Source: a virus
Taxonomy: Duplodnaviria > Caudoviricetes
IMG/VR virus record: IMGVR_UViG_3300033067_001448
Span: 1-32,772 of that record
Strand: one strand, 5' to 3'
Length of the DNA: 32,772 nucleotides
Part shown: piece by piece, positions 1 to 32,772 of the stretch
How the letters are laid out: each line of letters begins with the position of its first letter
How positions within the stretch are numbered: position 1 is the stretch's first letter
Position numbers and translations under genes: made by a program
Notes under the pieces: generated by a model
What the model was told of the DNA's origin: nothing
Databases searched by the model: none
The model's input: only the letters and a program-made list of their open reading frames with translations

Positions 1-1884
1 AACAGCACGTTCGACCGCACCCTGCTGCGCCACGTCTGGGGCATCGACGTCCCCGTCGAGCGCTGGCAGGACACGATGATCAAGGCCATGGCCCACGGCC
101 TGCCGGGCTCGCTCGACAAGCTGTCGACCATCCTGGGCCTGAACCAGGACGAGGCCAAGGACAAGCGCGGCCGCCAGCTGATCCAGCTCTTCTGCAAGCC
201 GCAGGCCCGCACCGGCAAGCGCAACACCCGCGAGACGCACCCCGAGCAGTGGGCCGAGTTCCTCGAGTACAGCCGCATGGACATCGTCGCGATGCGCGGC
301 GTGGACCGCCGCCTGCCGAGCTGGAACTACGCCGCCGGCAAGCCCGAGCTCGCGCTGTGGCACCTCGACCAGCGGATCAACGACCGCGGCTTCCTGGCCG
401 ACCTGACGCTGGCCGAGGGCGCGATCGAGGCCGTGGCCGCCGAGCAGGCCCGGCTGAAGGCCGAGATGCGCGAGCTGACCGATGACGAGGTCAGCAGCCC
501 CAGCAAGCGCGACGAGCTGCTGCGCCACATCCTGATGGAGTACGGCGTCGAGCTGCCCGACATGCGCGCCGACACCCTGCGCCGCCGCCTTGAGGACCCC
601 GAGCTGCCCGAGGGCGTGCGCCTGCTGCTGTCGATCCGCCTCGAGGCCACGAAGACCAGCACGGCCAAGTACAAGGCCCTGGTCAAGGCCACGAGCGCCG
701 ACGGCCGCATGCGCAACACGCTGCAGTTCGCCGGCGCGCAGCGCACCGGCCGCTGGGCCGGGCGGATCTTCCAGCCGCAGAACATGCCCCGCCCCACGAT
801 GGATGGCGAGGAGATCGAGGTCGGCGTCGAGGCCCTGCGCATGGGCGTGGCCGACCAGTTCTTCGACAACGTGATGGACCTGACCGCCAACACCGTGCGC
901 GGCTGCATCGTCGCGCCGCCCGGCAAGAAGCTGGTGATCGCCGACTTGGCAAACATCGAAGGCCGCGGGCTGGCCTACCTGGCCGGCGAGAGCTGGAAGA
1001 TCCAGGCCTTCCGCGACTACGACACGATCGTCGGCACCGACGCCAAGGGCGAGCCCATCCGCAAAGGCCACGACCTGTACAAGCTGGCCTACGCCCGCAG
1101 CTTCAACGTCGACCCGACGACGGCCACCGGCCAGAAGCGCCAGATCGGCAAGGTCATGGAGCTGGGCCTCGGCTACGAGGGCGGCGTCGCTGCGTTCTTG
1201 ACCTTTGCCGCGGTGTACCAGATGGACCTGGCCGAGCTCGCCGACGCCGTCCACAGCACCGCGCCAAAGGAAGCGCTGGCCGCCGCGTACGGCATGTGGG
1301 AGTGGGCCCAGCGCAAGCGCCGCACGCTCGGCCTCGAGCGCAACGTGTACGTTGCCTGCGAGGTGCTGAAGAAGGCCTGGCGCGACGCGCACCCGGCCAC
1401 CACCTCGCTGTGGTCGGACCTCGGCGACGCCGTGCGCCAGGCCATCCTGAACCCCGGCGTGTGCTTCCCCGTGCGCCAGCTCAAGGTCCAGCGCGACGCC
1501 GCCTGGCTGCGCATCCGCCTGCCCTCGGGCCGGTGCCTCTGCTACATCAAGCCCGACGTCGACGAGACCGGGCAGATCACCTACTGGGGCGTGAACCAGT
1601 ACACCCGCCAGTGGGGGAAGATCAAGACCTACGGCGGCAAGCTGGTCGAGAACGTGGTGCAGGCCTGGGCGCGCGACGTGCTGGCCTACAACATGGCCGA
1701 GATTGAGGCGCGCGGCTACGACATTGTGCTCACCGTGCACGACGAGCTGATCACCGAGACCTATGACGGCCCCACGTTCAACAGCCGGCATCTCGCCGAG
1801 CTGATGTCCGACCCGCCCGACTGGGCGGCCGATTGCCCGCTGGCTGCCGCCGGCTTTGAAACCTACCGCTACCGCAAGGACTGA
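1..1884 (+). CDS. Phage family A DNA polymerase, 5'-truncated by the window edge
   Basis: Frame is open from base 1 (NSTFDRTLL..., exonuclease-region-like). Motifs RTGRWAG, ADLANIEGR (motif A), RQIGKVMELGLGY (motif B), LTVHDELI (motif C). Confidence 0.95.
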   Translation, partial: NSTFDRTLLRHVWGIDVPVERWQDTMIKAMAHGLPGSLDKLSTILGLNQDEAKDKRGRQLIQLFCKPQARTGKRNTRETHPEQWAEFLEYSRMDIVAMRGVDRRLPSWNYAAGKPELALWHLDQRINDRGFLADLTLAEGAIEAVAAEQARLKAEMRELTDDEVSSPSKRDELLRHILMEYGVELPDMRADTLRRRLEDPELPEGVRLLLSIRLEATKTSTAKYKALVKATSADGRMRNTLQFAGAQRTGRWAGRIFQPQNMPRPTMDGEEIEVGVEALRMGVADQFFDNVMDLTANTVRGCIVAPPGKKLVIADLANIEGRGLAYLAGESWKIQAFRDYDTIVGTDAKGEPIRKGHDLYKLAYARSFNVDPTTATGQKRQIGKVMELGLGYEGGVAAFLTFAAVYQMDLAELADAVHSTAPKEALAAAYGMWEWAQRKRRTLGLERNVYVACEVLKKAWRDAHPATTSLWSDLGDAVRQAILNPGVCFPVRQLKVQRDAAWLRIRLPSGRCLCYIKPDVDETGQITYWGVNQYTRQWGKIKTYGGKLVENVVQAWARDVLAYNMAEIEARGYDIVLTVHDELITETYDGPTFNSRHLAELMSDPPDWAADCPLAAAGFETYRYRKD

Positions 1885-1887
1885 CCC

Positions 1888-2148
1888 ATGAACTTCGACC
1901 TGAACTACGACCACCTCGCCCCGCTCGAGCCCGCGGCCCGGATCTTCTGCAAGATGAACGACCAAGACCCCGACGCGCAGATGGGCGGCGAGCACCCGCT
2001 GCTGGCCGGCGTGAAGCACACGCGCCCCGCCTGGCACTTCGCGGCCGAGGCCCTGCTCAACCTGTCGCAGATGCTGACCGCGCTCAAGGCCGGCGCGCAG
2101 CAGCCGGTGCAGGCCGATCCGCGCCAGGGCCAGCTGTTCCCGAACTAG
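1888..2148 (+). CDS. Hypothetical protein, 86 aa
   Basis: ATG 3 nt after the polymerase stop; G/C-ending codon usage like its neighbours. Confidence 0.75.
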   Translation: MNFDLNYDHLAPLEPAARIFCKMNDQDPDAQMGGEHPLLAGVKHTRPAWHFAAEALLNLSQMLTALKAGAQQPVQADPRQGQLFPN

Positions 2149-2200
2149 GGTTTCTCCCGATGCCCAGCGTTTAGCATGTGCTACAGTCTGCACATCGTCA
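2147..2200 (+). promoter_or_regulatory. Putative early promoter A with overlapping operator
   Basis: AGGGTTTCTCCC-N23-TACAGT-CTGCACATCG, the same architecture and spacing as 5269-5320. Palindrome TAGCATGTGCTA (2172-2183) overlaps the -10-like hexamer. Confidence 0.6.
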
Positions 2201-2216
2201 ACCGCTGGAGCACAGC

Positions 2217-2399
2217 ATGAAACCCTCCCACTTCCGCACCCCCCGTCAGCTCGACGACGCCACGTTCTACAGCTCGCAGACCAGCGAGCCGGTGAGCGTG
2301 GCCCCCGAGTGCTTCGACATCGGCACCGTCCTGGTGACCCGGGTCGGCGCGATCATCATCGTCGGCGTGCTCGCCGCTGTTGCGCTGGGGGTGATCTGA
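2217..2399 (+). CDS. Small protein with C-terminal transmembrane helix, 60 aa
   Basis: GGAG at 2207-2210 before the ATG; hydrophobic tail VGAIIIVGVLAAVALGVI. Confidence 0.75.
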   Translation: MKPSHFRTPRQLDDATFYSSQTSEPVSVAPECFDIGTVLVTRVGAIIIVGVLAAVALGVI

Positions 2400-2575
2400 T
2401 GAAGCGCCGAGTCCGCATCCCCGAAGGCCTCGATGCCCAGGGTCGCCACACGCCGGGCGAGGTCATCGAGTTCGACGAAGAGCCGCCGCGCGGCACCGAC
2501 GGCTGGGGCCCGCTGATCGCGGTCTACGTCGTAGTGTCGCTGGTGCTGCTCGAGCTGGCGTGGGGGTGGGCGTGA
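2399..2575 (+). CDS. Small protein with C-terminal transmembrane helix, 58 aa
   Basis: TGATG stop/start coupling; tail LIAVYVVVSLVLLELAWGWA. Confidence 0.7.
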   Translation: MKRRVRIPEGLDAQGRHTPGEVIEFDEEPPRGTDGWGPLIAVYVVVSLVLLELAWGWA

Positions 2576-2763
2576 TGCCAGGCATCGTGCTGCGCCCGGG
2601 TCAGATCGTGACCACGGCCACGGGCCAGCGCTATCTCGTCCTGCTGAAGCAGGGCAACAACTGGCTGTGCGAGAACGAGGGGCTGGTGGTCGAGCGCACC
2701 GCCGGCTTCCTGCGCACGCACGGCGTTCGACTTGAATGGAAATGCAATGAAGAAACTGCTTGA
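2575..2763 (+). CDS. Hypothetical protein, 62 aa
   Basis: TGATG coupling to the previous ORF; typical codon usage. Confidence 0.65.
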   Translation: MPGIVLRPGQIVTTATGQRYLVLLKQGNNWLCENEGLVVERTAGFLRTHGVRLEWKCNEETA

Positions 2764-3085
2764 GCGCGACATCGAGAAGCACCTCGTGAAGTGCGTGAAG
2801 GAGCTCGGCGGCGAGGTGCGCAAGGTCCAGTGGGTCGGGCGCGATGGCGCGCCGGATCGAGTGGTGATGCTGCCGACCCGCATCGTCACCCGTGAGCCAG
2901 TGGGGCGCGTCGGTCTGTCCGCGTGCACCATCTGGGTCGAGCTCAAGAACCCCGAGACCATCCTGACCTTCCCCGCCAACGCGCACGAGCGCGCCCAGCA
3001 CCGCGAGCACGAGCGCATGCGCGCCATGGGTCAGCGCGTCGTGGTGATCGGCACGATCGAACAGGTCGACGAGGTGCTGCGATGA
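2747..3085 (+). CDS. VRR-NUC domain nuclease
   Basis: ERDIEKHL...GAPDR...WVELK PD-(D/E)xK signature; sits between polymerase and helicase as is usual. Confidence 0.9.
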   Translation: MKKLLERDIEKHLVKCVKELGGEVRKVQWVGRDGAPDRVVMLPTRIVTREPVGRVGLSACTIWVELKNPETILTFPANAHERAQHREHERMRAMGQRVVVIGTIEQVDEVLR

Positions 3086-3258
3086 CATCCAAGTACCTCC
3101 GCATGGTGGCCGCGGCCAACCGGCCGCTGCACGTTGTCGACCCCTCACCGACCAAGCGCGGCCGCAAGCCCCACGGCACCGCCAAGCGCGAGCGCCAGCA
3201 GCGGTGCGCGCTGGCCGAGTTGGCCTCGCTGTGGCACCAGCCGAAGGACCGCAAATGA
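3082..3258 (+). CDS. Hypothetical basic protein, 58 aa
   Basis: ATGA overlaps at both ends. Confidence 0.65.
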   Translation: MTSKYLRMVAAANRPLHVVDPSPTKRGRKPHGTAKRERQQRCALAELASLWHQPKDRK

Positions 3259-3491
3259 AGTGCCCCGAGTGCGGCCAGCGCGGCCGCTGCATGGAGACCC
3301 GCGCCACGCCGACCGGCGGCTGGCGGCGACGCTACACCTGCACCGCCGACCACCGCTGGAGCACGCTCGAGCAGGTCGTCGAGCGCGTGCCTCGCGGGCC
3401 GAAGCCTGGCGCTGCGCCGAAGGCGCGCAAGCCGGCCTCGGTCGACAAGCCCCGGGCCGCGAGCGTGTTCGACTGGGGCAAGACGCTGTGA
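3255..3491 (+). CDS. Zn-ribbon protein (NrdR N-terminal-like), possible transcription regulator
   Basis: MKCPECG...ETR...RRRYTCTADHRWSTLE pattern; ATGA/GTGA coupling. Confidence 0.75.
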   Translation: MKCPECGQRGRCMETRATPTGGWRRRYTCTADHRWSTLEQVVERVPRGPKPGAAPKARKPASVDKPRAASVFDWGKTL

Positions 3492-4876
3492 CCCCTCCCC
3501 TGCGCGATTACCAGTGGGCGATCGTCGAGCACATCGTCCGCCACGGGCGGGCCAACATCTGGGCCGGCATGGGCACGGGCAAGACCGTGTCGACGCTGAC
3601 CGCCTTGGACTTCCTGCTGAACGACATGGGCGAGGACGGCCCTGCCCTGGTGCTGGCGCCGCTGCGCGTGGCCCAGTCGACCTGGCCCACCGAGGTGGAG
3701 AAGTGGCCGCACCTGCGCCGGCTCACCGTGTCGGTGATCGTGGGCACGCCGGCCGAGCGCAAGGCCGCGCTGGCGGTCAAGGCCCAGGTGTACACCATCA
3801 ACTACGACAACCTCGAGTGGCTGGTCGAGCACCTCGACGCCGCCTGGCCCTTCAAGATCGTGATCGCCGACGAGGCCACCCGGCTCAAGAGCTTCCGCAT
3901 CACCCAGGGCGGCAAGCGCGCCGGGGCCTTGGGCAAGGTGGCCCACACCCGCGTCGAGCGCTTCTACAACCTCACCGGCACGCCGGCGCCCAACGGCATG
4001 GTGGACCTGTGGGGCCAGGCCTGGTTCCTCGACCAGGGCAAGCGTCTCGGGCGCAGCTACGCCGCGTTCGAGCAGCGGTGGTTCGCGTGGAAGAAGCGCG
4101 ACACCAAGGACCGCTTCGCCAAGGACATGGTGCTGATGGAGGGCGCGCAGAAGCAGATCGAAGGCATGCTGCGCGACCTGACCATCACCGTGCGGGCCAG
4201 CGACTTCCTGGACCTGCCGGCGCTGGTCGAGAACGTGATCGAGGTGGACCTGCCGCCGACGGCGCGCCGCCACTACCGGGAGCTCGAGCGCGAGATGTTC
4301 ACCCGCCTGGCCGAGGGCGATGAGGTCGAGGCGTTCAACGCCGCCGGCAAAACGATGAAGTGCCTGCAGGCCGCCAACGGCGCCCTGTATCTCGAAGACG
4401 GATCAACATGGAAGGAGATCCACGATGCAAAAATTGAAGCTCTACAGTCCGTGGTGGAAGAGGCTGCTGGGGCGCCCGTCTTGGTGGCCTACCATTTCAA
4501 GAGCGACCTCGATCGGTTACGACGTGCGTTCCCAGGAGGACGAGTTCTCGACGCTGATCCGAAAACAATTTCGGATTGGAATGCTGGTCGTGTACCGCTC
4601 CTCTTCGCTCACCCAGCGTCTGCCGGGCACGGTCTTAACCTCCAGGATGGCGGCAACATCCTCGTCTTCTTCGGCCTCTGGTGGGACCTCGAACAGCACG
4701 AGCAAATCATCGAACGGATAGGGCCCACCCGTCAGGCCCAGTCCGGTCACAACCGCCCGGTGTACGTGCACCGGATCGTAGCCCGCAAGACCGTGGACGA
4801 GCTGGTGCTCGCCCGGCTGCAGACCAAGGCCTCGGTGCAGTCGCTGCTGCTCGAGGCGATGAAAGGACAGCGATGA
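3488..4876 (+). CDS. SNF2-family helicase
   Basis: LRDYQ (Q motif), GMGTGKT (Walker A), IADEA (Walker B), LTGTP, HPASAGHGLNLQ, QIIERIG. GTG start overlaps the upstream TGA. Confidence 0.93.
   Translation: MTPPLRDYQWAIVEHIVRHGRANIWAGMGTGKTVSTLTALDFLLNDMGEDGPALVLAPLRVAQSTWPTEVEKWPHLRRLTVSVIVGTPAERKAALAVKAQVYTINYDNLEWLVEHLDAAWPFKIVIADEATRLKSFRITQGGKRAGALGKVAHTRVERFYNLTGTPAPNGMVDLWGQAWFLDQGKRLGRSYAAFEQRWFAWKKRDTKDRFAKDMVLMEGAQKQIEGMLRDLTITVRASDFLDLPALVENVIEVDLPPTARRHYRELEREMFTRLAEGDEVEAFNAAGKTMKCLQAANGALYLEDGSTWKEIHDAKIEALQSVVEEAAGAPVLVAYHFKSDLDRLRRAFPGGRVLDADPKTISDWNAGRVPLLFAHPASAGHGLNLQDGGNILVFFGLWWDLEQHEQIIERIGPTRQAQSGHNRPVYVHRIVARKTVDELVLARLQTKASVQSLLLEAMKGQR
4425..4721 (+). CDS. Candidate overprinted gene (+1 frame) inside the helicase, 98 aa
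   Basis: AAGGAG at 4412-4417, ATG at 4425. Helicase codons switch to A/T endings roughly over this interval. Confidence 0.5.
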   Translation: MQKLKLYSPWWKRLLGRPSWWPTISRATSIGYDVRSQEDEFSTLIRKQFRIGMLVVYRSSSLTQRLPGTVLTSRMAATSSSSSASGGTSNSTSKSSNG

Positions 4877-5148
4877 CCGACATCACCCAGACCCTCACCG
4901 AGCGCGGCAAGCGCTACGGCACCTTCACCGGCCACGCCGACGTGACGCAAAAGCTGAAGGACGTGATCCGCAGCGAGCTCGGCACGCGCGGCAAGGTGCT
5001 GGCCCCCGACCAGATGGAAGCGCTCGAGATGGTCTGCCACAAGATCGGCCGCATCGTGAACGGCGACCCGGACTACGACGACAGCTGGGTGGACATCGCC
5101 GGCTATGCGAAGTTGGTCGCGGATCGCTTGCAGGGTGTCGTGCGCTAG
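4873..5148 (+). CDS. DUF6378-like phage protein, 91 aa
   Basis: ERGKRYGTF...HKIGRIVNGDPDYDDSWVDIAGYAKL; ATGA overlap. Confidence 0.85.
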   Translation: MTDITQTLTERGKRYGTFTGHADVTQKLKDVIRSELGTRGKVLAPDQMEALEMVCHKIGRIVNGDPDYDDSWVDIAGYAKLVADRLQGVVR

Positions 5149-5167
5149 TGCATCCTGCACCAGACCG

Positions 5168-5293
5168 CAGCAAGTGCTAGTGCCGTTGCGAGCACGATGC
5201 GAAGCCTAAGTAGTTGTCAGGCTTTAGCAAACGCGACGGTCACAATATACATTATGCGCACCCGAACGAGGGTTTTCCCTGTAGCAGACGCTA
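5168..5293. promoter_or_regulatory. Cluster of three palindromic operator-like sites (TAGCAnnYGCTA)
   Basis: CAGCAAGTGCTA 5168-5179, TAGCAAACGCGA 5225-5236, TAGCAGACGCTA 5282-5293; fourth copy at 2172-2183. Confidence 0.6.
5235..5262 (-). other. dif-like XerCD recombination site (putative attP)
   Basis: Minus strand GGTGCGCATAA-TGTATA-TTGTGACCGTC versus E. coli dif GGTGCGCATAA-TGTATA-TTATGTTAAAT: XerC arm 11/11, spacer 6/6, XerD arm 4/11. Intergenic. Confidence 0.88.
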
Positions 5294-5320
5294 AGATTTC
5301 CTGTACACTCTGCTCCATCG
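5269..5320 (+). promoter_or_regulatory. Putative early promoter B
   Basis: AGGGTTTTCCCT-N23-TACACT-CTGCTCCATCG upstream of ATG 5343; parallels 2147-2200. Confidence 0.6.
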
Positions 5321-5342
5321 ACTCACCAACCGGACCTGCAAA

Positions 5343-5534
5343 ATGACTCTGATCCAAGCCCAGCAGCAGTACATCGACCGGGCCCTGCGCGCCCACCCCG
5401 GTCACCAGCGCCGCGTGCGCAACGCCGCTGCCGCCGAACTGAAGCAGTGGGCCGCCAAGCACGGCATGGACCCGGTCGTGGTGCACAAGGACGCCCGCGA
5501 CATGCTGGAACTTGAACTGGCGTGCGAAGAATGA
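5343..5534 (+). CDS. Hypothetical protein, 63 aa
   Basis: First ORF after promoter B; typical codon usage. Confidence 0.7.
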   Translation: MTLIQAQQQYIDRALRAHPGHQRRVRNAAAAELKQWAAKHGMDPVVVHKDARDMLELELACEE

Positions 5535-5803
5535 CTGAGGTCGACCGGCTCCAAGAGGTGGCGCTGCTCGTCAGTGAGGCCATCCGTTTGGTTGACGACA
5601 TCGCCAGCCAAGACCGGATCCAGTACACACCGACCTACCGCAACTTGCTCGAGCACGGTCACAAGGGCACCCGCAAGAAGACCCTTGGCGACGCCAAGCG
5701 TGAAGCTCGGCAGGTGGCGACCCTCCTGCGCCGGGCTTGGGAGATAGCCGACCCGAGCAGCGAGCAGCGCCTGCTGGAAGCCCTCGGCCCCTGCGGCAAG
5801 TGA
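5531..5803 (+). CDS. Hypothetical protein, 90 aa
   Basis: ATGA overlap with the upstream ORF; helical-looking composition. Confidence 0.65.
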   Translation: MTEVDRLQEVALLVSEAIRLVDDIASQDRIQYTPTYRNLLEHGHKGTRKKTLGDAKREARQVATLLRRAWEIADPSSEQRLLEALGPCGK

Positions 5804-5898
5804 CCACCCCTCGGCCACCAGCCATTGAACAATAACCCGCGTTACACGCACTACAACCCGCGCCTGCCCGCAGTGTGGGCGGCGCTGAAAGGATGAAG

Positions 5899-6210
5899 AT
5901 GAGCGAACTGACCAAGGCCGACCTGAAGGTGGGCCGCGTGTATTCGGCCAAGCGGCCGGCCGTCGTCGGGCTGTTTGACCCGCTGGTCAACGACCGGCAG
6001 ATCCTGTGGATGGACAGCTTCGGCGTGCACGTCCAGTACGACAGCCCGACCGTCGCCCTCGGCCGCAAGCACCCCAAGGTCACCGTCGAGCAGTTCCTGC
6101 GCTGGGCCAAGGCCGACGTGACCGACCTCTGCCCGAAGGGCGAGTGGCGCGCACCGCCGCGTGCACAAAGCACCCCGCAACCCCCTGCCCCGCCGGCAGA
6201 TCACCTCTGA
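5899..6210 (+). CDS. Hypothetical protein, ~103 aa
   Basis: AAAGGA upstream of the ATG (alternative start 5893); typical codon usage. Confidence 0.7.
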   Translation: MSELTKADLKVGRVYSAKRPAVVGLFDPLVNDRQILWMDSFGVHVQYDSPTVALGRKHPKVTVEQFLRWAKADVTDLCPKGEWRAPPRAQSTPQPPAPPADHL

Positions 6211-6224
6211 CCAGAAGGCTGATT

Positions 6225-6425
6225 ATGCGAACCAGAGAGCACGCCGGGCACACCTACGAGGACCAGATGCACTCCGGTGTCGACGACCGGCTGCAGTTCC
6301 GGGTGTGGCCTGACGGGACCGTCCAGTGCGTCGACGAGCAGCCCGAGCCCTACCCGTGGATGTCCGACGACTTCCAGGTGGTCTGGGCGATGGACGAGGA
6401 CGAAGCTCGTGCCAGCGCCGCCTGA
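6225..6425 (+). CDS. Hypothetical acidic protein, 66 aa
   Basis: AGAAGG upstream of ATG 6225; G/C-ending codons. Confidence 0.6.
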   Translation: MRTREHAGHTYEDQMHSGVDDRLQFRVWPDGTVQCVDEQPEPYPWMSDDFQVVWAMDEDEARASAA

Positions 6426-6834
6426 CCTTCTGGAAGTCAACCGCTTGCCCCAGAAGCACCTGCGCCTGCTGCTGGACGCCGAAGGCCAGCGGCGCGTCGA
6501 GCGCCTGCTCAACGTCCACCGCACCACCGTGCGCCGCTGGCTCGACGGCAGCGTGAAGATCCCGGGCGCGCAGCACCTGGCGATCCGCTACCTGCTGGGG
6601 GATCTGCCGGGCACCGACGGGCAGTGGGTGGGGTGGAGATTCAGCCACGGCGAGCTCGTGACCCCGGGCGGTGACCGGTTCACCCCGGGCGAGGTGCAGG
6701 CGATCCGGCTGCAACAGCAGCGGGCCCGCATCCTGACGCAAGAACTGCTGGAACTACGCACCCGCATCAAGGTGCTCGAGCGCACCCTGGACCAGGTCGG
6801 CATGGCCGCCAACCAGGAACAGGCGCACGCCTAG
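6409..6834 (+). CDS. HTH + DUF3653-like protein; XafT-like Xer activation factor candidate, 141 aa
   Basis: GAGGA at 6396-6400 then GTG at 6409. HTH-like VERLLNVHRTTVRRWLDG..IP, then WVGWRFSHGELVTPGGDRFTP (DUF3653-type) and a C-terminal coiled coil. Confidence 0.75.
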   Translation: MPAPPDLLEVNRLPQKHLRLLLDAEGQRRVERLLNVHRTTVRRWLDGSVKIPGAQHLAIRYLLGDLPGTDGQWVGWRFSHGELVTPGGDRFTPGEVQAIRLQQQRARILTQELLELRTRIKVLERTLDQVGMAANQEQAHA

Positions 6835-8560
6835 TACAGCACCCAGGTGCCGGGGCTACCGGCCACGGTGCACACCGTGCCGTTCTTGCCGGCGGCAAAC
6901 GTCAGGTGCTCGATCCGATCGCCCACCACCCAGGTGCCCGCCGTCGGTGTGGTGTCGGTCGAGAGCACCGTGCGCTGCGCGACGAAGTGCCCGCGCTCGA
7001 CGCCGTCGGCACCCCACACGCGGTTGACCGGCAGGATGTCACAGCCCGAGAGCTTGGTCGTGATCGCGGCCGCCGCGCTGTTGTTGCGGAAGAGGCGAAT
7101 GAACCCGTAGTCGGTCGAGGTCATCAGGCTGTAGCCCACCCCGCCCGTCTTCACGCTGAACACGTGGCAGTTCTCGATGACCGGGGCCGTGGGCCGCGTG
7201 ACCGTCGAGAGCAGCAGGCCGTTGGTCTGGGTCGTCTCACTGGCCGCCGTGCGGTGGCCGAACAGAACCCCGTCCACGCGCGTGCGCAGGCAGTTCTGCA
7301 GGCACACCCCTGCCGGCCCACTGAAACCACCGTCCTGGCCGTTCTGGAAGCAGTGCGTGCCCGGCAGGATGACAACGTCCTCCGGCGGCGTGACGCCGTG
7401 GTGGATGTAGATGCCGTGGCCGCGGTTGCCCCAGAAGCGCCCGTGGATCTGGGCGCCGTAGGTCTTCTCGTCGACCAGGCACCCGTGCGCGTAGCCGCTC
7501 ACGTCGATGTCGGTGAAGCGGCCGCCGCGGATCTGGCGCACATCGAGGCCTGCCACCGCGCTCGCGCCGCCCGAGCCCTTGCCGGTGCAGCGTCGGATGC
7601 GCAGGTCCGTCTCGTGCAGCGGGTCGATCAGCGGCGTGTAGCCGCCCGCGTCGCCGACGTTGTCGGCGTAGCTGTCCACGCTCACCAGCCAGCCGTTGTT
7701 GGTGTTCTCGACCGCGACGCCGTCGATCACGATGCCCTTGCAGCGCAGCGGCTTGATGGCAGCCGGCGCAAACTCGAACCCGCAGTCGCCCGCGGTCACC
7801 TTGATCGCGCCGTAGGTCACCGACTGGATGCGCACGTTCTCGACCCGCACGTTGTAGACGCCCGAGAGGCGCACGCCGAAGCTGCCGACGTCGATGCCGC
7901 CCTTGGCCCGGGTCAGCGCGCCGCCGCGGATGTTGCGGATGACGATGTTGTGCGGGTGCGTGGTGTAGGCCGTGCCCGCGTTGAACGCGGTGCGGCTCGC
8001 CGGGATGTCGCCACTGTTGACCGCGCCCACCGTGCCCCAGTCGAGGTGCACGCAGCCGGTGACGGTGGCGCTGTCGGGTACGTTGATGTTCTCGATCAGG
8101 CCGTTGTTCGCGCCACCGATGACCTGGATCGCCACCTTGCCGTCGCGGCTCGTGGAGAGCGTGAGGTCGCGCGCCGACCAGCCGGTGACGCCCTCGTCGG
8201 GGCTGATGCTGGCCGTGGTCGGGCTCTCGCCGTACAGCGCACCGATCAGCAGCGGCGCGTGGATGCCGGCCTGGCTGCCAGGCGAGCCGCCCGAGACCAC
8301 GTTGATCGTGCCGTTGCGCACGTGCGCGCGGTTGCGCAGGCGCACGCCGAAGTCGCTGGCGCCGGTCAGGTTGAAGGTCAGCGTGGCGCCGCCCAGGTCC
8401 AGTGTGACGTCGTCCTTGACGATCACGCCCGCGGTCAGCGTCAGGTCAGTGCCGCCGAGCCAGACCGTGCCCCGCCGTTGGCGTTGGCGACGTCGATCAG
8501 GGTCTGCAGGTTCTCGGTCGGCGAGACGCCGATCATGTGGGGCGCAATACGGCTGGTCAC
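6831..8560 (-). CDS. Second tailspike/depolymerase (beta-helix), interrupted by a 1-nt frameshift near 8470
   Basis: AAGGGAG+GTG at 8560 gives ...LQTLIDVANANGG, which continues as GTVWLGG...VIVKDDVTLDLGG only after a frame change. The rest is a 531-aa G/N/V/I-rich repetitive beta-strand sequence ending P.AGTWVVGD...C..AGSPGTW. Confidence 0.75.
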
Positions 8561-8570
8561 AATCTCCCTT

Positions 8571-8960
8571 TCAGCGGGCCACGCCCTTGATCTTCTCGGT
8601 GGTTCGCAGCGCACCCAGGCCCAGCATGCCCATCAGCACGGGCAGCATCTCGGTGAGATCCGCCGGCGACAGGGTGAGCGCCGGGCCGCCCAGCACCAGG
8701 AGCAGCGCCTTCACGACCGGCAGCCCGATCCAGTTCCACGCGCACGCGGCGCCGCAGACCCAGCCGATGAACGGCCGCCAGCCTGCGACGAACACGCTCG
8801 AGCTCGCGGCCTCGGCCTGGTTGACCGCGAGCTGACCCTGCACGACGACCAGCGCCGCCTGCAGCTCGGCCTTCTCCTGCTCGCTCTTGTTGGGCCAGAT
8901 GCGGTCGATGGCCTTGCCGGCCAGGTCCGCTACGGCGCCGAGTCCAGTCAAGTCGCTCAT
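8571..8960 (-). CDS. 3TM holin (GTA-holin-like), 129 aa
   Basis: NQAEAASSSVFVAGWRPFIGWVCG...GMLGLGALRTTEKIKGV; ATGA-coupled to the endolysin. Confidence 0.88.
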   Translation of the reverse strand: MSDLTGLGAVADLAGKAIDRIWPNKSEQEKAELQAALVVVQGQLAVNQAEAASSSVFVAGWRPFIGWVCGAACAWNWIGLPVVKALLLVLGGPALTLSPADLTEMLPVLMGMLGLGALRTTEKIKGVAR

Positions 8961-9427
8961 GCGGTCCTCGTCAGGTTGGCGGCGATGCGCTTGGCCCAGC
9001 CGCGGCCAAAGCTCGGCCAGGTCGGCAGGTCCGCCATGTAGGCCAGGCGCGCGCCGTTGATGCGGGCGTGCAGCACCAGCGGGTTCATGGCCTTCACGGC
9101 CAGGCGCGTCTTCGGGCCGAGCTTGCCGTCGGCCTCGGCGAAGCACGCGCGCTGGATCATCTTGACCGCCGTGCTGACGCCGCTGTTCACGGCCACGTCG
9201 AACACGTCAAAGCGGATCGCCTCGGGCCACTCGTTGCAGCCGGCGGGTTCCCAGTAGTCGCGGGCGTAGATGAGCTTGGCGCGGTCCAGCGTGAGGTTCT
9301 TGATGTCCTCGTTGGGATAGGCGCGCTTGCTGATGCCGTACTTGGTCTCACCGCCCGGGTCTTGGGGGTGGTTGACGTAACCGCCCTCGTGCCCGATGAG
9401 CGCCTCGAACGCTTCGTCGTAGGTCAT
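8957..9427 (-). CDS. Endolysin, glycoside hydrolase family 108 with peptidoglycan-binding C-terminus, 156 aa
   Basis: HEGGYVNHPQDPGGETKYGIS, FDVAVNSG, DGKLGPKT, FGRGWAKR. Confidence 0.93.
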   Translation of the reverse strand: MTYDEAFEALIGHEGGYVNHPQDPGGETKYGISKRAYPNEDIKNLTLDRAKLIYARDYWEPAGCNEWPEAIRFDVFDVAVNSGVSTAVKMIQRACFAEADGKLGPKTRLAVKAMNPLVLHARINGARLAYMADLPTWPSFGRGWAKRIAANLTRTA

Positions 9428-9636
9428 TTGCCGAGCACCTTGAAGTGGTCGATCACCCAGGCGAGGATCGCGCCCGCGAACACCAGGCCGCTGTTGAACA
9501 TCCACAGCCCACCCTTCCCCTGGTTCGCCATCTCGAGCAGCGTGTCGACCTTGGTGCCGATGGTTGCCACCTGAACTTTGAGGGCGTTGACTTCGCCGCG
9601 CAGTTCGCCGAATTCGACGGGGTCGATGTTGCTCAT
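9424..9636 (-). CDS. Small coiled-coil + single-TM protein (holin/antiholin-like); start uncertain (9636 or 9687)
   Basis: FGELRGEVNALK...LLEMANQGKGGLW followed by a hydrophobic segment; ATGA overlap with the endolysin. Confidence 0.7.
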   Translation of the reverse strand: MSNIDPVEFGELRGEVNALKVQVATIGTKVDTLLEMANQGKGGLWMFNSGLVFAGAILAWVIDHFKVLGK

Positions 9637-9695
9637 GTCGATTTGATCCAGTTGAAGAGCGAGCTGCTCGAGTACGTCACGGGGCATCAGGTCGT

Positions 9696-12413
9696 TTAAT
9701 TGCCGGCGGTGATCAGCCAATTCGTGCCGTCCGATTCCAGGTCGACCCACTTGCCCGCAGTGGCCGGCAGGATCGAGTTGGACGCGGCACCGCCCGTGAG
9801 CGAAACGATGTTGCTCTGCGAGGAAAGGATGGCAAAGGCCTGGCGAGTGGAGACCCGGATGCGTCGACCGGGGTACAGGGACGGGGTCGGCAGCACCACC
9901 GTGGTCGTCGCCGCGCGGTTGATCACCACTGCCACGTCGGCGGTGGTCACGTTGTAGTTATCGACCGTCTGCACAGTCGGGGCGCTCTTGATGGCCGAAG
10001 CGTTGAAGCGCGCATTCACGCCAAGCGCCGAAGAGGGGAACGCGCCCGGGATGTAGGTCTGGATGGCCTGGGCGCTGCCGGCGCCTGCGTTGATGAACCC
10101 CCAGGTGGTTCCCGAAACAAAGTTGAGGAACTCAAACCAGTCGTTGATCGAGTTGATCCTCACGCCCGGGTGGTCGTAGTACAGGTACGCCATGTAATGC
10201 GTGCCTTGGCTGTTGAACTGGCACACGTTCCCAAGGTAGATGTCGGAACCAAGCTCCGTGATGCAGTTGCGGAGGTTGATGTCGAACGATCGAGTGTTGG
10301 CTCCGGCGTAGGTCAGGAAATGCGCGCATTCCTCCACCTGGCAGTTGTCGATCGTCACATTGTCGATCGGGTTGCCCGTCTCGATCGGTGCGATCTTGAT
10401 GAACTCGGAGCTTGCAAGCGACGCACCGTAGGCAAAGCAAGTGTCCAGCTTCAAGAACCCACAGCGCACCAGGTGAACGCCGGAGCTATTGGCGGCCAGG
10501 ATGAACACACATTGGTCGATCTTCCAGGCGTCGGCGTTGTCGGTGTAGAAAAGAATGCCGTAGGTGCAGTAGACGAAATGGCAGTTCCGCACCGTGCCTG
10601 GGTTCACGCCCCAGTTGGTCGAGCTCGCCGCGTAGGAGTCGTTGACGTCGATGCCGCGCTCGAGGTTGTAGAAGTAGCAGTTGTCGATGACCGGGGCGTA
10701 GACGAACTGCGGGGCGCGCCCGTTGAACAGAATGCCCCTTCGCCCGGTGCCGATTGGCGAGGTGCCCGAGGTGGAGGCTGCTGCGCCGTGGGAGAGGTTG
10801 CGGATCGTGACGCGATCGGCGCGCACGGGGATCACCCAGATGGAGGTGCTGTTTGCACTCGTCCAAACGTGCGAAGGCACGGCCGTCTCGTTGGGCGACG
10901 GCGAACCGTTGGAGATGTTGACAACGCCATCACCCTCGACCGTCATGCCGCCGTGCAGCACGGTGGAGTCGGACACCTTGTAGTTGCCCGCCGGGATGCT
11001 GACCGTGCCGCCCCAGGCCTGCGAGTAAACCGCGTGCCGGAAGAAGCTGGTGTTGTCGGTCGTGCCCGAATCGGCCACGGCGCCGAACCATTGCGGATAG
11101 ACGCGGTCGACGGCACCGGGGCCGAAGATGACCGAGGCACCCGTGACCGCAAACGTGGTCGAGGCAATCGTGCCCCAGTCACCGTTCAGCGTGTAGACGC
11201 CAGGTCCGCCTGCGTTCCGCTGCGCGATGGTGACGCCCACAGGCAAACCTCCACCCGTCACCACGTGACCCGAATCCAGCACGGGGTTGGAGACGGCGGT
11301 CACGTTCAGCGTCAGGCCGGTCACGCTTGCGGTGATGGTGGTCGTCAGCAGCGGAGCGTTGAAGCAGCGCTTGAGCTTCGGCGCGGTGAAGTGCCCGTTG
11401 ATGTAGAGCCGCTTGCCGCTCGCCACCGTGATCAGGCCGGCGCCTTCCACGCGCACCGAGATGTTGCTCGGGATCGTGAGGTCAGACGAGATGCTGACCG
11501 GCGAGGTCACCAGCAGTTGCGCAGAGGTCGCGCCGATCGCGGTCACGGCCGTGGCAAGGTTGCCGCCGAAGTCGTCCACGTTCACGACGTCGCGCAGCTT
11601 GGCCTGTGCGCTGCGCGCCACGGCACCCGTGCCCGACTGCAGGAACGTCACGTCCTGCGCGTTGGCCGTGCCGATGGGCAGGGCCGCGGTGTAGCGCACG
11701 CCGATGTTGTTGGTGCCGGTGGGCGGGGCCACGGTGAACGTGAGCGTGGTGCCGCTCACGGTGAAGTTGGTGCCGTTGGCCTGAGGCACGCCACCGACCA
11801 CCACGTCGAGCGCGTTGACGCCGCCGGGGTTCGCGGTCAGGGTGAACTGCGTCGTGGCACCGTTGCCGCTGAAGCGGTCGTAGTAGCTGGTGCCCGCCAC
11901 CACCACGCTGGCGATGTCTTCGGGCGCGAGGTTGACCAGGCTGACGCCGTCGTCACCCCACGCGATCACCTGGCCGGCGACCGGCGGTGGCAGCGTGGCA
12001 TCGCCAGGCAGCGACACCGGCAGCTTGATCGTGCGGGCGTTCTCTTCGGCGAGCTGCTGGATCTGGATGACCGTGCGGTCGAACGCGTCTTCGATCGAAG
12101 ACGGGCTGAACTTGCCGCCGCCCAACAGGTCAAGCGTCTGCTCGTAGGCCAGGCCCGAGGTCAGCGTGAGCGACTCGCCCGAAGCGAGCGCCACGATGGG
12201 GGTCACCGTGCCGCCGGGCGTGGCATCCTGGTCGGGGTTCAGGCTGACGGTGTAGTCCGTCGTCAGCTCGAGCACGGACTCGAGCCCCGTCGCCGTGGTC
12301 TTCGTGACCACCAAGTCGGCGGCCTCGAACACCTTGAACGTGAACGGCAGGGCGGTGATGACGCCCGTCCCCAAGAACGGGCCAGCCCGGCGGGCGGTGG
12401 CGGGTACGGTCAC
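9696..12413 (-). CDS. Tail fibre/tailspike, 905 aa
   Basis: AGGAG+GTG start. N-terminal podovirus tail-attachment region (FTFKVF...DYTV...IEDAFDRTVIQIQQL), QSGTGAVARSAQAKLRDVVNVDDFG, and beta-helix start WFGAVAD..TDNT...GGTVSIPAGNY. Confidence 0.88.
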   Translation of the reverse strand: MTVPATARRAGPFLGTGVITALPFTFKVFEAADLVVTKTTATGLESVLELTTDYTVSLNPDQDATPGGTVTPIVALASGESLTLTSGLAYEQTLDLLGGGKFSPSSIEDAFDRTVIQIQQLAEENARTIKLPVSLPGDATLPPPVAGQVIAWGDDGVSLVNLAPEDIASVVVAGTSYYDRFSGNGATTQFTLTANPGGVNALDVVVGGVPQANGTNFTVSGTTLTFTVAPPTGTNNIGVRYTAALPIGTANAQDVTFLQSGTGAVARSAQAKLRDVVNVDDFGGNLATAVTAIGATSAQLLVTSPVSISSDLTIPSNISVRVEGAGLITVASGKRLYINGHFTAPKLKRCFNAPLLTTTITASVTGLTLNVTAVSNPVLDSGHVVTGGGLPVGVTIAQRNAGGPGVYTLNGDWGTIASTTFAVTGASVIFGPGAVDRVYPQWFGAVADSGTTDNTSFFRHAVYSQAWGGTVSIPAGNYKVSDSTVLHGGMTVEGDGVVNISNGSPSPNETAVPSHVWTSANSTSIWVIPVRADRVTIRNLSHGAAASTSGTSPIGTGRRGILFNGRAPQFVYAPVIDNCYFYNLERGIDVNDSYAASSTNWGVNPGTVRNCHFVYCTYGILFYTDNADAWKIDQCVFILAANSSGVHLVRCGFLKLDTCFAYGASLASSEFIKIAPIETGNPIDNVTIDNCQVEECAHFLTYAGANTRSFDINLRNCITELGSDIYLGNVCQFNSQGTHYMAYLYYDHPGVRINSINDWFEFLNFVSGTTWGFINAGAGSAQAIQTYIPGAFPSSALGVNARFNASAIKSAPTVQTVDNYNVTTADVAVVINRAATTTVVLPTPSLYPGRRIRVSTRQAFAILSSQSNIVSLTGGAASNSILPATAGKWVDLESDGTNWLITAGN

Positions 12414-12434
12414 AGGCGATCTCCTAGCAGTCGC

Positions 12435-12467
12435 GATTGTGGTTCAGGGGTCGCGCGTGACGGATAC
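12435..12467 (-). promoter_or_regulatory. Putative late promoter, copy 1
   Basis: GTATCCGTC-N16-CCACAATC, intergenic, upstream of the tail fibre gene. Confidence 0.8.
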
Positions 12468-12468
12468 C

Positions 12469-15400
12469 TCACCGCACCTTGGACTCGGGGCTGGCCGTGC
12501 CCGTGACGAGGCCACGCGTCAGGTCGACCGGGCCGGTCGGGTTGATCTTCCCGTCGGCCACGCCCGCGGCGTAGCCCACCGGGCGCGCCAAGCCCGACAC
12601 CGGCACGCCGGTCGCCACGCTGACCAGGGTCGCCACGTCGCGCACGGCCTTCTGTGCGCTGCCCTCGCCCGCGATCGCCTTGTAGACCGACTCGGGCGCG
12701 CCGACGGCGGACTCGAGCAGACTGATGGCCGGCGACAGCGATATGCGGTCGTCCATCGGGTTGCCGTTCAGGCGGTTCATGCCGGCCACCGCGAACTGAC
12801 CCACGATCGGGATCTGCGCCAGCAGGCCCTTGGCCGTGCCGAAGCCGAACACGGCCGCGAGCCAGTCGTCGACCAGCTGGCCGTCCTTGTCCTCGTCGTC
12901 GGGCCCACCGCGGAACGCCTGGGCGATCGCCTCGGCCACCCAGATGGGGGCCATCAGACCCATCATCACCACGTAGAACGCCTTGCCCGCGCCCTTCTTC
13001 AGGCCCACCTCGCTGGCGATCTGCTTGAGCGCCGTGCCGTTGGTGTTCGCCATCATGTTGAAGTAGCCCACGAACTGCGTGAACACGCGGGCGTAGGCCG
13101 GGCCGGTCTCGAGGCGGCTGACGTCCTCGGGCAGCGTGCTGCCCTGGGTCTGGCGCACGGTGCCGTCGGCGAACTTGATCGCGTCGGTGTCGCTCATGCC
13201 CTCGGCCAGCGCCTGGTTGTAGGCACCCGTCCACACGATCGGCGAGAGCACGTTGTCGAACGCGGTCTGCAGGAAGTAGGCGTGGCGCATCGACCAGGAC
13301 TGGGTGCGCTGGTACACGCCCGGCTTGATCAGGATGTCCTGGAACTGCTCGTTGAGCACGGCCACCTCGTTGGTTGCGCGGTCGGCCATGTAGGGCGACA
13401 GGTCCCACACGGTCTTGCTGACCTGGATGGGGGCTGCCACGTACTGGGCCAATGCGCGCATCAGATGCGCAGGCTGAATGCGCACGGCGGCTGTGGACAG
13501 GCCGGTGATCTGCTGGATGGTGTTGCTGACGTTGGCAAACATCAGCGCCATGCCGGCGCGCGCACGGATGATGCCCGGGATGCGGGCCCACTTGCCGGCG
13601 CCGATGACTGGCTCCTCGACGACCTGCTGCGCGCTGCGCTGCAGCCACGGTTGCAGCATCGTCTCGATGGCCGCCGGCTGCACGCGGTTCAGTGGCTGGC
13701 CGACCAGCTTGTTGGTGAGCAGCTTGCGCACGCCGCGGGTGGCCGGCGTCATGTGCGCAAACAGCAGCACCTTGTCCAGGTGCTGGCTCAGGGTGCGCAG
13801 GTCCAGCATCAGCGGGCGGTTGTAGCCCTCGACGCGGGACATCGTGAAGCCCTTGGCCGGTTGCGGGAAAGCGAAGGCCATGGAGTTGTTCTCCTCCTCG
13901 GCCAGCTTCTTGAGCTGGTTGTCCTTCACCAGGCGCGAGTCGACCTGCGCCGGCACGTAGCCGCCGCGGCGCGCGACGCCGAACGGGTCCACAAAAGCGT
14001 CGGCCGTGACCTCGCTGAAGTAGCGGCCGAACACGTCGCGGTGCGTCTTCTGCGCCAGGGGCTTGGTGTCCTCGAGCAGGTCCCACACGCCCTGGACGAA
14101 GTCCATGTGTGCGCGCTCGAGCTTGCCCTCGTTGACCAGGCGCTGCACGAACGCGTCCCACTTGCTGGTGTCGAGCTCACCGTTGGGCCCCTCCACCGCC
14201 CAGCCACGGCCGACCAGGAGCTTGCGCTTGTTGCTCTCGTTGCCGGTGTGCAGCAGCGCGTGCAGGATCTCGTTCATGGCGGTGCCCGCCGACGAGCCGG
14301 GCGTGCCGAAGGTGTAGCCGAGCTCTGGCGCGTCGATCACGCTGTCGCCGACGATGGGCGCCAGGTTGTCGACCAGGGCCTGGAAGCGCTTGCGGTAGGC
14401 GGCGCGGTCCTTGCGGTAGCGATCGGCCGCGTCCTTCACCGGCTGGAACACGTAGCGCAGGAAGGGCCCGCCGTACTTGCCGTCCATGCCCTCGGCCCAC
14501 TGCTCGACGCGGCGCAGGAACGCGACGCCCTGCTTCAGGAACAGGCCGCGCTCTTCTTCCTTGGTGACCGCCATGCCCTCGCCGGGCACGCGGTCAGGGA
14601 TGCCGATCTCCTCGAGCCGGTCGGCGATCTCGCCGGCCAGGTCGTCGATGTCCAGCAGGTCGCCGTCGATCTCGAGCTGACGCGAGCGCTTCGCCAGATA
14701 CCACATGCCCTGGATCTGCTCGTGCAGGCCGACCAGCTCGTCGAAGGTCAGCGACAGGATCGGCTGCGCGTTCTCGCTGACCGCGGCCACCATCGGCTCG
14801 ATGGCCGCCCAGGTGTCGGGGTCGTTGCGCTTCACCGCCTCAAGGTACGCGGCCGCGCTCTTGCTGGCCGGCGACTGCAGACCGTAGAGCTGCAGCACCG
14901 CGCGCGCAGCGTTGACGATGTCGGCGTCGCGGCCCTTCTCGACCACGGTCTCGTCGTTGCCCTTCAGCACGCGGGCAAAGAACTCGAGGATCTTCTTGCC
15001 CTCGGCGCGCGCATCCAGCGCAGCCTTGGCGGCGGCGTTGTTCAGCACCTGGTCCTGCTTGGCGCGCACGGCCTCCTCGGTCTTGCCGGCGGCCGTGGCC
15101 TCTTGCCACTTCTTGGCGGCGCGGCGCTCGGCGGCAGTGTGCTGCCAGGCCTTGGCCTTCAGATCTTGCAGCGTCGTCTTGCCGACGACGTTGGCGGCGA
15201 ACTGCTTGGCGGCGGTCATCAGCACGCTGACCGTGACCTTGCTGCCCTTGGCGTTCACCTCGCCGGTGTCCTGTCGGGTGCGCAGCATCTCGGCCTGCGT
15301 GCGCAGCTCGGATGCGAGGCTCCGCGAGCGGGCCTCGTTGTGCACGGCCTCGTTCGCGGCTTCCTTGATCGCGTCCTCGTTCATCAGGTCGCCGTGCTCC

Positions 15401-18400
15401 TCGAGCATGCGTTGCTCGGTGCGCGCGTCGATGTAGTCCTGCTTGCTGCCGAAGGCGGCGATCGACTCCAGCATGTCGTTGACCGACGGGTAGCCGAAGC
15501 TGTCGGCCACGGTCGCCATGTCCTCGTCGTTCATGTTGACCGGGCGCGCGGGCTTCGGGTTGGCGCGGTCCCACTCGATCAGGAACGCGTCGACCTTGTT
15601 GGCGATCTCGCGCTTGTTCTTTGCCAGGAGCTGGCCCTTCTGCAGGCCCTTCGCGTCCGGGTTGGCGTCGTAGAGCTCGGCCACCAGGCGCGCACGCTCG
15701 TCCTTGGCCGCCGTGTCGCGCTCGGTCTTCCAGGTGTCGAGGATGCCCTGGTACTCGGGCGTGATCCGCAGCGCGTCGAGCGCGGCCTTGGCACGCATCT
15801 CAGGCTGCTGGTTGGCCTCGACCGTGACCTCCTCCATGATCGCCTTGCGGATGCTGGCGGCCTTCTTCTGCAGCTCGCGGATGACCTTGTCGCGCGCCTT
15901 CACCGTCCACTTCAGGTCAGCCATGCTGCGCTTGCGCAGGCGCTCCTGCGCCTCGGCGTCGGCCGTCTCGTCGGGCACCATGCCGGCGGCCTCGTTGGCC
16001 TGAGCGATCTGCTCGTCGGTGGCGAGCATGCGGTCCATCACGCGGCGGATGTCGTCGTTGATCTCCGGGCGCTGCTCGGCCGGCAGCCGGGCAAGGAACG
16101 CCTTGATGCTGCCGTAGACCGACTTCAGCCAGGCCGAGAAGCGGCGCATCAGCGGCGCGAGCTCGGCGTTGGGCACCTTGCCCTCCATGACATAGGCCTC
16201 GACGAAGCGGGCCCACTGCTCGTGGTAGTTGCGCTTGTCGTTCAGCGCGAAGCCGCGCCACTGCTCGTCGGTCACGCCGAACTGCTTGAGCACCGTCTGC
16301 CAGTCGGCGACGATCTGCGCCGGGGCATTCGGCTGCGCGGCCACGTCGGCCAGCACCTCGAGGAAGAAGTGCCCCATCTCGTGCCACAGCGTCGAGAGGT
16401 CTGCCTCGGGGTTCAGCACCAGCTCGAGCGTGCTCGGGCTGAAGGTGCCGCGGGGGCCTTGATAGAGCTCGCCCGTCTTCTGCACGTCAGCGCCGTCGAA
16501 GATGACGAAGTTGCGGCTCTTGCTCTTGGCCTGCGCGCCGCGCGAGCCGGCGTCGAGGTAGCGCAAGCCCGGCACGCCGGCGTCGCGCAGGGCCAGGCTG
16601 GCGGCCTTGTCGCTGCCGAGCTTGCGGGACAGGAACTTGTAGGCGCGCTCCCCCGTCAGGTCGGACGGGCGCGACACGATCTTGCCGTTGAGGTTCATCA
16701 CGCGGATGCCGGCCTGTGCGTCTTCCCGCGTGTTGTACGCGGCGAGCACCTGGCCGTCGGGCGACTTGACCTCGAACGTCGTCATCGGCACGCCGAGCTT
16801 TTCGAGCGCAGCCTGCACCTTCTCGGGCTGGTCCTTGAGCTGCGCGTCGTAGTCCAGCAGGTCGCTGTCCTCGGGGACCTCGACGGTGTAGGTCTGGCCC
16901 TTGGGCGCCAAGGCGTCGATCTGCTTCGTCACCTCGTCGAGGCGCTTCTGCTTGCGGTCGATGAGGCGCTGCTGCTTCTTCGGGTCGACGGGGTCCAGCT
17001 CAAAGCCATCGCGCTGCTCGGGGGATACCGAGACGATGCGGCCCTTAGCGTCCTTCTGGACCCACTGCCCGCCCGCCTCAAGAATCCGGCGCTCGCGGTT
17101 GACCTGGTTGGTGAGCGTGCGCTGTTCCTGGAGCAGCGGCTGCGCTTCTTCAGGGAGGTTCGCCCGCGAGAGCGTCTCGCGATAGAACTCGGCGATGCCC
17201 TTCGACTCGGCGAAGTACAGCCCCCAGCCGTAGGCCTGAGCGCCCTCGCCGGTGCCGATCTTCTCGGTGCTGAACTGCTCGATGCCGCGGTGCGGCGTGC
17301 CGTGGTAGGCGGCCTGCTCCAGCACACCGCTGTCGGCGTCCGGTGCGCGCCCTTCGGTCCACGTCCACTCGGGCATCAGCCCGGTCTTCTGGTCGGCGAA
17401 GACCGTGTCCTCGACCTTGGCGGTCTGGTTGGCCTCGCCGTTGGGGCCGTAGTTCAGCCAGCTGTTCTGGCCGCGGGTCTCGCTGGTGATGGCGCCGACG
17501 GCCGGGCCGGTGAACAGGCGCACGTGCGCCTGCCAGGCGTTCTCCTCGCCACGCGCACGGAAGCCCGCGCCCTCGAGGCCGTGGCCGAAGGCGTCGTGCA
17601 CTGCGCGGAACAGGTCGTTGAAGAGCACGCGCTTCTTCGGGCCGTCGGGCGTGCCGTAGCCCCACTCGAGGCCGGTGTCGGCCAGCAGCGGGTTGTCGCT
17701 GACGTCGAGGTCACTCGAGCCGAAGCCCGCCTCGGTGGCGAACACGCCCATGGACTGGTTGGCCCGCAGGTCGCGCATCGCGTTCCACGGGTTACCGGCG
17801 TAGGGGTCGTTGGTCTCGTCGACCAGGTAGAACACGTAGCCGGCGCGCTGCAGCGCCAGGTACTGGGCCAGCGTCTGCCGGGCCAGGTCTTCGTACGCCT
17901 CCTTGACCCGCGGGTCGTTGGGGGCGTGCTGCATCTCCTCGTAGGCCGCAGCGATGCGGCGAGCGCGGTCCTCGTCTACTTGGACGAACGCGCCTTGGCG
18001 CTTGAGGTCGATGCCGGCTTCGAGGGCGTACTGCTCGGCGACAGCGACAAGGCGGGCGTCGGGGCCGGTTGCGCCTTCAACAAGCGGCGCACCTTCAAGC
18101 GGCGCAAGGCTTCCGCTCGAATACCGTCCTGCTCCGTCTCCGGTCGGTTGGGGTCGTCCATCGGTCAGGCCTCCTTGTTCGAGGGTGCCGGCGTTGCGCT
18201 GCTCGCGGAGTCGCTCGAGCCGGCGGGCGGCTTGGAGCTGGAGGCGTCGTTGATCTTCTGGAGCAAGCGCAGTTGCTTCTGCGCCAGCTCCGGCTGCTTG
18301 ACCAGCGTCGCCTGCAGCAGGTCGCTCATCAGATCGGAGGGCGTCGAGTTGGTCGGCATAGCCGGCCTCCTTCAGGATGTCCGCGTATGCGGGGTCGTTG

Positions 18401-21400
18401 AACAGCGAGCTGAAGTCAGGCGTGGCGTTGATCAGCTCGTCGGTCAGCTTACCCTCTTGCAGGGCGCGCGTCGCGGTGAGGTCGCCCACCTGCAGCTCGT
18501 ACACCGTCTTGGCCCAGGACCAGACGGTCTCCTGCACCTCGGCCGGCGTCCAGGTCTCGCCGGTCATCTTGGTCAGGAAGGCGGCCGCCTCGCGGGTGCG
18601 GGCCGACATCGCCAGGTAGCCCGAACCCTTGCCCGGGTCGGTGCCCAGCACGTTCATGGAACCGCTGAACATAACCTGGTCGACCAGCGCGTAGTTCGCC
18701 ATCCACGCGTCGTTGGTCACCTCGTCGGTCACGCCGATGAGGTTCAGGAAGAAGCTGTTGACCTTGGGGCCCGACAGCAGTACGCGCGAGGTCTCGGCAT
18801 CGCCGGGGTTGTCGGCGGTCAGCGCGCGCACGCTGTTGTTGATCCAGGCGTCGAGCACGCTGGCGCGGCCACGGCCGCCCTGCACGCTCTGGCCCATCAC
18901 GTCGATGATCGCCTCGCGCTCGGTCGGGCGGCCGGCGGCCACCCAGTTTTTCCACGTGTTGAGCGTGTTGAGCAGGTTGGTCTCGACCGAGCACTGCGGC
19001 GACAGCGCGGCCAGCAGCGCGGCGAAGCGCGGCGCGTCGGGGCCGAACACGGCGCTGATAGCCTCGGCCGACTGCTTGTACCAGCCACGCTTGGCCTGGC
19101 CGCCGAGCGCCACTGCGGCCATCTCTTTGGCCGACGGCAGCTTCTGGAGCTGGGCGATGATCTTGGCCGCCGTGCTGTCGGTGACCTTGCGCTGCTCCAT
19201 CGGCGTGAGCGCCTTCAGCAGCTTGCGCACCGCGGGCGTGACCGTCTTGACCCGGGACTGGGCCAGGGTGTCGGCGAGCTCGCGCACCTGCAGCTCGCCG
19301 TTCTCGATGCGGATCTCGTAGTTCTGCCAGGCGGGGTTGGCCTGCATGCGCTCCATGCGGGCCTGGAGCTGCTCGGGCGTGCCGCTGGCCTGGGTCTGCC
19401 ACTGCGGCTCGCGCGCGACGGGCGCCAGCACCTGGTCGGAGCTGATGTTGGTCTGCGCGCCAAGGAGCTCAGGCCGGAAGGTCTGCTGGCCGAGCATCAC
19501 CACCTGGCCGGGCTGCGTGCCCTCCATGCGGGTGGCGTAGCCCTTGTAGCCCATGTCGAGCAGCTTCGACTCGAACGCACGCGCGTCGGCCGTGCGCAGC
19601 TTCAGTGGGTCGGCGTCGGCGTCGTACACGCCGGTGAGGTTCACGCGGTGGGCACGCCCACCCACGCCGGCCTCGGGGCGCACGCCGGTGCCCTTGTCGA
19701 AGTAGAACGACAGGCGCTGGCGGATCCGTGGATCCGGGCTGTTCATGATCTCGTCGCGCGCGCTGCCCTTCAGGCCGGTGCCGTAGAACGCGGTCGACAG
19801 CAGCGAGCGGTCTTGCGTCGAGAAGTGGTAGCCGGTGACGCTGATCTCGCCCGGCTTGCTCGCCTCGAGCGCAGCGTCCTGCGTGCTGGCCTGCCCACGG
19901 ATCGCAAAGCCCTTGGCCTTGTAGGCGTCGTACAGACCCTGCGTGCCGAGGCCCGTGCGGGCGCCGTACGCGACGAAGAAGTGCGCCAAGCCGGCGGCGT
20001 AGGCCTCGGTCACGGCCGGTCGGTAGCGACCGGTGGCCGCGATCTGCTGGGCCAGGTCCTGCTGCACCGACTCGAACTCTTGCTGCGCGGCGGCCTGGTC
20101 CTGGGCCTGCTGCAGCACGCGCTGGGCATCCTGCTGCAAGGTCTCGGCGGCCTGCTGCGCCTCCACGCGCGTGATGCCGTCGGGCGTCAGGCGCGCGAAG
20201 TCGTTGAGCGTCTGCTCTAGTGGGGTGCCGGGGGCAACGGTGAGAACGTCCGCCATGGGGATCGACACTGTCGACCCGGCCGCCAGTGCGTCAGCGATCT
20301 GTTCTTGCACCGCCGGGGGTAGCTGCGCCAGAACGTCAGGGGGTAGCTGCGCCAGCACTTCAGCGTCGACATAGACCTCCTTCTTCGCGCCGTCGGTCTC
20401 GTTGACGACGCGCTCGGCGTAGGCGCGGAACTGCTCCGGGCTGCGCTGACGCAGCGCGGACTGGCCGGCTGCCTTCAGCATCTCTTGCAGGCGGTCCTGC
20501 TCGTAGACCAGCGCCTGGTCGGTGGCCTTCTCGACCAGCTTGTTGATGCCCTTGATGGTGGACGTCTGCACGCCCACGCCGACCAAGGTCGCGATCAGGG
20601 TCTGGTACGCCGCGTCGGGGCGCTCGGCGATGAACTGCGAGAGGGTCTTCTCGGGGTTCAGGTTGACCCACTCGTTGAAGTCCTGCGCCAGCGTGGTGAG
20701 CTGCTCGGTCGGCAGCTCGGTCAGCGCCTGGTTGCGCAGCGTCTTCATCAGCGAGGCGTTGGCCGCCAGGTCGCCGAAGAGCTTGCCCGCCGGGATCTTC
20801 TCGAACACGAACTCGAAGCCGCCCTGGGTCAGGCCGAAGGCGGTGGACTGGGCCTTGCCTCCTCCGGCCTCGCGTAGCTGGAAGTAGGCGTCAGCACCCA
20901 CGCCCGTGGCCTGGATGCCCGCCACAGCGGTGGCTGCAGCTTCAGCGGTGGCGAAGAGCCCGCGCGACAAGCCGGCCGGCAGCAGGGCCAGGTTCGTGCC
21001 CGCGCTACCGAGGCCCGACTTGATGCCCTGGCCGGTGCTGCTTTCAGGCTGCAGGCCGAAGGACTGGCGCGCGCTGCGCGAGTCGTTCGCCATGTTGCGC
21101 ATGTCGCGCGCACCGGACTCCCAGCCGACCAAGTCGTAGGCCATGCCGGTGATGTTGAAGATCAGCTCGCCCACGCCGGCCGTGGCGCCGAGGCCCAGGT
21201 CGACGGCGGCCTTGGGCGCGTCGGACGACAGGCTGTTGGGGCCGGCGCCAGTCAGGTACTGAAACGTGCCGTTGACCGCGCGCTCGATCTTGGTGAGCAC
21301 GGGGATGTCGTCGCTCGCGACCGTGGTGAAGTTCGGGTCGACGAGCTGGCGGGCGAGAACGGGCGAGTCTTGCGCCATGCGGACCAGGTCGATAGCCCGG

Positions 21401-21666
21401 GCCCGCTCCTTGATGCGCACCTCCTCGAGGTTGCGCTCGACCACACGCAGCGGCAAGCCGCTGGTCTTGCTCAGGCGCTGGCGCTCGGCCGCGATCTCGG
21501 GGTCGTCCTTGAGTGCGAGCTCGATGACGGCGCGAGCCTGCGCTTGCTGCGCCTTGGCCTCCTCCTCGCGCCGACGTTTGAAGAACGCGTCCGCGCTATT
21601 GTCGGCGGGCACGGGTTCCGGGTCGGCTGCGCGTCGAGACGCAACGACCTCGTCAGTGTTGATCAT
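12469..21666 (-). CDS. Giant internal virion/ejection protein with polyvalent enzymatic domains, ~3065 aa
   Basis: ATG at 21666 overlaps the upstream TGA; third ejection-protein position. Contains YHGT..GTGEGAQAYGWGLYF (ART-PolyVal-like), HEMGH and HDAFGH (metallopeptidase-like), and WY..LSPQ..GPKV..F..N..DAWM blocks. Confidence 0.88.
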   Translation of the reverse strand: MINTDEVVASRRAADPEPVPADNSADAFFKRRREEEAKAQQAQARAVIELALKDDPEIAAERQRLSKTSGLPLRVVERNLEEVRIKERARAIDLVRMAQDSPVLARQLVDPNFTTVASDDIPVLTKIERAVNGTFQYLTGAGPNSLSSDAPKAAVDLGLGATAGVGELIFNITGMAYDLVGWESGARDMRNMANDSRSARQSFGLQPESSTGQGIKSGLGSAGTNLALLPAGLSRGLFATAEAAATAVAGIQATGVGADAYFQLREAGGGKAQSTAFGLTQGGFEFVFEKIPAGKLFGDLAANASLMKTLRNQALTELPTEQLTTLAQDFNEWVNLNPEKTLSQFIAERPDAAYQTLIATLVGVGVQTSTIKGINKLVEKATDQALVYEQDRLQEMLKAAGQSALRQRSPEQFRAYAERVVNETDGAKKEVYVDAEVLAQLPPDVLAQLPPAVQEQIADALAAGSTVSIPMADVLTVAPGTPLEQTLNDFARLTPDGITRVEAQQAAETLQQDAQRVLQQAQDQAAAQQEFESVQQDLAQQIAATGRYRPAVTEAYAAGLAHFFVAYGARTGLGTQGLYDAYKAKGFAIRGQASTQDAALEASKPGEISVTGYHFSTQDRSLLSTAFYGTGLKGSARDEIMNSPDPRIRQRLSFYFDKGTGVRPEAGVGGRAHRVNLTGVYDADADPLKLRTADARAFESKLLDMGYKGYATRMEGTQPGQVVMLGQQTFRPELLGAQTNISSDQVLAPVAREPQWQTQASGTPEQLQARMERMQANPAWQNYEIRIENGELQVRELADTLAQSRVKTVTPAVRKLLKALTPMEQRKVTDSTAAKIIAQLQKLPSAKEMAAVALGGQAKRGWYKQSAEAISAVFGPDAPRFAALLAALSPQCSVETNLLNTLNTWKNWVAAGRPTEREAIIDVMGQSVQGGRGRASVLDAWINNSVRALTADNPGDAETSRVLLSGPKVNSFFLNLIGVTDEVTNDAWMANYALVDQVMFSGSMNVLGTDPGKGSGYLAMSARTREAAAFLTKMTGETWTPAEVQETVWSWAKTVYELQVGDLTATRALQEGKLTDELINATPDFSSLFNDPAYADILKEAGYADQLDALRSDERPAAGDAGQAAGAGAEATALAPEDQRRLQLQAARRLERLREQRNAGTLEQGGLTDGRPQPTGDGAGRYSSGSLAPLEGAPLVEGATGPDARLVAVAEQYALEAGIDLKRQGAFVQVDEDRARRIAAAYEEMQHAPNDPRVKEAYEDLARQTLAQYLALQRAGYVFYLVDETNDPYAGNPWNAMRDLRANQSMGVFATEAGFGSSDLDVSDNPLLADTGLEWGYGTPDGPKKRVLFNDLFRAVHDAFGHGLEGAGFRARGEENAWQAHVRLFTGPAVGAITSETRGQNSWLNYGPNGEANQTAKVEDTVFADQKTGLMPEWTWTEGRAPDADSGVLEQAAYHGTPHRGIEQFSTEKIGTGEGAQAYGWGLYFAESKGIAEFYRETLSRANLPEEAQPLLQEQRTLTNQVNRERRILEAGGQWVQKDAKGRIVSVSPEQRDGFELDPVDPKKQQRLIDRKQKRLDEVTKQIDALAPKGQTYTVEVPEDSDLLDYDAQLKDQPEKVQAALEKLGVPMTTFEVKSPDGQVLAAYNTREDAQAGIRVMNLNGKIVSRPSDLTGERAYKFLSRKLGSDKAASLALRDAGVPGLRYLDAGSRGAQAKSKSRNFVIFDGADVQKTGELYQGPRGTFSPSTLELVLNPEADLSTLWHEMGHFFLEVLADVAAQPNAPAQIVADWQTVLKQFGVTDEQWRGFALNDKRNYHEQWARFVEAYVMEGKVPNAELAPLMRRFSAWLKSVYGSIKAFLARLPAEQRPEINDDIRRVMDRMLATDEQIAQANEAAGMVPDETADAEAQERLRKRSMADLKWTVKARDKVIRELQKKAASIRKAIMEEVTVEANQQPEMRAKAALDALRITPEYQGILDTWKTERDTAAKDERARLVAELYDANPDAKGLQKGQLLAKNKREIANKVDAFLIEWDRANPKPARPVNMNDEDMATVADSFGYPSVNDMLESIAAFGSKQDYIDARTEQRMLEEHGDLMNEDAIKEAANEAVHNEARSRSLASELRTQAEMLRTRQDTGEVNAKGSKVTVSVLMTAAKQFAANVVGKTTLQDLKAKAWQHTAAERRAAKKWQEATAAGKTEEAVRAKQDQVLNNAAAKAALDARAEGKKILEFFARVLKGNDETVVEKGRDADIVNAARAVLQLYGLQSPASKSAAAYLEAVKRNDPDTWAAIEPMVAAVSENAQPILSLTFDELVGLHEQIQGMWYLAKRSRQLEIDGDLLDIDDLAGEIADRLEEIGIPDRVPGEGMAVTKEEERGLFLKQGVAFLRRVEQWAEGMDGKYGGPFLRYVFQPVKDAADRYRKDRAAYRKRFQALVDNLAPIVGDSVIDAPELGYTFGTPGSSAGTAMNEILHALLHTGNESNKRKLLVGRGWAVEGPNGELDTSKWDAFVQRLVNEGKLERAHMDFVQGVWDLLEDTKPLAQKTHRDVFGRYFSEVTADAFVDPFGVARRGGYVPAQVDSRLVKDNQLKKLAEEENNSMAFAFPQPAKGFTMSRVEGYNRPLMLDLRTLSQHLDKVLLFAHMTPATRGVRKLLTNKLVGQPLNRVQPAAIETMLQPWLQRSAQQVVEEPVIGAGKWARIPGIIRARAGMALMFANVSNTIQQITGLSTAAVRIQPAHLMRALAQYVAAPIQVSKTVWDLSPYMADRATNEVAVLNEQFQDILIKPGVYQRTQSWSMRHAYFLQTAFDNVLSPIVWTGAYNQALAEGMSDTDAIKFADGTVRQTQGSTLPEDVSRLETGPAYARVFTQFVGYFNMMANTNGTALKQIASEVGLKKGAGKAFYVVMMGLMAPIWVAEAIAQAFRGGPDDEDKDGQLVDDWLAAVFGFGTAKGLLAQIPIVGQFAVAGMNRLNGNPMDDRISLSPAISLLESAVGAPESVYKAIAGEGSAQKAVRDVATLVSVATGVPVSGLARPVGYAAGVADGKINPTGPVDLTRGLVTGTASPESKVR
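17976..18161 (-). CDS. Nested +1-frame small gene B in the giant gene, 61 aa
   Basis: AAGGAGG at 18170-18176, ATG 8 nt downstream; the host frame uses rare A/T-ending codons here. Confidence 0.6.
   Translation of the reverse strand: MDDPNRPETEQDGIRAEALRRLKVRRLLKAQPAPTPALSLSPSSTPSKPASTSSAKARSSK
18165..18359 (-). CDS. Nested +1-frame small gene A in the giant gene, 64 aa
   Basis: AAGGAGG at 18366-18372, ATG 6 nt downstream. The nested frame uses genome-typical codons (CTG CTG CAG GCG ACG CTG GTC AAG CAG CCG GAG CTG). Confidence 0.68.
   Translation of the reverse strand: MPTNSTPSDLMSDLLQATLVKQPELAQKQLRLLQKINDASSSKPPAGSSDSASSATPAPSNKEA
20217..20372 (-). CDS. Candidate nested +1-frame ORF, 51 aa
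   Basis: AAGGAGGT at 20375-20382 (short spacing); local A/T-ending codon patch in the host frame ends at the nested TAG. Confidence 0.35.
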   Translation of the reverse strand: MSTLKCWRSYPLTFWRSYPRRCKNRSLTHWRPGRQCRSPWRTFSPLPPAPH

Positions 21667-23225
21667 CGCCCATTGTCGAGGTTGCCCTCGCTTTGCGTGT
21701 TTTTCTGCCGCTGGTATTCCAGCCAATCCTCGACCACGGACTGCATCGAGGGCGGTTTGCCCGCCGCGCGCAACGATGCCTCGGCCCGGCTGCGGAACCA
21801 CGGCGGGACGACCGACACGTCGACTCGCTTGCCTTGCACGTTGACGTAGGCGTTCTTGAACTCGTCGGGCGTGAGCAACGCACGCGGCTTATTCGGGTCG
21901 CGGCCGAACTCGTCGACGTAGACCTTGTCGAGCGCGACTTCGTCGACGACCTTCTGCTCCTCGTCGGGCGTGAGCTTCTTGCCCTTGGCCGTCGACGCTG
22001 CGCGCAGGCGCCGGTCAATCTCGTTGGTGAGCGCCAAGGCCTCCTCGGGGCGCTTCTTGGGGTCGATGCCCAAGCCTTTGATCGCCGCCTCGGTGCGCTG
22101 TTGCGTGGTGTACAGCGAGTCCTGCTCGGCGGGCTTCTTGGCCTGGTTCATCAGGTCCGACAGCGAGTCGAGCTGGCCGAGGGCCACGCGGTCCTTGAAC
22201 TGCGTGAGCTGCGCGGGGTCGGTGATCTCGCCCTTGGAGATGGCCGAGCGCAGCGCCAGGTACGTGGCTGGGTCGGTTTTGATCGACTCGCCCTTGGCCT
22301 CCGCGCGGTCGGCCTTGATCTGCGCGTTGATGGCGCGCTGCACCTCGGCGGCGGCGTTCGGGTCGAGCGCGGCCAGCGCGTTGATCTCGGCCGTCTTCGG
22401 GTACTGCCGGCGCGCGACAGCCAGCATCAGGTTGCCCTGCGCCGACTGGATGATCTTGGTCTTGGTCTTGTCGGCCTCGATGTCGATCATGTCCATCACG
22501 CGCGTGCGGTCCTTGATCTCCATGCTGCCGCCGTAGGTGGCGAGGTATTCCTTCGCCGCCTTCGACGCTGCCGGGTCGGGGCGCCCGGCCAGCGACAGCG
22601 CCACCTGCGAGTGGAACGCCATGAGCTGTTCCTTCGCCATGGCAGGGCCGGCGTCAGGCACACCCTCGAGCGTGGCGTAGCGGATCGCGTTCTCGGTGAG
22701 CTTCTTCTCGAGGTCTGCACCGATCGCGATCGCGTTGGCCGGCGTGACGCTGGTCAGCGCCTCCTGCTGCAGGCTGCTTTGCAGCGTGCGGAAGTTGGTG
22801 TCGCGGGCACGCTTCTTCTCGCCCTCGACGTAGCCGAGGGTGTCGCCCACGGCCTGGCTCTGGTACTGGGCCAGCGAGCGCGTGGCGAGCCGGCGGGCCA
22901 GCGGCGACGCCTCGGCGCCGTACTTCTGCGGGGCCTGCGCCCACCACTCCTCGGCGGCGGCCTGGTACTGGTCGGCCTGCTCGCCCTTGTACTGCTCGCG
23001 CAGTTTGGCGCGGTGCTGCTGCCAGTCGTTGCGCAGCTGGGTCTCGAGCTTGAAGGCCTCGTCCTGGGCGTCGCGCTCGATCTTGCGTTCGACGACCTGC
23101 GCCACTTGGCCGAGGCCTTGGGCCAGCGCCTGCGTGCCGCTGGACACGTCGATGTTGCCCTGCATGGGCGTGCGCAGTTGCCCGCGCTCGATCTGCGGGC
23201 CGCCGTAGACGGGGATCTGTGCCAT
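21663..23225 (-). CDS. Internal virion (ejection) protein, 520 aa
   Basis: Helical A/Q/E/K-rich sequence, MAQIPVY start, position between the small and giant ejection genes. Confidence 0.75.
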   Translation of the reverse strand: MAQIPVYGGPQIERGQLRTPMQGNIDVSSGTQALAQGLGQVAQVVERKIERDAQDEAFKLETQLRNDWQQHRAKLREQYKGEQADQYQAAAEEWWAQAPQKYGAEASPLARRLATRSLAQYQSQAVGDTLGYVEGEKKRARDTNFRTLQSSLQQEALTSVTPANAIAIGADLEKKLTENAIRYATLEGVPDAGPAMAKEQLMAFHSQVALSLAGRPDPAASKAAKEYLATYGGSMEIKDRTRVMDMIDIEADKTKTKIIQSAQGNLMLAVARRQYPKTAEINALAALDPNAAAEVQRAINAQIKADRAEAKGESIKTDPATYLALRSAISKGEITDPAQLTQFKDRVALGQLDSLSDLMNQAKKPAEQDSLYTTQQRTEAAIKGLGIDPKKRPEEALALTNEIDRRLRAASTAKGKKLTPDEEQKVVDEVALDKVYVDEFGRDPNKPRALLTPDEFKNAYVNVQGKRVDVSVVPPWFRSRAEASLRAAGKPPSMQSVVEDWLEYQRQKNTQSEGNLDNGR

Positions 23226-23785
23226 CAGCGACGAGCCCGGACGTCAGCGCCCGTGGCCGAGAACTTCTCGCCCGTGGGGTCAGTGCCCCCGAACTTGCTG
23301 CCGCCCTTCGGCGCGCCCGTGAAGTCGCCCCACTTGCCGGCGACTTGGCCGCCGGTGGCGAGCACGGTGCTGAACGCAGACAGGTTGCCCTGCTGCGCTG
23401 CCGCGTCGCCTTGAGCGCGTGCGTTGGCGCCACCCGCACGGGCCGACCACGCATCGCGGGACGCGTTGAAGCGGGCCATGTTCTGGTCGCCTTCGCTGAA
23501 GAAGTCGGTCTGGTCCTGCAACTCGGCGGCCGTGCCGCTGCTCAGGTCCAGGCCCTTGGCCGCCATGTTGGCGCGCTGGGCACCCTTGACCTGATCGCCG
23601 CGGCGGCGCGCAGCCATCGCGGCTTCCTCGCCCTTCGCTTGTGCGTCGGCGGCCGCGTACTCGGCCATAGTGGCGTTGTTGCGCCCGACCTGCTTGGCGA
23701 CCTGGCCTTGGTCGTAGGCGCCCTTGGCCGAGACCGCCGCGGATGCGACGGTCAGGGCGAGCATGATGGTGGTCGGCTCACACAT
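23225..23785 (-). CDS. Small internal virion (ejection) protein, T7 gp14-like position, 186 aa
   Basis: MCEP start with hydrophobic N-terminus; QRANMAAKGLDLSSGT motif. Confidence 0.8.
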   Translation of the reverse strand: MCEPTTIMLALTVASAAVSAKGAYDQGQVAKQVGRNNATMAEYAAADAQAKGEEAAMAARRRGDQVKGAQRANMAAKGLDLSSGTAAELQDQTDFFSEGDQNMARFNASRDAWSARAGGANARAQGDAAAQQGNLSAFSTVLATGGQVAGKWGDFTGAPKGGSKFGGTDPTGEKFSATGADVRARR

Positions 23786-24254
23786 GGCGCTTCATCTCGA
23801 ACAGGTGGAACAGCTCGCCGTGCGGCGGCACAGGGTGTGGGGGCCGGAGGACGAACCCCAATCTGCGCAACCAGCGAATCGAAACAGTGTTCTTCGCATG
23901 CACCTGGTTCATCAGGTGAGGAAACGCCTCCAGCATCGTGGAAATGTACTCGGGCACCCTGCGGCTTAGGATACGGGCGTGCTTCGGCACGAGCGCCGTA
24001 CCCAGCAGCCACGGTGCGCCCATGGGCGCGAGCATGGTGCCGATCGGTGCCACGCCGAAGATGGCCGCCAGGCCCCCATCGACGCGCACCGTCCAGGCAT
24101 GCGCCGACACGTCGACGCTGCCCTGGATCACGTGGCGCATGTCGGTGTGGCCCACGGCCTCGCACTCGGCACGGTCCTGGTCGCGCAGGTTGGCGGCCAG
24201 CTCTTCCACGTCGCCCGGTTGGACCGGGCCAAATTCAACCACCGAGTGAGACAT
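23778..24254 (-). CDS. GNAT-like phage protein (T7 gp13/DUF2833-like), ~158 aa
   Basis: LRDQDRAEC...AIFGV...PWLLGT...NQVHAKNTVSIRWLRRLGF; follows tail tube B. Confidence 0.8.
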   Translation of the reverse strand: MSHSVVEFGPVQPGDVEELAANLRDQDRAECEAVGHTDMRHVIQGSVDVSAHAWTVRVDGGLAAIFGVAPIGTMLAPMGAPWLLGTALVPKHARILSRRVPEYISTMLEAFPHLMNQVHAKNTVSIRWLRRLGFVLRPPHPVPPHGELFHLFEMKRHV

Positions 24255-26460
24255 CGAGCGCAATCGAAAGGACAGTGAGCGGCAGCGGGTCTTCCTGCCG
24301 GATGACGATCCCGCCATCGCTGTTCCAGTCGGGCGGGATGTCGAATCGTAGCTCGCCCGTGGCAAGTGCCGGCGGGTTGCCATAGTCGTCGGTGACGTCG
24401 CGCGCGGGGTACTCGACCAGGTCGTCGACCGTCGGGCCCGCTTGCACAGTCGAGGACGAGAACACGCGGATCGCCACGCCGTTCACGTTCTTCATGGTGC
24501 CTTGGCCGCCGGCCGGTGCACCTTCGAACGCCAGTGGCAGGGTCTTCAGGTCGGACGTGTAGCGCAGGCCGATGTGCACCTCGCTCGCCTCGTACTCGAG
24601 CACGATCGTGCCGCCGGTGACGACGCGGTCGGGGTGCACGGCGCCGTCGGCCAGCACGCTCACGGTCTTGCCCTCGAGGTGCCACAGCCCGCTGATCGTG
24701 TCCGCGGGTGCGCCGTTGTAGGTGGCCCCGCAGTCGACGAAGAACGCGGCCGACTGGTCGGCGAAGAGGCGCGTCTCGAGGCGCTCGACGTAACGCACGC
24801 TGCGCCCGTTGACCGTGCGGCGCACGACGGCGTACAGCACGTCCTCGAGGCCTTCGCTCACCACGCACACGGACTCGAAGAACCCGTCGGTGTCGTGCTG
24901 GTGCCAGGCGTAGACCTGCTGCTCGGGCACGTAGGTCAGGCCCAGCAGCACGCCGTCGGAGCGCACGGCCCACAGCGACGGCACGGGCGCGCGGCAGTAG
25001 GCCAGGTCGACGACGGCGTAGTTGTTGAACAGGTGCGGCGCCATGATCGAGATGTCGATCGACGCGAAGGCGTTGCTCTGCCAGTTGTAGGCCATCTCGC
25101 GGATGCGCGAGCCCTGGCTCTGGACGTAGAGCACCGAGCCCGAGGTGAGCGCCGGCTGCACGTTGGACGCGCCGCTGTAGCCCTGGGGCTTGGTGCTCAG
25201 GGACGTGGGCGTGATGTTGGGCGCGTTGTCCGCAAAGATGCGGAACTCAGCACCCACCGTGAGCGCCAGCATGTCCGACAGCGGCAGCAGGTGGCGGATC
25301 GCGTTTTGCTGGCGGCTCTTGATGGTGAACTGCAGGCCATCGTCGTCCTGGCTCGGCGTGCTCGAGGTCAGGTTCGACTCGGTGCCGTTGCGTGTGGCCC
25401 AGATGGTCTGCGGGTTGTTGGTGGTGCCGGCAAACCAGCGACGCTGCTCGTAGTAGGTCACCGCGCTGGGGTAGTCCCCCGCGCCGGTGTTGAGCTCGTA
25501 GATGTCCTGCGGCGGCCCCTTGCTGGTGTCGGCCAGGATGTTGTCGTCGACCAGGCTCAGGCTCGAGGTCGAGCCGATGTAGCCGTAGAGGCCGCCGCGC
25601 TGCTTATACACGTTGTAGCGGGTGGCGCCCGCGGCCGCCGACCACGAGATCGTGTTGAAGTTGCCGGCGATCGTCAGGTTGTTGGTGTCGCTGCCCGGCG
25701 CCGATTCCAGCGACTCGGTGATGCCGTCGGCACCGATCGAGGTGACCACGTAGCGTTGGGTGGTGACGTTGGTCGGGGTCGGCTTGGTGGCCGCCACGAT
25801 GACGCCACCCGGGATCGCGCCCGACGGCGCGAAGGTGATGGTGTTGAACTGCCAGTTGGTGGCACCCAGGCGCGCGAGCTCGCGGGCGGCGTAGGCCGTC
25901 GAGGTCAGCGTGAGCACGTCGCTGTCCTGCGCGTAATGCAGGTTGAACACGTCGGCCGCCTGGTAGGGCGAGGCCACGGTGTAGACGCGCGCCGCGGTCG
26001 TGCCAGAGGCCACAGTGGCCGTGCCCCAGCGGTCGGCGGTGGTGAAGGTGTTGACGCCCGTGACCGTTATGCGGTGCGAGCGCCCGCCGATGAACACGTC
26101 GTCGCCGGTGGCGTACCCGTGGGCGGTCACCGTGACCGTGCTGCCGACGATCGACACGACGGCCTTGGTGGCCTCGAGCAGTTGCTGGCCGGTGATGTGG
26201 AAGCGCACCGCCTCGTCGCTGAACTCGATGACCGCGGTCTGGTCCTCGCTGAACTGGAACGGGATGATGCGCACGGCCTGCGTGCTGTCCTTCACCTCGG
26301 CCACGTAGCGGAAGCCAGGCCGGCGCGTGGCGGGCCCGTGCGGCAGGATGGTGAAGTTGCGGCACTCGGCGAGGCCGGTCTGGTACTTGACGGTGTCGAG
26401 CCGCCCGAGCATCTCGGGCGTGATGACGCCGCCGGCGAAGGAGCGGTGGAGCGTTTTCAT
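24235..26460 (-). CDS. Tail tubular protein B / nozzle, 741 aa
   Basis: SFAGGVITPEMLGRLD...N..ILPHGPATRRPG, YPSAVTYYEQRRWFAG, QQVYAWHQH; ATGA overlap. Confidence 0.9.
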   Translation of the reverse strand: MKTLHRSFAGGVITPEMLGRLDTVKYQTGLAECRNFTILPHGPATRRPGFRYVAEVKDSTQAVRIIPFQFSEDQTAVIEFSDEAVRFHITGQQLLEATKAVVSIVGSTVTVTAHGYATGDDVFIGGRSHRITVTGVNTFTTADRWGTATVASGTTAARVYTVASPYQAADVFNLHYAQDSDVLTLTSTAYAARELARLGATNWQFNTITFAPSGAIPGGVIVAATKPTPTNVTTQRYVVTSIGADGITESLESAPGSDTNNLTIAGNFNTISWSAAAGATRYNVYKQRGGLYGYIGSTSSLSLVDDNILADTSKGPPQDIYELNTGAGDYPSAVTYYEQRRWFAGTTNNPQTIWATRNGTESNLTSSTPSQDDDGLQFTIKSRQQNAIRHLLPLSDMLALTVGAEFRIFADNAPNITPTSLSTKPQGYSGASNVQPALTSGSVLYVQSQGSRIREMAYNWQSNAFASIDISIMAPHLFNNYAVVDLAYCRAPVPSLWAVRSDGVLLGLTYVPEQQVYAWHQHDTDGFFESVCVVSEGLEDVLYAVVRRTVNGRSVRYVERLETRLFADQSAAFFVDCGATYNGAPADTISGLWHLEGKTVSVLADGAVHPDRVVTGGTIVLEYEASEVHIGLRYTSDLKTLPLAFEGAPAGGQGTMKNVNGVAIRVFSSSTVQAGPTVDDLVEYPARDVTDDYGNPPALATGELRFDIPPDWNSDGGIVIRQEDPLPLTVLSIALDVSLGG

Positions 26461-27119
26461 CCGCGTGCAGCCAGGTGGCTCGGCATGAACTCGTTGCTCT
26501 CGGCGGACTGGTTGGCGTTGCTGGCCGCCGCCTCCTGGACGTACTGCGAGGCCGCCTGGCGCCACTGCGCCGCGGTGCGCGCGCCCTCCACGCCCTTGAT
26601 GATTGGGCCCGCCAGGTAGCTCGCCATGAGCATGCCAGCGCCGATCACGAAGCGGCTGCTGAACTTGTTCGAGTCGGTGATGTCGCGGGTGTAGAGCAAC
26701 ACCGCGTCGGGCTCGTTGGTCAACAGCACGTCGCCCTCAACCTCGAAGCGCGAGCTGCCGCGCTCGGTGAACACCGTGTTGATGACGTCGTCGGGGTAGT
26801 GCTCCTCGTACGACACCAGCGAGACGGTGTAGCTGTCGAGCAGGGCCAGCGGCAGGACGCGGCGGGCCTTGACGCAGTCGGCGGGCAGCGCGTAGGCGTA
26901 GGTCCACACGGTGCTGGGGTTGGTGACCTGGGACAGGGCCACGCGCTTGGCGGCGAACGACCAGGCGTGCATCTCCAGCATCTCGCGCCGCACCAGCGGG
27001 TAGAAGCGGGCGCAGTAGCCGGCCTCGACGGTGCCGTCGGGCGGGGAGATGCTGGCGATCTGCGCCCGCGCACCGATGTGCGAGAGGCCCAGGTTTGCGA
27101 TGTCGACTGGGGTTGCCAA
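26457..27119 (-). CDS. Tail tubular protein A / adaptor, 220 aa
   Basis: AGGAG+TTG start; VDIANLGLSHIG...HAWSFA...YAYALPADC. Confidence 0.88.
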   Translation of the reverse strand: MATPVDIANLGLSHIGARAQIASISPPDGTVEAGYCARFYPLVRREMLEMHAWSFAAKRVALSQVTNPSTVWTYAYALPADCVKARRVLPLALLDSYTVSLVSYEEHYPDDVINTVFTERGSSRFEVEGDVLLTNEPDAVLLYTRDITDSNKFSSRFVIGAGMLMASYLAGPIIKGVEGARTAAQWRQAASQYVQEAAASNANQSAESNEFMPSHLAARG

Positions 27120-27132
27120 GGCGTACTCCTAG

Positions 27133-27158
27133 AAAAAGGGCCGCACGAGGCGGCCCTT
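27133..27158 (-). terminator. Rho-independent terminator after the capsid genes
   Basis: Minus strand AAGGGCCGC-CTCGT-GCGGCCCTT-TTT. Confidence 0.85.
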
Positions 27159-27181
27159 CGGGTCTTCAGGTCAGCGGGCCG

Positions 27182-27439
27182 TCACACCAGGTCGCCGTCA
27201 CCGCCGCTGGCCGGCGGCTCATCGCGAACCGCCGAGCCAGGCAGCGGGCCGGCGCCGGGTGGACGGGCCTTCGGGTCGGCCTTCTTGAGCACGACCTTCG
27301 GGGCCTTGTCCACGGGCGCAAACCAGGTCGAGCCCTTGAAGCGCGGGTCCGCGACGTCCAGGTCGAAGACCTCGCCCGGCTCGCGCAGGATGCGGCCGTC
27401 GTGACCGCGCTCGAGTGCAATGACTTTCGTCTGTGCCAT
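27182..27439 (-). CDS. Small virion-associated hypothetical protein, 85 aa
   Basis: GGAG SD; G..REPGEVF...WF pattern seen in small head-region proteins. Confidence 0.75.
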   Translation of the reverse strand: MAQTKVIALERGHDGRILREPGEVFDLDVADPRFKGSTWFAPVDKAPKVVLKKADPKARPPGAGPLPGSAVRDEPPASGGDGDLV

Positions 27440-27453
27440 GGATCAGTCTCCGC

Positions 27454-27930
27454 TTACTGGACGGTGAACGCCGAGCGGTACGGACGCTGGTTGTCGACGT
27501 TCTCGGCGATGAACGCGTCGAAGTTGCCGGCGGTCAGCGGACCCGACGCCACGGTGTAACGCACGCCGAGGTAGCGGCGGTACAGGGCCTTGGGCAAGCG
27601 GATCTTGACCAGCTGGCTGCCGGCCGGCGAGAACGTGGCGAAGGCCAACGCGCCAGAGCTGAAGTGCACCTGGGCGTTGGTCGTCAGCGCGGCGTCGTCG
27701 GCCGACTCCAACGTGATCGTCAGCGTGGCATCACTGCCGGTGTCGGTCGCGGCCGTCACGGTCTGCACGACCAGGTAGGCCTCGTCGCCGATGTCGATCC
27801 GGGCGTTGGGCGAGAAGCCCGAGGCCTGGCCGCCAACGGTGACGGCGAACAAGTCGATGACGTTCGACGAGATGGCCGTTGCCGTGACCGCCTGAGCGTC
27901 GGAGAGCTCGTTTTGAGTGTCGATGAGCAT
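27454..27930 (-). CDS. Capsid cement/decoration protein (Bbp16-like), 158 aa
   Basis: MLID....SDAQAVTATAISSNVID...RRYLGVRYTV..GPLTAG; directly follows the major capsid gene. Confidence 0.87.
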   Translation of the reverse strand: MLIDTQNELSDAQAVTATAISSNVIDLFAVTVGGQASGFSPNARIDIGDEAYLVVQTVTAATDTGSDATLTITLESADDAALTTNAQVHFSSGALAFATFSPAGSQLVKIRLPKALYRRYLGVRYTVASGPLTAGNFDAFIAENVDNQRPYRSAFTVQ

Positions 27931-27963
27931 GGGAGTGTCCTTTCGGGTGTCAGGTGGTGGCGA

Positions 27964-29013
27964 TCAGGTCAGAGCCGTTTCGGTTTCGAGCAAGCGGTCG
28001 ACGGTGCGAACCGGCACGCCGAGCACCGTGACGGTGCCGTCGTTCACGAACGCGGGGTCGATCTTGCCGAACTCGGCCACGGCTGCCTGCAGCGACAGCA
28101 CGTTCTGGTTCTTGTCCATCGCGCCGATCGCCAGCATTTCTTTGACGGTGCGCGAGGCGTAGAACACGGCCTTGCCCATGCCGCGGTACGGGATGCGGGC
28201 CAGCGCCTTGACCATCAGCTTCGGCAAGAAGTTCGCCGAGGTGATCGCCTGGGTGCCGCTCAGGGCCAACAGGTCGCTCACGCTGATGTTGCAGATGCGA
28301 ACCACGTAGCGCCAGTCCTTGACCGTCAGGCCGCACTTCCAGGTCCACAGGTCCGCGTAGGCGCGGTAGCGGTTGTTGCTCGAGTCGAACGCGTCGATCT
28401 CGCCCAGGTCCTTGTGCTCGATACCGGCCTTGCTGCCCTTCGGGAAAATGCCGTGCACCGTGTTCTGACCCCACACGACCAGCCACACCGAGGTGCAGTT
28501 GCCCGAGCCGCCGGCCGAGATCACGTTCTTCGCGATTTCGCTGGTGCTGGTGTTGATCGTGTTGTAGCGCACGGCCAGGCCGTTGAAGCGCTCGGGGTTC
28601 AGCGAGGCGTCGCCGTAGATCAGGGCCTGGGCCATGTCCTGGTTCATGGCTTCCATGAAAGCCTGACCTTCGGACAGGCGGAACGCCTGGGTGTTGCCGT
28701 TCAAGTCGGCCAACGCGACGTCGACTTCGGCGCGCGTTTCCAGCATGCCGGTGGCGTCTTCCACGGTGGCACGCAGCGACTTGCTGGCGGGCACGCCCTG
28801 GTAGAGCTTGCGCCAGATGGTCGAGGGCAGGCCGGTGCGGATCGCCGTGCGGTGGCCGGCGGTCATGTTGCCCTCGATCCACTGCATGTCGGTCAGGATC
28901 TCGTTGGTCTGGTTCAGCAGCTCAACGACGGTTGCGGTTTTGCCATCGGGGTCGATGGACTTGGCCCAGTCGAGCAGCGTGACTGCGCCGGATTTCGTAG
29001 CAAGGGTAGGCAT
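27964..29013 (-). CDS. Major capsid protein (Bbp17-like), 349 aa
   Basis: TLLDWAK..DPDG...VELLNQTNEILTD...RTGLP...GLTVKDWRYVVRICNI. Confidence 0.92.
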   Translation of the reverse strand: MPTLATKSGAVTLLDWAKSIDPDGKTATVVELLNQTNEILTDMQWIEGNMTAGHRTAIRTGLPSTIWRKLYQGVPASKSLRATVEDATGMLETRAEVDVALADLNGNTQAFRLSEGQAFMEAMNQDMAQALIYGDASLNPERFNGLAVRYNTINTSTSEIAKNVISAGGSGNCTSVWLVVWGQNTVHGIFPKGSKAGIEHKDLGEIDAFDSSNNRYRAYADLWTWKCGLTVKDWRYVVRICNISVSDLLALSGTQAITSANFLPKLMVKALARIPYRGMGKAVFYASRTVKEMLAIGAMDKNQNVLSLQAAVAEFGKIDPAFVNDGTVTVLGVPVRTVDRLLETETALT

Positions 29014-29025
29014 GGGTCAGGTTCC

Positions 29026-29628
29026 TTATCGGGAGGGGGTTTTGTCGTACAGCACTGCAGCCGGGTCGCGCGGGGCGCTGGCAGCTGCGTTGCCTCGAGC
29101 GCGGACGATGGTGTCTTCGCTCATGGCCTTGGCGACCTTCAGCACGAACTTCACGACCTCGGGATGATTCCCCATGCCCGTGCTGTTCAGCAGGTCCTTG
29201 AACTCAGGCGTGCCGAAATCCTCGACGACCTTGCGCGCGGCGGCCTGGTTCTCGGGCTTGCCGAGCTCCGGGTCCTTCGCGACGGTGTCGGCCCAGGTCT
29301 GCACCGTGTCCTGGAACGCCTTGACCCGGTCGGCTTCGCGTTTCACCGCGAGGTCGGCCAGCTTCTGCGCTCGCTCGGACGGGGACAGGTCCTTGTCCTT
29401 CACGATCTTCGTGAACTCGTCCAGGGCTCCCTGGTCGAGCTGGATTCCTTCGGGGGTCTTGACCTCGAACGCAACCTCGTCGGCCGACTTGGTGTCGTCC
29501 GGCTTGGCCTCGCCTTCAGGCTTCTGACCGCCCTCGCCCGTCGGTGCAGGGTTCTGCGTGCCTTCGGTCGGTTCTTGCTTTCCCCCGGCTTCGTTTGTAC
29601 CTGCGCCGGCTTCCTGCGTATCACTCAC
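29026..29628 (-). CDS. Scaffolding-like protein, 200 aa
   Basis: Acidic disordered N-terminus; DPELG...LLNSTGMGNHPEVVKF...SED; lies just before the capsid gene. Confidence 0.8.
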   Translation of the reverse strand: MSDTQEAGAGTNEAGGKQEPTEGTQNPAPTGEGGQKPEGEAKPDDTKSADEVAFEVKTPEGIQLDQGALDEFTKIVKDKDLSPSERAQKLADLAVKREADRVKAFQDTVQTWADTVAKDPELGKPENQAAARKVVEDFGTPEFKDLLNSTGMGNHPEVVKFVLKVAKAMSEDTIVRARGNAAASAPRDPAAVLYDKTPSR

Positions 29629-29944
29629 TTGCGAACTCCTTCAGGAGCTTGAAATAGCCGTCGGGCGCTACCGCCAGCAGGTTGCCTTCGAACCACAGGC
29701 CCACGTTGCGCCGACCTTCGTTGAAGGCCATGACCGACCCCGAAGGGTTGAAGGTCGTGCGGCGTACGCCTGTTACTTCCAAGATCCTGCTCGCGATGCG
29801 GCGACCCGCAGCGTGGGCCATCAGCCACTTGAGATCGTCTTCCTGTTGCAGTCGGCGGCGTTTGTCTTCCTGGGATTCCTCCTCGGAAGCGCCCTCGAGT
29901 GCGAGCAGGTCGTACGGGTCTCGGATAGCTGACTTGTTGGTCAC
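29621..29944 (-). CDS. Bbp19-like conserved phage protein, 107 aa
   Basis: DLKWLM...GRR...MAFNEGRRNVGL; follows the portal gene. Confidence 0.82.
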   Translation of the reverse strand: MTNKSAIRDPYDLLALEGASEEESQEDKRRRLQQEDDLKWLMAHAAGRRIASRILEVTGVRRTTFNPSGSVMAFNEGRRNVGLWFEGNLLAVAPDGYFKLLKEFASE

Positions 29945-29977
29945 GATTGTGGAATGCCTTCAGTGCGCGACGGATAC
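29945..29977 (-). promoter_or_regulatory. Putative late promoter, copy 2
   Basis: GTATCCGTC-N16-CCACAATC filling the portal/Bbp19-like intergenic gap. Confidence 0.8.
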
Positions 29978-29979
29978 GG

Positions 29980-31689
29980 TCACTGCTCGGTGAACTGCGG
30001 GCTGGGTGCGCCGTAGCCCTGGAAGCGGTTCATGATGTCGCTGACGTTGTCGAGGTTGATGTCGCTCGCGGTCTTGGCCGAGTCGACGGCCTGCGCCATG
30101 GCGGCGCCCTGCTGCGCGGCCTGCGCGGCTTCTTGCTCGGCGGCCACCTTCTCGTTGGCCTCGTCGTCGGGCACCACCAGCTTCGGGTTCACGCCGAACA
30201 GGTCGGCGTAATCGTCGATGACCTGCATCGCGTTGATCTTGTGCCGCACCTCGGGCCAGAGCTGCGCGAGCGAACCCACCGTGCCGAGCAGCCGATCGGT
30301 GCTGCCGGCGGCCACGGCGCGCTGGGCCTGGGCCAGGGTCGAGACGAACTCGATCTCCAGGTCCTTGCCCTGCACTTCAGGCGGCGGCTCGAGCCGGCCG
30401 GTGAGCAGGCCCGCCTCGACGATGCGGTCAAAGGTCAGGTCGATGATCGGCGACAGCAGCTCGTTGTGCAGGCGCTCGAGCACGGGGCCGAGCATCAGCA
30501 GCTTCTCTTCGTGGCGCTCGGCAACCTCGGTGGCGGTCATCGACTTGCCGACGCTGGCCGACTGGGCCAGCATCAGGAACAGATCGGCGTAGTACCCGCG
30601 GTTGATGCGGTCGCGCACGTCCATCATGTCGGCCTGCAGGTGGCTCAGGTCGAGGCGCACCTCGAACAGCGAGCGGATGCCGGCCTGGGCGCTGGCTGCG
30701 TCCACGTAGGTGAAGCCCCCGGGGAAGCGGTTCTGTGCCTGGTCCTTCAGCGAGGACGGGCCCTGCAGCGGCGGGTTGACCATGTAGTCGATGGCCTGGC
30801 CCTTGCGCAGCTGCTGGTGCTGGAGCTGCTTGACGTCGCCGAGCACGTCCATGCCGGGGCTGCGCCCGTACACGTCGTTGCCGGTGATGTCCCAGCGCGG
30901 GCACAGCGCGGGGAAGCGCTTGAAGCCCGACTCGGCCAGCAGGCCGTCGCTCATCGAGCCGGGCTCGAAGTAGCACGATGCGAAGGGCATGTTGCGTCCG
31001 TCGCGCTTGGTTTTGTCGTAGTGGTCGCGCGGGTGCACCATGTGCATCACGTCGACCCAAGCGTCGAAGTTGCCGCGGTCGTACAGGTTGCGCACCGCGG
31101 TCGACACGTTCTCGCGGCCGAACTGCTTGACCATCTGGCCGACGGTCATCTTGAACTCGCGGCACAGGGTGTCGACCTTGCCCTCGTCATCGGTCGCGAT
31201 CGCGTACTCGCCCACGGTCAGCGGGTAGTGGTGGATCACGTTCTCGAAATTCGGGCGCACGAAGTTGGCCCAGGTGCCGAACGCGCCGATTTCGCCGTAG
31301 CACTGCTGCAGGGCGTTGTAGGTGTTCGACGCAGAGAAGATCGCACGCATCAGCTCGGCCACGTTGTGCAGCCACTGCTTGACGGCGCCGTACTCCATCA
31401 GGTCCTTGTCCTGCAACCCAAGGCGGAACCACGGGCGCGCGGGCGAGGTCATGCCCGACATCATCCCGGCCACCAGCGTGCGGTGCGCGAACACGGCCGT
31501 GTTGTCGTAGATGTCGTTGTGCTTTTTGCCACCCTTGTTGACGTCGGACGTGGTGAACCGCCCAGCTCGCGGGAACTGGTACTTGGCGATGTCTTGGTAG
31601 TGCGCGATCCAGCTCGAGCGCTCAGTCCAAAGCGCGGTCTTGCGCTCGAGCAGGCGCTTGCGCAGTGCGTCTTTGTCTGGGGTTTGCAT
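29980..31689 (-). CDS. Portal (head-to-tail connector), 569 aa
   Basis: GMMSGMTSPARPWFRL, YGRSPGMDVLGDVKQLQ, MTATEVAERHEEKLLMLGPVLERL. Confidence 0.94.
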   Translation of the reverse strand: MQTPDKDALRKRLLERKTALWTERSSWIAHYQDIAKYQFPRAGRFTTSDVNKGGKKHNDIYDNTAVFAHRTLVAGMMSGMTSPARPWFRLGLQDKDLMEYGAVKQWLHNVAELMRAIFSASNTYNALQQCYGEIGAFGTWANFVRPNFENVIHHYPLTVGEYAIATDDEGKVDTLCREFKMTVGQMVKQFGRENVSTAVRNLYDRGNFDAWVDVMHMVHPRDHYDKTKRDGRNMPFASCYFEPGSMSDGLLAESGFKRFPALCPRWDITGNDVYGRSPGMDVLGDVKQLQHQQLRKGQAIDYMVNPPLQGPSSLKDQAQNRFPGGFTYVDAASAQAGIRSLFEVRLDLSHLQADMMDVRDRINRGYYADLFLMLAQSASVGKSMTATEVAERHEEKLLMLGPVLERLHNELLSPIIDLTFDRIVEAGLLTGRLEPPPEVQGKDLEIEFVSTLAQAQRAVAAGSTDRLLGTVGSLAQLWPEVRHKINAMQVIDDYADLFGVNPKLVVPDDEANEKVAAEQEAAQAAQQGAAMAQAVDSAKTASDINLDNVSDIMNRFQGYGAPSPQFTEQ

Positions 31690-31692
31690 GCG

Positions 31693-31938
31693 TCAGAGTC
31701 CCAGCACCGTGCGATCGCGCGGACGCGCGGTCATTGGCTCGTTGACCGGGCCGGTGAGCGCCGTGCCGCCCATGGGGGCCGCGGTTGCGGGCGCCGTCGT
31801 GGCAGGCTTGTTGCCGCCCTTCAGGCCGAGCGGGTCCATCTTGCTCTTGTCGCCTGTCGCGAGCCGCGCGCCCAGCGGGTCGAGCTTGCTGTTGACCTTG
31901 CCGAAGAAGCCCGAGTTGAAGCTGTTCGCCGTGCACAT
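31693..31938 (-). CDS. Small Met-Cys-start virion protein, 81 aa
   Basis: ATG 2 nt after the upstream stop; ends RTVLGL. Confidence 0.7.
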   Translation of the reverse strand: MCTANSFNSGFFGKVNSKLDPLGARLATGDKSKMDPLGLKGGNKPATTAPATAAPMGGTALTGPVNEPMTARPRDRTVLGL

Positions 31939-31940
31939 GG

Positions 31941-32126
31941 TCAGCCGCCCAGCAGCGTGGTGCCGCCCAAGTTCACGCCCGAGCTCGCGACGCCCGACGG
32001 GCTCGTGAGCAACGTGCCACCGCCCATGCCGACCTTGCGGCCGGCGCGGCGCTGGTTCATCGAGTCGGCCTGCTTCGCTTCTTGCGGAGGCGGCGGAGGC
32101 GGCGGGATCTTGGGGCTGCTGCACAT
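31941..32126 (-). CDS. Small Met-Cys-start virion protein, 61 aa
   Basis: GAGG SD; MCSSPKIPPPPPPP...TLLTSPSG...TTLLGG, typical of pre-portal small proteins. Confidence 0.8.
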   Translation of the reverse strand: MCSSPKIPPPPPPPQEAKQADSMNQRRAGRKVGMGGGTLLTSPSGVASSGVNLGGTTLLGG

Positions 32127-32137
32127 GGTCGTGGACC

Positions 32138-32380
32138 TCAGAACTGCTGGATGAACTGCTCGCGCCGCGGGTCGTTGACGCTGCCGCCACCACCCCCACC
32201 GCCGCCTCGATCACCGCCACCGACGTCGCCGCCAAGGACGGTGCCCCGTGCGCGGCCGCTGGTGGTGCGGCGAGCGCCGGTCAGCATCGAGCCGCCGATC
32301 GAGCCGGCGCCACCCAAGCCCGTGGCCTGCGCGGACGTGGCTGAGATGGACTGATTAGAGGACGAGCCGACGGAGCACAT
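32138..32380 (-). CDS. Small Gly-rich Met-Cys-start protein, 80 aa
   Basis: Directly after late-promoter copy 3; shares GGSMLTG...TVLGG with the next two ORFs. Confidence 0.7.
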   Translation of the reverse strand: MCSVGSSSNQSISATSAQATGLGGAGSIGGSMLTGARRTTSGRARGTVLGGDVGGGDRGGGGGGGGSVNDPRREQFIQQF

Positions 32381-32387
32381 GGGCCAG

Positions 32388-32420
32388 GATTGTGGCTGCC
32401 GTGCACGCTGGGACGGATAC
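32388..32420 (-). promoter_or_regulatory. Putative late promoter, copy 3
   Basis: GTATCCGTC-N16-CCACAATC, intergenic. Confidence 0.8.
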
Positions 32421-32422
32421 GG

Positions 32423-32770
32423 CTACCGGCGGCGTCGGCGCAGGATGATCGTCAGGCCGTTGGCCGCGGCAACGACGCCGCCCGTCAGCGCCACGTTGTC
32501 GGCGAGCTGGGCCTGGAGTGCGTTTGCAATGGCGAGCCAAGTGTCGAGCGTTAGTGTTGGGCTGCCGGCGGTCTGCGCCTGCGTGGCATCCTGCACCACC
32601 AGCGTCACAGTGCCGGCCACGCTCAGGGTGACGTTGTCGGCGATCTGCGCGCTGATCGCGTTGGCGATCGCCAGCACCTGGTCGGTGGTCAGCGTGATGC
32701 CGTCAGCGGTCTGCGCCTGCGTGGCGTTCTGGATCACCAGGTTTACGTTAGACCCGCCCCCGCCTGCTGC
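32423..32770 (-). CDS. C-terminal part of a repeat-containing, probably structural protein; truncated by the window edge
   Basis: Frame open to the edge; ~21-aa repeats (IQNATQAQTAD/IANAISAQIAD/VQDATQAQTAG/IANALQAQLAD); ends RRRRR. Confidence 0.7.
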   Translation of the reverse strand, partial: AAGGGGSNVNLVIQNATQAQTADGITLTTDQVLAIANAISAQIADNVTLSVAGTVTLVVQDATQAQTAGSPTLTLDTWLAIANALQAQLADNVALTGGVVAAANGLTIILRRRRR

Positions 32771-32772
32771 GA

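Follow-up and report, generated by a model that had tools for sequence, protein, structure and literature searches.

The stretch of DNA analysed here, which we refer to as the window, comprises all 32,772 nucleotides of the IMG/VR record IMGVR_UViG_3300033067_001448 and represents part of the genome of a podovirus of the BPP-1/BcepC6B/phiV10 type, as judged from domain content, gene order and capsid comparison. It encodes a portal, a GP7-type capsid, adaptor and nozzle proteins and internal virion proteins, and its polymerase-nuclease-helicase arm converges on the late arm as in other phages of this type. Terminase, primase and repressor genes were not found in the window, and its genome is therefore incomplete; terminase and primase are present in relatives, whose genomes measure 41-47 kb, and the missing part amounts to ~10-14 kb. 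The features that lie where the two arms meet are as follows.

3500..5148, plus strand: left flank, an SNF2-type helicase gene (start approximate) and a DUF6378 gene at the end of the replication arm (domain and family matches)
5218..5243, no strand: imperfect palindrome over the outer XerD arm, a candidate operator or hairpin (pairing across 17 sequences)
5235..5262, minus strand: dif-like attP, with the XerC arm at 5252-5262, the overlap at 5246-5251 and a degenerate XerD arm at 5235-5245 that keeps T1 and G5
5263..5342, plus strand: leader beyond the XerC arm, operator-like motif at 5279 (relatives have similar leaders after the site)
5343..5534, plus strand: cargo ORF of 63 aa, no family (other DNA in its place in one related contig)
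5531..5803, plus strand: cargo ORF of 90 aa, no significant family
5825..5852, minus strand: borderline candidate for a decayed Xer-like site of the second class (scoring 12.5, where 12 simulated windows reached 11.6 at most)
5899..6210, plus strand: cargo ORF of 103 aa, PHROG 9722 (function unknown; E 7.8e-35)
6161..6233, no strand: conserved element, a GTGC-N5-GCAC palindrome at 6161-6173 followed, with its XerC arm 62 bases on, by a second-class Xer-like site at 6206-6233
6225..6425, plus strand: ORF of 66 aa with its ATG within the second-class XerC arm, overlapping the start of xaf (weak PHROG 5116 match; homologues in L063 and L125)
6409..6834, plus strand: xaf, encoding a XafT-like protein of 141 aa with an HTH, one DUF3653 unit and a long C-terminal helix, a predicted Xer activator (PF12375, hhalign and pairwise alignment)
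6831..9505, minus strand: right flank, genes for a spike-like beta-helix protein, holin and endolysin at the end of the converging late arm (domain and family matches)

The first-pass annotation of this DNA had described a site flanked by phage genes in an incomplete genome whose window holds no integrase. We confirm phage genes on both the helicase side and the lysis and tail side, and no integrase family was matched among the 38 window ORFs scanned. Gene spacing suggests an operon that runs from the attP side to xaf; a search of 5100-6900 for a sigma-70 consensus promoter was negative. Elsewhere in the window, positions 12469-21801 of the minus strand encode an internal virion-type protein of 3110 aa that matches LPD22 and DUF7178 and, below threshold, ART-PolyVal.

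Read on the minus strand, the attP is GGTGCGCATAA TGTATA TTGTGACCGTC, and the 19 contiguous bases at 5244-5262 are identical to E. coli dif as given in the accessible text of PMC3603311. This agrees with the earlier description of the intergenic site, which is the sole dif match in the window at up to 3 mismatches, a match that 0/100 shuffles produced. The XerD arm had been called scrambled, which is accurate for its outer six bases, all of which differ from dif, but not for its inner five, of which four match dif including T1 and G5 (4/11 overall). Across 17 sequences, the palindrome over the outer part of this arm has 66.9% of its cells paired versus 36-49% after sliding, and RNAalifold returned no consensus structure for the palindrome region at the attP. 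On the other side of the site, the leader shows 65% ungapped identity to the leader behind the second site of a relative (L295). Palindromes and a TGCTA(A/C)AG-type motif lie beside the attP in the window (5218-5243 and 5279-5296) and at the same places in relatives; they recur elsewhere in complete genomes and are candidate operators or accessory sites.

The protein encoded at 6409-6834 matches DUF3653 (PF12375) with an E of 2.8e-10 and 40.6 bits (cut-off 22.4), and HTH models match it below threshold. It shares 29% identity over 94 aa with the VC1465-like protein of TLC-Kn1 (HM134800; pairwise E 2e-8), the profile of the xaf family aligns with XafT by hhalign at 92.9%, and P15 of fNo16, a non-tailed phage, is a homologue as well (4e-11). 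The initial call of a XafT-like HTH and DUF3653 protein thus stands, with XafT having two WxGW-type units and the window protein one. HM134800 was taken as the XafT reference because the pTLC record NC_004982 (L272) gave no XafT-like ORF by profile or Pfam. That gap fits the remark, in the accessible part of the preprint 10.64898/2026.06.12.731946, that XafT is a recent acquisition, or else reflects errors in the record. In an AlphaFold model (pLDDT 86.6), the HTH is accompanied by a small beta unit and one long helix. Likeness to XafT, which was to be checked by HMM and by structure, is borne out by the DUF3653 HMM. In a Foldseek search of the PDB, no match was significant and the best were XRE-type HTHs. 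In the BFVD, the only two significant matches are uncharacterised proteins of uncultured tailed phages.

The pairing of attP and xaf marks a clade of BPP-1/BcepC6B-type podoviruses. A scan of viral contigs with the single sequence found nothing and an alignment-based scan succeeded. The window protein has 96 homologue clusters (longest contig among them 47,362 bases), and an alignment of 61 of these fetched 104 loci. Nearly all long loci carry polymerase, nuclease and helicase genes followed by xaf, converging on lysis and tail genes. The interval from helicase to xaf is spanned by 72 of 100 loci (window included), and the site is present in 69 of the 72; after removal of duplicates, it lies between helicase and xaf in 51 of 53 distinct relatives. 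Its position is always upstream of xaf, in many cases 48 bases from the start of that gene, and its XerC arm always points toward xaf. The exceptions without a standard site are L020 and L041/L086, the latter having a variant overlap. Each of six whole records holds exactly one full-overlap site, beside xaf. Among sister loci selected by helicase, 17/17 have neither xaf nor site in this slot. In a quick helicase tree, 41 xaf-bearing rows form one well-supported branch, and four loci that span the slot without the module (L128, L129, L131 and L133) nest among the xaf-bearing phages. When clade loci were instead selected by site, 34 of 44 had an intact xaf, 6 ended too early and 4 (L291, L312, L336 and L338) kept the site with xaf broken or absent. 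No cultured tailed phage was found with the xaf gene or the site region.

According to the accessible text of Miele et al. (PMC9226527), XafT-driven integration tolerates almost any XerD arm that has G at the fifth or T at the first innermost position, and the fifth-position G is crucial. We counted G5 among clade sites that had been chosen on the XerC arm and overlap only, a choice in which G5 played no part. It occurs in 30 of 31 distinct XerD arms, which are related to one another, so the count does not represent 31 independent trials; for comparison, the canonical base is present in 15 arms at position 1, in 12 at position 3 and in 3-9 at positions 6-11. Eight of nine XerD-arm families are G5 throughout, and G5 is unchanged even in those sequences (6 of 17) whose palindrome partner base does not pair. 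The non-tailed phage fNo16 (MH730557) has the same layout, with the site upstream, the XerC arm toward the P15 gene and G5 in place, whereas only 14 of 22 degenerate XerD arms of bacterial elements have G5. The site had been predicted to be a TLC-type attP, in which XerC arm and overlap match dif and a degenerate XerD arm keeps G5, and this plan is conserved in the clade.

Beyond what the first-pass annotation had read from this DNA, we find that the site also acts as an array of gene cassettes and that the operon contains a Xer-like site of a second class. Directly repeated copies of the site surround small gene cassettes in 8 of 53 distinct relatives, and two or three directly repeated full-overlap sites are present in 13 loci (10 distinct), where they bound modules of 0.4-1.4 kb. 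One array is cut by the contig end (L094), leaving 9 distinct arrays with both ends in view. In seven of these, the outermost site matches single-site phages at 92-100% identity on its XerD flank and is foreign on its XerC flank, and the innermost site is the opposite, with 85-97% identity to single-site phages on its XerC flank and a foreign XerD flank; the other two (L034 and L048) have no close single-site phage for comparison. We read this flank pattern as the probable trace of circle insertion at the site. Sister genomes tell a similar story, as an empty and a filled genome (L079 and L080) agree at an identity of 0.98 to the left of the outer site and of 0.99 to the right of the inner site, L295 and L302 share 689 identical bases up to a divergence that begins in the XerC arm, and L337/L338 and L311/L291 switch sequence at the site in the same way. 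Because sister genomes switch at the site and repeated copies bracket cassettes, the attP is an active crossover point where relatives gain and swap small genes; the expectation of crossover at the site in nature is upheld by the array flanks and by the L079/L080 and L295/L302 pairs. Cassette leaders are 50-76% similar to the phage leader, so short-homology recombination may account for single events. The ORFs between or after the sites (57 scanned of 66 listed) include 4 Mom-like genes, 6 methyltransferases and 2 tgt-like genes, and most have no family. One family of cassettes (in L015, L018, L025, L026, L032, L080, L094 and L338) has a common XerD-side end of 90-180 bases with a small inverted repeat, and its exact site pattern was found in 8 IMG/VR contigs only, all of this clade. 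Genes on the helicase side of the attP recur inside full-overlap cassettes of other phages (L021/L026 and L071/L080).

The second class of site is represented in the window by 6206-6233, which on the minus strand reads GGTTCGCATAA TCAGCC TTCTGGTCAGA and receives a score of 30.4 from a matrix built on 23 sites in other phages, versus a maximum of 11.6 in 12 simulated windows. In the 26 distinct sites of this class, the XerC arm is intact and the overlap varies; the XerD-like arm has G5 in 20 of them. The TTATGCG of the XerC arm usually starts an ORF beginning MRT. In 16 of 25 contexts, a palindrome of the GTGC-N5-GCAC type is present 61-62 bases upstream, and its commonest exact pattern was found in 4 IMG/VR contigs only, all of this clade. 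L001 equals L002 up to the second-class site and differs beyond it; by eye, other pairs break at the palindrome rather than at the site. An attC-like hairpin is not consistently present at these sites (mean folding z -0.8 and -0.4 for the two strands, with 5 and 3 of 25 below -2). We regard the class as a candidate Xer substrate. In L021, L033 and L071, sites of the second class are present on the helicase side of the attP, too.

Integrons, which rely on an IntI integrase and attC hairpins, accumulate mostly one-gene cassettes at a single site. The arrays of this clade likewise grow at one site from mostly one-gene units, and second-class cassettes begin at the crossover arm; unlike integrons, there is no IntI (no PF00589 in relatives) and no consistent attC-like hairpin, and full-overlap cassettes carry their own leader. 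The pdif modules of Acinetobacter plasmids hold accessory genes between Xer sites that have near-canonical arms and alternate in orientation. Accessory genes are bounded by Xer sites in both cases, but the clade sites share one orientation, have defective XerD arms, are located in phages and neighbour an activator gene.

The temperate podoviruses BcepC6B, BPP-1 and phiV10 share gene order with the window, have capsids 48-53% identical to its own and likewise possess a divergent repressor pair. In BcepC6B, the slot between the helicase and lysis genes holds that phage's own site-specific integrase; here, the attP and xaf module sits in that slot instead, as had been predicted. Integrases were expected to be missing from complete relatives as well, and neither the tyrosine integrase family PF00589 nor the resolvase family PF00239 was found in the records of 19 relatives, 17 of them at least 90% complete. 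Five terminal-repeat records had no PF07508 and no ParA-type PF13614. Integrase absence carries little weight as evidence, because 4/5 xaf-less sisters also have no PF00589. The repressor-like pair predicted for complete relatives is clear in three of five complete records, and one partner is present in the other two.

With a copy of dif beside a relative of XafT in the slot of an integrase, entry via host XerC/XerD is likely, and we consider it probable that this clade of integrase-less podoviruses lysogenises through recombination of the attP with chromosomal dif by these host enzymes. In the accessible text of PMC6744903 and PMC9226527, XafT of TLC activates XerD without FtsK and promotes integration at dif. 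By analogy with TLC, XerC would bind the intact arm of the phage attP, the phage Xaf protein would activate XerD independently of FtsK, and crossover would occur within the 6-base overlap common to attP and dif. After integration, the xaf end would again have a functional dif and the helicase end a site with a defective XerD arm, where the poor arm would be expected to hamper FtsK-driven excision, again as in TLC. The regenerated dif would next take up small circular cassettes, and these would exit with the prophage on excision, as in the joint excision of TLC and CTX; this would give rise to the arrays of relatives with one good XerD arm at each step. Cassette entry may proceed via the regenerated dif in this manner; direct insertion into the free attP would give the same sequence outcome. 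We predict XerCD-dependent, FtsK-independent and XerD-first recombination by the clade, the order being uncertain because XafV, a structural relative of XafT, acts on a XerC-first path according to the accessible part of 10.64898/2026.06.12.731946. More tentatively, and as a possibility that falls somewhat short of an even chance, the clade may have swapped its integrase for a Xer activator and turned its attP into an integron-like cassette platform run by host XerCD, in which several cassettes are anti-restriction DNA-modification genes and sites are of two classes, i.e., full-overlap sites and variable-overlap sites with a start codon in the XerC arm.

Prophages of this clade were sought in several ways. 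Scanning 185,579 species genomes for the pattern yielded 4 loci, all outside this clade, and profile searches of overlapping samples of 401, 159, 317, 14, 5, 9 and 311 genomes, in which the best 10-26 candidates per genome were scored for the large sets, gave distant homologues only (best E 9.5e-18). A portal search of 400 class-level genomes (1 unscored) gave two matches at 48-49%, neither with xaf or the helicase. Among IMG/VR stretches with a canonical dif, 120 of ~340 were examined and held no clade prophage, and no host junction was found in the contigs of four sequencing runs, contigs being prone to drop rare forms. The site-selected clade loci all have phage DNA on either side, with no integrated copy. 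Prophages could be missing because the hosts are uncultured and because prophages are lost when genomes are binned. The testable sequence predictions were all borne out, and the first-pass annotation is thus partly supported: its central claim, lysogeny at the host dif, was not observed, as no integrated copy was found in the genomes and contigs searched. We infer lysogeny at dif, whereas the site, the gene, their fixed linkage and the switching of sequence at the site are observed directly.

What the bacterial searches did recover were distant xaf homologues, with a canonical dif within ~1.5 kb at 21 of 38 loci and the XerC arm of that dif usually toward the gene, as predicted for a prophage end; at 9 further loci, a canonical dif was nearby in 0/9. 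Elements of 1-2 kb in bacterial genomes (L263, L265, L269, L276, L277, L354, L356, L357, L360, L364, L366, L369 and L374) contain a distant xaf homologue flanked on one side by a canonical dif and on the other by a site with a defective XerD arm. In one bacterial family, 25 of 317 genomes match the xaf profile, and G1115 has three such elements in tandem.

The missing prophages, together with the cassette exchange seen directly at the site, would also fit a role for the site and xaf with host XerCD on free phage DNA only, in the capture and shuffling of cassettes or in resolving multimers of the circular replicon, with no normal integration, and the Mom-like, methyltransferase and tgt-like cargo would aid lytic growth. 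We judge this unlikely, though deserving of serious attention, as both partner sites would have defective XerD arms, the overlap is matched to the host dif even where helicases are only ~50-70% identical to that of the window, and the module occupies an integrase slot in phages that have repressor pairs and in which ParA was not found. It is considerably harder to credit that a small captured Xer element, consisting of xaf and its att site, rides in the phage and rearranges locally while being dispensable for the life cycle. The 1-2 kb elements at bacterial dif, the nested sisters without the module and the four of 44 site-selected loci with lost or broken xaf are in keeping with such a passenger; a captured element should have a site on each side of xaf, however, while the six whole records have their single full-overlap site, and the module has been kept across a deep clade whose xaf-bearing rows fall in one branch. 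That the site is a mere promoter or operator, its likeness to dif incidental, and the protein an HTH transcription regulator, as P15/XafT is labelled in the accessible text of PMC12715192, is very improbable despite the HTH, the frequent 48-base spacing and the adjacent promoter-like sequence and palindromes, given the 19-base identity to dif, the near-invariant G5, the genome switch points at the site and the homology to XafT through the DUF3653 unit.

Probable lysogeny through host XerCD places this clade alongside two known systems. The TLC satellite of Vibrio cholerae has the same attP plan, with an intact XerC arm and overlap and a poor XerD arm with T1/G5 (accessible text of PMC6744903 and PMC9226527), and shares the HTH and DUF3653 activator, with two DUF3653 units in TLC XafT and one in the window protein; the clade arrays resemble TLC/CTX joint excision. 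TLC, as described there, is a small rolling-circle satellite, whereas the window belongs to a tailed dsDNA phage with polymerase, helicase and lysis genes, whose integration is predicted. The dif-type double jelly-roll phages (PM2/NO16-like, including fNo16, MH730557) are, in the accessible text of PMC12715192, dsDNA phages with lysis genes and no integrase, as here, in which the XafT homologue P15 lies downstream of the XerC arm and adjoins a variable region, again as here. They differ in being non-tailed, in measuring ~10 kb and in having prophages documented at dif. Since Xer-exploiting dsDNA phages with a XafT homologue and lysis genes were already known from that source in non-tailed form, the new element in our findings is "tailed", not "dsDNA". 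No tailed Xer-exploiting phage was found in the literature searched, most subscription journals being beyond its scope.

Tailed phages are widely classed as lytic when they lack an integrase. If our reading is correct, a widespread uncultured clade would be temperate by a route that integrase-based lifestyle predictors miss, its prophages would hide at chromosome termini, and Xer exploitation, known from filamentous, micro- and jelly-roll viruses, would be extended to tailed phages. The dozens of natural activator/attP pairs would be available for the study of FtsK bypass by Xaf proteins, and the empty and filled sister genomes represent a site-specific route of accessory-gene gain in phages.

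Two further groups of dif-associated phage DNA came to light. In four unrelated tailed-phage contigs from IMG/VR (L162, L166, L169 and L190), a fully canonical dif lies next to or between terminase genes, with no xaf-profile match near it, and may reflect another use of Xer. In L156, L163 and L173, tape-measure and spanin genes (and an endolysin gene in L163 and L173) end ~200 bases from a canonical dif of the enterobacterial type, and these represent tailed prophages or remnants that abut dif.

Follow-up and report, generated by a model that had tools for sequence, protein, structure and literature searches.

Two small +1-frame genes inside a podophage polyvalent ejection protein gene encode candidate cognate inhibitors of the enzyme-like domains that they adjoin

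The window analyzed here, a 32,772-nucleotide stretch of viral DNA, carries two small tandem genes, ORF A and ORF B, that are written in the +1 frame of one giant ejection protein gene at the junction of two predicted enzyme-like domains. Comparisons among relatives indicate that ORF A and ORF B are almost certainly genes under selection. Their products probably act as cognate binding partners of the adjoining domains, and we lean, with less assurance, toward their being cognate inhibitors of those domains.

RESULTS

A giant polyvalent ejection protein gene contains two +1-frame ORFs

The window belongs to a podophage genome. Near the giant gene, the minus strand encodes a head-tail connector, a GP7 capsid protein, Bbp16, and T7 gp13/gp14-like proteins. 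From these neighbors, we take the product of the giant gene to be a BPP-1-like ejection protein. The gene, which encodes a giant polyvalent ejection (internal virion) protein of 3065 amino acids, occupies 12469..21666 of the minus strand, with its ATG at 21666 and its end at 12469; its reading frame is referred to below as the host frame. The domains of the protein include LPD22 (Pfam E value of 2e-16), DUF7178, an HDxxGH domain, and ART-PolyVal, the last being a weak match (E value of 5e-5) that falls under the curated cutoff. As a large multidomain phage protein that combines LPD and PolyVal domains, it has the makeup of the polyvalent proteins, and with its LPD22, ART-PolyVal, and podophage virion module it is a member of that group as outlined in sections of Iyer et al. 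(2017, PMC5512222). No sigma-70 promoter was found in 17700-19200, no RNA holder was among the 22 runs listed, and Pfam assigned neither ORF A nor ORF B to a family.

ORF A (18359-18165, minus strand) encodes 64 amino acids, is read in the +1 frame relative to the giant gene, and has a conserved core at residues ~10-36 (18332-18252, minus strand) with the motif PxLxxKQxRLL. Its ATG arises from Gly-Tyr-Ala codons of the host frame and is preceded, 6 nt upstream, by a Shine-Dalgarno (SD) site, AAGGAGG (18372-18366, minus strand). ORF B (18161-17976, minus strand), also in the +1 frame, encodes 61 amino acids, and its conserved core spans residues 1-27 (18161-18081, minus strand) with the motif PETEeDGxRAEALRRLKVR; its AAGGAGG site (18176-18170, minus strand) lies 8 nt upstream of the ATG. 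Both ORFs have the layout of an embedded gene, namely, a start, a ribosome-binding site, and an open frame wholly within another gene. The two +1 ORFs, the two AAGGAGG sites, and the 3-nt gap between ORF A and ORF B have the coordinates and spacing given in the original prediction.

That prediction also held that the ORF B SD is built from rare host codons, and this is borne out: the site is encoded by CAA GGA GGC, and GGA occurs 7 times inside the overlap and 2 times outside it. These codons belong to a cassette-boundary word of the host frame, L-E-Q-G-G (18169..18183, minus strand). The proposal that such a word marks the ORF A/B junction is correct for the window (L-E-Q-G-G) but does not extend to relatives, since L-x-Q-G precedes ORF B in only 9 of 50 loci. 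The SD of ORF A is weak evidence when taken alone because ordinary host codons, AAG GAG, spell it. A perfect SD by itself means little in this gene, given that AAGGAGG has four copies on the minus strand of the window, all within the giant gene, and that the copy at 20382 opens a third +1 ORF (20372, 51 codons), which we rejected as a conserved gene because its peptide is kept in 0 of 23 homologous rows.

Codon composition changes sharply over the two ORFs. Host-frame GC3 is 0.57 in the 128 overlapped codons versus 0.94 in the other 2938. In the ORF A core, GC3 is 0.22 in the host frame and 0.96 in the +1 frame, and the corresponding values for the ORF B core are 0.44 and 0.81. Elsewhere in the giant gene, none of 2912 windows of 27 codons has a host GC3 as low as 0.5, the minimum being 0.63. 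The windowed check thus agrees, in both cores, with the earlier observation that the giant frame loses its G/C-ending codons where the +1 frame gains them. Beneath the ORF A tail, a conserved host-frame helix, AARRLERL (18208..18231, minus strand), indicates that selection is back in the host frame.

ORF A and ORF B are conserved as genes

Loci for ORF B were gathered by the HD domain only, from the best 80 of 324 matches, which gave 79 loci. Anchoring via a host-frame motif placed 69 of 110 sequences, of which 50 at <85% identity, the window included, were retained. In this set of 50 loci (from the best 80 of 324 matches), the ORF B position had an ATG followed by an open frame in 36 and, in 24, one that also had an SD of at least 4 nt; the controls gave 0-11/50 and 0-1/50, respectively, and comprised the +2 frame (0/50) and four domain-core places (3-11/50, with an SD in 1/50). 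From the same best 80 of 324 matches, a stop stood at the ORF B position in 31 of the 50 loci, and the +1 motif ETE was found in 40. The ORF B profile additionally matched 293 clusters of separately called proteins.

Under the ORF B core, host four-fold sites are fixed on A or G (32/32, 26/26, and 27/27). Two four-fold sites at the end of the ORF B overlap vary freely (0.48 and 0.54), and those under the ORF B tail stand at 0.35-0.72; this S/T/P-rich tail is imposed by the host frame. When changes were counted over 69 spanning-tree edges (94 distinct stretches), the proportions at host positions 1, 2, and 3 were 0.52/0.26/0.22 in the ORF B core and 0.20/0.19/0.61 downstream of the ORF B stop, so the substitution pattern of the core is that of a +1 coding frame. 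Across relatives, then, the predicted start, SD, and open +1 frame of ORF B recur in most, and synonymous variation under its core is low.

For ORF A, 30 loci were combined with the best 80 of 314 matches. DUF7178 motifs served as the anchor for 101 sequences, and 47 loci remained after redundancy removal. In these loci, the best 80 of 314 matches included, a +1 ATG with at least 35 open codons was found in 37 of 47 (controls, 0-2/47), and an ATG with an open frame and an SD of at least 4 nt was found in 32 of 47 (0/47 in all four controls). The +1 zone after DUF7178 was open in 43 of the 47 loci and closed in 4, versus open in 3-26/47 in five core blocks. Over 42 edges, changes at host positions 1, 2, and 3 were 0.56/0.25/0.19 in the ORF A core and 0.18/0.10/0.73 in the DUF7178 core. 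This tree-edge count replaced an all-pairs pN/pS comparison that was saturated and weakly favored the +1 frame for ORF A (0.82 versus 0.98).

Conservation of the ORF A peptide was judged from an unselected alignment (A7), in which conservation reaches 90% or more at K28 and L32, and not from a motif-selected one (A4), which provides no conservation evidence. A profile built from motif-selected rows matched the +1 frame at 30 of 46 loci (19 of them seeds), gave no match in any other frame, and missed 16 of the 46; an ORF A pattern yielded 6 confirmed loci among 79 pattern matches. The ORF A tail, like that of ORF B, is imposed by the host frame. The start, SD, and open +1 frame of ORF A were conserved in most relatives and did not recur in control frames.

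As judged from these substitution patterns, the host reading over the two cores is a by-product linker, and selection there acts on the +1 frame. The shift of the wobble position and the frozen four-fold sites place alternative-frame selection above host-frame constraint, which is a further mark of embedded genes.

A close-relative contig differs from the window at 37 positions in 814 nt, with no indel listed. Six of its 32 readable differences fall at the ORF A/B junction, where the ORF A stop is retained (TGA to TAA) and an ATG follows directly after the stop; the two substitutions in the cores, at A29 and B27, leave the +1 peptides unchanged but alter the host protein. A compensated double frameshift or an assembly error was rejected since the same layout occurs in dozens of genomes and no indel is listed for the close relative, and conservation in relatives whose core GC3 ranges from 0.2 to 0.97 excludes a double frameshift.

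Two enzyme-like domains flank the nested genes

The DUF7178 domain (18352..19110, minus strand; Pfam E value of 1e-7) has a predicted HhH-GPD (Ogg2-like) DNA glycosylase/lyase fold. The best VIA match of its model (pLDDT of 94) was Tm1821 Ogg from Thermotoga (Z of 11.4, rmsd of 3.5, 177 aligned), and the top 22 VIA rows were HhH-type DNA glycosylases or the queuine-salvage enzyme DUF2419. Since helical proteins may reach a Z of 13 by a common arrangement, the consistency of these rows carries the fold claim. Foldseek returned SsOgg with a probability of 0.98 and an E value of 0.26, and its PDB search gave 0 matches at an E value of ≤0.001 for either the DUF7178 or the HD model.

Lys116 (18765-18763, minus strand) and Asp134 (18711-18709, minus strand) of DUF7178 are invariant in 44 of 44 rows and lie 18 residues apart, as do Lys129 and Asp147 of MjaOgg in an excerpt of the Ogg literature (PMC5069365). 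On the basis of spacing and fold rather than residue-level superposition, K116 and D134 are likely the catalytic pair of DUF7178, and the domain is predicted to be an Ogg2-like HhH-GPD DNA glycosylase/AP lyase. It resembles Ogg2, as described in that excerpt (PMC5069365), in predicted fold and Lys/Asp spacing but is 11-13% identical to it and is carried in a virion protein. A complex prediction for ORF A (44 aa, 44-row alignment) and DUF7178 with its tail helix scored 0.14 against a mark of 0.32, a result that, with its controls not folded, counts neither for nor against binding.

The HDxxGH...GEE domain (17353..18102, minus strand; His 17598, His 17583, and Glu 17547) has a PLxGxP lead-in that overlaps the ORF B helix. 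Its model (pLDDT of 95) found no clear relative among solved structures, the best Z being 2.7 among 11 rows, and the minimal zincins abylysin, YbeY, and acel_2062 reached a Z of only 2.0-2.3. The zincin HExxH/HEXXGH motif with its catalytic Glu is not present, since the HD motif reads H-D-x-F-G-H, with Asp at the Glu position. Part of the DPP III literature gives HEXXGH and EEXRAE as the motifs of that enzyme (PMC5667867); the His spacing of the HD domain is as in HEXXGH, with Asp replacing Glu, and its downstream EE recalls EEXRAE. The HD domain is possibly a zincin-like, metal-binding enzyme, which we offer as a lead only. BFVD gave 21 matches to the HD model at an E value of ≤0.001, mostly unnamed or uncharacterized phage proteins, the ESM Atlas gave only hypothetical clusters, and sequence searches of solved structures gave nothing useful for DUF7178 or HD.

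Mycobacteriophage Rizal has a stand-alone HD gene with, directly upstream, a gene in which DUF7178-like motifs were recognized by eye, an adjacency that suggests that DUF7178 and HD may also act jointly.

Each nested gene travels with its own domain

A DNA pattern derived from the ORF B peptide had 53 matches in IMG/VR (31 distinct), all 53 over an HD lead-in, and the HD motif lay beside 52 of them, the remaining contig ending first. This linkage is partly forced since the last positions of the pattern overlap the HD lead-in. The 900 residues upstream of HD, surveyed at 49 loci, held DUF7178 in 16, ART-PolyVal in 11, GNAT in 2, and no Pfam domain in 20. The ORF A frame, for its part, was open in 42 of 46 loci, where it was followed by HD in 10, by another domain in 24, and by the gene end in 8; it was closed in 4. 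The earlier description of ORF A as following its domain and of ORF B as preceding the HDAFGH domain therefore holds through cassette reshuffling in relatives. Tight linkage to one effector domain through rearrangements, which is the expectation for cognate immunity genes, is seen for both. At the level of the sequences compared, ORF A closes the DUF7178 cassette and ORF B opens the HDxxGH cassette, each moving with its own domain.

Pairs of nested genes recur with other members. At 12 of 50 loci (from the best 80 of 324 matches), a +1 ORF of at least 35 codons ends ≤12 nt from the ORF B start, and its peptide is mostly unlike ORF A. GenBank record MW202722 holds such a nested pair, unannotated.

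The peptide at the ORF B place can also be exchanged. A sister HD subfamily was represented by the best 80 of 438 matches (55 non-redundant loci), and the ORF B profile, which matched 46 of 49 loci of the B set, matched 0 of 55 in these best 80 of 438. A different peptide, family C, occupies the ORF B place in 17 of the 55 (5 of them seeds), a family D peptide is present in 4 (3 of them seeds), and 34 match neither C nor D. Family C was found in 0 of 49 B-set loci and not at all in the +2 control. Family C, preceded by a strong SD and unannotated, is present in the cultured cyanophage MinM2 (OQ594354.1), where its ORF starts at record position 18098, and in two identical records.

The expectation that every cassette has a nested gene was only partly upheld: ORF A accompanies DUF7178 and ORF B accompanies HD, but others in the window have none. 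The ART-PolyVal cassette and the domain at residues ~655-790 lack any and have a host GC3 of at least 0.85, which rules out the general form of the claim. Among relatives, an intact-motif HD domain is found without a recognizable nested ORF at two loci (L012 and L099) and in the cultured phage BD1 (L248), as it is in the stand-alone HD genes of Rizal, Skog, and Dagobah. Some DUF7178 domains with intact motifs are likewise without a recognizable partner. The putative effector domains have their partner in most close relatives, C or D instead in some, and none recognized in others, where a distant or unrecognized partner may be present. When reading frames were scanned at 61 GC-rich loci (some on the same contig), another frame gave a better fit to the codon bias in 64 segments, 60 of them in +1, with A- or B-type junctions accounting for 41 and other places for 19. 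The nested +1 arrangement appears from these surveys to be widespread but not universal.

Bacterial copies of ORF B occur without the enzyme frame

Composite proteins are found among the 150 best B-family proteins: 3 combine A with B, 2 contain a pair of distinct B variants, and in several, B is linked to peptides of other nested families. A GTDB scan with one A+B fusion gave 10 loci. In 7 of them, ORF B (in one case as an A+B fusion) is intact with the host frame broken on both sides; the open stretch of the host frame reaches ≤85 codons upstream and ≤76 codons downstream, and the lead-in is often legible. Two of the other loci have an intact HD frame, and one is partly open. The A+B fusion P0240, when used to scan metagenomes, gave no matches.

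In the cultured Variovorax sp. WDL1 (L336), the B-containing ORF (2264-2764 of the locus) begins where an exonuclease gene ends, next to sspB. A SocA/Panacea antitoxin and a type I restriction fragment are found close to another locus (L342), and IS elements are found close to two more (L333 and L338). Five of the seven enzyme-free loci are metagenome-assembled genome (MAG) contigs, and several of the seven, as MAGs or with host-frame remnants, could be decaying prophage. New C-terminal extensions are common to L336 and P0300 and to L342 (= P0205) and P0332, which suggests, from sequence comparison, retention and not decay alone.

DISCUSSION

The idea that ORF A and ORF B encode inhibitors or immunity proteins gains indirect support from two observations, namely, the exchange of partners between subfamilies and the survival of ORF B after loss of the enzyme frame; ORF B persists beside a broken enzyme frame as orphan immunity genes would. 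In the mechanism that we propose, both peptides would be made from the late mRNA using their own SDs, with ORF B coupled to the ORF A stop, and each would bind its own domain in the producer cell. Binding during assembly would shield phage DNA and host targets from the domains, the peptides would not accompany the giant protein at packaging or ejection, and the domains would thus be active only in the next cell. Writing an inhibitor in the second frame of a linker would allow an enzyme-inhibitor pair to be shuffled as a unit while leaving the fusion protein without a stop. More tentatively, and with the odds somewhat against so broad a claim, polyvalent ejection proteins may hide a second-frame inhibitor operon, one inhibitor per dangerous cassette, from which bacteria pirate and fuse peptides as anti-phage defense, dropping the enzyme frame.

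An alternative that we consider unlikely is that the peptides are cognate positive partners, whether folding or packaging chaperones or activating subunits, each of which would bind its domain and aid its folding, its loading into the capsid, or its action after ejection. A helper would be of no obvious value without the enzyme frame, yet ORF B stands without it in 7 of 10 loci, A+B fusions and doubled B variants exist, and unrelated peptides replace one another on a single domain family. The strict linkage to one domain and the amphipathic helical cores, on the other hand, fit a positive partner equally well.

We regard as quite improbable the proposal that the peptides are small effectors in their own right, such as anti-defense or superinfection-exclusion proteins, with targets in the host and no tie to the domains beyond the DNA that they have in common. 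The overlap of the ORF B helix with the HD lead-in, which forces part of the linkage, is in its favor, as are the many domains without a partner and the possibility that bacteria could retain such a peptide for its own effect, but the ORF A core lies in free linker and yet remains after DUF7178, one domain family can have peptides of different families at the same place, and 0 of 53 ORF B matches in IMG/VR lie away from an HD lead-in. That the ORFs are not separate proteins at all but relics of neighboring ancestral genes, recoded segments joined by frameshifting, or a codon-bias artifact of G/A-rich linkers is very hard to credit: despite the host-imposed tails of both ORFs and the nonconserved +1 ORF with a perfect SD at 20372, purifying selection in +1 is still acting between close relatives, the start, SD, and stop are kept (the ORF B stop position in 31 of 50 loci, from the best 80 of 324 matches), and B-like proteins are separately called in 293 clusters.

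The inhibitor reading invites comparison with polymorphic toxins, in which each effector domain has a small immunity partner and in which partner replacement, orphan immunity, and poly-immunity arrays occur. Polymorphic-toxin immunity genes are placed after the toxin gene, whereas ORF A and ORF B are written inside the gene of a putative toxic effector against which they would protect. Another likeness in logic is Rpn, in which, according to Zhong et al. (bioRxiv 10.1101/2023.05.02.539157), a small protein from inside a DNA-acting toxin gene blocks the toxin; the scheme proposed for ORF A and ORF B is likewise a block by an intragenic small protein, with inhibition in our case inferred. RpnS, as presented there, is the toxin's own C-terminal part, made via an internal start in a bacterial defense gene. 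Unlike RpnS, ORF A and ORF B are out of frame, unrelated in sequence to the host protein, present one per domain, and located in a phage virion protein, and their +1 frame rules them out as Rpn-type intragenic antitoxins.

Embedded genes are rare in Caudoviricetes, and lambda Rz/Rz1 is a similar case of a phage gene embedded in another gene, as covered in parts of PMC8785237. Rz/Rz1 is a single fixed lysis pair, whereas here many exchangeable peptide families sit at the domain junctions of ejection proteins; ORF A and ORF B are not spanins, though built like Rz/Rz1. In the literature searched, which was mostly non-subscription and at the abstract level, there was no report of nested partner genes in ejection proteins. 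The word "overlap" occurs 0 times in the main text of Iyer et al. (2017, PMC5512222), and the passages of that article on immunity and reading frames do not describe nested partner genes.

If the reading of ORF A and ORF B as nested inhibitor genes is true, a large class of phage virion genes would be misannotated, with apparent low-complexity linkers being genes; in the GenBank entries examined (MW202722 and OQ594354), the nested genes are not annotated. It would explain how a phage builds a multi-enzyme weapon with its own replication unharmed. Nested partners would then flag those uncharacterized domains that are dangerous effectors, and they would provide potential inhibitors, one of them directed at a DNA glycosylase-like fold. 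The free-standing bacterial copies point to a possible route of anti-phage defense, and the cultured cyanophage MinM2 and the cultured Variovorax sp. WDL1 make both halves of the proposal open to test.

Nested +1 peptides in other giant genes

In the sister HD subfamily, other nested +1 peptides occupy the position of ORF B, upstream of the HDxxGH (HD) domain. Family C includes an unannotated +1 ORF of 69 codons before the HD domain of the cultured cyanophage MinM2 (locus L247:2633-2842; OQ594354.1 from 18098), which has a strong Shine-Dalgarno (SD) sequence and a GC3 of 0.97 in the +1 frame versus 0.54 in the host frame, and which is present likewise in OL906435.1 and PP438419.1. A third nested family, D (EAEQ/GE...KHR..QRR), was found at the same position in loci L285, L295, L301, and L324. 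In Microcystis phage Mel-JY33 (PP438424.1; L252 about 1200-1425), a stretch of about 75 codons lying upstream of the HD domain has a host GC3 lowered to 0.6-0.7 and contains a short +1 ORF dissimilar to B and C. Other domain junctions of giant genes also carry +1 segments with gene-like codon bias (L006:2326, L020:4846, L115:5074, L124:2350, L125:122, L140:193, L088:526, L164:1849 and 4900, and L170:1057).

B-family peptides accompanied by a broken enzyme frame were observed in bacterial genome contigs (L333:1919-3151, L336:2264-2764, L338 about 2600-2737, and L342:2501-2905, as well as L337, L340, and L341); in one of these peptides, a predicted membrane segment precedes an A+B fusion.

Additional features of the giant gene

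The window's giant gene contains a third +1 ORF (51 aa; 20372-20217, minus strand; SD AAGGAGG at 20382). Host GC3 over it shows a mild dip (about 0.72), and none of the 23 homologous rows examined conserves its peptide. The ORF may have arisen by chance or be a very young overprint. L-x-Q/A words (LEAS, LAQS, LEQG, LEQA, and LYQG; residues about 645, 846, 1207, 1494, and 1779 in 3110-aa numbering) recur close to domain boundaries and are possible cleavage or recombination marks. The 2,641-codon antisense ORF opposite the gene (12295-20220, plus strand) probably only mirrors the gene's strong preference for G or C at third codon positions.

Stand-alone HDxxGH genes

In the actinophages Rizal (gp101/gp102; L251) and Skog (genes 165/166; L250), where no clear nested ORF was found in these gene pairs, a gene with glycosylase-like motifs lies immediately before a stand-alone HDxxGH gene. 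The two domains of these pairs may act in one pathway.
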